Below are positions 1 to 64,000 of a DNA stretch of 64,000 nucleotides, in pieces. Location of the stretch: positions 9,508,129-9,572,128 of the forward strand of contig OZ037769.1 of NCBI GenBank assembly GCA_964035545.1. Reading direction: 5' to 3'. Origin of the DNA: Bugula neritina (taxonomy: Eukaryota > Animalia > Bryozoa). Both the position numbers and the translations under genes were made by a program. Each line of letters begins with the position of its first letter. Position 1 is the stretch's first letter. The notes under the pieces were generated by a model. That model ran no database searches and had not been told where the DNA came from. It was given only the letters and a program-made list of their open reading frames with translations.

Positions 1-3000
1 ATTCCAACACCTAGGTGATTGCTTGAGGCCATAGATTGACTTGTTGAGTTTACACACTAGTTTCTCTTTTCCCTGCTTCACGGAACCCTCTGGTTGTGAC
101 ATATATATCTCTTCACTTATATGTCCATTTAGGAAAGCGGTTATTACGTTCATATGATAAATGTACATGTTGTTGCAGAGAGCATAAGCTAGCAAGGCTC
201 TTAATGATGGATATTTGGCTACTGGCGCATACGTTTCGTCATAGTCGACACCAGCTTGTTGTGTAAACCATCGAGCTACTGGTTGACTTTTGTAGCACTC
301 AATGTTTCCGTCTTTGTTGTAATTAGATCTGAATACCCATTTGCAGTCAATCGTCTGACGGTGGCTAGGTAAAGGAACAAGCTCCCATGTATTGTTCTCA
401 ACCAAAGAGTCGTATTCAGCTTGTGCTGTAGCTAGCCATTCTCTTGACTGTGGACTGGTCAATACTTTTGCATAGCTTTTAGAATTTAGGTCCTACAATT
501 TCTTGGGCGTAGCATGCTCTGGGACTGGTTTCTGCTGCTACAGACGAGTTGCTATATTCGTCCATACCAAATCTTACTGGAGGGCGATGTGTTCGAGTAG
601 ATCTATGTGGTTCATCACAGCTTGGAGCATCAGAGTTGTCCTCAGTTGGGGCATCAGAGTTGTCTTGAGTTTGCATGTCTGCAGAAAACCCGTTTGCATG
701 TAGAGTTGCCTCCATTATTACGTTTGTAACTCCTGCACCAAATTTTGTTTTGTCAAATGTAACATCACGTCTGATTATAACCTTTTTGGAGTTGGGATTG
801 TACAGCCGGTACCCTTTTGACTGTAAGGCATAGCCCACCAAAACCATATTTTCTGCTTTGCTATCGAGTTTTGACCTGAGTTGCTCAGGAATATGACTGT
901 AAGCGAGACATCCAAATACTCTAATATGACTTATATTTGGCTTATGACCAAACCAGCGTTCACGAGGTGTCGCTGATGTTGCTTTGGTGGGCAGACGATG
1001 TCTTGTGTATGCAGCAGTGTTGTTAGCTTCAGCCCAAAATAATTTTGGTAAACCTGATTGAATTATCATAGCTCTAGCTGACTCGTATACCGTATGATTC
1101 AAACGCTCAACAACACCGTTTTGCTCTAGCGAGTATCTTGCAGTGGATTGGTGTTGAATGCCTTGTGACAATAAGTACTGTTCAAAGCTTTTGCTGGTGT
1201 ACTCACCACCACCATCACTACGGAGCTAACCAATTTTCAAACCTGTTAATTTGTCACTAATGCCTGAAACTCCCTAAACCTATCAAAAACCTCTGATTTT
1301 TCTTTAATAAAATACACATAAGAATATCTTGAAAAAATTGTCAATAAAAGATACAAAATATGCACTGCCTCCAATAGACTTTGTTTTCATAAGACCACAA
1401 ACATCTGTATGCACTAATTCAAGTGGTCTACTAGACTTGATACCTACATGCTTACTAAAACATTTTCTAGTCATTTTGCCTTTGATGCATGGCTCATGCA
1501 CACCTACATGTACATTAGATAAATTTGCCCCTACTGCTAACCTATTATGTTGAGCAGATTGAATGCTTTGCGTGCCAGCATGTCCAAGGCGTTGATGCCA
1601 CAAATCAGTATCACTAGCAGGGAAGCAATGTGGTAGTTCGAGTACATAGTGTCCAGATAACATAGTTTATTGCAGAGTGTTGTTGTTGCACGCAGCTTTC
1701 CTGATTTGTTTTTCAGCCAACAACGACCATGTCCAAGTTACACTATAAGATTCTTCTCTGCTGCTGATCGTACTGAAAACAGATTAGCTTTCAGTCCAGG
1801 CACATGTAATACGCCATACATTGTGTTCGTCTTTATTTGTTGGCCTCTTGTGCGAGTGAAAATTTCTATATTTCCCCTGCCAACGACTTCCAGCACATGA
1901 CCACCAAGAGTAACTTTCTGTGGAACTTCAAAAATGTTGTATACCTTAAATAGATCCTTGTTGTGTGTCATATGTGAAGTAGCACCTGAGTCTATGACCA
2001 GTTATTCTCCTTTTCCCCTTTTGATATGAAGAAGGCACTGTCAGTTTCCTCAATTGCATTCTGATTCTGTGTTACGGGTTTAGCATTATGACCGGATTCA
2101 TCAGCTAGACCTATTTTTGAACAGTTCCGTATAAGATGCGCTGGAGAGCCACACTTGAAACATGTTTTCTTTGTGTAGTGTGGCTTGCTTCGATAGTTAC
2201 CAGTAACAAGAGCTGTGTCTATGTTACGATCTGTTGGTACATGAGTTTGTTCCTTTCGTAGTTGTTCTTTAGACATAAGAGCCTGTTGCACATAGTGCAG
2301 TGTCAGGTCTTCGAATCGAGCTTCTAGAGCAGTTACCAGTGTTGAGTAGCTGCTAGGCAGGTTACCAAGTAGTGTCACTTCCTGATCTTCTTCACTAATA
2401 GAGGAGTTTACAGCAGCCAGCTTGTCAGTTAATTCCTTCATATATCTATTGTGCTGCTCAATCGATGCATTTTCTCCCATTACGGTTCTGAAATATCGCT
2501 TTTTTAGGAACAATCTGTTGGTTAAGGTATCGTGCTCAAAATGTTTTTGTAAAGTGCTCCATGCTTACTTTGGTTCTGTGCAGCTGGTTATGAGATATAG
2601 CAAATCATCGCTCATCTCGCGTACAATAATTGACATAGCCTTGCTTGATTTCCTTGTATAGTCCAATTTCGTTTAAGCACTAGCTGATTCTTCAGGCTCA
2701 GTTATAGAGCCATCAACATATCCCCATAATTCTTTAGCAATCAGCAAATGCTTGAGCTTTAACTTCCAAGTGCTATAATTTTTCCTTGACAACTTGTGTA
2801 CAGATTGCTTGTCTTCAATAATTCCAGCTATTTCGTCTTTTTATACTACTGTAACTAATGTTTGAGATAGCACTCTGGGCCCATAACCTGTTAGAGTTAT
2901 AATTTGACAAAGCTTTTTATTGCACAAAATATTACAAATAACCGAACTAAGAACAAAAAACATAAGTAGCACACATAAGTAGATAGCTATAAAATTGCTA

Positions 3001-3107
3001 TTACAGATAAGCAGCTGAGTACAGTAGGCATAAGCTGAGAAACAAAAGCACATTGAAATAGCATCAACTGATTCAATGTGTGGCTATAAACATATTTACT
3101 GACAACA
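1..3107 (-). mobile_element. Ty1/Copia LTR retrotransposon, degenerate, runs off the window start
   Basis: Minus-strand ORF pieces in Copia order: gag with CX2CX4HX4C knuckle (1992-2513), protease (D)SGA at about 1980-1992, GAG-pre-integrase and integrase (LWHQRLGH, LVHTDVCG, QNGVVERLN; 479-1663), RT start (WVFRSN, APYPSLRAL-like) at 1-470. PBS GGTTATGGGCCCAG at 2875-2888 abuts a TG...CA segment (2889 to about 3107) taken as the 5' LTR. Many frameshifts. Confidence 0.9.
2875..2888 (-). promoter_or_regulatory. Copia primer-binding site (internal tRNA-iMet, half-tRNA type)
   Basis: GGTTATGGGCCCAG on the minus strand directly after the LTR-terminal CA; the same motif occurs at 18959-18972 and a variant at 8748-8760. 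Confidence 0.85.
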
Positions 3108-5030
3108 TCAAATTCGTCAGAGCTACTTGAATCGTCATCTATTGGCCGTTGTAAATTTAGCTTCTTCGTGTTTTTCCAATTTCTCCTAAAGGTCTTGCCT
3201 TTTACTCTCACATCGTAGCTATCTGGTTCTTCTCTTTTCCCAATAACTCATTTTTTTCTTTCTATTCCCTGAACCTACCCATGCCACTTCATCTTCTCAG
3301 AACTCCACCTTGGGCTTAGCAGCAACCCTGTGGTTTTTAGCATTTTTCTGTCTCTCTTTAAGATCTTTATTTCGCTCGCAAAACTCATCCTGAGGGGCAG
3401 GAGATTTTTCATCAGGAAGATAAGTCCTGAAATTTCTCTCTAACAAGAGCTCTGACGGAAATATTCCACTCTCTAAAGGTGTATTACGGTATACTAATAG
3501 CGTCTGGTTCTTTTTTCTCTTTATCCCAGATGCGTTTAACAATCTGTACAATTGGTTCTGCCAGACGGTTACTCTCATGGTAGTGGGGACTGCTGTTGAT
3601 ATGCTTTACTTTACTCTGGGGCATGTAGTCCTTGAATTTATGACCCATATAACACAGTCCATTATCACTGCGGAGCTAGCATGGGAGGCCAGACCTCACA
3701 AACACTTTCTTCATTTCTTTCATTACAGCTTCAACTGTTTTTGTTTCAATTCCAATCGCTTCGATCCACCTTGAGTAGTAATCAATCATGAGTAGATAAT
3801 CTTTACCTTTGTACTCAAATAAATCTAATTCTAGAGTGTGCCATGGTGGATCCGGAAGTTTAGAAGGTTTCATTGAAAAAGTTTTCATCTTTCTATGGAT
3901 TATGCATTTGCTACAGCGATCAATATATCTCTGTAGATCTACTCTCATTCCCGGCCCATGAATGCTGGTCCTGGCCGTCCGAAGGAATCTTTCCAGGCCT
4001 TGGTGACCTCTGTGTATTCTTTCAATCATTCCTTCTCTTAGATTTTCTGGGATTACTATCATGTTTCTCATCACTATGCCATTTTGAAAGGATAAGTGCT
4101 CCCTTTGGGTCCAATTGTCTAATCTATTCTTTGTAGTGTTTCCCTCTTCTCCACCCTTCTAGAACTTTCTCAGTAATACTTTGTATTCCCCTCTGTCAGA
4201 TTTCCTCTAGGATCTGGTCATCAAAAATCCTTTCAGCTTTGGTGATCATTCTCATGTGCATCTACACACGGTCAATTATTGCTCATTTTTGTGGTGTCGC
4301 TTCGTTTGCCGCTATTGATATGAGATCAGCCATAAACATTGGGTTTCTCAGGGTGTGAGCGATATCAAAGTTGTATCACATCAATCTCAGTTTAAATCGT
4401 TTGCACCGAAGCAGGAGATTAGCCAAATCGCTCTATAAAAGGTTTCACCAGCGGCTTGCGATCTGTCTCCACCTCAAAGTTCGACCCTATGAGCAAAAGT
4501 CGAACTTATCACATGCCTAGGTGATCACAAAAGCTTTTTTCAATTGAGCTACCGGTTTCTCGGCTTCTGTAAATTTCCTCGACACAAATCCTACTTGCTG
4601 CCATTGTTACATTTCATTTTTCTGTAACAGCGCTCTGCCCATGGCATGACAGTGAATTAGTTCGATAATTGAACCAATCCACACTACTGAATCTGCAGTC
4701 ACCCGTGTCTCGTTTTTACATCATACTTAGCCAGAACTGGAGGACAACTTATCTCTTCCTACAGGGCTTCAAAACTCCTTTGCTGGTCAACATCCCAACA
4801 CCCGTCTTGCTGCCGTTTAGCTCCTGCTAGGATTTACTCAGCTCAGCTAGTCTTTGGCTGAATTTATAAACGTAGTTGACTATACCTAAAAAAAATTTCA
4901 GCTTTTTCTCAGTGACCGCTAGATTCTTTGCCGGCTTTGACGAGATCCCATTTTCTTCAATGTGGTGGCATAGAAAAATAATATTTCTCACTCTGAACTC
5001 ACACTTCCTCTCATTCATTTTCAACCCGGC
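3108..5030 (-). mobile_element. Degenerate Ty3/Gypsy pol fragment (RT end, RNase H, integrase)
   Basis: ORF pieces with integrase zinc finger (HRGHQG...CSKC), PWHTLELDLF, IDYYSRW, YRNTP and RT-end KCEF...FLGIVNY; heavily disrupted. Confidence 0.85.
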
Positions 5031-5099
5031 CTCCCCCAGTCTCCATATCTATTCTTGTTTAAGGGGTCTACCCCAGGATCCAGCAAGGACTTGTGTGAT

Positions 5100-8000
5100 G
5101 GCCTTAGTGTTTCTTTAGCTACATTCAGCTCCTTCCTAATTTTACTGTTTATGACAGACAGGTCAATGCCAGCTGTTTTCACAGTTGTATTAAGACATTT
5201 CCTTTGAGTTTCGCCTGCTGACTCTCATAATTTTACCAAGTTCATATAGTCAGAGGAATTTCTCACCAAAGTATTCTTCCCCTGATCAAAATATATCGTA
5301 TGGTCAATCTTATGTTCCTCCTTCTGGTAGTGGGCCGCCTAATCAAATTCATCAGATGTGAAATAACGGTTCTCATCATTTTCTGCCTAGTTGGCATCAC
5401 AGTAGCCGACAGGCGGTTTGTTACATTTAGAAAATGTGATATCGTACTCCATAGCACCTTTGAGGTATCTGAGTACACGCCTAGCAGCTGTCGTGTGCGT
5501 TTTGGTGGAAGTGGCGTTAAACTCGCACAGTACTCCTACAGTATGATATGCCAGGGTGGGCGCAGTTAATGCGTATAGCAGACTGCTTATTATTGATTGA
5601 TACACTGTGCAATCTACCGGTTTGCTTCCGTTCTCTTTCACTAGCTTGGTGTCAGTTGCCACTGGAGTTGCTGCTGTTTTGCAATTAGCCATTTCGTACT
5701 TGTCTAGTATCCGCTTTATTTACTGTTTCTAATGAAGCTTCAGATCAGAGCTGGTCAAATCTGCATTTATACCGAGACAAAACTGGAGTTGTCCCAGGTC
5801 TTTTATCAGCACTTTTAAGTTTGGTGAATCCTTGATCTCTTGCATCGACTGAAGTGTGTAAGAGGAAATAACATTATCATCCACATTTACTGCTGCGAGT
5901 GGTTTTTACATCATTCACACCCTGTACGTAAATACACTAGTCAATGCTAGATGGTGTGAAACTCAGAGATTGTACGAACTTATCTAAAATTAAGTTCCAG
6001 TAGCATGGGAACTGTTTAAGTCCGTAGAGTTAGCGATTAAGTTTACAGACTAAATCCTCACTCATTGGTTCTACAAAGCCATCAAGTTGCCTCATGTAAA
6101 CCTTTTCTTTAAGTGTACCATTCAACAAAGCGGCAGCAACACCCATTTGATGCATTAGCATTCCCCAATCTACACCATGTGACAATAGGTTTCTCAATGA
6201 AGAGCGATGGACCACAGGTAGGAGTGTTTCTTCATAATCTGTACTTGGTTTTTCGGCGTATCCTTGTCCTACGAGCCTAGCTTTTGGTAGAGGTGTTAAC
6301 GACCAGGTATTGTTATCTATCAAGTATCAGCGCTCTGTACTCCTCATTTGCTGCATCAGACCACTGCGCAGACTGTGGACTGGCGATTTTTTCTGACATC
6401 AAGTGTGGCTCTAAAATATCACTGGCCAGACATGCAATGTGATTCACCTAGTCATCAATGCCATACCTCACAACTGGTTTGATAGTGGGCTCAGACCTAC
6501 GAACAGGCTGTGTTACCTTGGATATATCAACAGGAATTGTCTCATTATTTAAAATTGGTTTTGGTAACCCTATTTCATTTCCGTTGGACACAACATCTCT
6601 ATGAATTACTACTTTGTTAGTTGTTGGGTCTAACAAGCGATATGCCTTGAACCTAAAGCTATACCCTACCGTGACCATCTGTTCAAATTTTTCATCAAAT
6701 TTCTGTTGCAGTTCATTAGGTATATGCGCATATGTTGTTGAACCAAGTATTTGTATATTACTAATATCAAGCTTATGGTCATACCACAGTTGACACGGAG
6801 TTTTCATCACCTGGTGAGCAGTCGTAGAAACACGATTCCGCACATACACAGCAGTGCTCACAGCCTCTGCCCAGAAAGACTTTTATAGCCCTGACTCTAT
6901 GATCGTTGCCCTTGCAGCCTCACATACTGCGCAGTTAAAGCACTCAGCAACGCCATTCTGCTGCAGGGTATAACGTGCTCTCAGTTCATGGTGAATACCT
7001 TCAAAGCGTAGATGTTGTTCACACTGATAAGACATGTATTCACCGCCACCATCAGATTGTAGTGTACCTCCAGTTTGTCCTGTTTTATTTGTCACTAGAG
7101 CCTGGTATTCCTAAAAAACTGAAAAATGCATCAGATTTATGCTTGACAAAGTATACATGAATAAATCTACTATAATCATCTATGAATGGCACAAAATACC
7201 TACTACCATCAATTAATGCAGTTTGCATGGGCGTACATACATCACTGTGAATCAACTGTAAGGGACAGGTAAACTTGATTTGATCTTTGGATTTGAATGG
7301 CTTTCGAGTCATTTTGCCTTTAGTACATGGAGCACACATGCTTACAGTTACATGCACCTGTAACAAGCTGATTACTAGGCATTTGTTTGATTGTAGCATG
7401 ATTGATGTGAGCTAGTTTCTGGTGCCATACAGTGTTACATGCGACCAAATTTACCGCGTTTTCAGATGACTCCAAATCTAGATAATATAGCTTACCAAAC
7501 AGATTTCCTATAGCGTGTACATTTTTTGTCTCATCACGAAGTCAACATCAACTATGGATGTACTGCACTACCATACCTTTACTTGCTGCAAATCTAACGG
7601 AGAACAGATTTTTTTCAAGGCAGGTACGTGAAGCACGTTGTGGAGAGTTGCTTTTTTCTGCACGTGACTGATGGTTGAATATCAAGTTGTAATCCCTACT
7701 ATATCAACTACTCTAGCATCGGCTATGGCTACCTTCTCTGGTTTCTGAAGCTTGACATACGTAGTGAAGTCTGACTCCTTGGGCGTCATGTCTCTCGACT
7801 CTCCACTGTCGATGAGCCAAGAATTAACTGTGTTTCTGCTGCTGTCACTCACTTCTTTCCCAGAAAAAGCACTTTTTTTGTGTTCGACTTCAGATGGTTT
7901 ACTGCGACTCCCAGCAGCTAGTCTTGCCTTGTAATGCCATCGGCCGCCACGCCCTCTAACTCGGCCACGCTCATGATGACCAGAATTATAACGTGGTTGA

Positions 8001-8760
8001 GGACATTTTCTAGCCATATGATTCCATGAGTGACAGTCAAAGCATCTTCCCTCACTCAGAATATAGTGCAGTTTCAGAACACGCTGATGTTCTGCCACGG
8101 CGGACATCGAGCAAGCCCTGGACCCTGTTACCTTGCTTTTGTTCTTTGTTGAGCTATGAATTCTAGTCGGATTCTAGTGTTGATGTCTCGGTTTTTTTTG
8201 TGCTTTTTATGCTGCCACGTCTGTCGCATATGTTTCAGGTAGACTCCCAAGAAGCGTTAAAACTTGATCTTCTCCAGATATGTCAACTTTTATAGCACAA
8301 AATTTATTTATCAATAATATCCTTCATATGCTTGAGGTGTGATTCTATTGACTCACCATCTTTCATGACAGCTCTAAAATGCTGTTTCTTTACATTTATT
8401 CGATTTGCTAATGTATCTCTTCACAGTGTGATTGAAATGCATCCCAGGCAGCCTTTGCCGTATCACAACTGATTACAAAATATGTGTATTCATCACTTTC
8501 TGCTACACTATGTGACTAAGTGCCTTCTTTTCATTTAGCTTGTGTGCCTTCTTCACTGCTGCACTCTCACTGCTGCCTGGTTCTTCGGCTGTGCCATCAC
8601 AAAGTTCAAAAAGTTCCTTTGCTATGAAGAGATGTTTAAACTTAAACTTCCAAGTAGGAAAATAGATAGCTGTCAACTTGGCCACTAAAAGCTTCTGATT
8701 ATCCATCCTCAATTACTTTAATGATTGGTACTGAATATGAGTTCGAGTGGGCCTATAACC
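5100..8760 (-). mobile_element. Second degenerate Ty1/Copia element
   Basis: gag N-terminus (8503-8712), zinc knuckle and protease WLIDSG (7682-8107), integrase IHSDVC/FIDDYSR/SDGGGEY/QNGVAE (6448-7399), RT KARLV...HQM...LNG (6030-6323), RT end GYCDA (5387-5692); PBS variant at 8748-8760. Confidence 0.88.
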
Positions 8761-9085
8761 TGTAGTCATTTCTGATAATGAGTAGTATTATATTCTTTCA
8801 ATATGGAGCGGAAAGCAAAATTATTTTTATGAAAATTAAGGGTAAAAAATCAGGAAGTAGGATAACTCATCAAAACTAGAATTTTTTTTTAATAAAGCAG
8901 ATGCACAACTCTAAATTAAAATGATATTTTTTAAATTGCAAAAAGCTAGTGTATATTCAACAATAACGTTAAAATTCGCCGAGTGTAGTTACTCAACTCT
9001 TTGTCCTGACTCTGTTTCCATTTCTGGAAGCTGTGCCTTAAAATTGTCTTGTTCTCCCTTTTGGAAAAATCTTTCTCAAACACCT

Positions 9086-9275
9086 TGTTGTGTTTCAAAC
9101 AGGTGTATTGATCATAAAATAATTTACAATGAAAACAGTAGAAGTGTTACCACCTTATATATTAACTTGCACAAAAAAGCTGATATAGCTGTATATAAAT
9201 AAACAAAATAAGCGCTGAAGCTAACATGAAAAAGCCATTACATCTTTTAGATTTATGCAAAGTCATGCTATAACA
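9086..9275 (-). repeat. 3' LTR of the Mag-like Gypsy element
   Basis: TGTTGTGTTTCAAAC...GCTATAACA, direct repeat of 13618-13807. Confidence 0.95.
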
Positions 9276-9307
9276 CCTCCCGACTAGCTTAAAGTACTAT
9301 GTCTCTT

Positions 9308-11116
9308 TTAGCGTCTAGTTTGCCATCGGGTTCTGGTTGAACGTCTCGGATGGTCCCGGGTATATTCATCACCATCTGGTTGTCTAGGATTGCGTCTAGG
9401 TTGTGAGGGTACAGGATCTGGCTCTGGTGTTTCCTCTTGTTGTGCAGTATTTTCAGTGGTAACCATCAAATCATCAGGTGGCTCTGTATCTTCTGTACTG
9501 GAATGTCGTGGACAGAGTTGGTCAATGTGTCGTTTCCAAACTGGTCCTTTAGGTATGACTTTCACATTCACAGAGCGGCTCGCCAAAACTTTGATCACAA
9601 CTGCCTTGATCCACTTGGGTTGTCTGTCTCTTCTAGGCCCATAGTATAGAGCATAGCAAGGCGTTCCAACTGTGTAGCAGTGTAGTTTGTTGGTAGTCTT
9701 TTTCTGTTGCATCTGATGTCTTTGAGATAGGTGTGCTGGAGAGGGAAGTAGAACATCTATTTTGGCTCTGATCTGTCGTCCATTCAGTAGCTCACTTGGA
9801 GAAAATCCATAAGGCAATGGTGTTCTTCTGTATTGCATTAGGAACTCTTGGAGGGCCTCCCTGGGTGGAGGTGTAGACTTTCTCAGCGATTGCTTAAAGG
9901 ATTCTACTAGTCGTTCTGCTGCTCCATTGGTAGCGGGATGATAAGGTGCTCCTCTTAGGTTGACAATTCCTCGATCTTTACACCACTGTTGGAATTTTTC
10001 TGAAGTGAAACTGGGTCCATTATCTGTCACTATGGTATGAGGGTAACCAAAGTGAGCGAAGTCTGTCTCCAATAAGTTAGTTGTCATCTTGGTTGATATA
10101 GAGCTCGTAGGATGAATGCAAGGATACTTGGTGAATGCATCCACAAGCACTAGCCAATTTGTTCCCATAAAGTTGATTGCATGGTCTACGGGTAGTCTGC
10201 TCCATGGCTTTTCAGGCATCATCCAAGGGTGAACTGGTGACTTCTTTTCCTGGTTTTGGTGCTCTCCGCAGGTTGAGCATTGCTGTGACAATTCTGTAAT
10301 GTCGTTGTCTGATCTTGGCCAATAGACTGCTGTGCGGGCAAGTTGCTTCATACGTTGTCTGCCAAAGTGTCCCATATGTAGTATTTCTAACACTTGTTTC
10401 TGCAGGGATAAAGGTATGACAATCCTTGCTCCATAGAGTAGGCATCCGCTTTCAACTGTCAGTGAGGTTGCGATCTTCTTGAAGTCTTTAATGGTGTAGC
10501 CATCAGCGATTGTTTCTGACGATTCTTTGCTTTCTTCACCATCCATCCATCCTTCCATAGTGTATCGCATCACGGTGCTGAGTACTGGATCTTGGGCCGT
10601 CTCTTTCTTTAGAACTCCAGGATCTGTAGGTTTCAGCTGCTTTCCAATAGTCTTTATTGTGCAAACTGTGTCGATATCCACACCTTCTTCCTCCTTATCA
10701 AAGCCATCGTCTGATCCCATTGGTAGGCGACTCAGTATGTCTGCATTGCCGTGGTCTGATGTCTTTCTGTGTTCAATGGTGTACTTGTATTGGCTGAGAG
10801 TGAGTGCCCATCTAGCAAGTCTCTTGGCTGCCATAGCTGGTGTTGCTTTGTTGGGTCCAAAGATTGCCAGTAGTGGTCGGTGATCTGTAACCAATACAAA
10901 GCTTCTTCCATACAGAAACTGATGAAACTTGGTGATTCCAAATATGATTGAGAGTGCTTCCTTCTGTACTTGACTGTATCTTTGCTGAGTTTTTGTCAGA
11001 GTTTTGCTGGCATGGGCAATTGGTCGCTCTGTCCCGTCTTGGTAATGATGAAACAACACAACTCCAATTCCAACTTCTGATGCATCACAGGATATGCCAA
11101 TTTGTAGAGGGGTCAT
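9308..11116 (-). CDS. RNase H-integrase (3' part of pol, separated by a frameshift)
   Basis: RNase H CDAS...EAL...TDH; integrase HMGH...CSTC, VDH, TDNG, NGAAER. Confidence 0.92.
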   Translation of the reverse strand: MTPLQIGISCDASEVGIGVVLFHHYQDGTERPIAHASKTLTKTQQRYSQVQKEALSIIFGITKFHQFLYGRSFVLVTDHRPLLAIFGPNKATPAMAAKRLARWALTLSQYKYTIEHRKTSDHGNADILSRLPMGSDDGFDKEEEGVDIDTVCTIKTIGKQLKPTDPGVLKKETAQDPVLSTVMRYTMEGWMDGEESKESSETIADGYTIKDFKKIATSLTVESGCLLYGARIVIPLSLQKQVLEILHMGHFGRQRMKQLARTAVYWPRSDNDITELSQQCSTCGEHQNQEKKSPVHPWMMPEKPWSRLPVDHAINFMGTNWLVLVDAFTKYPCIHPTSSISTKMTTNLLETDFAHFGYPHTIVTDNGPSFTSEKFQQWCKDRGIVNLRGAPYHPATNGAAERLVESFKQSLRKSTPPPREALQEFLMQYRRTPLPYGFSPSELLNGRQIRAKIDVLLPSPAHLSQRHQMQQKKTTNKLHCYTVGTPCYALYYGPRRDRQPKWIKAVVIKVLASRSVNVKVIPKGPVWKRHIDQLCPRHSSTEDTEPPDDLMVTTENTAQQEETPEPDPVPSQPRRNPRQPDGDEYTRDHPRRSTRTRWQTRR

Positions 11117-13490
11117 AGTGTGCTAATACCAGATCACTGCTTAACATCTTCTTCAGTTGTAAAAATGATGTTTGCTGCGTAGTACCCCACTGCCATTGCT
11201 CTCCTTTCTGCAATAACTTTTGAAGTGGTGATGTGACCGTGGAAAGATCCGGCAAGAACTTGTGGTAGAACTGTACAGATCCTAGGAAGGATTTCAAGCT
11301 TCTAACATCAGTCGGGGCTGGCATCTTCTTCAAGGCTTCTACACCAGATCCTTTTTCTATACCTTTGTCAGAAAGCTTGTGTCCCAGGTATTCTACTGAC
11401 TGTTCTGCGAATACACATTTCTCCAGTTTGCGTCTTAATCCTCGGTCTTGCAGCCGTTGCAATAATCTTTGTAGATTTGTGATGTGATCTGTGGCTGTGG
11501 CTCCACTGACTAGAATGTCATCCAAATAGACTGCTACTCCGGGTAGATCACATGTGAGCTGCTCCATAATCTCCTGGAAATAACCGGGTGCTGAGCTGAT
11601 ACCAAAAGGTAAGCGCTTCTGTAGTAGAACACCACGATGAGTGCTGAGAGCCAACCTTCTTTGGCTTTCTGAAGCTAGAGGAATCTGATTGTATGCGTCT
11701 GCCAAGTCAATCTTCGAGAAACCATGTCCTCCTCCAAGTTTCCTCATCAGGTCTTCTGGTAAAGGAATTGGTTGACGATGATCCTCTAGTTGAGAGTTGA
11801 CTGAAACAGAGTAGTCTCCACATACACGTAGCTTTGGCTTTGGCTGTCCAGGTAGTTGTGCTTTGCGTATAGGAACTACTGGTGTGCCATAGGAATTGAA
11901 CTGCACTGGCTCCCATACTCCTTTAGCAATTCCAACATCATAGGCTTGAGTTAAGTCTTCTTGAATGGCGTAAGGTACAGGTCGGGGTTTGCAGAATACT
12001 GGCTTAGCATCTTTCTTGAATTTGACTTCTAATTCAAAATCTTTGAGGCATCCCAGTTCTGGTTTGAAGAGGCTGCTGAACTCCATTGTTAGTTTTTTAC
12101 AGGATTCCTTGAGATTGAGGTTGACATTATGAACATCTTTGCTGATGTCTTCTCCATCTGTAGGCTGCATCAAGGAATCCACAGAAACTCCCAATTGTTG
12201 AATTCCATCTCTGCCGAGTAGGTTTAGGTTGGGTATTCTGCTGATGACAAATTGAAGTTTCTTCTGCTGGTCTCCGAATTTGGTGAAGAGTTCACAGGTT
12301 CCCATGATGTCAATTGGATGATGCGTAGCTGATTCATAATGTATCTGTTGTGATTGAAGATTAGGTGATCCTAGTCTTTTCCAGTTCTCTAAAGACAAGA
12401 AGTTGTCTCCTGCTCCAGTGTCGACTTCTAATTGAAAAGATTGACGTTGAAGAGTTACATCTACTTGTAGTTGAGGAACTGTGTTCATAGTCTTTAAGGT
12501 CCTAATAACTTTGAGTGGTTTGCTGTCATTCATCTTCTTCTTTCGGCATACAATTTCAAGATGTTCAGTGAGTTTGCAGTAGTTGCATGTAGAACTTTTG
12601 TATCTGCATTCTGCTGGCTTGTGATTTGTCTTTCCACAGCGATAACAGGGTTTGTTGATCTGTGTTGGCTGGGTCGTTGGTGTAGAGCTTGGAGTCGTCT
12701 TCTTCTTCTTGCTGACTTTATGGAGAGCGTTGACCTCTCCGTGAACAGTTTCTTTAGCTACTTTAGCTGCTTCTTCAGTTTCCACAGCGATTTCAGTAGC
12801 TCTGTTGAAAGTGAGATCTTCGTCCTTGAGTTTAAAGATTGCCTTCAGTATAGCTTCATTTCCTACTGAGCATATAAATCTGGTACGAAGTGCTTCATCT
12901 TGTGGGTCAGTAATTGAAGAAAAGTCACAAGTTGTTGCGTCATGTCGAATCCTAGCTGCTAGTTCTGGAATAGTCTCCCCTGGCTTCCTTTTCATGTAGT
13001 GCCAAAATCTGTATCTTTCTCTGATGATGAATGTCCTTGGGTTATATTGTGTCATCATGTAGTTGTTAACTTCATCCATCGTCAGTTTGTTGATCTCCTT
13101 CTTTGGTGTCTGCTGCTCCGCCCAATCACTCAACTGCTTGTAGATGGCTGTTGATTGGTTTGTCAAAAATACTTGTGGTATTTTATCCTCTGCGATTGAG
13201 TTGGCTCCAATGAAGGTGGTGAATCTTGCTGAATATTGAGTCCATAGTTCTGTACTTGGATCAAATGCTGCAAAATTCGGGGTTGATGCTGGGGTTTTCT
13301 TCTCTGCTGACTGGGTGAGTAGTTGATGCAGCTCCCGATTTTCTGTTTGCTGCTGTTCCATCCTTGCTTCTTGCTCTTCCATCCTTGCTTCTTGCTGTTC
13401 CATCTGTTGCTTCTGCAAATCCATCTGTTCCTTTTGCTGTGCCAACTGCTGGGTTAGCAAAGCTATCAGTTGATCTGTAGGTGTAGACAT
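11085..13490 (-). CDS. Gag-protease-reverse transcriptase (5' part of gag-pol)
   Basis: Tandem zinc knuckles CYRCGKTNH...C and CNYC...H...C, protease VDTGA, RT motifs IDLADAY, LPFG and YLDD. Confidence 0.93.
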   Translation of the reverse strand: MSTPTDQLIALLTQQLAQQKEQMDLQKQQMEQQEARMEEQEARMEQQQTENRELHQLLTQSAEKKTPASTPNFAAFDPSTELWTQYSARFTTFIGANSIAEDKIPQVFLTNQSTAIYKQLSDWAEQQTPKKEINKLTMDEVNNYMMTQYNPRTFIIRERYRFWHYMKRKPGETIPELAARIRHDATTCDFSSITDPQDEALRTRFICSVGNEAILKAIFKLKDEDLTFNRATEIAVETEEAAKVAKETVHGEVNALHKVSKKKKTTPSSTPTTQPTQINKPCYRCGKTNHKPAECRYKSSTCNYCKLTEHLEIVCRKKKMNDSKPLKVIRTLKTMNTVPQLQVDVTLQRQSFQLEVDTGAGDNFLSLENWKRLGSPNLQSQQIHYESATHHPIDIMGTCELFTKFGDQQKKLQFVISRIPNLNLLGRDGIQQLGVSVDSLMQPTDGEDISKDVHNVNLNLKESCKKLTMEFSSLFKPELGCLKDFELEVKFKKDAKPVFCKPRPVPYAIQEDLTQAYDVGIAKGVWEPVQFNSYGTPVVPIRKAQLPGQPKPKLRVCGDYSVSVNSQLEDHRQPIPLPEDLMRKLGGGHGFSKIDLADAYNQIPLASESQRRLALSTHRGVLLQKRLPFGISSAPGYFQEIMEQLTCDLPGVAVYLDDILVSGATATDHITNLQRLLQRLQDRGLRRKLEKCVFAEQSVEYLGHKLSDKGIEKGSGVEALKKMPAPTDVRSLKSFLGSVQFYHKFLPDLSTVTSPLQKLLQKGEQWQWGTTQQTSFLQLKKMLSSDLVLAHYDPSTNWHIL

Positions 13491-13593
13491 AATTTTTGAA
13501 GTATGTCTAAATGAAGAGTCTTTGAAGATTTGAAGATTCTGATGATAACCGCGTAAAGTAGAAGTAGATGATCAGTTGAAAATCCTTGAAGCT

Positions 13594-13612
13594 AATCCTA
13601 TCCTCGTCGCCA
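13594..13612 (-). promoter_or_regulatory. PBS complementary to the 3' end of tRNA-Ser(GCU)
   Basis: Plus strand AATCCTATCCTCGTCGCCA resembles the metazoan tRNA-Ser(GCU) 3' end (...ATCCCATCCTCGTCG-CCA); lies 5 nt from the LTR. Confidence 0.75.
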
Positions 13613-13617
13613 AAATC

Positions 13618-13807
13618 TGTTGTGTTTCAAACAGGTGTATTGATCATAAAATAATTTACAATGAAAACAGTAGAAGTGTTACCACCTTATATATTAACTT
13701 GCACAGAAAAGCTGATATAGCTGTATATAAATAAACAAAATGAGCGCTGAAGCTAACATGAAAAAGCCATTACATCTTTTAGATTTATGCATTGTCATGC
13801 TATAACA
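13618..13807 (-). repeat. 5' LTR of the Mag-like Gypsy element
   Basis: Direct repeat of 9086-9275, adjacent to the PBS. Confidence 0.95.
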
Positions 13808-13812
13808 CACTT

Positions 13813-15530
13813 TACGGTGTCCTCAAATTGTATGTCTTCCACTGCTACCTCAAATGTGTCAAAAGTCACCTTCACTTCCTCACCAAGACTCTTTAGCAAT
13901 GCCGCTCTCTCTTTTACTCGTTTCCCTTTTCTTTCTCTCATCGTCTGTTTCTGTCATTTTTTGTTGAAAAGCGTATGGAAATAGCTGCAATTTCAAATCA
14001 TTTCCTAAATTTGTTCCCGCTTTCTATTTCTTTGTCAGGCTCTATCTTCAATTGAGGAATGTTTGTTTTGTTTGCCATTTTGTCTTTTGTTCTGAGTCTA
14101 GTTGATTAGTTGATTATTTTGTTATCTCAGCGCCCAAATTACACTGAGAGCTTCCTGTTTGATAGTACATTATCTGTTTCCAGTTTCTGTCAACGACCGA
14201 GAAGCAACGGCTACAATCTTTTTTGAACCATCACTCTGCACTTGTATTAATGTAGCACCATTACCATTCCTGCAGGCATCAGTTTGAAAAATTGCTTCAG
14301 CATTGTGAAGATAAGCTGCAAGCACAACGTCTTTAGACAACTCCTCTTTAATTCGATCAAAATCCTCACTTTGCGAATGACCCAAAATCAAACTGAGTTG
14401 TTACATAATAAGTCTCCGAGGGGCTTAGAAATTTTAGCCAAGTTGGGTGTAAACTTAGTGAACTGGTTTGCCAATTCTAGAAAACTCCTAAAATCTGACA
14501 CATTCTTGGGAATACTAAAATCTTTAATAACTTTAACCTGCATTTAGGTTAGCCTGTATTTCAATCCCAGAAATGAGGTGCCCATGAAACTTTTTTGAGC
14601 TTTTGGAACACTCACAACAGAGTTATTCGGCGTCATGTATGTATCAGATATGTGCTGCAATACTTTTCTAACTCCAACGAAGCTGCTTTCATTTGCTCAC
14701 AGATCAATATCTTTCTTTCCTGTTATGTCTATTTTGTTTGCTTCGGCAGTGTTGTACTTGGTAAGAGCATCATGTGTAACATTCTTGGACCCACTTACAT
14801 GTCTGATGGTATATTGTGATCTGGTCAATTATTATTGCTAGACATGAAAAAGTGTCTGTCCTCAACCATGCAACTTTTTGTTGGTCTGTCTAATTTAAAT
14901 TTCATCTTTTGTCCTTGTTCTTTGTTGGTACTCACTCCAAGATTGGTATGCCAAGATTCAGAATCTATCGAATTAATATGATGTACCTCTCCTAAGTAAA
15001 CATCTGTGCCACCGTTTGCTGGTTGTACTTTACTAACACTATTTGAATTTCTACACATTTTGGACCAGCGGCTGAATTTCATGCATTTTACACATTTAGT
15101 CCCGTAAGCTGAACGTCTCTGACATTTTGGATCGTTTTTCCATATTGTTCACATCTATCCTCAGCATATTTATTATAAACAATATTAAGAGTGGTTCTTG
15201 ACATTCTGCTATCAACTTTTTGCACTCCATGACTTCCTTGAGTTTGGGATTTGGTAGTATTATAGCTTTAGGTTTTCTAGACTTCTCGGCTATTCTCGGT
15301 GACGTAATCAGAAAGGTTAAACTGTTTTCATCAGTCTCTTTTATTAACTTCTCTCTCTCATTTGAATCATCAATTAAAAAAAAACACTATCCCTTATAAG
15401 TGAATTTCATTGGTCGCCAAATTCACAATCTTCAGCCAGTTTTCGTAATTTCATTAAGTATACCATCAATTATATCTCTGCTTTGACAGCTGCACCTTTG
15501 TGAGAGTTAAGTCTCTCTAGCTGTTTGAGA
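13813..15530 (-). mobile_element. Older degenerate Gypsy element, the host of the Mag-like insertion
   Basis: RNase H piece QTDAC...ASRSLTE (14170-14391), protease-region KFKLD (14825-15082), RT remnants; probably continues at about 8980-9085. Confidence 0.7.
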
Positions 15531-15539
15531 ACAGCATCT

Positions 15540-16300
15540 TCTGATATTGGCAATGGAGTTGCACTGGTAATGTTTTGATCAAAATTAGGCTAATAAGACA
15601 CAAGCTTTTCGCATCATTTGAAGATCGTATTTAGGTCATCAGGTGTATATGGGCTCGATTTTGCAGTAGTTGTTTTGCTGTGTGGTAGACCACTTATTTT
15701 CTATGCATCAGCTCATGCTTTGGCTGGTTCATTTACTAGTCGTAATTGGATTTTCTTAGAGTAATTATGTTTGCTATTGTTTATAGATCTGGTGATGTCA
15801 CATTTGAGTTTATTATAAAGTTTCCATCTTTGTAGGCTACTTCTTTTTGATTAATCTTTTTTGTTATATGTTTGGTAATCCAAGGTTTCTGATTGGTACA
15901 CATTCTGAAGCTCTTTTTGGGTAAGCATAAATCTGTGCAAAAATTTACAGTCTGTTCTAATTTCAGGTTTTGCGCTATAGCATCTAGAAGTTTGTCCTTA
16001 AGGAACTGTTAATAACCTGCAAGCTCGATTTTTGATGTAGCGCTTCTGGAGTAAGCCAGGATTCGGTTATACAAACAAGCTGAGATTTGTTAAGGAGTCG
16101 TTTGGTTTTAATGAGACTGTGAATTTCTTTGAGTTTGTTTTTTACAGATTGTGTATTAGTGACAAGTGCAGGTAATGGTACTTTGCAAGTTTTATTACTG
16201 TGATTGACTATAACCTGGCCACGCTTTGCCCTGCTAGATCAAAGAAGTCTCAGATCAATAATCTTTACTGTGTGTTTGTGTTTTACATATACTTAAGCTG
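15540..16300 (-). mobile_element. Degraded non-LTR retrotransposon (LINE) ORF2 fragment
   Basis: Minus strand encodes NQKPWITK at about 15872-15895, the typical endonuclease-RT linker; no long ORF. Confidence 0.5.
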
Positions 16301-16559
16301 ATGTTTGGCCATAGAGTTTTTATATTCAACAGATATTGATGATTTATAATATTTTCTAGGTTTTTCACTCCTCTTGTCTTGTAGATGATGGTGATTATTA
16401 GCCGGCATAAACAAAGGCTGCAATAGCTGCGCCACAATGTTCAAAGTTAACGCATTAAAGTTAAGTACTAAACTACAGAGAGCATTAAAAATACAACCTC
16501 ACTCTGCAAAATTCAACTGCCAAGTTGAACTGCCTTGTTGAGTTCTCTGGGGTCAAGGC

Positions 16560-19014
16560 AGGTGTGAACGCCGCCATCTTTCTTTTTCGCTAGCCTTGAC
16601 CATGCTGCTCACCCACTCTATGGGCTCATCAACCTTAGCTATTATCCTAGAGTCTTCCATTTTCTGGAGTTCGAATTTTACTTTCTTCATCATGGAGAGG
16701 GGTATTCTTCATGCTCTGTTATTAACAGATCTGATCAATGGATCCACATTTATTTCATGCTCCCTGTTCAGGCAACCAATACCGTTAAAGCACTACTCAA
16801 ACCCAGCAGTGATATCTTCAGTAGTAACAATGTCTTGCGTGCAAATGTGCAATCTTGATTGGCAGAATGTTGGCTTACGCTCCAGTGTCTAGCTTGAACT
16901 TTACGTCTAGTTGTATTTTGCCATGAGAGATGTTAAAGTCCTTATACCAGGAATTCTCTTTGATCGGATTATTAACCATGCCAATAAACAGCTCATTCAT
17001 ATTTATCTTGGTTTTGTCGGTGACTGTGCTGACCTGCTTGCAGTTGTTACTTCAGAGCTTTGAGAAGTGTTTTTTCACCACAACTACGACAGGTCTCACT
17101 AAAATCCAGACATTTTCTACAAATGTACTCCTAGCTATAAAATTTGCATTTTAATTTTTGAAGGGCTAGTGTGGGCGTTTCTTTGCCAACAGAAGCAGCA
17201 CTCTTTCAAGCTGCAAGGCATTCCATTGGACTCTTTATAGCTTCAGAGGCTCTTATAAGGTTGATCGCCGTGGGAAGCATTATGTCAAGATTATGTAAAA
17301 CCTTTCTCTTTCAGCTTAATGTTTCCAATGCTGAACACACATCTGCACATCACACATTATGTTCTTTAATTCGCCAAATTTGCACATGGAGGCTTATGGC
17401 TTCAACCTCTTAACAAACATAGATTGGTTCGTTTTTAGTCTGGGTCAATGACCAAAACTCATACCACTCAAAAAATCGTGTTTCTCCACAGGTTAAAACT
17501 GTTGTCAAATCTTGCAAGAACATCATTTTCTTCACTGCATCCTCACCATTGCAGTGACGCAGAATCGCAATCTTCCTCCTCAAATGGCATTGTTGGCATC
17601 AGGCCTCACACCCTCATTAGCAGGCTGGGCCACTGAATTACTAGCTAGGAGGTAATTTTTAAAATCTCTCCTCTATCTCATCCAATTTTCAGCCAGGTTA
17701 CCACCACAACTTAATTGGGAGCATGGAATAACACTAAGGGCATCTATATCACAACAAATTTGAATTGAGACTCAATTCAAATGCAAAATGAAAATAAAAT
17801 TTGAAGGCAATTTTGCGATGTTCATTGAGTCACCTGTATTTGTTCTGAGGAAATACGATCTGCCTTTGTGCATAATTGGGAAGTTGTCTTATTGACTGTC
17901 CGCATATTTTTCTCACTGAAGAAGTTTACTTGTGCCTCTTTTTGTGTGGCAGCGTGAACTGAAAACAGACTTGTTGGGATTGTTGTTGCCAGCAAGCCAT
18001 TTTTTAGCTTGATCCATTGTTAGATGTCATCATCAGTAATAATAAATTGTGCTGTGAATTTGGCTACAGCCAGTTGGTTTGTTTTGTAACCATCAGCCAT
18101 CTCAATGTAGTAGTTCTCAGGCTTTAAAGTTTTATCGAAACTAATGAAGTAGCTTTCACTGTTGACTAGATGACTTGTCACTCTACAGTCAACCATCAGC
18201 AACTGTCCGTCTTGACTTTTGTTCTGTGTGACAATGTTGCATTGATCTATTACATTAACAGTAAAGACATATGTGGCATATGCAGCTGAAGTTTCGGTTT
18301 ATTGGTCTTCTTTGTCATGCAAACTGATTTAATATGTTCATTTTTCTTACAGTAGTTGTGAAATAGTTTTAATTTTGAATAACAATCTTTTGTGGAATGA
18401 TTGTTTTTACCACAAGTCATGCATTGTTAATCACATTTGTTCGAGGACTCAGAATTTTCTCTCCCTCTAGATGCCATGGCTGTGGATTGAGAGCCATCTT
18501 AGTAAAGTCAAAGTTGGGTGTGCACTACTACAAAAGGCTGATAGGATGTTGGCAATCCTTTCATTATCATTGCAATCATCGAATTGTCACTGCTGAGTAG
18601 CTCTTAGCACGAATCAGGTAGTCGCTGATGTTGTGAGCTGTTTATAGAGAGTTAATACTCTGGCTTTTGTGTGCTTGCATAATAATGTTCCTTCCGAATT
18701 TTCAAAGTTTTCCTTCCATCATCTTTTGCATCTCTTATCACAAGTTAAAGAGATGTTTCGTTTGGAAATTGTACCAGTTCAGCATAGGCTCGCTTGTTCT
18801 TTTTGTTAAAATCATCAGCATTATTTTTTCCGTCTTCTTTGGGTAGAATGGCGGCGTGTACACTTTCATCTTGTGCGTGCAAGTATGAAGTAAATTTTGT
18901 CTCCCAAATTGGGAAATTGTTTCCGTCACTATCAAAGATAAGTCTGTGTTTGAAGCCACTGGGCCCATAACCTGTTGAATGTGTGGCTATTGTATAGAGT
19001 AATAATCATGAAAT
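16560..19014 (-). mobile_element. Third degenerate Ty1/Copia element
   Basis: PBS at 18959-18972 next to TG (LTR edge); protease-like LMVDC...SH (18020-18202); integrase and RT remnants. Confidence 0.75.
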
Positions 19015-19436
19015 GAGTCAGTTTACTTCATTTAGTACACACCAGCAACTTATGACCTAACATTAAAGTTTGCTCAAAATCAATTTAAATTTACTGTACA
19101 TGCTATTTTTATGTACTGGTTTTAACTACGCATAACAGAAAAGGCTGGAAGGGGATTCCCCAACAATAAAGCACAGGCCATTGTCATATGCACTTAATAT
19201 TCTATATGTGCGGACCGTTACGAAAAAACCGTAACGATCCGTAACCAAAACCAGCTGAATAATTAAGGAAAAACATAGGAAATGAAGCAAAATTAAAAAG
19301 AACTTTGACTATTTAGGTGTATTTATTGGTGTTTTACTAGTTTTGGCCAAAAGACCATGTTCATTATCCGCTGTATTGTGAAAAATAGCCAAAAATTGAA
19401 GATGTCTAGTGTGTACTAAATTAAGTAAAATGACCC
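19015..19436. mobile_element. Non-autonomous Sola2-like MITE
   Basis: About 31-bp imperfect TIRs (GAGTCAGTTTACTTCATTTAGTACACACCAG / CTAGTGTGTACTAAATTAAGTAAAATGACCC) with a 4-bp TSD AAAT on both sides. Confidence 0.75.
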
Positions 19437-19884
19437 AAATACGTTTTTGATATTTATAATGATTGATGTTTCAACTTATCCAGTAACTGATTGACTTATT
19501 TAATTATTTTTTTAAGAAAATGTTTATTTGAATGAAAAAACACCACGATGGCTTGTATTACAGAAAACGGAAGTGAAGGGGTAAACGAGAATACCTCAAT
19601 TCTTGTACAGAAATTAGTTAATATATTTTCACATAATTGTCATGTGATTAGTGATGAGATCGCATGATCGTTTCTCAACGGAAGGTATGGCAATGACTTG
19701 TGTGGATGTGCGCAATGCTCCTGTGAGACTGATGAATTTTTTTCTGATGCCAGCACAGTGTCCATATAGTCACAAAAAGCCTATGTGACTCATAATCATA
19801 ATTATATGCACTACCCGGTGTTTAATGTCAATTGTTTTAACATGATTTTTTTTCCATTTCTACAAATACTTTATATGTTTTTAG

Positions 19885-21000
19885 AAAAAAGTGCTACTGT
19901 TCACAATTTAAAGAGTGATGTAGTAGAGGCGGATTCAATTAATGATGGCATTTACTCTCAGATTAATAATGAAGAAAAGTCAAACATCAAAAGCTAAAAC
20001 TCCCTCTAAGGCATTTGCACATCTATATATTTTGAGTTGGTTTACTTCAATAACCATAATAGTCAATTTGTTTCATTTTTTCTCAAAAAAGTTATAGTTA
20101 GTTATACAACAATATATTTATAGAAGGCCCGGGTTGCTACTATTGAGGCTGATGCTCACTTTTCGGACACTGAAGCACTTGAGAAAAAAGCAGATAGAAA
20201 GCCTAGAGGTAGAGGAAAAGCTCCCTTAAAAGAAAGAAGTGAGTCTTTAGTTTATCTTTAAATTTTGTTTCAATAACGCCCGTTGAACCATTTTGCAATT
20301 TGTAAAACTAGTTGTTTGTGTTGATTTTGACTCAAGTAAATTACTTAGGGCTTGCAAGACCTTTGGAATTAGTGACAGTATAAAATTTATATCAACTTAT
20401 GAAGTTATCTTTCTTTTGTCTGCACTATAGAACACTGACTGCTCATCTACCTACTCCATATTTCTTTTCATGGTAAATCTAAGTATATATGAAAAGTTTC
20501 TTCAAGTACCTTAGCTTAGTTCTACAATTTTTTTATTTTTAGGCTCAGAAAGCTCTTAAAGCTCCAAAAAGAACTTCAATGCTTAATGCTTATAGATTAT
20601 AGAGGATGATGATAAAATGGTGACGAATGAAGCATTCAATGTTGAAGAGAAAATTTCTGCATAGCGAATAAAAGACAAGGTTGAACTACACAAAGAAATG
20701 GATTATTAAGGATAAATACTAAGTGATTGGACTAAAAGACTTAATGCAAGTGACTGAAAGAAAAGCAGTGCAGAAATGGTGGATGAGGGTGATGGGGAAG
20801 ATCCCAATCTAAGTGATACAGGTAAAATAATTTTATTCACCTTTTATGAGCTTCTATTTTTGTATTTTTTATAAGTTTTCATCTCACAGGGCTATATATT
20901 TTAGATACAAGTCCAACTACGGTCAAACTAAGAAGATAACTCTCATTGCTAAATGCAAAAGAGTACTCTCAATTTATGGATGAAAAAAGAAAAGGGAAAG
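19885..21000 (+). pseudogene. Possible spliced gene relic (acidic/basic exons with stops), perhaps transposon-derived
   Basis: AG/GT-bounded purine-rich segments (about 20124-20238, 20543-20821, 20905-21000) with coding-like composition but in-frame stops. Confidence 0.3.
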
Positions 21001-21028
21001 GTAAAAATTGATTCATTTGCATGTATGC

Positions 21029-21033
21029 ATGTG

Positions 21034-21081
<48 letters not shown>

Positions 21082-21085
21082 TGTT
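21029..21085. repeat. (TG)n-(CGTG)n microsatellite
   Basis: Seen directly. Confidence 0.95.
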
Positions 21086-21707
21086 TGTTCAATTTTTTTA
21101 TTATGGTTAGCTATGGCCTTCCCTCTATCTGCTAATATTTATCCTGTGATAGCAAATGTAAAGTTATTATTTTAAATAGGCATTTGTTTTATCATGAATT
21201 TGAATGGCATTGGCGTACAGAAAAGTTATGTTTGTTTAGGTTTATATTATCTTAAATTTATCTACGTGATGGCTTATCTCAGGTTCACTGAGCAATCTTT
21301 CATACTGTCCCACTATAGCCAAGTTTTATTCAAGAGTCATGGGTTGTTTTAGTGAAAGGTGTCTTGTTCATTTGCTCATTTTGGTTTCTTTATACAAAGG
21401 TAACAATTTTAGCCGTCACTGATTAGCTTGATATTTGAGAGTTATGGAATTTTACAAGTATGCCGTATAGCCTGTTTTATAGTGACCCATTAATACTCGC
21501 TTCTGATTGTTGAGATGATTTTTACAACATTTACTGAATAGAAATTTCTTCAACTATTTTGTAGCTAAAGTTCCGTTTAGTAGTGTGGTTTAAATTTTTA
21601 GTGCAACCAAATGTTAGTTGGAAGATTGCTCTCAGTAAGTAATTATCAAATCAGTATAAATATTCCCAGGGAGAGTTTGTTTTTCAAACTATGATTTATA
21701 TTTATAG

Positions 21708-24700
21708 CTTCAGCACAGCTAGAATGCTTTAGGCCGGAAGTGCCAGCTTATGCCACAATAAGTCCTGACACTGGCATATACTTACCAGGTAGTGCTGTGA
21801 GTTATAAATGTGCTATTGGACACACTTTGGCTGATGGAAATATTACTCGTTATTGTCTGAACAACAGCTGGACAGGAATCCCCCCACTATGCATATGTAA
21901 GAATTACTTCAAATTTAACAAGCTTGTAATATTCTTTTACTTTATTTTAAACTTATGCCAGCCTGTTCTATTCTAATCAAAACAACATCAAATGAATTAT
22001 TTCGTTTGAGCTCATGCATGACAAAAATGGACAACTTGTTTTTAATTGTACGATAAGCTACGGAACTATAGATGACAATGTACGTATCAATAATGATAAC
22101 AATGACTTAGGCAACTTTTTCCATTTTCCTTTCACAACTTTAGATTCAGGTAATGTTGTGATATCTTCTACCATATGCAGTAATGTTGTAGTGTCTGACT
22201 ATACCTGCAGTGGTATTCTCATATTTAGTAAGACAAAGCAATGTGTGGTTGTTAAACCCACTTTGGTACCATACAATCGTGCTTCATCATCATGTGGACT
22301 ACATTCGAAACTAGTCTCACTATCATCAGCTACAGGTATTAAGAATAATAGTAATTCTGTGACTACTGTTTCACTACTCACCAACTTTGAATAGTAATTG
22401 TTGAGATGCAATGATTTTGCTATGTATTTTACACTCTCTTATTACCACACTGTGAATTGTAAGCGATTAACTTATATTTTTACCTAGAGTTAAAACGTGT
22501 GTGATTTACTGTTACAATAAGCTTGCAATTAAATATGCAGTTAATTGGCATTCTTCTTTTGCTCAAAAGTGTTCATGGTATTTTTGTTTCAATAAAATAA
22601 TATTATAATTATAGAAGATGTTACCATCAATGATGTGAAAACACTTATGATTAAATCTTTCATTGATGAGGTGTGGATTGCCGATTCTCCTAATGTTGGT
22701 TGGTGACTATATATACGTTTAAGGATTAATTACTGAGTTAATATAGGGCCACATTAAATGTATTTTCCTATGCAAATTTACTTGTTAGCGTGACCTACCG
22801 TTATCGAAATTGGAAATTTACTAGCTTGTAGTATTTTTGTTAAACTTTACTGTTAGCCCTAGCTGCCCACCTTGTTTCCATGGCTGCATGTGCATAATGA
22901 ATTGAACTTATTACTTATGTGTGTAGTACTGACCCAAACTCAATTCAACTGCAAACACAGTCACAATAACAAAGAACAAGGTGTTAAATCATCAAACGAT
23001 ATAAAAAAAATTAATTCTCCATTTTATAAAATATGTAATTGTGTTTTATAATCAATGCCAAAATCAATTTGTTTTGCCAGTTCATGTTTACCTTTAGAAT
23101 ATTATTAATATTATTGCACCGTTATCTTTCTGTATCTGAAAGGGCAGTAGCTTCTGCAGAAGTTACAGAAGTGCTAATTGTTAATTTTTAAATCTCACCT
23201 GCTATCAGTAAAACACAATTGAATGAAACATAGCACTAAATTAAGGGAGATGGGTTTCCTAAGTAACTGTCATCCAATTGGGTCTTGATGGAAACTATTT
23301 GCTCCTATTGTTCAGCATTTTTTTCACATTCGTATTCAGTATTGTTCGGCCTATGCAAAATATATTTAATGTGACCTTACGCCTAATATATTACATTTGC
23401 ATTATAACACTACTGTTAATACTGTTTTATGTCTAGGTTATGTTACAATATATTGTTTTAGCTATTTTGAGAAAGAGTAAACGTGTTCGAGTTAGTTGAA
23501 TACCAGGAGAGGCTAAAGCCCTGTTTTATTTCTCTAATATATATAATGCAATTTAATACTAAGATTATCATAAAATAAGTGAAACTGTTGGTTACTATTA
23601 TTATACACAAAAAATAGTAAAATAATAAAACAACTATTATTAAATTTTTATGCAAATACCAAGCAAATGCATTTAGGTTTTGTTAAATTGATTAAAAACA
23701 AAATTATTTAGAGCATGGTTTTTTATTAAATACTAAGTTTGTTATAAAATGTACTGTAATAATGAAAATATTTACTATAGCAGTGGTTTACTCCTTTGAG
23801 CAAGATACAATCCTGTAGTATCTACTTTGCTTGCTATTTTGCTAACACTGTTTAGAAACCTCACGCTCTTGTTACAGGAACTACTTTAACTAATATCAGA
23901 TGTAAATCATTTACACAGAAAGGTGCTATCCAAAGAAGTTGTAGCCGTCGATTGCCAACATTGTGTATATCAGGTATGGTTTTCTCGGTATAGTATGATG
24001 TATACAGTCTGTTAAGCGGCTGAAGGTGCTTCAACTCAGATAAAGATAGGATGAATGCAGTTTATTTTGAAACAACCACCTAGTTTTAAATAAAAGATCA
24101 TATCTTTGTGTTTGCATCCGGAGTGTTTAAACAATGTTTTCATTCCAACATACTAGAGCAAATTATTTGAATTCATTAAAATCTTTTTGGTATTATTGGC
24201 ATGGCCAGGGCATGTAAAGAATATGAAAACTAGAGTTGTCTTCCAGTTTTTCACTCTACTACTTCTATAGTTTATTCTGAAAATACGGATCTTTTTTAAA
24301 AAAAATATAGTACGGCACTATAGCACTTTTCCTAACCATGAAATTTGATTTTCTGATGGTGGGGGTGACATAATTATAATTGAAATAATAAAGAATAATC
24401 ATATTGAAACCAAATATTTTTTAATTTGCCAACAGGTTAAACCCTAATGAACTGAAATAGTCTATTTCAATGTTGAAAGCAGGCGAATTGGCTGTCGTTG
24501 TCACTGTCAGTTAACTGACATTAAGCATGATGCCGGCGCACCAAAATTGCTAAAAGAAGTTAGGATAAAACATAGAAAATCAAGCAAAAGTAGAAAAAAA
24601 CCTTGCTTATTCAGTTGTATTCCTTAATATTTTATCTGTTAAATGCAAGAAACTATATGCATTCATTGGCTGCTAAACTGAAAAATAGCTGCAGACTAGA

Positions 24701-27700
24701 GATATATAGTGTATACTAAATATTAGAGGTATATAGTGTATACTAAATACTAGAGATATATGTACCTTTACCTGTACCTGCACCTATCCCTTGGTCGGAC
24801 TGACCGTTGGGGTACCACTGTTGATCTTTGCAACCAGCCCTCTCCATCCCTTTCTGTTCTCTGTTCTCTTCAAGTTGTCGCTCAGTGTCTTTCCGGTCCA
24901 TTCTGTGATGTTGTCCTCCCATCTCTTTCTCTGCCTGCAGTTATGTACGGTTCCTTGTAGGATTGTCTTGACAAGTCCTGTGGATCTTTTGACATGCCCA
25001 TTATACCACTTCAGCTTCCGTCTCTTCACAGTAGTCAAAAGATCTTTGTGATGTCCCACTGTGTTTGTGACTCTGTTCCGTACCTCAACATTTGTGATGT
25101 GGTCTTTGTAGGAGATGCCTAGGAGCCTGCGGTAGCATCTCATTTTAGTTGCCTGTATTCTTCTCTCCAAATCTGTTGTCAGTGTCCATGACTCACAGGC
25201 GTACAGGAATATGGAGATGACCAGTGATCGCATCAGTCTGATCTTTGATCTGAACGTGATCTTTCTGTCATTCCAAACAGGCCTCAGTTTTGTCAGGGCG
25301 GCTGTTGTTTGCGCAATCCTGGAGAGAATTTCAGGCTTTGATCCTTCATCTGATACGACTGACCCAAGGTACTTGACAGTTCCAAGTTTCTCGCCATTGA
25401 CTTTGACGTCTGTGTTGATGCCGTCGGTATTGTTGGTCATCAGCTTGGTTTTCTCGGCACTGATCTCCATGCCGTACACTGCTGAGGTTGTATCCAATCG
25501 TTCTACAAGTTTGACGAGCTCTTGTTCTTCCCCTGCTAGTCCGTCAATGTCGTCTGCAAAACGCAAGTTGGTAATTGTTCTGCCTCCAATGCTGACTGTT
25601 CCATTGTGCTCTTCTAGTGCGTCAGTCATGGTTCTTTCCAAGAAGATGTTGAAGAGAATTGGAGAAAGCAAACAGCCTTGTCTGACCCCGACCGTCGTCC
25701 CGAACCAGTCCCCTATGCTTCTGTTCAGGTAAACTGCGCTGGAAGCCTTGTCATATAGTTGTTTTAATGTGTTGATCAGATTGGCGTTGATGTTATACAT
25801 CCTCATGGTTGCCCACAAAGCTGCATGCTAGACTCTGTCGAAGGCCTTCTTAAAGTCCACAAAGACATGGTAGGAGTTCTGTTGGTGTTGGAGGTACCTC
25901 TCGCACAGTATTCTGAGCTTGAAGATCTGTTTTGTTGTACTTCGCCCTGCTCTGAAACCTGCTCGTTCTTTCGTAATGATCTTCTCTGCTTGTGGTTTCA
26001 GTCTGTTCAGCAGGATCTTCAACATGACTTTACTGGGGTGGCTTATTAGGCTAATAGTGCGGTAATTCTGGCACACCTGTAGGTTGCCTTTCTTGGGGAG
26101 TGTGATCACCAGTGATTGTGTCCATAGTGTTGGCCATTTTCCTGTCTGCCAGATCTTGTTGCAGATGATTGTCAGGGCGTTGATCATGGTCTCTCCCCTT
26201 GCCTGCACTAGTTCTCCTGGTATATCATCCACTCCTGCTGACTTCCCTTTTTTCAGTGCTTTGATTGCTGCTTCAACTTTTTCTCCAAGGATGGGATGGT
26301 CATCGGTGTTGGTTGCTGGAGGGACGTTTAGTAGTTCTGGGTTTCCTGTGGCTTTAGCTTTGTACAGTTCTGAGCAGCACTCTGTCCATCGTTTTAAAAG
26401 AGATATATAGTGTGTACTAAATACTGGAGTTATTTAGTGTGCACTAAATTAAGTTACATTACATTTTTAATGATGATAAATAGGCAAATGGCTGCAGCCT
26501 TTACAAACAGCATATGTAGCTTGTTTTTAACAGCACTTAATTTCATTTTTCCTATGCATTTCCACTCAATTTTGTTTTAGATTTAAACATTTCTAATAAA
26601 CAGAGCATTTGTGGTTCTCCACCCCAAGCACCTCACACTCAGCGTGTTGACATCTACACAAAGATATTACCAGGAAATGTCATACAGCAGCAGTGTGCTG
26701 ATAATTCTATTCTTATTAGATCAAGGGTGTGCACATGTATGTCGTCAGGGAGATGGGACTCATCTTGTGGAACTAGTACTCTTTGTCAAAGTTAGTAATT
26801 CAAACTTTGTTTTCCTATATTTATATCATACTTCAATTTTTACATAGTTATACAACATACTATAAAGTGCTCTTTTGTTTAACATTGTTTTTACAGAGAT
26901 TACTACAACTCCAACAACAACTCCAACTACAACTCCAACAACAACTCCAACAACAACTCCAACTACAACTCCAACAACAACTCCAACAACAACTCCAATT
27001 ACAACTCCAACTACAACTCCAACTACAACTCTAACAACAACTCCAACAACAACTCCAACAACAACTTTAACAACAGCTCCAACAACAGTTACTACAGCAG
27101 CAGCTTCTACAATAATAAGAAATTATACCCATACAACTTCTACTCACACAGCAATGATTAATAACCAAACTACTAATGTTTCCATGGTTGCTTCCACCTC
27201 AGTTTCCAATGCTAGTGCTATGTCTTCCAGTACTTCAATTGCAGCCAGTAATTTTTATACAAATACAACTAGTTACAGTATAAAAACTACCCCAAGCAAC
27301 AGGATACTTGCCACCAACATTAAAGCAATTGATTTCAACAGTACGGCGAATGGCTTTAACAGCTTAACCTTAGATGCTAACCTTACAACAGTTAGTACAA
27401 ACAATGATAGTACAACAATTGTTGCTAACAGTGTCACAACTTATACTAATGGTGCAACAATTGGTGCTAGCAGTTGGGATTTCAACAGCACAGGGACCAG
27501 TGAAAGTAGTGTGATAGATAACACCACCAGTACAATTATTGACACTACTACTGCATCAATTTATTCTCTCAACATATCTGCTGATATTAACAGTTCAATG
27601 ACTAGCACCAGCAGATCAACATTTGTTACAAACAATGCAACAGGGAATACCAACAGCTCAACAATCAGTACAGAAAGTGGGATAACCAGTATTTCATTAT

Positions 27701-30700
27701 ATCTCACCAGGACACTGGTTAATGGCCAAACAACAGCGGACACCAGCAGTGCAACAGTTGATACCAACATTAGCATCTATACAGACATCATAAAGGGTGT
27801 TACTAGCCTACCACCAATTATCAATGAAAAAACAGATAACACTAGCGGTACAGCCACAGGCATTGGTTCTATTAATTCAACTATCCGTACAAATGCTATG
27901 TATAACATCAGTGTAACTGATGCCAACATTGCAAGAATTGATAACCGTTTGTCAATTGATATCAACAACACAAAAACAATTATGGATTCCACTAGTACAA
28001 GCAGTATAATAAGTGATAGCCCTAATACAGCAAGTAAGACCAACAGTACAGCAGCTTCGTTTAATGTTGGAAGTTGTTACAAACCAAAAGTTCCAGAATT
28101 TGCTAAGATAACACCTGATCGTGAAATTTACTCTTTGAATTCCACAATTATATACAGTTGCATAGATGGGTACGTGTTGGGTAAAGGGAATATCAGCCGT
28201 AATTGTGTGAATCAAGGAGCATGGACTGGAGTGTCGCCTCTTTGCTTACGTGAGTTATGGTACAGATTATTTGTATATTTTGAATAGTTATGTTTTAGGT
28301 TATTCAATAGTCACAATATTTTTCATGCAAAGTAATAAAATAAAATGACAATTGGCTTCTAGTAGTTATCAAATAAACTCACAGCAGAACAGGGTTAAAC
28401 AATGCTGGCCAAATTTATGACATATTAAGCATGAAATGTTTACTTGGCCAATAATAATGTCTTCTATAATTTTATCATGCATTAATATAATATATTATAT
28501 TTATTTTTATGTTTAGTTTCTAAATTGAATCGTTTGACAATTGTAGTTTTCATTCAAAAGGTAAAGTAAATTTCACTTGAATTTGGTATAACTTCAGCTC
28601 GAAGATTATTTTTAAGATTAAGTTTTAAGATAATAACACAAACTTTATTTTGCAAGTTTTAGTGTAGTGAAATTATATGCTTACTATCAAAAGTTTTTCT
28701 ATACTTATGAATGATATTCAATCACAAAATCAACTAAATTGATTTAACTAGAAACACAATGATTTTAAATAGCTGAAAGCTAGTCATTGGTTCTGTTTGA
28801 AAATTTTAACCAGAACTTTAACCAAATTAACTGTAAGAAGCGTAGCTAATATATTTGGTCACGCCTCTGACAGTTGATTTTTGTTAAATTCCTGGTTATT
28901 CAGTATGCAGTAGCATTCATCAACTGACTTATCGTTTATTCTTGTGCAAGCAGCATTTTCACGTGGAATACGTTTTCTAATGGTTTACTTAGTATTTGTA
29001 ATACACTGTGTGTAAGCTTAACATAATATTAGAGTTATTGCTAATTTCAATTGATGGAATACTGATAATAGCTGACAGGCTTCTCATTGTTTTATTATTA
29101 TTAATTTCCATCAATTACAGCCTCGTGTTGATGTATAGTCTTTATTTGTGCAGACGTCTTAAACCTGCATACATGTAGTTACAAGCTACCTGAAATTTAT
29201 CTTGAGTGAATATGATGAAAAAAATGTAAATCTCATAATTCAGTTTAATATTGGTCCTAATATCTAGACAGTGATAAAACAGAATCAGCATGTTAACCAA
29301 AGTTTAGTTTATCAATTAGGCTGCAATACCTATGCTGGAATATTATATTCAGTTTAATTTTGCTCAGTTCTAATATAAAGCTAAAATAAATTATAGGGCT
29401 ATTATTTTATTTATTTTTAAAGCATATTAACATAGTACATACATACATCCGTGCAACTATATTCAGTATGCATACGTGCCGGCACACATTAACAGACAGA
29501 TGCAACAGCACATAGATTTTTTTTGTACAATATGTACAAATAAGCATAGTAACAATACTGCAATGGTAAGTGTGCTCACATTTGTAAATTACTTATAACG
29601 ATGAATGATTTACACTTAATATTTTTAGCTGCTTCAACTTCACAGCTATGTTCAGGAGTTCTGATGGATAATGGGCAATGTCTGACACTAAACAAACATG
29701 TCAGTATATGGAAGGATGCGAAATATAGATGCGAAAATAACTCCAGGCTAGCATTTCTTGAAGGTATAATTTAAAATCGTCATTGAACCTTACGGTCTGA
29801 TATATCTGGTTGATCACCACCACCTTAAGCTAAATATTATGTATAGTATGTATAGTATGTATAGTATGTATGTATGTATACTGTATAGTATGCATTGTAT
29901 GTGTTGTATGTATAGTATGTATACTATGTATTGTATGTATAGTATGTATTGTATGTTAAGTATATATTGTATGTATAGTATGTATTGTATGTATAGTATG
30001 TATAGTATGTATAGTCATAGTAGATGACCAAAGTGAACCATTTGAATAAACTAGATGTTATAATATAAATGTGATTGTAACTGTTCTTTTGCTGACCAGC
30101 TTTGGAATGAACTAGACGAGTTTTGGTTTACATTGCTACGATGTAAAATTTGTATATTTCTATATAAAGTAATTGGCAAATTGTGTTTTGATTGTGAACA
30201 AAAATAATCAGAAATGAAGCCAATCAATTTTTGGAAAAATAATAATTAAATAGCAGTCGAAAACTTGATCTAATACTTTTGAAGGATAAAAACTATATTT
30301 TATGGTCCTTTGGCTTCAGCTCTTAGTCTACATTAACTCAAATCAAGTTTCATTTATGCACCCTTAGAATCTGCAGTGACTTTTAGATTTATAAGTGCAA
30401 GAGCTACATTTAGCACTTGGTGGTTTAAATTTGAACTGTATTTGTGTTATTTAAATACATGTAGGCTACTTGTTATTTGATGTTGAATAATCAGTAGACC
30501 TATATAATGATAGTATTTCAAATTACTTTGTATTATTCGATAATTCTATTTCTTATTTAGAAAATTTCTGCTACTATATGAATTAATATTACTAGAGCTA
30601 ATCTTATATGTTAGCAAATAATTTAAAATAAATTAACAGTAATATAACTGCTTGGTCAAGTATCTACGTACAACAAAAATTTTGTTCCAAAAGAAACATA

Positions 30701-33700
30701 CTTTCAGATACGCTTGAAGCTTCAATCTTAGATTAGCCTATTTGGTAATCTGAACCAATGATGATAGAATTAAAATATGTTTTTAAATATCTCTAAATTA
30801 TTTTTGTGCATTAAGACAGTTGTTAACTTGTTGAGAAATTATAGTAAATTATGAAAAATAAAAAAGCGATTATATCATCTCTTTGATTAGATGCTAGTAA
30901 CTTCTATACAACCAATTATTTTAATTTAACACATATAAATAATGCGTTTGATTCCTCAACTCATTAACAATCTAATTGCAGATTAAAAACTGCGTTTTGT
31001 ATTTCTTAATTCAATGGTTCAACAGGATGTTAAGGTTTTACTTACAATTTTTTTTGGTGACATCGCACTAAAAAGTAGTGCTGGAGTGTTATTTGGAAAA
31101 TGTTTTGTTATAGATAGTCTGGTATTAAATGCTTCAGAACATCTACTAACTTACAATAATGTTACCGCAGCGTGGACTGGTGGTCATAGTGCTCAGAAAT
31201 GGAAATGGACTGGTATGCACAGTTTTTATTGGCTTTATATTATTTTCATTTATTATTTAAAATTTAAAGTCTTAGCCTCTAATTTAGTTGCATACCATTT
31301 AAGTTTGATTGTTGTAAGAATATAATAATTTACCTGAGGTTCATATGTGTTGCTAAATTTTCAAAGAAGCTTCTATGCAGCTGCGGTTGGGGTTTTTACA
31401 TTTTTATTTGAAGTGCAGCAGCAAGACCTATACTTTGAATACATCAAGATAAAGTTAAGACAATCTCTTTTTATTAGTGTACTTAGAAGGTTGCAAATAG
31501 TTTTTTTTGTGAAGGTTGCAGCTGTCATTCTTTGCACACCATTTTTAAGCTTCTTTGAAACTTTAAAGCATATTTATTGTATGTTGTTTGATATTAAGCT
31601 CTATTGATTGCATTATTTGACTTCAGATTATGTGTTTCCAGATATCTAATTAATTAATTTCAATTAAAACAGATGATTCAGAAATCACAGATTTTTTTTG
31701 GGCATCTAATTCCGCTCTGAACTTTGGCAGAAATAAGCATTACATTCAATTGAGTAAGGAAGATGCCTATAAATGGAGAGCTTCACCTGGTTCTCATGTG
31801 TATGATGTTTCTGATGGCTGGTCTGTAAACAAGTATATCTGTCAGTGTGAGTAAATCAGCAAGCCATCTATAATTCATCTATAATGCAAGGATAGCACAG
31901 GCTAAACAAATCAATATTAGTTTGATATTGCTTTTTCCCAGTTCTTGAACTATTATTTAGTACCAAATTTGCCCACTAGATGTTTATTAAAGTAAGATTT
32001 TACACCTAGACAGTATAAGCTTGCAATTTAGAAAGAAAGTCTCATGTTGGATCCTTTAAAAAAACATCTAATAGTAGTAACACATGTAGAACTTTGTATC
32101 CCTTAATTCTTGCTCTCACATGTGCCTCAAATATATTATACGGACTTAGGCCTTAGCTAATTTCTAGCTTTTGACATATTATCAAGTTGTTTGTTGAGGT
32201 ATTCATTCTTATTGTCTAATTTGTGATAATCTTGATTGGATTTTCAGTTTGAAACCAATGGACTAGTTAGCATTTACTCCTTAACTAATCTGGGTTTAAA
32301 GTTGCTAATGTGGAGGGAGCCTGGTGATGAGTATAATATGATTACATCTGCTGTAACATTGTACTCAGTTTAATTGGTTCTCACACTATGAGTGTATACA
32401 TACACAAGTGAAATCACACATGCATATTGTATGGGGGTCATTCCGTGTGAAATCAACCAAATTTCAGAAAGTCCCACGCTTTTGCGTCTTAGATTTTGTT
32501 CATATTTACACCAAATGGACCTACACATGTCCTGGGTACTATTCTTGAATATTTCTGACCTGACACAAAACCTTTTGAGGAATGACTACTTCCGTGAACA
32601 AAGGTTGGGAAAAATTTTGAGGAAAATTTGTGATTTTTACTTTTAGACCAATTTATAAACACCCATATCTCAATCATTTTTTAGCCTGAGCCTTAAAATT
32701 TGCTGTGTGATTTGATAACACTTATCAATTTGCACTAGTAGCAACACATACTACAGAATTCTTTGTGTGCATATATGCTAAGCCATTGACTATTGACAAA
32801 TTTTTGTAAATTTTGAAAAAAATTGAATATTCGGCACATCATAAAAGGCGTATAAATGTTTATCCATAAATAGGTGAATATGGTGACTTTATACTTCTCA
32901 ATTTGAGTAATTTTGAAAATTATATTTTCCGAGATATAGACGCCCAAAGGGAAGAAAATGTGAAAATTCGCCCGACTTCACAAGGATGTAACCTGATGTT
33001 TGAATACAGTAAAATCTTTCAAACAAACATTTTCTGTAAGGCCGTTTAGTTTATTTTCTAGATTCATAAGTTTGAACGTCCTTATATTGTCCAAACTTAA
33101 TGTAAATTGCATGAAAAAATGGTATGCGTATGAAAATCAACAAAATGCAATTTTTCAATATAATATGTTGGGATCATACATTTTTTATTATTCACATTAG
33201 TAGTAGAGGGTGGATGGTCCTGGGACAACCCTTCCCCCGTCGAGTCTTCGACTCTCCGGTGTCAGGGATTGTCCCAGGACGCATCCACCCTCTACTACTC
33301 TATTATAATTTTTATTAATTTTTTAGTATTAATTTTAAAAAAATGTATTAATTTTTCTCTCGTTGAGTTTTTGGTGTCAAGGATTGTCTCAGGATGCATC
33401 TATCTATTACTTTATTAGTTTTTATTAAGTTTTAGAAATTATACGTTTTAGGACAGTTTTATTGAGTTTATTGTCCTAGAATTGTACGTTTTAGGACAGT
33501 TTATTACCGTTAATTTAGAATGAAAAAAATATTTTATAGAGTTTTGTTTTAGAAATTGTATGTTTTAGGACAAATATTAACTTTTATTTTAGAATGTATT
33601 TACTCGTTACTATTAGTAATAGAAATAAATTATTATATGCTAAGAATATAATAATTTATTATTAATAGCGTTTAAACGTTATAACTTGAAAATGTTGGTA

Positions 33701-36700
33701 AAGATTCGGTAGATTCGATTATATTTCCATCACTCGTTGATAATATTAATTTATTACCCGTTGCGTCTTGTAATTTAGGAATAGCGTAATTATTTATATT
33801 ATTAGTTGTAATAATATTTGAAATATTTATACCCGTTTCTATAATATTACCATCACTCGAAAGCATTAATAATTTACCTCCAATTATTGGTTGTATTTTA
33901 TTTATAGCAAAATTATTTATATTACTAGTTGTAATAATATCGCTAACGCTTAAACTACTATCCGCAACATTACCCGAAGTAGTTGAAACGGTTAATTTTT
34001 CATTCGCGGGTTGTATTTTATTTATAGCGAAATTATTTATATTACTAGTCGTAATAATATCGCTAACGCTTAAATTACTATCTATAATATTACCCGTATT
34101 AGTTGATACGGTTAATTTTTCAGTTGGCTCTTGTATAAGAGGTATTGCATAATTAGATACATTAGTTTTTGTAACGACGTCATCAACTTTTAAATTACTA
34201 TCTATAATGCGTCCATCATCAGTTGATATAGTTAATTGATTAATGGGATTTTGTATAAGAGGTACTGCGTAATTAGATACATTAGTTTTTGTAACGACAT
34301 CATCAACTTTTAAATTACTATCTATAACGCGTCCGTCGTCGGTTGATATAGTTAATTGGTTAATAGGGTTCTGTATTTTAGGCATACTCGTATCATCAAC
34401 GTATTTTTTTGTAGCCACGTCTTGATCGTCAGCAGGATCAATAACTCTAGATATTTTATTTTCCCCCATATCTAGCGTACCCGTAAGAGTACTACTACCG
34501 TTTATTAAAACGAATCTTTTCGTATTTATTTCCGTTTTTCCGCTTCCTCCGAATTTATAAACACTCATTTATTACGGTATATAAAATTCGTCTAACCCGT
34601 GTCTATACCTCCCATTATTTTTTGAGGAAGAAAGATCTAAAGTAATAAAGCCGTGAGGTTTTTGCCATCCTTTATAACAAAAGTTTTTAAATTCGTTTAA
34701 CGTTAAATCTCCGTTTATGTGATCTTGATATATATGATTTAAATTTTTTCCATCTTGAGGAAATAAGCAAATAAAATTAGCGTTTTCCCGAATAGTGTTT
34801 CTAGGTAGCTTAAAATAATTTTGCGACAAATAAAAACAATCAACGTTATTGTGTCGTCCTCTTACGTAATAACTTTCGCAAGTTTTTTGTTTTTCCAACA
34901 TTAAATCATCGAATATTATTAAATTTTTATTACTAGCGTCTAATTCGCTAGGATCATAAACGTCGTCACTAGATTCTATAAATTCGGCGTCTATATTACC
35001 GTTACCCCTACTATTTTTTAAAACACGAGTTACGTTTATACCCGCATTTATTATCGCGTCACTATTTTTAAAAAAATTTAAAATTTCTTCTTTAGTTAAT
35101 TTACGTTCGAAAGCCTTCCTCATATTTATATATTCGGGTTGAGAAAGGCTTTTACCGTAAATCATAAGTTTATCGTAATCGAGCCAATTAGGTTGTAATA
35201 GTAAGTTACAAAGTAAAGTAGTTTTACCGCATCCAGACTTTCCAACGATAAGACCTCTTATGCTTTTAGGAAGTAAAGGATTATTATTACGATTAATTTC
35301 GTTTTTCCACGAAAGATTTTCTATTTCCATTTATTATAATAAATGTATTGTTGTAAGTGTAAAATTAAAACGAAAACTCTTAATTATGAAAAAAGAGTAA
35401 GTAAAAATAATAGACTAATGGGTTACGGTAATTGCGGTCAATGCGGATGTAAAAAGACTACATTCGTTGGGTCGGGTTTAGCTAATAATTTAATAAATAA
35501 TTTACCTTTCGAATTGCATTATCCAGGTCATAATTTTTTAGGACCGGGTACTAAATTAAATAAGCGTTTAAATGACGACACGACTCCTAAAGAATGGAGT
35601 AAACCGGTAGATCGAGACGACGCTATAGCCATGAGACACGACGTATGTTACGCGCTTAATAAAGATACTAAAACTAGAAACGAAATATGCGATAAAAATA
35701 TGCTAGACGAATTAAAAGCTATACCTAATCCTACGCCCTCTGAACAGCGACACAGTCGTTTTGCCTCGGCAATAATAGGAGCGAAAAAGCGTTTAGGATG
35801 GGGATGGACGAACGAGTTAGCCGAAGAATTACATAAACCCGTACAAAAAAAATTTCGTAAAAGACGAGTTTGGGTATCGGGTATTGATAATATTTGGGCG
35901 GCTGATTTGGTTGATATGACTGAATTCGCTAAATTTAATAACGGTTATAAATATTTACTAACGGTAATAGACGTATTTTCAAAATACGGTTGGATAATAC
36001 TTTTAAAAAATAAGACCGGAAAAGCGACGGCTTTAGCTTTAAAAACAATTTTAACTCGTCGTAAGCCACAACATTTATGGGTTGATAAGGGAAAAGAGTT
36101 TTATAATAAAGACGTAAAGTCCTTAATAAACTTATATTCTACGGAAAATGAAGAAAAGTCTAGCGTAGTAGAAAGGTGGAATAGAACTATGAAAGAGCGA
36201 ATGTTTAAATATTTTTCAGCGAATAATACTTATAAATATATAGACGTACTAAAAGATTTAGTAAAACGGTATAACGAGACTAAACATTCGTCTATTGGAA
36301 TGACACCGATTGAAGCTAGTGACCCTTCTAATGAAAATAAAGTACGCGTAAAATTATATCCAAACTTACCAGCGCCTTCTAAACCTAAATTTGCTATAGG
36401 TGATAGAGTACGTATACCGCGTAAGAAACGAACGTTTGAAAAAGGTTATACCGTTAGATGGACGGAGGAAGTGTTTACTATAAGTAAAATATTATATACT
36501 AATCCGACTACTTATAAATTAACTGACTCGGGCGGGGAAGAAATTCAAGGATCTTTTTACGAACGGGAATTACAAAAGACGAGTCAAGAAATGTATAGAA
36601 TAGAGCGCGTAATTAAAAAGAAAGGTAAAAAGGCTTTAGTAAAATGGTTGGGTTATCCCGATTCTCAAAACTCTTGGGTAAATTTAAACGTTTTAGAACA

Positions 36701-39700
36701 ATTATAGTGGACACAAATGTAGACACTAGACACAAAAGTGGACACAAATGTAGACACTAGACACAAAAGTGGACACAAATGTAGACACTAGACACAAAAG
36801 TGGACACAAACACATTTGTGTCCATAAAAAGTGGACACAAATTAATATATAATAAATGAGTTACTTAAAGATTTACGACCCTATAAAAAGAGATAAAACC
36901 GTACAAGATTTTATTTCTCAAAAGAATAAATTAAAAGAAAATTTTAAACGAGAACGTGAGCGAGAATTAAATGCCGCGATGGCTCAAGAAAAATATTTTG
37001 AACCCGTAACGACTTCGCAAGCTCAAACGACTGACGCGTTAAAACAATTGCTTACATTACCCAATTATAATGTTCAACCGGCTATAACGGATGGAGTTAT
37101 AAATTTAGACGAATTTACGCAAAACGCTTTAGCTGGCTTAGAACCCGGCGCTTATAACGTAAAGTGGGATGGTAATAGACACGTTATTGGTATAAAACCT
37201 ATAAGCTTTAATGATGGTAAAATAATTTTTGAAAACAAAGAATATCCGGCGACTAGAGGACTTTTAAGTCTTTTAACGCGTAAAACGCCTATAGGATACG
37301 ATGATAATGATTTAGCGAATTACGCTAATATACTCGATAATAGCGGCGCTATATATCAAAGTAAACACGGTCCTATAGATAAAAATAGTGACAAGTGGAG
37401 ACGTATCGTTAGACCTATTTGGGAACAATTATATCCTCAAAGAGCGAAACTCGCTGATAGTAAAAAAGCTAAAAGGCAAGTCGGTGATGGAGTAGTATAT
37501 TTATCGTCTGATCCTAACGCTTTAATAGAACGACTCGAACTTTTAATTTCTAGCGCTAAAGCCGGAAATACGGGAGTGCGAAACGAAATTGTGTCTATAT
37601 TAGACGAATTACTTAGAATGAAAATTATTACTCATGATTATTATAAAAGTATTCTCGTATAATAAATGTACGTTTATGATAAAAGACAACGATTACAAAG
37701 ACACTACGCCGGTGGTGGAATAATTGATACCATTAGGAATGTAGTAACTAAAATAGCTAGTAATTCCAGCGTAAGAGAATTAGGTAAAAAGGCTATAGCT
37801 AAAGCGGGTACCGCGGCCGGTGAAAAAATTGTTAACGCGATTAAGAAAAGAAGACAAAAAAAGTTAAACGCTAAAAGTCAAGCTATATTACAAAAACTTA
37901 GTTTAGCTAAAGATAATAGTAATATAAGTAATATTTTAGAAGGAAGCGGACAAGCTATAGCTTATTAAGAAATTATTTTTACTATAATAAATGGACTCTC
38001 TAAATATTACGCAAAAAATTGTACTCGATACGAGCGTAGAGCGCGATCAGGTACACGAATACGAACCCGTAACGGGAACGAATTTAAATTACCCCGGTGA
38101 AATTAGAATAGTTATTAATCAACAAGATTTGTACGTTCAGCCGAGTAAAAGTTATTTGATTATCGAAGGACGTTTAACAAAAAATGATGGAACCGCTTAC
38201 GCCGACGCCGACTTAGTAACGTTAATTAATAACGGTATGGCTTATTTGTTTAAAAGTATTAGATATCAACTCGACGGACACGACTTGGAATATATAAATA
38301 ATCCCGGACACGCTTCGACTATGATGGGTTTACTAACTTATCCCGACGACTACGGCAAGTCGAGAGGTCTTAATCAGTTGTGGTCAAAAGATACTACCGC
38401 AGCCGCTGCCGCCGCTAATTTAGGTTTTAACGCGCGTCAAATTTATATTATACAAAAGCCTGACCCTAAAGGTACTTTTAGTATTAAAGTGGATCTCAGA
38501 CATTTGTTCGGGTTCGCTGACGATTATGAAAAAGTATTATACGGTATAAAACATCAATTAACGCTAGTACGCGATACCAACGATAACGCTATATTTAGAG
38601 CAAACGGTGTAGACGCGGGAAAAATAACGTTAGATAAAGTGTCGTGGTGGATGCCTCACGTAACGCCTAGTTTTGAAATGAAGCATAAACTCTATAAAAT
38701 TATAGAGAGTAAGGCGCAACTACCCCTAATTTATAGATCTAGATGGTGTGATAGTATCGCGGTGCCGCAAACTACTAATTTTACGTGGCGTTTGGGTTCT
38801 AGAGGAGATACGGAAAAACCTAAATATATTATCGTAGGTTTTCAAACGAATAAGACTGAAAGTCAAACGGCTAATCCGGCAGTATTTGATCACGTTAACG
38901 TTAAAAGTATATACGCGATGCTAAATAGTGAGCGGTATCCCGAAGTTGATTACGATATAGATTTTGCTAAAATGAAGTTTAGTAGAGTGTACGGAGACGC
39001 TTCTAAATTTTGTGGAGAATATTACGGTATAAACGAGCTAATCGCTTATTCAAACGTATTACCTTCGGAATATAAAGATCTTTACGCTTTGTTCGTAATA
39101 GACGTTAGTAAGCAAAGCGAAGCTCTTAAAAGTAGCGTAGCCGATATTCAATTGAGAGTTCAGTTTAGTCAAAACGTGCCGGCTGATACTCAGGCGTACG
39201 CGTTAATTCTATCGGATAAAACTATGTCTCTCGGTTCCGATGGAAATAATTTAAAAGTTATATAAATGGAAAATAAATTATTAAGAGAAATTGCCGATAA
39301 TACGGCCTCTAAACAAACGATGACTATAGGAGTTACCGATACTAAAACGAGAATAATTACTCAACTTAATCCGCCTATAGAGTTAAATAAAAATAAAAAA
39401 TACGAAATGTGTCTTATTAGTTTAGATACGTTTTATTCTTTTCCAAACATTAGTACCGATAGAAATTCCTATAGATGGTCTAAAGACGGTGGTACTACGT
39501 GGCATTTAGTTTCGTTACCAGTCGGAGTGTACGAATTAGATCAACTAGAAGAAGCTATTCAAGACGAAATAGTAAAAGAGGGGGGTAATAGAAACGGTAT
39601 TACTTTGCAAGCTAATAAAGTAACTTTTAGAATTATACTTAAATTAAAACCTAATTACCAAATAGATTTTAACGTTGAAAATTCTTTAAGAGACGTTTTA

Positions 39701-51700: not shown

Positions 51701-52715
51701 GGTGTGCGGTCAAAATGGCACCAGTAAAAATGACACAGGTAATAATGGCACAAATGGAAAAGTAGGTAAAAATGGCGCACTGCTGTTAAATTTTCTCAAA
51801 TCCTGATCCTTAAACCCCAACCTCGAACTCAAACCCCCGTCCCTAAACCTAAACTCCCTATTCTAAGCCCTCAACCCCACCCCAAACATTAATATTGAAA
51901 ATGTGCCATTTTTACCTACTTTGCTATTTGTGCCATTATTATCTGTGCCAATTTTACCTGTGCCATTTTTAGCAGACACCAAAAACTTATAAGTGAAAGT
52001 TTTGAGGATAAATATATATCTATTGATTAGTAATGAGATTGAATTCAATAATTATTTGTTTCACAGTTCACTCACTCGTTGCTGTGGTTTATTTATGCCA
52101 ATGTGATGCATTCCATCAACTTAAATTGATAAACTTTATAAATTAGTGTATTTAATAGCTTATTAGATCAGGGTTTTCTTGCTAACTAATATTTCATTTA
52201 AAAAATAATTTTTTGGGATCGAAAGTTGAAAAGACAAATCATGTTATAATCCTCAGTCTGTTTTGGTTGTATCCTTTTTGTATGGTTTTGAATCTACTCT
52301 TACGTGAAAAATTCAATACAATGTAATTTGTTGTATTTCAGTATATCAGTGACTCATTAAGTGACTATATCCTTAGAAAGTCAAATCAAGAAAGGCGATA
52401 TAGTGGAAATTATTGGATTGGAGGAAGTAGTGATGACATAATATGGAAATGGACAGAAAGTGGTAAATACATCATATTCAAATGCCATTCACATGCTAGT
52501 AAAAAGTGTGTTGATTTGTGACCATAGTTGTGATTTGTTTTAATGTACACTAGCAGTCTGTTTGTGATGTTGCCCTATGCTTTGTAATATAGGTGATAGT
52601 TCTTCTCTTGAAACTCCAGTCATGGACTCTAATAATCTTTGCGGGTACATAACTAAAGATGGAAATGTACAGGCAGGCATCTGCACCAACCAGCTACCTT
52701 CTATATGCTCCACTG
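21708..52715 (+). CDS. Multi-exon host gene: Sushi/CCP + C-type lectin + Thr-rich mucin mosaic protein (partial)
   Basis: AG/GT-bounded exons read at about 21708-21896 (Sushi), 22144-22335, 22615-22698, 23878-23973 (CTLD 1), 26581-26790 (Sushi-like), 26897-28249 (mucin + Sushi), 29629-29763, 31114-31212, 31673-31846 (CTLD 2: WKDAKYRC, AWTGG, WKW, YICQ), about 50000-50112, 50946-51071, 52342-52462, 52593-52715 (CTLD 3: TWHDANRKC, YWIGG, WKW, CGYI...C...LPSIC). Start and stop were not located. Confidence 0.8.
24762..26398 (-). mobile_element. 5'-truncated RTE-clade (BovB-like) LINE
   Basis: RT motifs NYRTISL, FVDFKKAFD, GVRQG, RFADD, ESWT; 3' tail of (CAGGTA)-like repeats at 24762-24784; 10-bp TSD AGAGATATAT (24752-24761 and 26399-26408); one in-frame stop near 25828. 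Confidence 0.92.
26897..28249 (+). CDS. Large exon: (PTTT)n and S/T/N-rich mucin region followed by a Sushi domain
   Basis: ORF 26875-28287; 12-bp CCAACWACAACT repeats; C-terminal CYKP...YSC..GY...C...GAWTG..PLC; ttacag acceptor and gtgag donor. Confidence 0.88.
29838..30015. repeat. (TATGTATAG)n minisatellite
   Basis: Seen directly. Confidence 0.9.
33199..33460 (+). repeat. Left TIR of the Polinton
   Basis: Reverse complement of about 47140-47392; inner boundary approximate. Confidence 0.9.
33672..34568 (-). CDS. Putative fibre/spike-like repeat protein
   Basis: G.LDMGENKI..V.DP..DQDVATKKYVD motif typical of fibre-like proteins, followed by about six roughly 40-aa repeats (120-bp DNA period). 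Confidence 0.65.
   Translation of the reverse strand: MSVYKFGGSGKTEINTKRFVLINGSSTLTGTLDMGENKISRVIDPADDQDVATKKYVDDTSMPKIQNPINQLTISTDDGRVIDSNLKVDDVVTKTNVSNYAVPLIQNPINQLTISTDDGRIIDSNLKVDDVVTKTNVSNYAIPLIQEPTEKLTVSTNTGNIIDSNLSVSDIITTSNINNFAINKIQPANEKLTVSTTSGNVADSSLSVSDIITTSNINNFAINKIQPIIGGKLLMLSSDGNIIETGINISNIITTNNINNYAIPKLQDATGNKLILSTSDGNIIESTESLPTFSSYNV
34572..35330 (-). CDS. A32/FtsK-like DNA packaging ATPase
   Basis: Walker A GKSGCGKT, Walker B LIIFDD, RGRH, YLSQ, IRENAN. Confidence 0.93.
   Translation of the reverse strand: MEIENLSWKNEINRNNNPLLPKSIRGLIVGKSGCGKTTLLCNLLLQPNWLDYDKLMIYGKSLSQPEYINMRKAFERKLTKEEILNFFKNSDAIINAGINVTRVLKNSRGNGNIDAEFIESSDDVYDPSELDASNKNLIIFDDLMLEKQKTCESYYVRGRHNNVDCFYLSQNYFKLPRNTIRENANFICLFPQDGKNLNHIYQDHINGDLTLNEFKNFCYKGWQKPHGFITLDLSSSKNNGRYRHGLDEFYIP
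35343..36707 (+). CDS. Fusion protein: Zn ribbon + parvovirus-type PLA2 + rve integrase + chromodomain
   Basis: N-terminal CxxC...CxxC; PGHNFLGPG calcium loop and RHDVCY catalytic motif; integrase ELHKP, WAADL, IDVFSK, WVDKGKEF, VERWN; C-terminal IERV...LVKWLGYP...NSW. One uninterrupted 454-aa ORF. Confidence 0.9.
   Translation: MYCCKCKIKTKTLNYEKRVSKNNRLMGYGNCGQCGCKKTTFVGSGLANNLINNLPFELHYPGHNFLGPGTKLNKRLNDDTTPKEWSKPVDRDDAIAMRHDVCYALNKDTKTRNEICDKNMLDELKAIPNPTPSEQRHSRFASAIIGAKKRLGWGWTNELAEELHKPVQKKFRKRRVWVSGIDNIWAADLVDMTEFAKFNNGYKYLLTVIDVFSKYGWIILLKNKTGKATALALKTILTRRKPQHLWVDKGKEFYNKDVKSLINLYSTENEEKSSVVERWNRTMKERMFKYFSANNTYKYIDVLKDLVKRYNETKHSSIGMTPIEASDPSNENKVRVKLYPNLPAPSKPKFAIGDRVRIPRKKRTFEKGYTVRWTEEVFTISKILYTNPTTYKLTDSGGEEIQGSFYERELQKTSQEMYRIERVIKKKGKKALVKWLGYPDSQNSWVNLNVLEQL
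36706..36841. repeat. 31-bp tandem array with terminal hairpin inside the Polinton
   Basis: AGTGGACACAAATGTAGACACTAGACACAAA x3 (identical) plus partial copies; TGGACACAAA-caca-TTTGTGTCCA stem-loop at 36801-36824. Confidence 0.95.
36856..37662 (+). CDS. Conserved Polinton protein of unknown function
   Basis: C-terminal DPNALIERLELL...AGNT...NEIVSILDEL motif recurrent in Polintons; TRGLLSLL motif. Confidence 0.75.
   Translation: MSYLKIYDPIKRDKTVQDFISQKNKLKENFKRERERELNAAMAQEKYFEPVTTSQAQTTDALKQLLTLPNYNVQPAITDGVINLDEFTQNALAGLEPGAYNVKWDGNRHVIGIKPISFNDGKIIFENKEYPATRGLLSLLTRKTPIGYDDNDLANYANILDNSGAIYQSKHGPIDKNSDKWRRIVRPIWEQLYPQRAKLADSKKAKRQVGDGVVYLSSDPNALIERLELLISSAKAGNTGVRNEIVSILDELLRMKIITHDYYKSILV
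37666..37968 (+). CDS. Small basic virion core-like protein
   Basis: Lys/Arg-rich; YAGGG followed by an amphipathic helix; directly upstream of the capsid gene. Confidence 0.6.
   Translation: MYVYDKRQRLQRHYAGGGIIDTIRNVVTKIASNSSVRELGKKAIAKAGTAAGEKIVNAIKKRRQKKLNAKSQAILQKLSLAKDNSNISNILEGSGQAIAY
37991..39265 (+). CDS. Major capsid protein (double jelly-roll, hexon-like)
   Basis: 424 aa, beta-rich; P.KSYL.IEG.L, LFGFADDY.KV, KPKYIIVGFQ, NSERYP, LFVIDVSKQ motifs of Polinton MCPs. Confidence 0.9.
   Translation: MDSLNITQKIVLDTSVERDQVHEYEPVTGTNLNYPGEIRIVINQQDLYVQPSKSYLIIEGRLTKNDGTAYADADLVTLINNGMAYLFKSIRYQLDGHDLEYINNPGHASTMMGLLTYPDDYGKSRGLNQLWSKDTTAAAAAANLGFNARQIYIIQKPDPKGTFSIKVDLRHLFGFADDYEKVLYGIKHQLTLVRDTNDNAIFRANGVDAGKITLDKVSWWMPHVTPSFEMKHKLYKIIESKAQLPLIYRSRWCDSIAVPQTTNFTWRLGSRGDTEKPKYIIVGFQTNKTESQTANPAVFDHVNVKSIYAMLNSERYPEVDYDIDFAKMKFSRVYGDASKFCGEYYGINELIAYSNVLPSEYKDLYALFVIDVSKQSEALKSSVADIQLRVQFSQNVPADTQAYALILSDKTMSLGSDGNNLKVI
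39266..40024 (+). CDS. Minor capsid protein (penton-like)
   Basis: L..PIEL, LPVGVY, LGF, I.V.VDC...SY, YLPV, TDQ.G..LD, FHLR C-terminus. Confidence 0.88.
   Translation: MENKLLREIADNTASKQTMTIGVTDTKTRIITQLNPPIELNKNKKYEMCLISLDTFYSFPNISTDRNSYRWSKDGGTTWHLVSLPVGVYELDQLEEAIQDEIVKEGGNRNGITLQANKVTFRIILKLKPNYQIDFNVENSLRDVLGFDAAIYNQPYIEATNIVNILNINAIHVQVDCINGSYIDGTYKPVIYSFFPSVSPGYKIIEKPHNLIYLPVHVKYIKTLTVTVTDQKGNLLDLSGEQLSIRFHLREV
40037..40606 (+). CDS. Core protein precursor, adenovirus pX-like
   Basis: MNGG-FLGALLGIA..IP resembles pX MRGG-ILP; three further (I/M)KGxG sites. Confidence 0.65.
   Translation: MGYCEIIGNVPQAQKQKIMNAYRSGKGCVIKLPLESGNDKLVITKTQNDNILKALNANKKNITLEMSPSLVKTNASMNGGFLGALLGIATRVIPTLLKTIIPGVLSGAASAGVERAIKGKGLYLKRGGCVCSVEPNSNGSITLKPVASSNLMKGNGLYLKQGSSYIKGEGLILGPNSPFKNIPLLGMLL
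40626..41018 (+). CDS. Hypothetical Polinton protein
   Basis: 130-aa ORF starting at TATATAAATG. Confidence 0.6.
   Translation: MSTVITYKSLDGTPITETIYKTSEYEKRMYESGDLKEIIIYKNFNILDEMTNPSNERGLFEERVYTNKREIIYKEDDEKIKIKTIYKTKEIIQELNVGLMNYAAARISSFFTKLKYAEDEIEKRRNDALH
41177..41656 (-). CDS. Putative two-TM coiled-coil membrane protein
   Basis: N-terminal coiled coil, two hydrophobic stretches, LSD..I...EY motif; starts at TATATAAATG. Confidence 0.65.
   Translation of the reverse strand: MDFRQEKLELLNDEIIKLENEYEQKLNRFNWLSKSLKIISGLCGTTNLICGVIITALLNANVTKQTLLPLSIIVSIMSVITTSISSQDTKLIKSTLMYLDIYTFIKDSKLEINSMLSKFLSDAHINEREYDAITEKYKNINSVKSDKKSDIIVARNNVC
41699..41935 (+). CDS. Small hypothetical protein (MELTVE...)
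   Basis: ATG at 41699 after TATAAT; the longer ORF call from 41642 overlaps the divergent gene. Confidence 0.5.
   Translation: MELTVELLDKLIAQAKQKKYIPLPEHTFMRLTDYSTLNINSVSNEDRDKLFKHFNKNLTSRRKVTKLKAQINKILEDV
41994..45649 (+). CDS. Protein-primed DNA polymerase B, split by a -1 frameshift at about 42633-42638
   Basis: N-terminal Rho-N/HeH-like helix pair; ExoI YADFE, endonuclease VII-like CYIC...RDHCH...CN, ExoII HNLSGYD; polymerase YLDANNLYG, KLMNNSVFGK, FTDTDS, KGI. Confidence 0.95.
45646..46047 (+). CDS. Adenain-like cysteine protease
   Basis: GTHWVAW (His), YFDSFG (Asp), Q...CGHLC (Cys). Confidence 0.92.
   Translation: MSIKLPNKALSNIELEFAIKKLKIPNFRGVFSRNDLPNKPRKKECGILNLDDLMGNGTHWVAWYKNKNKKYYFDSFGLHPPLEIMKYLKPPIFYNTERVQKFGTVICGHLCLYWLKEMSKRESPQLIINKLLI
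46048..46560 (+). CDS. Hypothetical protein, paralogue 1 of a tandem pair
   Basis: Shares LIQFYG, LYWTDK.IGLHIRNS, ISG.EHN.P.S.IN, YPSHKP with the next ORF. Confidence 0.75.
   Translation: MNSVYIFGNSANIINEQPYITNIIIPSKFTYYLEGFTTTLIKDFLVDEPIEITDILIQFYGEQAHNTKKLYWTDKRIGLHIRNSTELFNPSNENTFYDISGNEHNLPFSEINANKIIEANKNFTLSMILSKTYPSHKPSNIILTDTPDSEITNAALPFHYVIIKLYYNYK
46557..47081 (+). CDS. Hypothetical protein, paralogue 2 of a tandem pair
   Basis: Same shared blocks; start overlaps the upstream stop (ATGA). Confidence 0.75.
   Translation: MNIYKFNKIDITTNKAFISGFINANKFYYYENINSFTVDLINDYLVNKPIKITHALIQFYGDHYTWAKKRVLYWTDKKIGLHIRNSINPFDESKENLFYTISGAEHNVPYSKININKIVNANNNFSFTIALSSDYPSHKPDDVILTNTPTNEIHTQSLPFFWVYFKLYYNSIHE
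47140..47392 (-). repeat. Right TIR of the Polinton
   Basis: Reverse complement of the left TIR; the outer 101 bp differ at one position seen. Confidence 0.9.
51700..51980. mobile_element. Small fold-back MITE
   Basis: About 80-bp imperfect TIRs built from AAAATGGCAC units, CCTAAACC-like core; no clear TSD. Confidence 0.65.
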
Positions 52716-53521
52716 GTAGTATTTATTCTCTACTTTACACACGCACGCGCACACACGCACACACACATTTGCCTAAGGGTGTGTGTGTGTGTGTGTGTGT
52801 GTTTGCGTATATTCTCATTTCAGTTGCTATACATGTTCATTCCATTTACTAAACTTTCAATCTATGTTTATTTTCTTTTTCAAGAAATTAAGTGAAACAG
52901 TGCAACCGAATTGCAAGGCTGGATACAAATTGTCACCATCATCAATGTCATGCTACTGTCTAGTCTGTGTTCACATTGTACTGAAGTTCCAGTCACACTA
53001 TGAGTTGCCTGTTAGCACTCCATTAAAGTAACTCGCCCTATGCCGGTTAGTTTTGCTGTGGAGCAAAATTTGCTGCCAGGTTTAACAAGTTTTTTACCCT
53101 GAAGTCCTATTCATCATTATATAGCTGCACATATCTTTTTCTAGCAATGCACTTCTTTCACCTGTTGAATTATCAGCTTAAGTTATGTGAACTTTATTAC
53201 CATTTTAATTTTCTCGATGATTATAATGTTGATCTAGCTGATAGTATGATAAAGTTGTTATTGTTGATTAAAGTATAACCATCACTATATAACCAATCAA
53301 ATATATACTGGTTCTGACTTTCAACTTTAAACTTTTAATAACTTCAGTTGTGCTTTACAATTTAATGTATTTATCTTGTTATCTTGTATTTTCTAGCAAC
53401 AGATTTTGGTATAGTGGTTCTTTAATTTCAAAAGTAAATATATTAAGTGATTCACTTTGATTTTTTATCATATAGCAGTAAAGTGACTTTTAATCAAATG
53501 TAGTTACAGTTTAATAGTAAT

Positions 53522-53524
<3 letters not shown>

Positions 53525-53574
<50 letters not shown>
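53525..53574. repeat. (TA)n microsatellite
   Basis: Seen directly. Confidence 0.95.
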
Positions 53575-53578
<4 letters not shown>

Positions 53579-53720
53579 TCTATAATTAAAAATGAATCAA
53601 AAGAACTCAATATTTCGAAAAATAGAGTATTTATATTTAGTACTAATACAATTTTGGATATAAAAAAAAATTTAGATCTTCATTTATTGACTACAATATT
53701 GTTTCACGTAGTGCGAGCTA

Positions 53721-53767
53721 CGACCTGATGATCGTAGCTCGCACTACGTGAAACAATATTGTAGTCA
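53721..53767 (+). ncRNA. Minimal hammerhead ribozyme motif within a fold-back repeat
   Basis: GAC-CUGAUGA (53725-53731), stem II CGUAG/CUACG, GAAAC (53750), palindromic AAUAUU loop, GUA then GUC pairing with GAC. Confidence 0.7.
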
Positions 53768-53815
53768 ATAAATGAAAATCTAAATTTATTTTTATATCCA
53801 AAATTGTATTAGTAC

Positions 53816-54026
<211 letters not shown>

Positions 54027-54056
54027 TAGAAGAAGTAAAATGAGATTTGATTAATA

Positions 54057-54125
54057 TAATGGCATTTATTACTAGTAGTTTCGTACACAAGAACGATGTG
54101 CACTCGTCAGATAAATTAGCCACTA
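54057..54125 (-). ncRNA. Type I hammerhead ribozyme in the Penelope pseudo-LTR (intact core)
   Basis: Minus strand UAGUGGC-ua-AUUUAU-CUGACGA-GUGCACA...UGUGUAC-GAAAC-UACUA-GUA-AUAAAU-GCCAUUA: full catalytic core with stems I and II. Confidence 0.85.
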
Positions 54126-54944
54126 TGATTGCTTACAACTATAAATAATGTAATATGTAAATATACACAGATTAAAGCTAGAAGATCAAACTGATGACAG
54201 AATTACTATAACAGCTAAGAAACCCGCCTTCATTACTATCAAGGATCATAAGGCTAACTACATAACTAACCCCACCTGCCGCCTTATTAACCCCACCAAA
54301 CCAGAGATAGGTAGGGTGAGTAAACAACTACTTGACAGAATTAATACATCGATAAACAGCAAACTTGACCTAAATCAGTGGAAAAGCACATCTGCAGTTT
54401 TACATTGGTTTGACAATTTGACCACCACAAACAGGCACTCTTTTATCGTGTTCGATATTGTGGAATTTTATCCATCTATATCGCCAAAGCTACTTTCAGA
54501 TGCTCTCGACTTTGCCAACTTGCATACCACAGTCAGCAACCACGAACGGAATATCATATTGCACACAAAAAAATCCATATTGGTGCATGACAACTCATTT
54601 TGGGGTAAAAGACAATCAGATAATTTGTTTGACGTCACTATGGGCTCACATGATGGTGCTGAAACATGTGAATTAGTAGGATTATTTTTATTAAGTACAA
54701 TCTCAAAAAAGTTCAAAGTTAACATTGGACTATATCGAGATGATGGGCTAGGTGTAACAGATCTTAAACCACAACTAGCTGAAAGACTGAAAAAAGGTCT
54801 TTGCATATTATTCCAGTCACACGGTCTAAAGATCACCATAGATGTTAATATTGAGACAACTGACTATTTAGATGTCACCCTAGATCTGGTCAAGAAACAT
54901 CATACACCATACTCCAAGCCCAACAACATCCCTCTGTATGTATA

Positions 54945-55176
54945 CATACACTACTAAGTACTATCACTACTCTACCAACTCTACTCTACTGACACTATTC
55001 ACTAAGTACTGACACTACTCTACTAATACTACTCTACTAACACTACTCTACTAACACTACTCTACTAACACTACTCTACTAACTCTACTCTACTAACACT
55101 ACTCTACTAACTCTACTCTACTAACACTACTCTACTAACTCTACTCTACTAACACTACTCTACTAACACTACTCTA
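54945..55176. repeat. 15-bp minisatellite (ACACTACTCTACTAA)n interrupting the Penelope RT
   Basis: Seen directly; sits inside the expected YIH..SNHPP coding segment. Confidence 0.9.
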
Positions 55177-56137
55177 ACCATCCTCCTAGCATACTGAAAA
55201 ACATACCAGAATCTATAAACCGCAGACTTTGTGACATATCTACCAATGAAACTATCTTTAACAATGCCATCCCACAATATCAAGATGCCTTGGCTAAAAG
55301 CGGATATGACTACCAACTCAAATACAAAGACTATACTGACAACACCAATACAAGCATCAAACCCATCAGACAAAGACAAGTCATCTGGTACAATCCACCT
55401 TATAGCCGCAATGTAAAGACAAAAATCGGCTCCATATACCTCAAGCTGATAAAAGATATATTCAACACCAAACACCCACTGCACAAAATATTTAATAAAA
55501 ACACACTCAAACTCAGCTACAGTTGCTGCCCAAATTTAGAGCAGACTATCACTGCTCACAACAAAAGTGTTACTAAATGCAACACCACCCCTATATCACA
55601 GGCAGGCTGTAACTGTAGAAATGTAAAGACATGCCCGCTCCCAGGAGAATGCACCACCCCAAACATTGTGTACCAGGCCAAAGTATCCGTCCCATCAAAA
55701 GATACTGCCGAAACATATGTAGGAATTTCCTCCACTGCATTCAAGGCAAGATACTACAACCACCTTGCTTCCTTCAGACACCCAACCAAGCGCTTGCAAA
55801 CTGAGTTAAGCAAACACATCTGGACCTTAAAAGACAAAGGTCTGGATTTTACCATATCCTGGAAAATTCTCAGAAAAGCTCAACCATACAACAACAACAC
55901 TAAAAACTGTCAGCTATGCTCATGGGAAAAATTTTTCATTCTTTATAAGCCACAGTTGTCTTCCCTCAATAAGCGCTATGACTTTTTATCCATATGCAGA
56001 CATAGTAGTAAATTTCTACTCAAGAATGCTGTAACATAGCCAATTAATTCCAATGCTACCTCTTTGTTATATTTTGATCTTCTAGCTTTAATCTGTGTAT
56101 ATTTACATATTACATTATTTATAATTGTAAGCAATCA

Positions 56138-56206
56138 TAGTGGCTAATTTATCTGACGAGTGCACATCGTTCTTGTGTACAAAACTACTAGTAATAAATG
56201 CCATTA
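56138..56206 (+). ncRNA. Second hammerhead copy with GAAA changed to AAAA
   Basis: Same sequence as the inverted copy except A at 56181. Confidence 0.7.
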
Positions 56207-56298
56207 TATTAATCAAATCTCATTTTACTTCTTCTAATGTTTATGCTCTAGATTTATTTCTATAGAGCACTCTAGTAACGTTTTATAAACACTCATTT

Positions 56299-56454
<156 letters not shown>

Positions 56455-56532
56455 TGGATATAATAATAAACTTATTTATTCATTTTATCGACTTACATTA
56501 TTTGTGTAATGCTACGCTGGAATGTCTAACTA

Positions 56533-56946
56533 GTGTCTGTTAAACGCACTAACAGAATTGCTAAACAAACAACAGTTTCTAAATATATAAAGTCACAGGG
56601 AGGGGCTTTACACCCTCCCTATCTCATTCTAGAATTACGACAAACCAAGCGCATCGTGGTTAAGTTTGTTCACACCAATAAAAGAGATACATTCTTCCAC
56701 ACTTATCGTAAAAGTATTATGTCAACAAAACAATTAGGTTTTCAAACAGATTCCAAAATATTTATTAACGAGGTTCTCAGTAGTAAGCAAAGGGACCTTT
56801 TTTGGAAAACCAGAAACTTCAAAAAATCAAACAACTATAAGTATGTTTGGACATTTGCCCAACGAATTTACTTGCGCAGAACACCTGACTCGGAGGCTAT
56901 CCAAATAAATGATGTAAATGATCTCGAGAACCTGAAATGTGTTTAG
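56533..56946 (+). CDS. LINE ORF1 C-terminal fragment
   Basis: IVVKF...IFINE.L...YKYVW...IYLRR pattern of CR1/L2-group ORF1 C-termini. Confidence 0.7.
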
Positions 56947-59900
56947 TGTACCTCACTTTTGTATTTAACTTAAACTGCTAAGTTATCTTTTGCAAAATGC
57001 ATGAAATTAACTGCACAGCATACGACATCTTTTCTTTTAACAAACTAGAAGTAAATAATTCAACTTTCTCTCTTCTTAACTTTAATATTCAAAGCATTAG
57101 AAATAAATTTTCACATTTTGAATATTTTTTGAACACTTTTTCTAACCCCTTTGATGTAATTTGTTTAACTGAAACTTGGCTAAATGATGATGAAATTCAA
57201 TTTTTTAAACTTGAAGGTTATGATTTTGTAGGTAGTCAGAGACTGGGTAGAGGAGGTGGTGTTGGGGCCTATGTGCGGTGTGGCCTGGGGGCCGACACGA
57301 AGGCTGTTTCGCTGTCTGGAGCAGACGTCCTCTCACTTGTTCTACACAGTCAGGCCTCAAAGTCTTCCCATTTCAGACTCACAATTATATACAGGCAGCC
57401 CGGTGCTTCCTCCACTGATGCGTTTCTTAGTGACCTGGAGGCTTATATTTCCCATGATTCTTCTCCCCATATTGTAGTAGGTGACATCAATATAGATACC
57501 CTTGACATGAATGTAAGTGACACTTATTCCACCACTATTTCTACCTATGCCTTTTACAATGCTATCACTCTCCCAACTAGAATCTCATCGTCACGAGCTA
57601 GCTGTTTAGATCATATCCTTCTAAACTTCTCTTGCATAAACGGTAAATCTGGAACCATTGAGTCAGATTTGAGTGACCACCTACCCACTTTTGTGACGTT
57701 TCAACTGAATTGTTCAAATAGAACTAATATTGTCTCAGATGATATGTATAGAACTATTAATTATTCCAAACTAGTTTCCAAGATAAACTCATTTTGCTGG
57801 TTGAAGCTCTTTGATGACTCACAAAATTGTGAAGTAAACTATGATATATTTATTACTAGACTAAAATTTCTCATTGAAAGTTGTTCACAGACTATTGAAA
57901 ACAATAGGCCTTCTAAAAAGTTTGCACAAAAACCATGGATTACTGAACATCTTTTAACTCAAATCAAAAAGAAATATGCACTTCACAAACGAGTGAAAAA
58001 AGCACCCCTGAATAAAAAGATTTTAAAAAGATATAATGCTTTTAGAAATAATTTGAATGCTGATCTGAGAACCGCTAAATATGATTATTTTAAAGCTTTT
58101 ATTAGCAATTGTAACAGTTCGCAGCTTTGGGTACTTATAAATGAACAAACAGGGAAAGCCAAACTAAACAAAAGATGCTTTTCATCAAAACTGTATTCGG
58201 TTGAGGACTCTGAAACCATGCTAGATAGCAATATGGATATAGCTAACAATTTCAATCTGTATTTTTCAACAATAGCCCAAAAACTAGCTTCAAATTTTAC
58301 AAATTCGAACTCCGATACCTACTCAATGCTGACAAATATTACTAAAGAAGAATTTCATTTAAAAAAAACTGATGAATCTCAAATAATTGAGATCATTGAA
58401 AAACTAGATTCCAAGAAAGCTATAGGTTTAGACAATATCCCGACTAAACTTATCAAATTTTGCAAAATTTCACTATCTACACCACTTGCCTATTTATTTA
58501 ACAAAAGCATAGAAGAAAAAATTGTTCCAGCGCAAATTAAAACTGCTAAAATATTACCATTCTACAAAAAAGGTTCTCATGACAGATGTGAAAACTACCG
58601 CCCTATTTCAATCCTCCCCATTTTTAGTAAAATACTTGAAAAAATTGTTAACAATCAAATTTTAAACTTTTTAGAATCTAAAAATTTGATTTCTAAGAAT
58701 CAATATGGCTTTCGAAAAAATTTAAGTACTGCAGATGCTGTTGTTAAATTTAAAAATAATACGCTCGAAGCTTTTAACAATGGAAATTGCGTTCTCGGAA
58801 TTTTTATAGATTTTAGTAAGGCTTTTGACACTATAAATCACAATATTTTACTTGCAAAAATGAGAAAACTTGGTTTTAGTGAATCCACAGTGTCATGGGT
58901 TGCTAACTACCTATCAAACCGAAGTCATTCCACACTAGTAAATGCAACCTTATCAAGTTCACGATCAGTGACCTGTGGGGTTCCCCAGGGATCTGTCTTG
59001 GGCCCTACCTTATTTTTGATATATATAAACGATCTTGCTCAACAATTTAAACTTTTTAATCCCATTTTCTATGCCGACGACACTAATTTATTTTTTGAAT
59101 CAAAAGATTTGAACTCCCATTTGGAAGCTATAAATCAAGATCTAAACTCTCTGTCAATTTGGTGCAATAAAAACAAACTCACTATAAACTATGAAAAATG
59201 CAACTATATTGTTTTAAAAAACTACCAAAATCCTTTTCAAATTCTAGAAAACTGTATATTATTAAATAAAAGACCTATAAATTACTCTAACAGCATAACT
59301 TTTCTAGGTGTACAAATAGATAAAAATTTAAATTGGAGCTTGCACATCTCAAACCTACTTACAAAATTACGACCACTTAGTGGATTAATATACCGATGTT
59401 CTGAATATCTCCCTCAAAAAATTTTACTTTTGATATATAATTCTTTCATCAATTCCAAGTTAAATTATTGTGCAGAGGCCTGGGGAAATGCAGCTAATAC
59501 CCATCTAAACAAGATTTTTATTTTTCAAAAAAAGGTAATGCGTATCATGAACAAAAAACCGTTTGACCATCCATCAGCGCCTCTATTTACTAAGCATAAA
59601 GTTCTCTCAATATACCAGATTTACCGTTTTAAAGTGTTAAAGAAAGCTCATTCTTTTTTCTACTCTGACAATTTTTTTCCCACTCACTCTATCAATACAC
59701 GTCAATCATTCATAAATCTCCCCCTTCCTCACTCTCAAACAGCAGCAGGTCACAGAAGAAACTGTTATCAGGAGGTGGCACTATGGAATGAACTGCCAAT
59801 CCCTTTACGGTCAATTAGCAACCCTAATGAATTTGGGAGGAAGTTGAGGCTTTATCTGTTAGAATAGTTGTATTTTTTTGTATTTTTCTGGATAGAGTCG

Positions 59901-60052
59901 CTGTCAGCTCGTGTTGGCCCGCGCATGACTAGCTAGGCTATAGCGCAATGGGCCTCATCATCGCCTCCTTGGCATTTTCTAATGTCCTTGTGTTATTAAA
60001 TACCTTTGATGAAATAAACCAAACAAACAAACAAACAAACAAACAAACAAAC
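56620..60052 (+). mobile_element. CR1/L2-group LINE, 5'-truncated, (AAAC)n tail
   Basis: ORF1 C-terminal piece, intact ORF2, 3' UTR with AATAAA and (AAAC)n ending at 60052; 5' boundary approximate. Confidence 0.9.
56997..59867 (+). CDS. LINE ORF2: APE endonuclease + reverse transcriptase
   Basis: LTETW, GDIN, LDH, SDH (APE); NYRPIS, IDFSKAFD, GVPQGS, YADD (RT); 956 aa uninterrupted. Confidence 0.95.
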   Translation: MHEINCTAYDIFSFNKLEVNNSTFSLLNFNIQSIRNKFSHFEYFLNTFSNPFDVICLTETWLNDDEIQFFKLEGYDFVGSQRLGRGGGVGAYVRCGLGADTKAVSLSGADVLSLVLHSQASKSSHFRLTIIYRQPGASSTDAFLSDLEAYISHDSSPHIVVGDINIDTLDMNVSDTYSTTISTYAFYNAITLPTRISSSRASCLDHILLNFSCINGKSGTIESDLSDHLPTFVTFQLNCSNRTNIVSDDMYRTINYSKLVSKINSFCWLKLFDDSQNCEVNYDIFITRLKFLIESCSQTIENNRPSKKFAQKPWITEHLLTQIKKKYALHKRVKKAPLNKKILKRYNAFRNNLNADLRTAKYDYFKAFISNCNSSQLWVLINEQTGKAKLNKRCFSSKLYSVEDSETMLDSNMDIANNFNLYFSTIAQKLASNFTNSNSDTYSMLTNITKEEFHLKKTDESQIIEIIEKLDSKKAIGLDNIPTKLIKFCKISLSTPLAYLFNKSIEEKIVPAQIKTAKILPFYKKGSHDRCENYRPISILPIFSKILEKIVNNQILNFLESKNLISKNQYGFRKNLSTADAVVKFKNNTLEAFNNGNCVLGIFIDFSKAFDTINHNILLAKMRKLGFSESTVSWVANYLSNRSHSTLVNATLSSSRSVTCGVPQGSVLGPTLFLIYINDLAQQFKLFNPIFYADDTNLFFESKDLNSHLEAINQDLNSLSIWCNKNKLTINYEKCNYIVLKNYQNPFQILENCILLNKRPINYSNSITFLGVQIDKNLNWSLHISNLLTKLRPLSGLIYRCSEYLPQKILLLIYNSFINSKLNYCAEAWGNAANTHLNKIFIFQKKVMRIMNKKPFDHPSAPLFTKHKVLSIYQIYRFKVLKKAHSFFYSDNFFPTHSINTRQSFINLPLPHSQTAAGHRRNCYQEVALWNELPIPLRSISNPNEFGRKLRLYLLE

Positions 60053-60659
60053 TACTCACAATCTCAGGTTATGGTGGAGTAATTAATGAAAACAGTATAA
60101 ACCCTATAGCTGAACTCCTTCAAATTTTTATGTACAAAAATCACCATCACTGCCTCAGAAGTCTCGGATAAATTTATTTAGAGTAATCAAATATTTCATT
60201 TAAAAATTAGGTTATATAAGAATCAGACTGCTGGTCTCAGCCAACCAACATTGATTGCATTCTCTGATTGGCCACTAATTATCTAATCAGGGACAGTCTT
60301 ACAAATCAGACAAATAAAACTGTTGTTAGATATGAGTCTATGAAAAGCAGACTTCTCCAAGCTGAACCCCAAACTCTTTGTGGGTGGTCCTGATGTCACC
60401 AGGAGCAATGTCAATAATAGGCAAGTGGGTGGCGGTCTTGGTGTAAATCTCAATCACTGTCAGAGCTTCTGATGGTATTTGGAATACTACAAAATGGCAG
60501 AGGGCAAACTCAAAACTCTAAACTTGCACAGAAATCAAAGTGGCTTTTGGGTTGAACTCATTAGTAGTTGTTAAAAAGCCTCAAAGGCAAGCTATATTGT
60601 ATATCAATACAAAAAAAGATGCAACTATCGCAATCATGTTCAAGTGCAGGTCGAATTTA

Positions 60660-60760
60660 TGCTATATAGGTTAGATTTACACTTTATAGGTCAGGTTTAC
60701 ACTATATAGGTAAGATTTACACTATATAGGTCAGATTTACAGTATATAGGTCAGATTTAG
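60660..60760. repeat. About 20-bp tandem repeat (ACTATATAGGTCAGATTTAC)
   Basis: About five degenerate copies. Confidence 0.8.
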
Positions 60761-61498
60761 ATACCTTGTAAAAATCCTGCAGCACTGGATATTGGGACCT
60801 GCTATCTGTTGTTACTGTGTATTCTTTTTCACCAGCTGTATATAAAATGACTGACTTATTCTTCCTTTCGCATGCATCTTGTACTGCCACTGAGTTTATA
60901 CATCTACAATCAGCAAAGGGAATAGTCATACCAACAACTCGCTCAGCTTAAGAAGAAGCCAGAGATTGTTCAGATTATCAAGTGACTAGCAACATAGTAG
61001 AGGACTAGTATCTGGTGACTAGCGACTAGTGACTATTTGATAAGCTGCTAGCAGTGACTATTACCTGTAAGTCAGGGTTTGCTTTGCTCTCTCAGAGTGA
61101 ATTTGAAGGAAGTTGAGTTGGGAAGACTCTGCCTGATACTCAAACTACAATCCATACAGGAAACCAACATGTTACTATAGCAACACTCATCAACATCCAT
61201 ACTATAAAAGCTAAAAAGTTAAAATTGATTATCCAAAATTGGTCAATTTACTCCAAGCTAAAAGATTTGCTGCGTATAGTTTATAGCTGGCGTTAATTTT
61301 TAGACTGCAACAATCTTGTTTTTTTGACAGCAGTAGCTTTAATCAGTTAGATTGATGAGCAAATTATAATATTAAAGTATCTTTCACTTAAGAGGAGGTA
61401 ACTCCACTAGATCAATCTGACAACCCCAGCATATTATTATAGAATACCTAAAAAGAACAGAAATACACAAACAAGGGTGAGTAACTCCTCATTCTTAC

Positions 61499-62293
61499 CT
61501 GTAGGACCTTGATCTCCTTGTTTACCTTGATATCCTATCTGAACAGGTCCAGGTACTCCATCTCTACCTGTAAGCACCCAGTGATATCATTACCACAAGT
61601 GCAACTAGTTTTCAACTTGATTTCTATGTTGCTATAATAAACAGTGTGACTGGTCACTATAGTATAGCCCACTAGAAATCTACTCGCTAAATAAAGGTCA
61701 TATTATAAGAGAGAATGGAGACGGCATGCCGCAGGGTTATAGTTATAAGTTTGTAGTAGGTTTAGTCTGTCTACACCCCTGCGTAGTTTAGTCTGTCTAC
61801 ACCCCTGTGTAGTTTAGTCTGTCTACACCCCTGTCTAGTTTAGTCTGTTTACACCCCTATGTAGTTTAGTCTGTTTAAACCAAAATATAGTTTAGTCAGT
61901 CTACACCTTGTGTAGTTTAGTCTGTCTACACCCCTGTGTTGCTTGGTTTGTCTACACCCCTGTGTAGACCATAATCAAATAATCCGAAGCTCTCTGAAAA
62001 AACAAAAATGCTCCGAGATAGAGTTTTCCCCTTTTCCACATAACAAACATAAAATAATGAAAACGAAAAAGATCCCAACTTAACTTGACAGATTGAACTC
62101 AATTGAGCGTAAACATCACCTGGTTCTCCAAAAAGTCCGGTATCTCCTGGGAAACAAGGTGGTCTCCTTTCTCCTGCATCTCCAGGATTGCCGGATATAC
62201 CAGGCAGGCCATCAACATCGGGTGAACCGTCCCTCTCCATCAGTTCTGTAAGATCCTGGGTGTCTTTTGGGACCCATTCTCCCTTTCTGTTCA
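61499..62293 (-). pseudogene. Degenerate collagen (Gly-X-Y) exons
   Basis: Exon 61499-61567 (GRDGVPGPVQIGYQGKQGDQGPT, AG/GT bounded); exon 62120-62293 has Gly-X-Y runs with Gly substitutions and a frameshift. Confidence 0.65.
61755..61968. repeat. 26-bp minisatellite (TTTAGTCTGTCTACACCCCTGTGTAG)
   Basis: About eight copies. Confidence 0.9.
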
Positions 62294-62576
62294 CTGCAAA
62301 ACAAGATTAACACATAATACAAGTAGGCATGGCCCTGCAGAACAAAACAGAGTAGCCAATCACATTGCTGCATTGATATTGTCAAACCAATCACATCGCT
62401 GCACTGGTATTGTGAAGCCAATATTCTCATTACAATACTCAGGCAATAATAAACAGCAAAATATGAAAAAACAATTTATTTTAAACTTATTACCGAATAA
62501 AGTTTACTTCTAGTAAAAACATGGTGGAGAATACATCTAGACCTTGAACAATAAAAGTATGAGCTCCATAATAAAC

Positions 62577-63082
62577 CAGGGTTGTTGGGGTCAATTACAT
62601 GTGAATGCAATTAATTACAATTACATGAGAATTTGTCAATTACAATTATAATTACAGTTAAAATAAATGTAATTATTTACATTACAAAATTACATTGTAA
62701 AGCAATTAATTACAATTACAATTACTTTTGTTCTCACAAAGGACAAATAGAAGTTATGCAATTTCACTTCTAGGGTCCAACTAGCAGGGGCAATTTTGAC
62801 AGGGGGGACCGTGCTTTGTTCTCAACACTCATACTATACTACATTGACTTAATCTGTACTTGTTATTTAACAGTAGGCATGTTAAAAAAGAATGAATTTC
62901 TTAAGATTTAAAAGTTTGAAGTAATTGAGATGTAATTGTAAATATCAATTACATTAGATATGTAATTAATTACAATTACAATTACATGTTTATACATCAA
63001 TTACAAATTACATTCAATTACTTGAAAAAATATAATTAAATACAACAAATTACAATTACAAATTACAATTACCCCAACCCTG
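62577..63082. mobile_element. hAT-type MITE with AATTAC subterminal repeats
   Basis: CAGGGTTG...CAACCCTG termini and a perfect 8-bp TSD TAATAAAC (62569-62576 and 63083-63090). Confidence 0.88.
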
Positions 63083-64000
63083 TAATAAACTGTGAAACAC
63101 CTAGGCGTGGCTAACTGATAACACAAGGCAAGGAACTCAAGCTATATTTCCAAATATTTCAGAGGAGACGACTCCCACACAAGCAGTGAGCCCCACAAAG
63201 ATACTATTCACCAACCTCGGTTCTTGCAGGTCAGGATATAGTCTCACATATGTCAACGAATAGCAGGTGGTAGTTATTTCATGTTGTGCAGGTGCCGGCA
63301 ACTGCCACGCTGAAGAGGAAACCTACCGACATAGACCCGTGCCTGCAATATGAAATGTGCTCCCAGGCTATAGCTAGTCTCAACAGTACTGGAGATAACC
63401 TCAGTACTCTGTTCAAACTGATGTTTACTCAGGGTGAGTGCGTTAGCCTACCACAATTCAAATTCAAATATCTAATGATTACTATTAATAGAGCCTTTAA
63501 TTCTCATTAAGATTGTTATATCTTCCATTACTATTAACAGACGTTAGTTTGAGCTTCGGATACAGTTCATGTATGCTTTGTTTATGGAAGTACAATGATC
63601 GTTTCCTGTCTTCAGGCAAGGAATACGACAGAGCTATCTTTCTCAAAGCCGCCAACACCATGAGAAGAAGTTGTCGTAACTTAGCCTCGGGTTCTTCTCT
63701 TGACATCACGCCTCTGCTAGGGGCGGTGAATCATCTCTTCCCCATCTATTTCAGACGTTCGACCCAAAAGAGTTCTGCCCCAAGTTGCCAACACAGAAAA
63801 GGTAACGTGTGGCATCTACTTGGTGCAAGTCATGTACGTTGATATAGTATAATATAATAATATACCATTTTTATAATATAGTATGATTATAATATTATAA
63901 TATAAGGATAATATAGCATATAAACAATATAATATATTATGTAATATGATTTTTATATAATGAAGTGATAATATAATTATAATATGCTATAGTTGTCCTG

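Follow-up and report, generated by a model that had tools for sequence, protein, structure and literature searches.

Animal Polintons of the kind that includes the Beta-type adintoviruses and the pPolB2 polymerases have AGTAGT ends, a 6-bp target-site duplication and terminal repeats of a few hundred base pairs, and encode an integrase, an ATPase, a capsid protein, a protease and a protein-primed polymerase (pPolB) with an inserted HNH-type nuclease (PMC8097293, PMC8502044, 10.1101/2023.08.22.554363). The words 'hairpin' and 'palindrome' are absent from the main text of these three papers and of a coral survey, and the available parts of PMC11296320, PMC6431247 and 10.1101/2023.10.06.561300 contain nothing on hairpins at Polinton ends. 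The only account of terminal palindromes in this virus group that we found in print, with subscription papers, Repbase reports and preprint supplements lying outside the search, is a 2026 preprint on Halocafeteria seosinensis (10.64898/2026.07.28.741278). In endogenous virophages of this protist (subtypes 1, 2, 5 and 6) and in polinton-like viruses (PLV) of subtype 4, it describes palindromes within the terminal repeat, adjacent to the target duplication, which every complete copy of a given subtype shares; hairpin priming is proposed for them, with accident named as the alternative. These palindromes (52 nt in subtype 5, detected with a gap limit of 10) are mostly associated with elements that do not encode pPolB. 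Telomeres of Streptomyces, which rely on end patching by Tap/Tpg, are described as protein-primed linear ends whose 3' tip folds onto an inner complementary copy, with hairpins in between (PMC4513846). Thus, fold-back ends and protein priming can coexist, and the premise of the initial annotation that protein-primed replicons have only simple ends is not supported.

The window analysed here, 64 kb of the Bugula neritina genome, contains an adintovirus-type Polinton/Maverick of 14,194 bp (33199–47392), which resembles the described animal Polintons but, unlike them, has a fold-back starting at base 1 inside each terminal repeat. The element is delimited by AGTAGT ends, terminal inverted repeats and the target-site duplication CACATT, present on the forward strand at 33193–33198 and 47393–47398. 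Its core genes include a packaging ATPase on the reverse strand (34572–35330; Pfam Pox_A32, E 2e-8) and, on the forward strand, a retrovirus-like integrase with PLA2-like, rve and chromo domains (35343–36707; Pfam, with rve above the cut-off), an ORF matching PF21738 (37991–39265; E 7e-57), pPolB, and an adenovirus-like protease (45646–46047; matched only weakly in Pfam, E 0.004). The encoded proteins include a double jelly-roll capsid protein. The polymerase gene is split, in an otherwise open element, into two frames overlapping near 42638–42713, an N-terminal piece (41994–42713, forward strand) and a main piece (42638–45649, forward strand). A relative of 1252 residues spans both pieces, and the split is either a mutation or a sequencing error. 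At E<=1e-20 the polymerase has 7995 relatives. Proteins with named sources among the relatives belong to a sea anemone, a scallop and a bryozoan and, like the retroelements and the Sushi-domain ORF of the window, mark the host as an animal. None of the element ORFs matches PF03175 in Pfam, which fits the Beta type as described in PMC8502044. Both fold-backs adjoin CACATT, and the host repeat interrupted by the element has an uninterrupted copy at about 48714–49541 in the window and also in read sets; the fold-back ends are therefore the true ends of the element. As to the host repeat itself (32601–33198 and 47393–47909), its second copy at 48069–49541 is inverted, uninterrupted and ~90% identical, and lies directly to the right, so that the two form a large inverted pair.

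The left fold-back (33199–33299, 101 nt) consists of an outer arm formed by the terminal 30 bp (33199–33228, forward strand), likely the replication origin, a 40-bp asymmetric spacer with 65% GC (33229–33268, forward strand) and an inner arm (33269–33299, reverse strand), which is the inverted copy of the terminal 30 bp with one extra C. The stem has 18 perfect outer pairs, the unpaired C and 12 further pairs; the inner arm ends precisely at the complement of base 1, and folding places a small 5-bp hairpin within the spacer (33242–33254, forward strand). As a DNA fold, the left 101-mer reaches -41.8 kcal/mol (z -11.5), which was equalled by none of 200 shuffles. The fold-back with its GC-rich loop and small hairpin is thus real at the coordinates given by the initial annotation, as is the mirror that it placed at the other end (47292–47392, reverse strand), which differs from the left one at 1 of 101 positions and folds to -36.6 kcal/mol (z -9.4) from the end inward and to -41.2 kcal/mol on the opposite strand. 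The two ends are identical at 100/101, 174/177 and 220/240 bases over growing lengths, and end alignment delimits a left terminal inverted repeat of about 290 bp that decays inward (33199–33490, forward strand) and a right one with an approximate inner limit (47110–47392, reverse strand). Relative to the element end, the loop has the same orientation on the left and on the right. The terminal sequence had been said to be present four times, and the terminal 18-mer indeed occurs exactly four times in the window, with 0.03 occurrences expected. The further degenerate copy reported at about 33373–33410 exists as well, but alignment shows it to be a tandem duplicate of the inner arm together with its AT-rich tail (about 33372–33445, reverse strand), and sister copies do without it: a joint skipping 119 bases (33305 to 33425) was found in three of four public sequencing runs. 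Judged from these contigs, this third copy is an optional 119-bp tandem duplication in the family.

Compared with the Halocafeteria palindromes, the fold-back likewise lies in the terminal repeat beside the target duplication and is common to its subfamily, but it has a structured 40-bp spacer and an unpaired base, and it belongs to an animal element with pPolB and a terminal-protein-like domain; pPolB is also encoded at the two related loci with a fold-back described below (L067 and L189), so that the association with other replication genes is not seen here. From the Streptomyces telomeres it differs in that those have an internal origin, dedicated Tap/Tpg proteins and several packed palindromes that are conserved and required (PMC4513846). 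With parvovirus and poxvirus ends it shares a strong terminal fold-back and an imperfect stem, and the folded 3' end is flush against the element body, as in a parvovirus-type terminal hairpin. Such viral ends self-prime or are covalently closed and show flip and flop forms. At the Polinton end, no flip/flop was seen in 136 short contigs, which drop rare variants, and none of the 15 ORFs, seven of which match nothing in Pfam, has a Pfam match to an HUH Rep nickase.

One feature next to the fold-back may be added. In the window (33300–33305) and at one related locus (L189:5743–5750), CTA and an AT-rich tract come directly after the inner copy. They could reflect additional bases at the ends of the free form, but L067 does not fit; the idea that CT represents the two bases removed by the integrase likewise fits the window and L189 but not L067, and is no more than a lead.

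To compare the family, contigs from four public runs (X8, X9, X2 and X5) were placed on the window. The left 3.1 kb is matched by 600–1783 contigs per run at 85–100% likeness, a depth that does not equal copy number, and the spread of these left-end contigs points to many diverged copies. The 147-bp hairpin stretch is covered by 53 contigs in X8, 53 in X9, 30 in X2 and none in X5, where zero is no proof of absence. Some contig pieces start at base 1 and reach the loop, and others connect the loop, via the inner arm, with the interior of the element, which implies that the hairpin layout is common to sister copies; in these, the arms are less well conserved than the middle of the loop. The initial annotation had reasoned that a hairpin absent from other family members would imply a one-off template switch. 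Sister subfamilies keep the loop, and the hairpin is therefore not a one-off.

Loose contig ends in X8 lie before 33229 (two contigs, agreement 0.87) and behind 33267 (one contig). Counted from the element end, both depart from the window at paired positions 9, 10, 11 and 16; a fifth change affects just one of them, and they may come from different molecules. A change at 33290 makes up 77% of the depth in X8, 61% in X9 and 48% in X2, and in X8 and X2 the depth rises about fourfold at 33209, next to 33208, the partner of 33290; the step is indirect evidence of a contig break at a variable base. Sister subfamilies appear to change both arms together, but the variant table for the hairpin stretch contains no change in the outer arm itself, which counts against a concerted change. 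Flip/flop loop orientations and insertions ending at the inner copy, both suggested in the initial annotation as signs to look for, did not turn up: there was no strand-change joint or flipped loop among the 136 contigs of three runs (24 pieces listed), contigs being a form of data that drops rare variants, and no loose end at 33299/33300 among 18 of the 33 loose ends. The unpaired C was not moved in any of 12 indel rows. Past the inner copy, six bases are common to the sister subfamilies, after which they diverge.

Related Polintons were collected by polymerase scans, which gave 140 loci (1, 80, 8 and 51); in viral contigs, capsid and polymerase scans gave 1, 8 and 1 loci. A test of 160 inward-pointing AGTAGT motifs flagged three. 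Of these, L229 (score 21, p 0.01) was too weak to be retained, and the majority of the remaining motifs were not accepted as ends. Eighteen candidate ends were chosen by eye. Eight are supported, by a terminal repeat (L069), by a second copy with another flank (L182) or by a common tip with different flanks (the pairs L007/L009, L013/L018 and L031/L067); the other ten, including L189, were accepted on motif and position only. L082, L087 and L088, whose terminal repeats are cut by contig ends, and L060, whose contig begins inside the end, were left out of the count. A base-1 fold-back is present at 2 of the 18 candidate ends, L067 and L189, with a background of 11 in 1478 random window positions; the rate may be inflated, as L189 was first noticed via its hairpin. 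The fold-back of L067 has 72 nt (z -5.7) and 10 perfect outer pairs, that of L189 129 nt (z -13.6) and a perfect outer stem of 19 bp, followed by a structured loop and an AT-rich tail like those of the window. Since the three fold-backs are unlike in sequence and length, they are likely to be independent gains. L031 (4778) shares most of the first 26 bases of L067 (5962) but has no fold-back; none is found in L182 either, with a polymerase 61% identical in the best segment and an end confirmed by the second copy, and in L069 short near-copies of the tip occur in inverted orientation but fold only weakly (z -2.6). By comparison of these candidate ends, the base-1 fold-back is a recurrent but optional feature of related Polintons.

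Several other loci have hairpins in different positions. L060 starts with a 90-nt fold-back containing an inner small stem (L060:1-90), 750 bp before the pPolB gene; its first bases resemble a subterminal motif of L188, and its tip is missing. A strong hairpin lies about 130 bases inside the candidate end of L053 (L053:134-192), near the pPolB gene, and an AT-rich strong hairpin follows directly after the pPolB gene of L084 (L084:5755-5831). Many prokaryotic genome bins (G001, G004 and others; L180–L230) contain contigs with a Polinton-type polymerase, likely misbinned host DNA. G001 has 119 polymerase matches, many in pieces spaced as if interrupted, and five stretches of it contained no further complete element. 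The terminal 15-mer has 90 matches in viral contigs, which were taken as chance, and the loop sequence has none in prokaryote genomes and viral contigs.

The N-terminal polymerase piece is modelled with a mean pLDDT of 88 and contains a terminal-protein-like domain. The order predicted for residues 101-212 is one or more strands, a helix, two strands, a second helix, a Gly-Ser loop with Ser206 and a last strand; for residues 110-213 this amounts to two helices and four to five strands. Polinton terminal proteins are described with the same order of two helices and four to five strands and the same position of the linking residue in PMC11161782, where a section heading derives them from the Y-family little finger. 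Consistent with this, the six best structural matches of the domain are Y-family little-finger domains (Z 4.8-6.1, rmsd 2.7-3.1, 76-89 aligned residues), the Z values, all under 8, being middling. The best viral fold matches of the N-terminal piece are adintovirus and MELD virus proteins, and Foldseek against the PDB returned no match at E<=0.001 for either the N-terminal or the nuclease model. In an alignment of 24 sequences, which include L067 and L189, both Ser206 and Trp208 are conserved in at least 90%. The placement of a candidate linking Ser between helix 2 and strand 4 comes from prediction only, and protein priming is likely to have been retained.

The nuclease inserted in the polymerase (zinc and catalytic core at 43559–43654, forward strand; Pfam, alignment and profile match) is of the endonuclease VII-like, HNH type, and HNH and VSR insertions are known in Polinton polymerases (10.1101/2023.08.22.554363), where such nuclease insertions have been read as intein-derived (PMC11161782). 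Across 57 aligned sequences, four zinc ligands, Asp-His-x-His and an Asn are kept. A profile match covers residues 7-67 of the 157 of T4 endonuclease VII (E 3e-4), that is, the 60-residue catalytic core only, and the glutamate that follows the Asn by three residues in T4 is present in 1 of the 57 sequences. This glutamate is important in the T4 enzyme. Outside the matched stretch lies the C-terminal part with which the T4 enzyme builds its domain-swapped dimer. By fold, the closest match of the nuclease model, a weak one (E 0.06), is Hpy99I, a restriction enzyme, with no endonuclease VII among the Foldseek matches listed for the model, and a single-sequence PDB search with the core gave nothing significant. 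The link between hairpin and endonuclease VII-like domain considered in the initial annotation finds no echo in the distribution of the motif, which is present in 115 of 120 polymerase relatives and, as a strict pattern, at 8 of the 16 loci without a fold-back at the candidate end. Nothing ties the nuclease domain to the hairpin.

Taken together, we consider it somewhat probable that the inverted second copy of the terminal 30 bases at each end was produced by copy-back (template switching), in which the polymerase encoded by the element likely acted on a free linear form, with priming likely still protein-based. The nascent strand would have folded back, either onto the displaced strand or onto its own 5' end, and the polymerase would have copied until it ran off at the protein-capped end and then returned to its template. 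The inner copy stops exactly at base 1, which makes copy-back on a free linear form its simplest origin, whereas a switch within the chromosome would presumably have no reason to stop there; this exact register recurs in the three unrelated sequences of the window (101 nt, 18 pairs), L189 (129 nt, 19) and L067 (72 nt, 10). Copy-back is inferred from geometry alone. The duplicate would then have reached the opposite end, to which copying through end-to-end pairing could carry it, and spread through the family. The basis of such a transfer is the adenovirus-type panhandle model. A panhandle is drawn as a model for Polintons in a figure legend of 10.64898/2026.07.28.741278. Repeated switching, selection or both might keep the outer 18 bp matched, but both ends still have the unpaired C that follows base 18, an argument against frequent switching from the inner stem, which would erase it. 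The better conservation of the loop middle than of the arms suggests that sequence, too, is under selection. If a single strand is displaced or excised, the fold-back may give its 3' end a local duplex origin, without waiting for ends that lie 14 kb apart. Computed end-to-end pairing is more stable (-141 kcal/mol) than two hairpins (-83 kcal/mol), so that any benefit of the local origin would be kinetic only. In this scheme, the fold-back is an optional accessory and not the replication mode of the clade.

The exact stop at base 1 is a difficulty for a reading in which the inner arm serves the integrase or the terminal protein-polymerase as an inverted binding site within a subterminal repeat array, and folding is a by-product. 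Such an array would explain the repetition of the 8-bp arm motif, which has six near-copies in the left 422 bp and two on the right, with both orientations represented, where 0.19 would be expected per 422 bp; moreover, the inner arm is itself tandemly duplicated, and inverted near-copies of the tip that fold only weakly occur in L069. However, neither the inner AGTAGT and the stop at base 1 in three families nor the perfect 18-19 outer pairs are explained by it, and we regard it as rather unlikely. The geometry of the folded 3' end, flush with the element body, would suit a parvovirus-style process in which an excised single strand uses its 3' hairpin as the primer of second-strand synthesis before the hairpin is nicked and resolved, a model that has also been proposed for the virophage and PLV palindromes of protists (10.64898/2026.07.28.741278). 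Self-priming with hairpin transfer, entertained in the initial annotation, nevertheless agrees poorly with the 136 contigs, in which, rare variants aside, there is neither a strand change nor a swap of the unpaired C, with the equal orientation of both window ends, with the terminal-protein-like domain retained here and in L067 and L189, and with the lack of a hairpin in most relatives; its probability appears low. A broader version, in which some animal Polintons have repeatedly gained a working fold-back origin, is improbable too, if marginally less so than self-priming as such: the single-stranded end would fold, its conserved loop would be recognised, priming would be by protein as in Streptomyces or by the end itself, and the HNH domain would nick the base of the stem to free the end or to remove the terminal protein before integration. 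If this were true, panhandle and hairpin initiation would alternate within one virus clade, and both Polinton excision and the removal of the terminal protein could be tested with an oligonucleotide of 101 bases.

Excision could alternatively proceed from a chromosomal cruciform with its base at the host junction, cut by the endonuclease VII-like domain. The four-way junction would then sit at base 1, and the domain keeps the zinc ligands and catalytic-type residues and matches part of an enzyme that cuts branched DNA (PMC10956419). This reading is nonetheless very unlikely, given that the motif is near-universal and present where the hairpin is absent, that the remainder of the T4 enzyme is unmatched and its glutamate almost never found, that the best fold match is to Hpy99I, and that a GC-rich spacer of 40 bp is unfavourable; in yeast, a spacer of 9 bp reduced breaks by 80% even with 320-bp arms (PMC8053094). 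A role of the fold-back in excision or resolution, as the initial annotation envisaged, is at present unsupported. An artefact of assembly or amplification deserves mention as well. Fold-back chimeras are a known artefact, and one related locus (L079) has a hairpin at its contig start inside polymerase sequence. In the window, however, both ends carry independent differences and are flanked by the target duplication, and contigs from two studies contain the structure; the two-end differences and the contig support effectively refute this extremely improbable explanation.

The copy-back reading and its competitors bear on unsettled questions, namely, how Polintons exit the chromosome, how their second strand is started and how they shed the terminal protein, a removal step called unclear in PMC11161782. 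The fold-back extends to pPolB-carrying animal Polintons a feature that we found in print only for protist elements, and L067 with and L031 without it form a matched natural pair for testing what an end needs. Even if it were only a copy-back relic, it would still record replication on a free linear form and so bear on whether these elements act as viruses.

Some further features of the locus are worth recording. The integrase combines, in its single frame, an N-terminal PLA2-like domain of the parvovirus VP1 type and a C-terminal chromodomain. An ORF at the left end (33672–34568) contains tandem repeats of about 40 residues, and two related ORFs in tandem, to which no function is assigned, occupy the right end (46048–47081). 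Elsewhere, the window contains remnants of Copia-like and gypsy-like LTR retroelements, a reverse transcriptase of the non-LTR type and an ORF with a Sushi domain and a 12-bp repeat (482–2564, 9086–13808, 24784–26433 and 26866–28287).

What the first reader, a model, noticed from the sequence alone, without database searches (positions are those of the whole stretch)
35343..36707. Integrase fused in frame to a parvovirus-type phospholipase A2 and a Zn ribbon
Seen: one ORF carries a CxxC..CxxC ribbon, then PLA2 with an intact calcium loop (NFLGPG) and catalytic HD (RHDVCY), then the DDE integrase and chromodomain. Domain junctions carry Gly motifs (FVGSG, RLGWG) resembling the GxG sites in the core proteins. 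Known: the parvoviral VP1u PLA2 mediates endosomal escape, and adintoviruses encode related PLA2 proteins. Inference: a virion-packaged polyprotein coupling membrane penetration with integrase delivery, released by the element's protease. I cannot tell how common this fusion is.
Basis: partly seen in the sequence, partly recalled or inferred. Interest (0 to 1): 0.8.

Follow-up and report, generated by a model that had tools for sequence, protein, structure and literature searches.

The report
Gag-pol-style phospholipase-integrase join in Polintons
A virus-like jumping element (Polinton) encodes a predicted membrane-cutting enzyme and its DNA-inserting enzyme in one reading frame, whereas most of its relatives examined carry the same two parts in offset frames at a run of A's, which likely works like the retroviral gag-pol frameshift and would load a little integrase into virus particles.

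Summary
Observation confirmed. 35343-36707 is one 454-aa ORF: Zn ribbon (DUF5679), parvovirus-type PLA2, DDE integrase, chromodomain. It lies in a 14.2-kb Polinton with 145-nt TIRs and a 6-bp TSD. Sister copies in the host show no listed indel at the join. The fusion itself is on record: a preprint supplement labels 'PLA2-Integrase' twice, and this scan noted it on another genome (e1-9115377). The new point is in the relatives. Of 38 intact related loci, 21 have the integrase in the -1 frame, 7 in +1 and 10 in frame. All 28 shifted loci have an A-run at the join, 26 lack an AUG before the first catalytic Asp, and 54 of 56 neighbouring genes are unbroken. High-copy families are mostly -1. The window's family nests among -1 relatives and lacks the A-run. 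Best reading: a gag-pol-like recoded core precursor, here turned into a constitutive fusion. No stimulatory hairpin was found; recoding, packaging, cleavage and PLA2 activity are untested. I found no report of the frameshift.

The parts
35343..36707 (+). 454-aa ORF: Zn ribbon - PLA2 - integrase - chromodomain, in one frame; starts in a TAAATG context
35346..35465 (+). DUF5679 zinc ribbon (C3, C6, C31, C34)
   Evidence: Pfam PF18930, E 2.3e-6; motifs
35463..35477 (+). FVGSG, candidate protease site 1 (Zn ribbon | PLA2)
   Evidence: relaxed match to the adenain-type pattern; a Gly pair sits here in 112 of 116 short homologs scored; cleavage untested
35478..35804 (+). parvovirus-type PLA2 domain: Ca loop 64-69, H99-D100, Y103, D117, ending in RLGWG
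   Evidence: PF08398 E 1.4e-8; conservation; fold matches to entomopoxvirus PLA2 and densovirus VP1
35790..35807 (+). PLA2-integrase join (RLGWG-W): no A-run and no linker, GGATGG twice in tandem; relatives carry an A-rich linker of 15-79 nt here
35805..36587 (+). retrovirus-like DDE integrase (D188, D248, E277); first in-frame AUG after the join is M192, behind D188
36606..36692 (+). chromodomain
   Evidence: PF00385 E 2.6e-5, just under cut-off; HP1/CBX matches
33199..33343 (.). left terminal inverted repeat, begins AGTAGT; preceded by TSD CACATT (33193-33198)
47248..47392 (.). right terminal inverted repeat, ends ACTACT; followed by TSD CACATT (47393-47398); 143 of 145 nt match the left one
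34572..35330 (-). A32-type packaging ATPase, head to head with the fusion gene
   Evidence: PF04665 E 2.3e-8; same arrangement in many loci
36856..37662 (+). conserved 268-aa gene (PZ-like; label recalled)
   Evidence: homologs in many related loci
37666..37968 (+). 100-aa small core-like protein with YAGGG and LEGSG motifs (cupiennin-like label recalled)
37991..39265 (+). double jelly-roll major capsid protein
   Evidence: PF21738 E 7e-57
39266..40024 (+). probable minor capsid protein (penton); label by position and recall
   Evidence: no Pfam hit above cut-off; homologs in related loci
40037..40606 (+). 189-aa core-like precursor with four strict adenain-type sites and the pX-like GGFL motif (PW-like; label recalled)
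   Evidence: motif compared by eye with PLA2X sequences printed
41994..45649 (+). B-family DNA polymerase gene, in this copy split into two overlapping ORFs (41994-42713 and 42638-45649)
   Evidence: one frame in L001 and L002; Endonuclease VII hit
45646..46047 (+). adenain-like cysteine protease
   Evidence: Peptidase_C5 E 0.0037; adenovirus proteinase 1avp E 0.012

Best explanation
This Polinton encodes Zn ribbon, PLA2 and integrase in one frame, having likely lost the A-rich linker at which most relatives likely shift frame (-1) to make a minor PLA2-integrase product; the precursor is likely packed into the particle and predicted to be cut by the element's protease, so that PLA2 would open the endosomal membrane and integrase would arrive with the genome. 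Shown: the in-frame ORF with intact catalytic residues; its place in a TIR- and TSD-bounded Polinton; the offset frames, A-run and missing AUG in relatives; the nesting of this family among -1 relatives. Inferred: recoding (about 0.8), packaging of integrase through the fusion (about 0.65), protease release at site 1 (about 0.7) and at or near the join (about 0.5), PLA2 activity in entry (from parvovirus VP1 as cited in PMC8502044). In the shifted elements the logic would be that of gag-pol: much core protein, little integrase. In this family both would be made one to one.
For: Loci: of 81 fetched, 79 had a scorable join, 77 after dropping two duplicates, 38 intact in both domains: 21 at -1, 7 at +1, 10 in frame; all 28 shifted have an A-run of 6 or more in the linker, 8 of the 10 in-frame have none. 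At 90% integrase identity the intact loci form 35 clusters: 18 only -1, 2 mixed -1/+1, 4 only +1, 1 mixed 0/+1, 1 in frame with A-run, 9 in frame without (41 loci, duplicates and L044 included). 26 of 28 shifted loci have no Met in the integrase frame before the first catalytic Asp. Control: in those 28 loci 54 of 56 well-covered neighbouring genes are unbroken although they hold 42 A-runs of 6 or more. 16 of 21 -1 loci have an in-phase X_XXY_YYZ heptamer with both frames open. Protein tails: of 120 short homologs, 67 end in the off-frame signature of -1, 12 of +1, 6 read on, 33 unclear, 2 truncated. Of 132 listed members of 10 clusters: 76 -1, 9 +1, 5 in frame, 26 unclear, 16 without the motif; in the 2359-member cluster 13 of 14 listed members are -1. 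The window sits in a 14-row clade (SH-aLRT 98) with 7 -1 rows, 4 unclear and 3 in frame (quick tree). Host sister copies keep the frame; 25 of 33 listed differences tested are synonymous. The element has a protease and two small proteins with strict adenain-type sites.
Against: No 3' stimulatory structure: 0 of 21 -1 loci reach z below -2, mean z 0.13 (pseudoknots not modelled). 5 of 21 -1 loci lack a strict usable heptamer (one has a second shift, one an N, three a first-position mismatch). 7 intact loci are +1, and near-identical copies differ in A-run length, so the run is also a mutation or assembly hotspot. Tail calls rest on my own motif rules, not on DNA. RLGWG does not meet the strict protease pattern. 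The helix after site 1 is not strongly amphipathic (rank 112 of 444 windows). A divergent clade of 8 loci is in frame without an A-run, so the state at the root is unresolved. This copy's polymerase gene is split. PMC12220804-type protist elements were not examined. No virion is known for Mavericks (stated in 10.64898/2026.06.19.733378).
Confidence: 0.6

Rival explanations
1. The recoding is real but is not classical -1 ribosomal frameshifting: polymerase slippage during transcription, or ribosome sliding on AAA-AAA codons, restores the integrase frame and would also tolerate +1 copies. This changes the step, not the gag-pol-like outcome.
For: No downstream hairpin; A-run present in 28 of 28 shifted loci while strict heptamers are in 16 of 21; 7 intact +1 loci; ribosome sliding on iterated AAA codons is described (PMC4363877, search listing and abstract start only).
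Against: Runs of only 6 A in L045, L046, L050 and L086 are all in the A_AAA_AAN phase; runs that short are poor slippage templates for RNA polymerases (recalled); -1 outnumbers +1 three to one or more in every data set.
Confidence: 0.3
2. Only the in-frame fusion works; shifted copies are decayed or mis-assembled at a homopolymer hotspot.
For: A-run length varies among near-identical copies; 21 of 77 loci are also broken inside the integrase; in-frame families without an A-run exist.
Against: 28 of 30 intact loci with an A-run are shifted, only 2 in frame; neighbouring genes 54 of 56 unbroken; -1 is the mode inside high-copy families, which should mirror the active master copy; the state recurs across 20 clusters at 90% identity and in a transcript-assembly record printed.
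Confidence: 0.1
3. The fusion is made but has nothing to do with packaging integrase for entry: it stays uncut or acts inside the cell, for example PLA2 at the nuclear envelope or in exit.
For: Join motif off the strict protease pattern; P0109 joins the Zn ribbon straight to the integrase with no PLA2; no particle has been seen for these elements.
Against: Catalytic residues of both enzymes are conserved together; PLA2 is a virion-module gene in adintoviruses (PMC8502044 section 8); a Gly pair precedes PLA2 in 112 of 116 homologs; adenovirus protease cuts a non-consensus site QRGF|G (PMC4246237).
Confidence: 0.15
4. In the shifted relatives PLA2 and integrase are independent genes, the integrase having its own promoter and a non-AUG start or a spliced leader.
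For: They are annotated as two genes in PMC11071296 supplement 2; 2 of 28 shifted loci have a Met upstream of the first Asp.
Against: 26 of 28 have none; linkers are 15-79 nt, mostly too short for an intron; the annotated integrases start behind the first catalytic Asp; 14 ORFs of the window element start at TAAATG, and none lies at the join.
Confidence: 0.08

Closest known systems
'PLA2-Integrase' of Adinto15303 and Adinto6405 (PMC11071296, supplement file 2)
   Same: PLA2 in frame with a Polinton rve integrase, same GxG-...-ELH join.
   Different: A label in a sequence file, not discussed in the passages or section 16 that I read. Those two proteins lack the fused Zn ribbon (a separate ORF in Adinto15303). 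Shifted relatives in the same file are annotated as two genes; 'frameshift' and 'slippage' occur 0 times in the text held (file cut at 4 million characters).
PLA2X of Alpha adintoviruses (PMC8502044) and CAP of Sf Mavericks (PMC5803895)
   Same: Parvovirus-type PLA2 with Ca loop and HD, preceded by a Gly pair and ending in a GxG motif; part of a Polinton.
   Different: PLA2X ends in a pX-like domain and is separate from the integrase. Here the PLA2 is followed by integrase and the pX-like motif lies in the 189-aa ORF.
Retroviral and LTR-retrotransposon Gag-Pol (recalled)
   Same: Structural precursor first, integrase behind it, joined by a frame change or in frame depending on lineage, with a protease encoded by the element.
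   Different: DNA element with a jelly-roll capsid; the upstream part is a core protein with PLA2, not the capsid; cysteine protease in trans; no stimulatory structure found.
Parvovirus VP1-unique PLA2
   Same: Catalytic and Ca-binding motifs, PF08398, fold matches to densovirus VP1.
   Different: In parvoviruses it extends the capsid protein; here it extends an integrase.
Predicted -1 sites in adintovirus Penton and Hexon-Adenain (PMC11071296 section 16)
   Same: Idea of -1 frameshifting in adintoviruses.
   Different: Other genes; prediction by KnotInFrame only; the integrase join is not mentioned there.

Membership tests
Polinton/Maverick (adintovirus) | Terminal inverted repeats with (AGT)2...(ACT)2 ends and 6-bp TSD | tested here: met
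   143 of 145 nt, CACATT on both sides; feature as stated in PMC8097293
Polinton/Maverick (adintovirus) | rve integrase with C-terminal chromodomain | tested here: met
Polinton/Maverick (adintovirus) | Packaging ATPase, adenain-like protease, double jelly-roll major capsid | tested here: met
   PF04665, PF21738 above cut-off; protease weak but consistent in two searches
Polinton/Maverick (adintovirus) | Protein-primed B-family polymerase | tested here: inconclusive
   No DNA_pol_B_2 or PDB hit; Endonuclease VII hit as in Sf Maverick PolB; 52% identity to the 1320-aa ORF of L001; polymerase motifs recognised from recall; frame split in this copy
Polinton/Maverick (adintovirus) | Minor capsid (penton) | tested here: inconclusive
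   252-aa conserved gene without a family hit; not folded
Alpha or Beta adintovirus class | Clustering of PolB and Hexon with the Mayetiola or Terrapene references | not tested
   reference sequences were not fetched
Parvovirus-type PLA2 (PF08398) | Profile score, Ca loop GxG, HDxxY and downstream Asp | tested here: met
Parvovirus-type PLA2 (PF08398) | Ca-dependent phospholipase activity | not testable with these tools
   needs an assay
PLA2X | C-terminal pX-like domain in the same protein | tested here: not met
   integrase follows instead; GGFL motif is in 40037-40606 (compared by eye)
Adenain substrate | (M/I/L)xGG-x or (M/I/L)xGx-G (pattern recalled; example IVGL|G) at site 1 | tested here: inconclusive
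   FVGSG matches only with Phe allowed at P4; Gly pair in 112 of 116 homologs
Adenain substrate | Same pattern at the PLA2-integrase join | tested here: not met
   RLGWG has Arg at P4
Programmed -1 ribosomal frameshift (relatives, not the window copy) | In-phase slippery heptamer in an open overlap | tested here: met
   16 of 21 -1 loci; absent at the window's join
Programmed -1 ribosomal frameshift (relatives, not the window copy) | Conserved frame offset across divergent lineages with no own start for the downstream frame | tested here: met
Programmed -1 ribosomal frameshift (relatives, not the window copy) | 3' stimulatory RNA structure | tested here: not met
   0 of 21 with z below -2; pseudoknots not modelled
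Programmed -1 ribosomal frameshift (relatives, not the window copy) | Trans-frame protein made | not testable with these tools
   needs reporter, proteomics or ribosome profiling

The most novel reading that the evidence does not exclude
A broad clade of animal Polintons has evolved its own gag-pol: a Zn-ribbon-PLA2 core precursor joined to the integrase by a -1 shift on a bare A-rich slippery site, which sets how much integrase enters the virion. Several lineages, the window's among them, have switched to a constitutive fusion. Many annotated Polinton integrases of this clade are then truncated calls that miss their first catalytic Asp.
Probability: 0.55. Interest if true: 0.8.

Novelty: new variant of a known kind. 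Interest (0 to 1): 0.66.

Why it matters
Whether Polintons make infectious particles, and how an incoming DNA genome would be integrated, is open. A link between a membrane-entry core protein and the integrase offers a concrete route, the same one that retroviruses use, reached independently by a DNA element. It gives direct tests: a trans-frame peptide, cleavage sites, integrase in particles. It also warns that protein databases overstate the in-frame form and that integrases of this clade are being annotated without their N-terminus. The in-frame fusion alone is a modest finding, as it is already labelled in a supplement.

Tried and rejected
No whole genome is held for this window, so copies in the same assembly could not be counted. 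No RNA holder is listed among sequencing runs; nothing is concluded on expression. A finer look at minor junction variants in host runs gave no answer, so whether rare host subfamilies keep a linker stays open. First junction scripts were unreliable: one search mixed frames in decayed copies and picked an off-frame motif for some loci, the window included; both were replaced by the profile-based. RNA hairpin behind the A-run: none. AlphaFold model of the whole protein is weak in the integrase core (mean pLDDT 61, pTM 0.30) and the single-sequence model of residues 1-155 failed (pLDDT 38); fold matches are used only for domain identity, not for domain contacts. PDB sequence search with residues 1-155 found nothing. 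ESM Atlas hits for residues 1-60 scored under 0.9, leads only. A pattern scan of viral contigs was malformed and not repeated. IMG/VR gave only 2 loci; genome contigs gave 6, probably mis-binned contigs: of three scorable, two -1 and one +1. The careful integrase tree did not finish; both trees are quick searches. Splicing at the join was rejected on linker length. The polymerase split as a conserved recoding site was rejected: one frame in L001 and L002. No complex prediction was run, as no binding claim is made. Motif searches in the PMC8502044 supplement found none of three family motifs (file cut).
Full report
Observation. The stretch is one 454-aa ORF on the + strand. Pfam finds DUF5679 at 2-41, Phospholip_A2_4 at 57-125, rve at 190-263 and Chromo at 422-450, the last just under its cut-off. 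The PLA2 residues H99, D100, Y103 and D117 and the integrase residues D188, D248 and E277 are conserved in 109 to 119 of the 120 listed hits. A model of the protein is confident only in parts, but it matches integrases, an entomopoxvirus PLA2 and densovirus VP1.

Setting. The gene lies in an element at 33199-47392 with 145-nt inverted repeats (143 matching), AGTAGT...ACTACT ends and a CACATT target duplication. It also encodes an A32 ATPase, a double jelly-roll capsid protein, an adenain-like protease and a polymerase gene that is split into two overlapping ORFs in this copy. This is a young Polinton/Maverick. The flanks hold LTR and non-LTR retroelements and a Sushi-domain exon, which points to an animal host. 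No whole genome is held. Contigs from four runs of two studies, laid at 80% likeness (1267, 464, 444 and 158 records), list no indel at 5% share or more in the ORF before 36598. Of 37 substitution rows shown inside the ORF I tested 33 (dropping one block of four adjacent ones); 25 are synonymous; 263 further rows were not shown. So the in-frame state is that of the host's family, not of this copy alone. Three bridging pieces have gaps at places not shown, so rare variants are not excluded.

How common. A protein search gave 4244 hits; 105 of the 120 listed carry both PLA2 and rve, including records named for a sea spider. That suggests a routine fusion, but the search sees only long ORFs. DNA tells otherwise. 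In L001, a 15.6-kb IMG/VR contig with all other genes in single frames, Zn ribbon-PLA2 and integrase are two overlapping ORFs. I scored the join in all 81 loci with profiles of the PLA2 end and the integrase start. 79 were scorable, 77 after removing two duplicates, and 38 were intact in both domains. Of these, 21 have the integrase in the -1 frame, 7 in +1 and 10 in frame. All 28 shifted loci have a run of 6 to 10 A in the linker; 8 of the 10 in-frame loci have none. These loci were the 80 best-scoring of 575, a choice that should favour in-frame copies.

Is the shift damage? In the 28 shifted loci, 54 of 56 well-covered neighbouring genes are unbroken, though they contain 42 A-runs of 6 or more; the intact integrase bodies hold 52 more, in frame by selection. 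At 90% identity the intact loci fall into 35 clusters, 20 of which contain a -1 member. Standalone Zn ribbon-PLA2 proteins end in tails that are off-frame readings of the integrase start. Of 120 listed, 67 carry the -1 signature, 12 the +1, 6 read on, 33 are unclear and 2 truncated. Among 132 listed members of ten clusters the counts are 76, 9 and 5, with 26 unclear and 16 lacking the motif. In the 2359-member cluster 13 of 14 listed members are -1. The in-frame clusters are far smaller (300, 365, 134 members) and, in the members listed, many are fragments. Copies multiply from active masters, so the modal state should be the working one. Against this: the A-run varies in length among near-identical copies, 21 of 77 loci are broken elsewhere in the integrase, the big clusters seem to come from few assemblies, and the tail rules are mine.

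How the integrase would be made. In 26 of 28 shifted loci there is no Met in the integrase frame before the first catalytic Asp. Linkers are 15-79 nt. A full enzyme therefore most likely needs a frame change at the A-run. An in-phase slippery heptamer with both frames open is present in 16 of 21 -1 loci, such as A_AAA_AAC, A_AAA_AAG and T_TTA_AAA. No hairpin follows: 0 of 21 reach z below -2. So classical -1 frameshifting is favoured by phase but lacks its usual stimulator; transcriptional slippage or ribosome sliding on A-runs (PMC4363877, listing only) remain open.

The window's lineage. Its join reads GGA TGG GGA TGG, with no linker and no A-run. In a quick tree of the Zn ribbon-PLA2 part it lies in a 14-row clade (support 98) with seven -1 rows, four unclear and three in frame; its sister P0355 (82%) also lacks the Lys linker. 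Loss of the linker in this family is the simplest reading. Other in-frame families without an A-run exist: L004 within the -1 clade, L020, L071, and a divergent clade of 8 loci that mostly lacks the Zn ribbon. The root state is not resolved.

Processing. Two small proteins of the element carry five strict adenain-type sites (pattern recalled). FVGSG fits if Phe is allowed, and a Gly pair stands here in 112 of 116 homologs. RLGWG does not fit, and the same motif ends standalone PLA2 proteins and the PLA2 domain of PLA2X. Adenovirus protease does cut a non-consensus site (PMC4246237, passages), so cleavage there is possible but unproven. A strict match, LMGYG at 25-29, lies inside the Zn ribbon and is probably chance.

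What is known. PMC8502044 (passages, sections 7 and 8, supplement term searches) describes PLA2X and the chromodomain integrase as separate genes; 'fused' and 'fusion' occur 0 times in its main text. PMC5803895 (passages) has CAP and INT separate. PMC11071296 (passages, section 16, supplement searches) predicts -1 sites for Penton and Hexon-Adenain only. Its supplement 2 labels two proteins PLA2-Integrase, and lists shifted relatives as a capsid or PLA2X protein plus an integrase that starts behind the first Asp. Three of its zip files could not be read and four were cut. Passages of PMC3671162, PMC11131425, PMC8097293, PMC11296320 and 10.64898/2026.06.19.733378 show no such join. Searches for a Polinton integrase frameshift and for the fusion found no report; the library lacks most subscription journals and Repbase. 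This scan noted the fusion on another genome (e1-9115377) and introns in such a gene (e1-8577721, e1-8577730); none of the notes shown mentions a shift at this join.

Verdict. The in-frame fusion is a known label and the minority state of a clade whose typical arrangement looks like gag-pol. That arrangement is well supported as sequence, unproven as mechanism, and not found in print. Novelty: new variant of a known kind. Interest 0.66.

Noticed in passing
window 41994-45649: The polymerase gene is split into two overlapping ORFs in this copy; it is one frame in L001 and L002. Mutation or assembly error; not resolved.
   Followed up: partly
window 33672-47081: 14 of the 15 element ORFs checked start at TAAATG, most behind a TATA-like stretch. 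It resembles the poxvirus late promoter (recalled) but may be a TATA box plus AT-rich start context; relatives are looser.
   Followed up: partly
window 32567-33198 and 48927-49575: The Polinton sits inside another element with about 630-nt inverted arms (91% alike); a 305-nt-arm hairpin element lies at 47605-48373.
   Followed up: no
window 36706-36841: 31-bp tandem repeat right behind the integrase stop, variable among host copies.
   Followed up: no
window 33672-34568 (-): 298-aa ORF with four 40-aa repeats; its N-terminus has homologs in L022, L032, L080, L081; possibly a fibre.
   Followed up: no
window 46048-47081: Two tandem paralogous ORFs (170 and 174 aa) of no known family next to the right TIR.
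   Followed up: no
P0109, P0264, P0290 (protein collection): The Zn ribbon moves: fused straight to integrase without PLA2 (P0109), on both sides of PLA2 (P0264), or behind it (P0290).
   Followed up: partly
L020:330-1700 and P0119: An in-frame PLA2-integrase whose Zn ribbon is replaced by the first 35 residues of the packaging ATPase and whose chromodomain is missing; 5 cluster members.
   Followed up: no
L069: Tandem copies of an ATPase fragment, PLA2, integrase and protease block within 6 kb.
   Followed up: no
window 9308-13490 (-), 24784-25806 (-), 56997-59867 (+), 27154-28287 (+): An LTR retrotransposon pol in two ORFs, an RT fragment, an intact 956-aa LINE ORF and a Ser/Thr-rich Sushi-domain exon of the host.
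   Followed up: no

Follow-up and report, generated by a model that had tools for sequence, protein, structure and literature searches.

Two overlapping gene-start motifs at a palindromic head-to-head junction in a Bugula neritina Polinton, a candidate two-way initiator of the poxvirus/asfarvirus late type

Do animal Mavericks (Polintons) replicate alone, or do they need a giant virus? Activation of Mavericks by giant viruses has already been proposed in print (accessible text of PMC8097293), and co-packaging with entomopoxviruses hints at such a need (accessible text of PMC11296320). The question is raised here by a junction in the 64,000-nucleotide stretch of Bugula neritina DNA that we analyzed (the window), in which two divergent genes begin within one short palindrome. 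A head-to-head junction is one place where the start motif of these elements is unreadable as a stop, a poly(A) or a coupling signal, and because this one measures only 18 bp, the helper-virus question becomes testable with 18 bases, setting host Pol II against a viral polymerase. If a two-way start of the poxvirus type were true, the element would borrow the machinery of a large helper virus.

The junction lies in a complete Polinton/Maverick (adintovirus) provirus of 14,194 bp (33199..47392), delimited by terminal inverted repeats and a target-site duplication and carrying hallmark genes. The repeats measure 145 nt each, the left one (33199..33343, plus strand) beginning with AGTAGT and the right one (47248..47392, minus strand) being 99% complementary to it, and the 6-bp duplication CACATT stands at both element ends (33193-33198 and 47393-47398). 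The hallmark genes recognized by Pfam encode an rve integrase, an A32 ATPase, a DJR capsid and a C5 cysteine protease, the last with a weak match (E 0.004, below the cut-off). An ORF of 1003 aa shows PolB-like motifs by eye, and Pfam and PHROGs returned for it only endonuclease VII and one unnamed family; by these motifs, it is a putative protein-primed family B polymerase. The element also contains a PLA2 domain, which the accessible text of 10.64898/2026.06.19.733378 describes as common in group 2 Mavericks. Searches of Pfam and PHROGs detected no RNA polymerase gene in the element, no clear transcription factor emerged among its ORFs (the best candidate was an Arc-like match, E 0.006), and for several ORFs the searches of Pfam, the atlas and PHROGs gave no usable function. 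The CpG observed/expected ratio is 2.08 in the element versus 0.46 and 0.44 in the host flanks, which, judging by LINE fragments and CpG depletion, look like animal DNA. The empty-site joint is present in contigs of another sequencing run, which suggests a recent insertion.

The sequence at 35328-35345, CATTTATTATAATAAATG, is identical to its own reverse complement, with arms of 9 and no further extension possible. It includes both start codons: CAT at 35328-35330 is the minus-strand start of the ATPase gene and ATG at 35343 the plus-strand start of the PLA2X–integrase gene, with 12 nt between them. On both strands the start reads TATAATAAATG (35335..35345, plus; 35328..35338, minus), and the central TATA (35335-35338) is common to the two. 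These observations confirm what the initial annotation had described, namely a perfect 18-bp palindrome holding both divergent ATGs 12 bp apart, each within the same motif. The palindrome as such is ordinary and not beyond chance. Palindromes of this length are expected 0.17 times in the element and 0.53 times in the 64-kb window, 64 of 200 sequences simulated for the element with an order-3 Markov model contained one, and the host DNA holds another that is not a microsatellite (28484-28501). Two copies of TATAATAAATG overlapped on TATA give exactly a 12-nt gap, and two random starts, drawn from the element's other 14, share the same last six bases with a probability of 0.27-0.33. Because the motif and the 12-nt gap yield a chance match this often, the perfect symmetry needs no extra cause and is a by-product of two overlapping start motifs.

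The start motif itself is the non-random part of the observation. The pattern TATA[AT]{0,2}TAAATG occurs 14 times in the 14.2-kb element, 12 of them at ORF starts, and 49.8 kb of host flank contain not one copy. It opens 12 of the 16 element genes; TATA stands 3-4 nt ahead of the ATG in 12/16, and TAA directly precedes the ATG (TAAATG) in 14/16 starts, both divergent ones included. Besides the palindrome, TATAATAAATG is found on the plus strand at the starts of a 268-aa ORF (36848..36858), a 100-aa ORF, where it overlaps the preceding stop (37658..37668), the major capsid gene (motif at 37983..37993; gene at 37991-39265, PF21738) and the C5 protease gene (45638..45648). Also on the plus strand, TATATAAATG opens ORFs of 252 aa (39259..39268, overlapping the major capsid stop; a putative minor capsid gene by position), 189 aa (40030..40039), 130 aa (40619..40628), 239 aa (41987..41996) and 170 aa (46041..46050). 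An apparent avoidance of TAAATG inside genes (z -4.0) fell to z -1.8 after control for CpG bias and was rejected as a signal, being mostly a CpG effect.

The leftward gene of the pair (34572..35330, minus strand) encodes an A32/FtsK-type packaging ATPase of 252 aa (Pfam Pox_A32, E 2e-8; 1474 homologues), and the rightward gene (35343..36707, plus strand) is a single ORF of 454 aa in which Pfam recognizes a DUF5679 zinc finger, a PLA2 domain (PLA2X), an rve integrase and a chromodomain. The initial annotation had considered that the true starts might be downstream ATGs. The next Met comes too late in both proteins, at residue 56 of the ATPase, beyond Walker A (30-37), and at residue 26 of the PLA2X–integrase, beyond the first CxxC; both N-termini align in register with those of relatives, at matching ATGs. 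These features support both ATGs of the palindrome as the real start codons. In the initial codons of the ATPase gene, the third positions are free to vary, and therefore no conserved promoter element is seen there.

The relatives are a ranked subset from an alignment scan, made up of 3 viral loci and, out of 508 metagenome matches, the best 80; viral contigs scanned with a single protein yielded none, and a degenerate search for the junction pattern returned 120 viral loci, none with a Polinton match. Both ATGs stand head-to-head in 73 of the 83 relatives (64 by the alignment script and 9 by a rescue rule); in four others the partner starts nearby with the ATPase start unplaced, and six were unresolved or had another neighbour. 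These counts overstate independence, because the 64 script-found relatives and the window, 65 loci in all, fall into 34 clusters when grouped at 85% identity, and 20 of the loci share a single cluster. The gap between the ATGs spans 7-47 nt, with a median of 27 and an AT content of 92%. Four loci (L025, L081, L100 and L101) have a gap of just 7 nt, CATTTATTAAATG, where both strands read TAAATG; an upstream promoter could not fit into so short a gap. Matching 6-base arms occur in 2 of 54 distinct spacers of at least 18 nt, and the two arms of a spacer are no more alike (4.63 of 8) than they are to other starts of the same locus (4.92 of 8; p=0.20, 43 spacers with other genes). What is conserved across these relatives is the short AT-rich head-to-head junction and not the dyad, so that of the feature for which the initial annotation had looked to related elements, the arrangement is kept and the symmetry is not. 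The 18-mer of the palindrome also opens an ORF of at least 75 aa in 11 of 22 IMG/VR loci, some of these ORFs being the same gene, and opens ORFs in both directions at one locus (L021, in a giant-virus bin); 6 of the 22 loci lie in giant-virus bins, and none is linked to Bugula neritina as host.

Divergent and tandem starts of the relatives carry the signature at similar rates, AAATG standing at 81/105 and 87/113 and TAAATG at 25/105 and 24/113, respectively. Since the divergent starts, which have no same-strand gene upstream, match the tandem ones, the motif is not only a stop, a poly(A) or a reinitiation site. Of 220 starts (16 from the window), 84 have a TATA-box word at -11..-4 and 10 have one at -70..-33. 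No TATAWAW occurs within 100 nt upstream of either ATG of the palindrome; judged by position, the start motif does not qualify as a Pol II TATA box of these two genes. The Kozak context has a purine at -3. The base at -3 is A in 136, T in 78, G in 4 and C in 2 of the 220 starts, and T in 14/16 window genes. By its composition, the start motif is thus a poor Kozak context, although T at -3 would be harmless if transcription begins at the A's after it. Among 241 pooled starts, the triplet before the ATG is AAA in 109 and TAA in 73, with A at -2/-1 in 85-90%, and the AAAATG that prevails in relatives also fits an A-rich translation context. The upstream DNA is AT-only, and in the same pool T leads at -16..-11 (0.42-0.62), positions that fall in the opposite arm at head-to-head starts. 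A splice-acceptor or trans-splicing reading was rejected, there being no AG ahead of the window ATGs. The initial proposal that the motif is itself a bidirectional promoter or initiator therefore stands in part: it is favored by the presence of the motif where no same-strand gene ends upstream and by the lack of a Pol II TATA box at a usable distance, whereas a role of the perfect symmetry is not supported, given its chance probability and the indifferent likeness of the arms in relatives.

At the 3' ends, internal AATAAA is not avoided in coding DNA, with 53 occurrences in the element against 51.3 expected (14 in the polymerase gene alone) and 224 against 196 in 267 dereplicated coding sequences of relatives; the controls of this test were all cytoplasmic-type loci, which gave 0.93. 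After stops, AATAAA occurs in 112/239 cases versus 63 in shuffles, mostly where the next start lies, with a higher trend at tandem (42/113) than at divergent starts (28/105; p=0.11). This enrichment and the tandem trend are compatible with a poly(A) role of the motif. Hairpins are enriched after stops and far from general (15/239, or 6%, in relatives versus 2.6 in shuffles). They lie at or after 4/16 stops of the window: a perfect one of 15 bp (33624..33660, minus strand), 11 nt past the stop of the last leftward gene (fibre-like, 33672-34568); a perfect one of 11 bp past the integrase stop (36814..36842, plus strand), at the end of a 31-nt tandem repeat; a perfect one of 13 bp at the stop of a 159-aa minus-strand ORF (41152..41180, minus strand); and one of 16 bp with one mismatch at the stop of an 88-aa ORF (41931..41968, plus strand). 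T-tracts follow 35/239 stops against 25 expected. A depletion of T5NT (55 versus 86) was dropped as evidence, the mirror A-run being depleted as well.

We propose, with a probability of roughly 0.45, that the junction works in both directions as an initiator of the poxvirus/asfarvirus late type and that a co-infecting large DNA virus supplies the polymerase for the near-leaderless transcripts. Two copies of TATAATAAATG overlapping head-to-head on one TATA would constitute the two-way initiator, and the first transcribed base would fall within the common TATA or among the three A's that adjoin each ATG. The predicted leaders would hold some 0-7 templated bases, possibly extended by slippage into a poly(A) head. 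The ATPase and the PLA2X–integrase, both predicted virion or packaging proteins, would be switched on together, and late in infection, because the two-way initiator would use the polymerase of the helper virus; that the helper supplies this polymerase, as in virophages, is the weakest step. The T at -3, the TATA at about -10, which is not a Pol II distance, the undepleted internal AATAAA and the occasional 3' hairpins fit late initiators of the poxvirus/ASFV type. A wider and more speculative reading, in which we place clearly less than even confidence, is that animal Polintons of the PLA2X type parasitize large DNA viruses of animals in the manner of virophages; they would carry a late helper initiator on every gene and the smallest possible two-way promoter (7-12 nt) for the ATPase and PLA2X–integrase, and the lineage variant, TAAATG or AAAATG, would point to the helper family.

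A serious rival, though a less likely one, is nuclear transcription by host RNA polymerase II: the AT-rich junction would be an open region or a two-way promoter that lacks a TATA box, each transcript would begin within the gene opposite, and the motif would serve both as an A-rich translation context and as a poly(A) signal. The integrase and chromodomain of an element that integrates in the nucleus would suit this explanation, as would the AATAAA excess after stops and the prevalence of A at -2/-1. One low-depth contig covers the palindrome (35150-35408), from a run whose identification as RNA is a guess and which may be DNA. Polinton genes are expressed in ordinary coral transcriptomes (PMC11131425) and cavefish tissues contain adintovirus transcripts (PMC8502044), with no helper named in the accessible text of either source. 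Against Pol II stand the T at -3 in 14/16 window genes and the G there in only 4/220 starts, the mere 10/220 starts with TATA words at a Pol II distance, the 53 internal AATAAA without depletion, 14 of them in the polymerase gene, and the free third positions of the first ATPase codons, where no conserved promoter element is seen. The motif could otherwise be a translation device, TAA-ATG coupling stop to start on long polycistronic RNAs, with the palindrome as a spill-over of the same AT bias. Stops do abut or overlap the next start at six window junctions, and the gap from the ATPase to the minor capsid gene is 0-3 nt in 12/36 relatives; however, the AT-rich tandem gaps of relatives have medians of 20.5 and 28 nt, and the divergent starts carry the full motif with no same-strand gene upstream, a signature repeated in relatives, which makes coupling improbable.

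It is very improbable, in our estimate, that the perfect dyad is itself functional, as the site of a dimeric regulator, a cruciform or an RNA hairpin controlling both genes. Among the matches listed, two other samples show the palindrome unchanged in the dominant family, and subfamilies 80-87% alike in the same host keep the 12-nt spacing without gaps; four relatives have 6-bp arms around one base, and the ORF at 41994-42713 has a Rho_N-like nucleic-acid-binding N-terminus. Set against this are the chance of 0.27-0.33 given the motif, the rarity of 6/6 arms in the longer spacers (2/54) with no excess symmetry, and an RNA fold of only -2.0 kcal/mol, equalled in 12/200 shuffles. A second head-to-head junction of the element (41654..41671, CATTTATATAAAAAAATG), also with 12 nt between the ATGs, is asymmetric, although its plus-strand gene may start at 41699 instead. 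The lowest standing among these explanations belongs to an initiator read by an element-encoded factor or by a nuclear helper polymerase, for instance that of a baculovirus-like virus. The late motif of baculoviruses is TAAG, which differs from the motif here, and the element has neither a detected polymerase nor a transcription factor better than the Arc-like match (E 0.006). In its favor are the several element ORFs with no assigned function, the mobilization of insect Mavericks during baculovirus expression (accessible text of PMC8502044) and the VLTF3 gene of some coral elements (accessible text of PMC11131425).

The type of element is already known, and the type of promoter is known from poxviruses and ASFV; such a motif in an animal Polinton appears to be new. 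In the open-access literature searched, we found no description of a TAAATG-type start motif in animal Polintons, and the open-access literature likewise yielded no cis-acting evidence for helper dependence of animal Mavericks. A published promoter motif of nematode Polintons was looked for in the Polinton literature and not found, and a term look-up showed the word "promoter" to be absent from the accessible main texts of Starrett 2021, Jeong 2023, Barth 2024, the coral paper and the 2026 framework preprint.

Compared with known systems, the element shares with group 2 Maverick-Polintons, or alpha-type adintoviruses, the terminal repeats starting with AGT, the 6-bp target duplication, the rve integrase with chromodomain, the A32 ATPase, the DJR capsid, the C5 protease and PLA2X (accessible texts of PMC8502044 and 10.64898/2026.06.19.733378); it differs in that PLA2X and integrase are fused in one ORF. 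Divergent elements of the mavpol2 clade were sequenced from entomopoxvirus occlusion bodies, according to the available text of PMC11296320. In mimivirus, hairpins mark transcript 3' ends (hairpin rule; PMC4402537), a rule that the element does not follow, with hairpins at 4/16 window stops and 15/239 in relatives. The pGKL cytoplasmic linear plasmids of yeast have a TAAAN initiator and stem-loop terminators (PMC6211774, in the part available). They are like the element in being protein-primed and linear, with a TAAA initiator and 3' stem-loops, but encode their own RNA polymerase and have an upstream conserved sequence, neither of which was found in the element.

The motif of the window, TATA and then TAAATG, holds both ASFV-type and vaccinia-type words. 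ASFV late genes use the initiator TA(+1)TA, with leaders of a median 9 nt (accessible text of PMC7163114); the element resembles them in the TATA 3-4 nt before the ATG and in the predicted very short AT-rich leaders, and differs in that no ASFV-like poly(T) terminator pattern is established (T-tracts at 35/239 versus 25). In vaccinia, intermediate and late genes start at a TAAAT initiator on which polymerase slippage adds a poly(A) head (accessible texts of PMC6211774 and PMC5294985), and poxviruses have overlapping bidirectional promoters between divergent genes (accessible text of PMC3185747). Among the loose contig ends listed for the element, none showed a start of this kind with a poly(A) head. 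A T-rich core 5-7 nt upstream, as in vaccinia, would here fall in the opposite arm and gene, and the element, unlike vaccinia, has no detected polymerase; the likeness consists in TAAATG with the ATG inside the initiator and in candidate back-to-back promoters that take up all the space from one divergent gene to the other. In virophages, promoters are common to virophage and helper, mavirus having the TCTA of CroV and Gezel-14T pairing with PgV (PMC8547959 and 10.1101/2022.07.28.501842, in their accessible parts). Although the motif is another one, the host is an animal and a helper is known only for the virophages, in both cases a small element that integrates and codes for capsids has most of its genes preceded by a single short motif set in AT-rich DNA.

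Base composition set the element apart in the window: its CpG observed/expected ratio reached 2.08 (33199-47392), that of the host flanks was 0.46 and 0.44, and the values among the relatives ranged from 0.1 to 1.67. We also found an empty site, since a joint in a contig of the sequencing run X1 skips the element (window 33191-47392), which makes it likely that this insertion is polymorphic and young. The family itself is multicopy, with subfamilies approximately 80-99% alike. The host DNA carries an older inverted repeat with arms at 32567-33198 and 48927-49575 (91-92% complementary), and the element sits in one of these arms or next to it. The host flank at 24784-26187 and 27154-28287 showed LINE reverse-transcriptase fragments, as well as a Ser/Thr-rich exon with a sushi-like domain at the end (by eye).

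Inside the element, a 31-nt tandem repeat located 3' of the integrase stop (36706-36842) ends in an inverted copy, resulting in a hairpin, and short repeats were also observed upstream of the 268-aa gene in the relatives. A 29-nt stretch around the start of the 130-aa ORF recurs as a duplicate at 41030-41058 (97% alike), which provides a spare gene-start motif at ATG 41055, where no long ORF follows. Additionally, two neighboring paralogous ORFs of 170 and 174 aa (46048-47081) could not be assigned to any known family in Pfam and PHROGs searches.

The palindromic 18-mer recurred identically in an IMG/VR contig from a giant-virus bin (L021:3001-3018), placed between a 139-aa ORF (DUF2177) and a 279-aa ORF (SprT-like) that are divergently oriented. 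In one lineage of relatives (the L054-L105 cluster, e.g., L060 and L092), the shortest, 7-nt head-to-head form, CATTTATTAAATG, is present in full within the spacers of 20-26 nt, and another TAAATG comes after it; this arrangement resembles a duplication of the start region.

In the element, TAAATG is missing from two starts, one of them the polymerase ATG, and the polymerase ORF overlaps the 239-aa ORF out of frame at an A-run (window 41994-45649); judging from both features, this ATG may not serve as a start in its own right. The point at which PLA2X and integrase meet in the relatives is likewise marked by an A-run, there of variable length, and all three frame relations were found across 47 related loci; in the window both are fused in a single ORF (35343-36707). 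With the window counted in the frame 0 class (n = 48), the relation was 0 in 13, -1 in 21, and +1 in 14. These frame differences may reflect decay, or assembly error in the A-runs. The integrase frame of the relatives mostly lacks a start of its own, which, in combination with the A-run occurring in all three frame relations, suggests either polymerase slippage or a frameshift resembling that of Gag-Pol.
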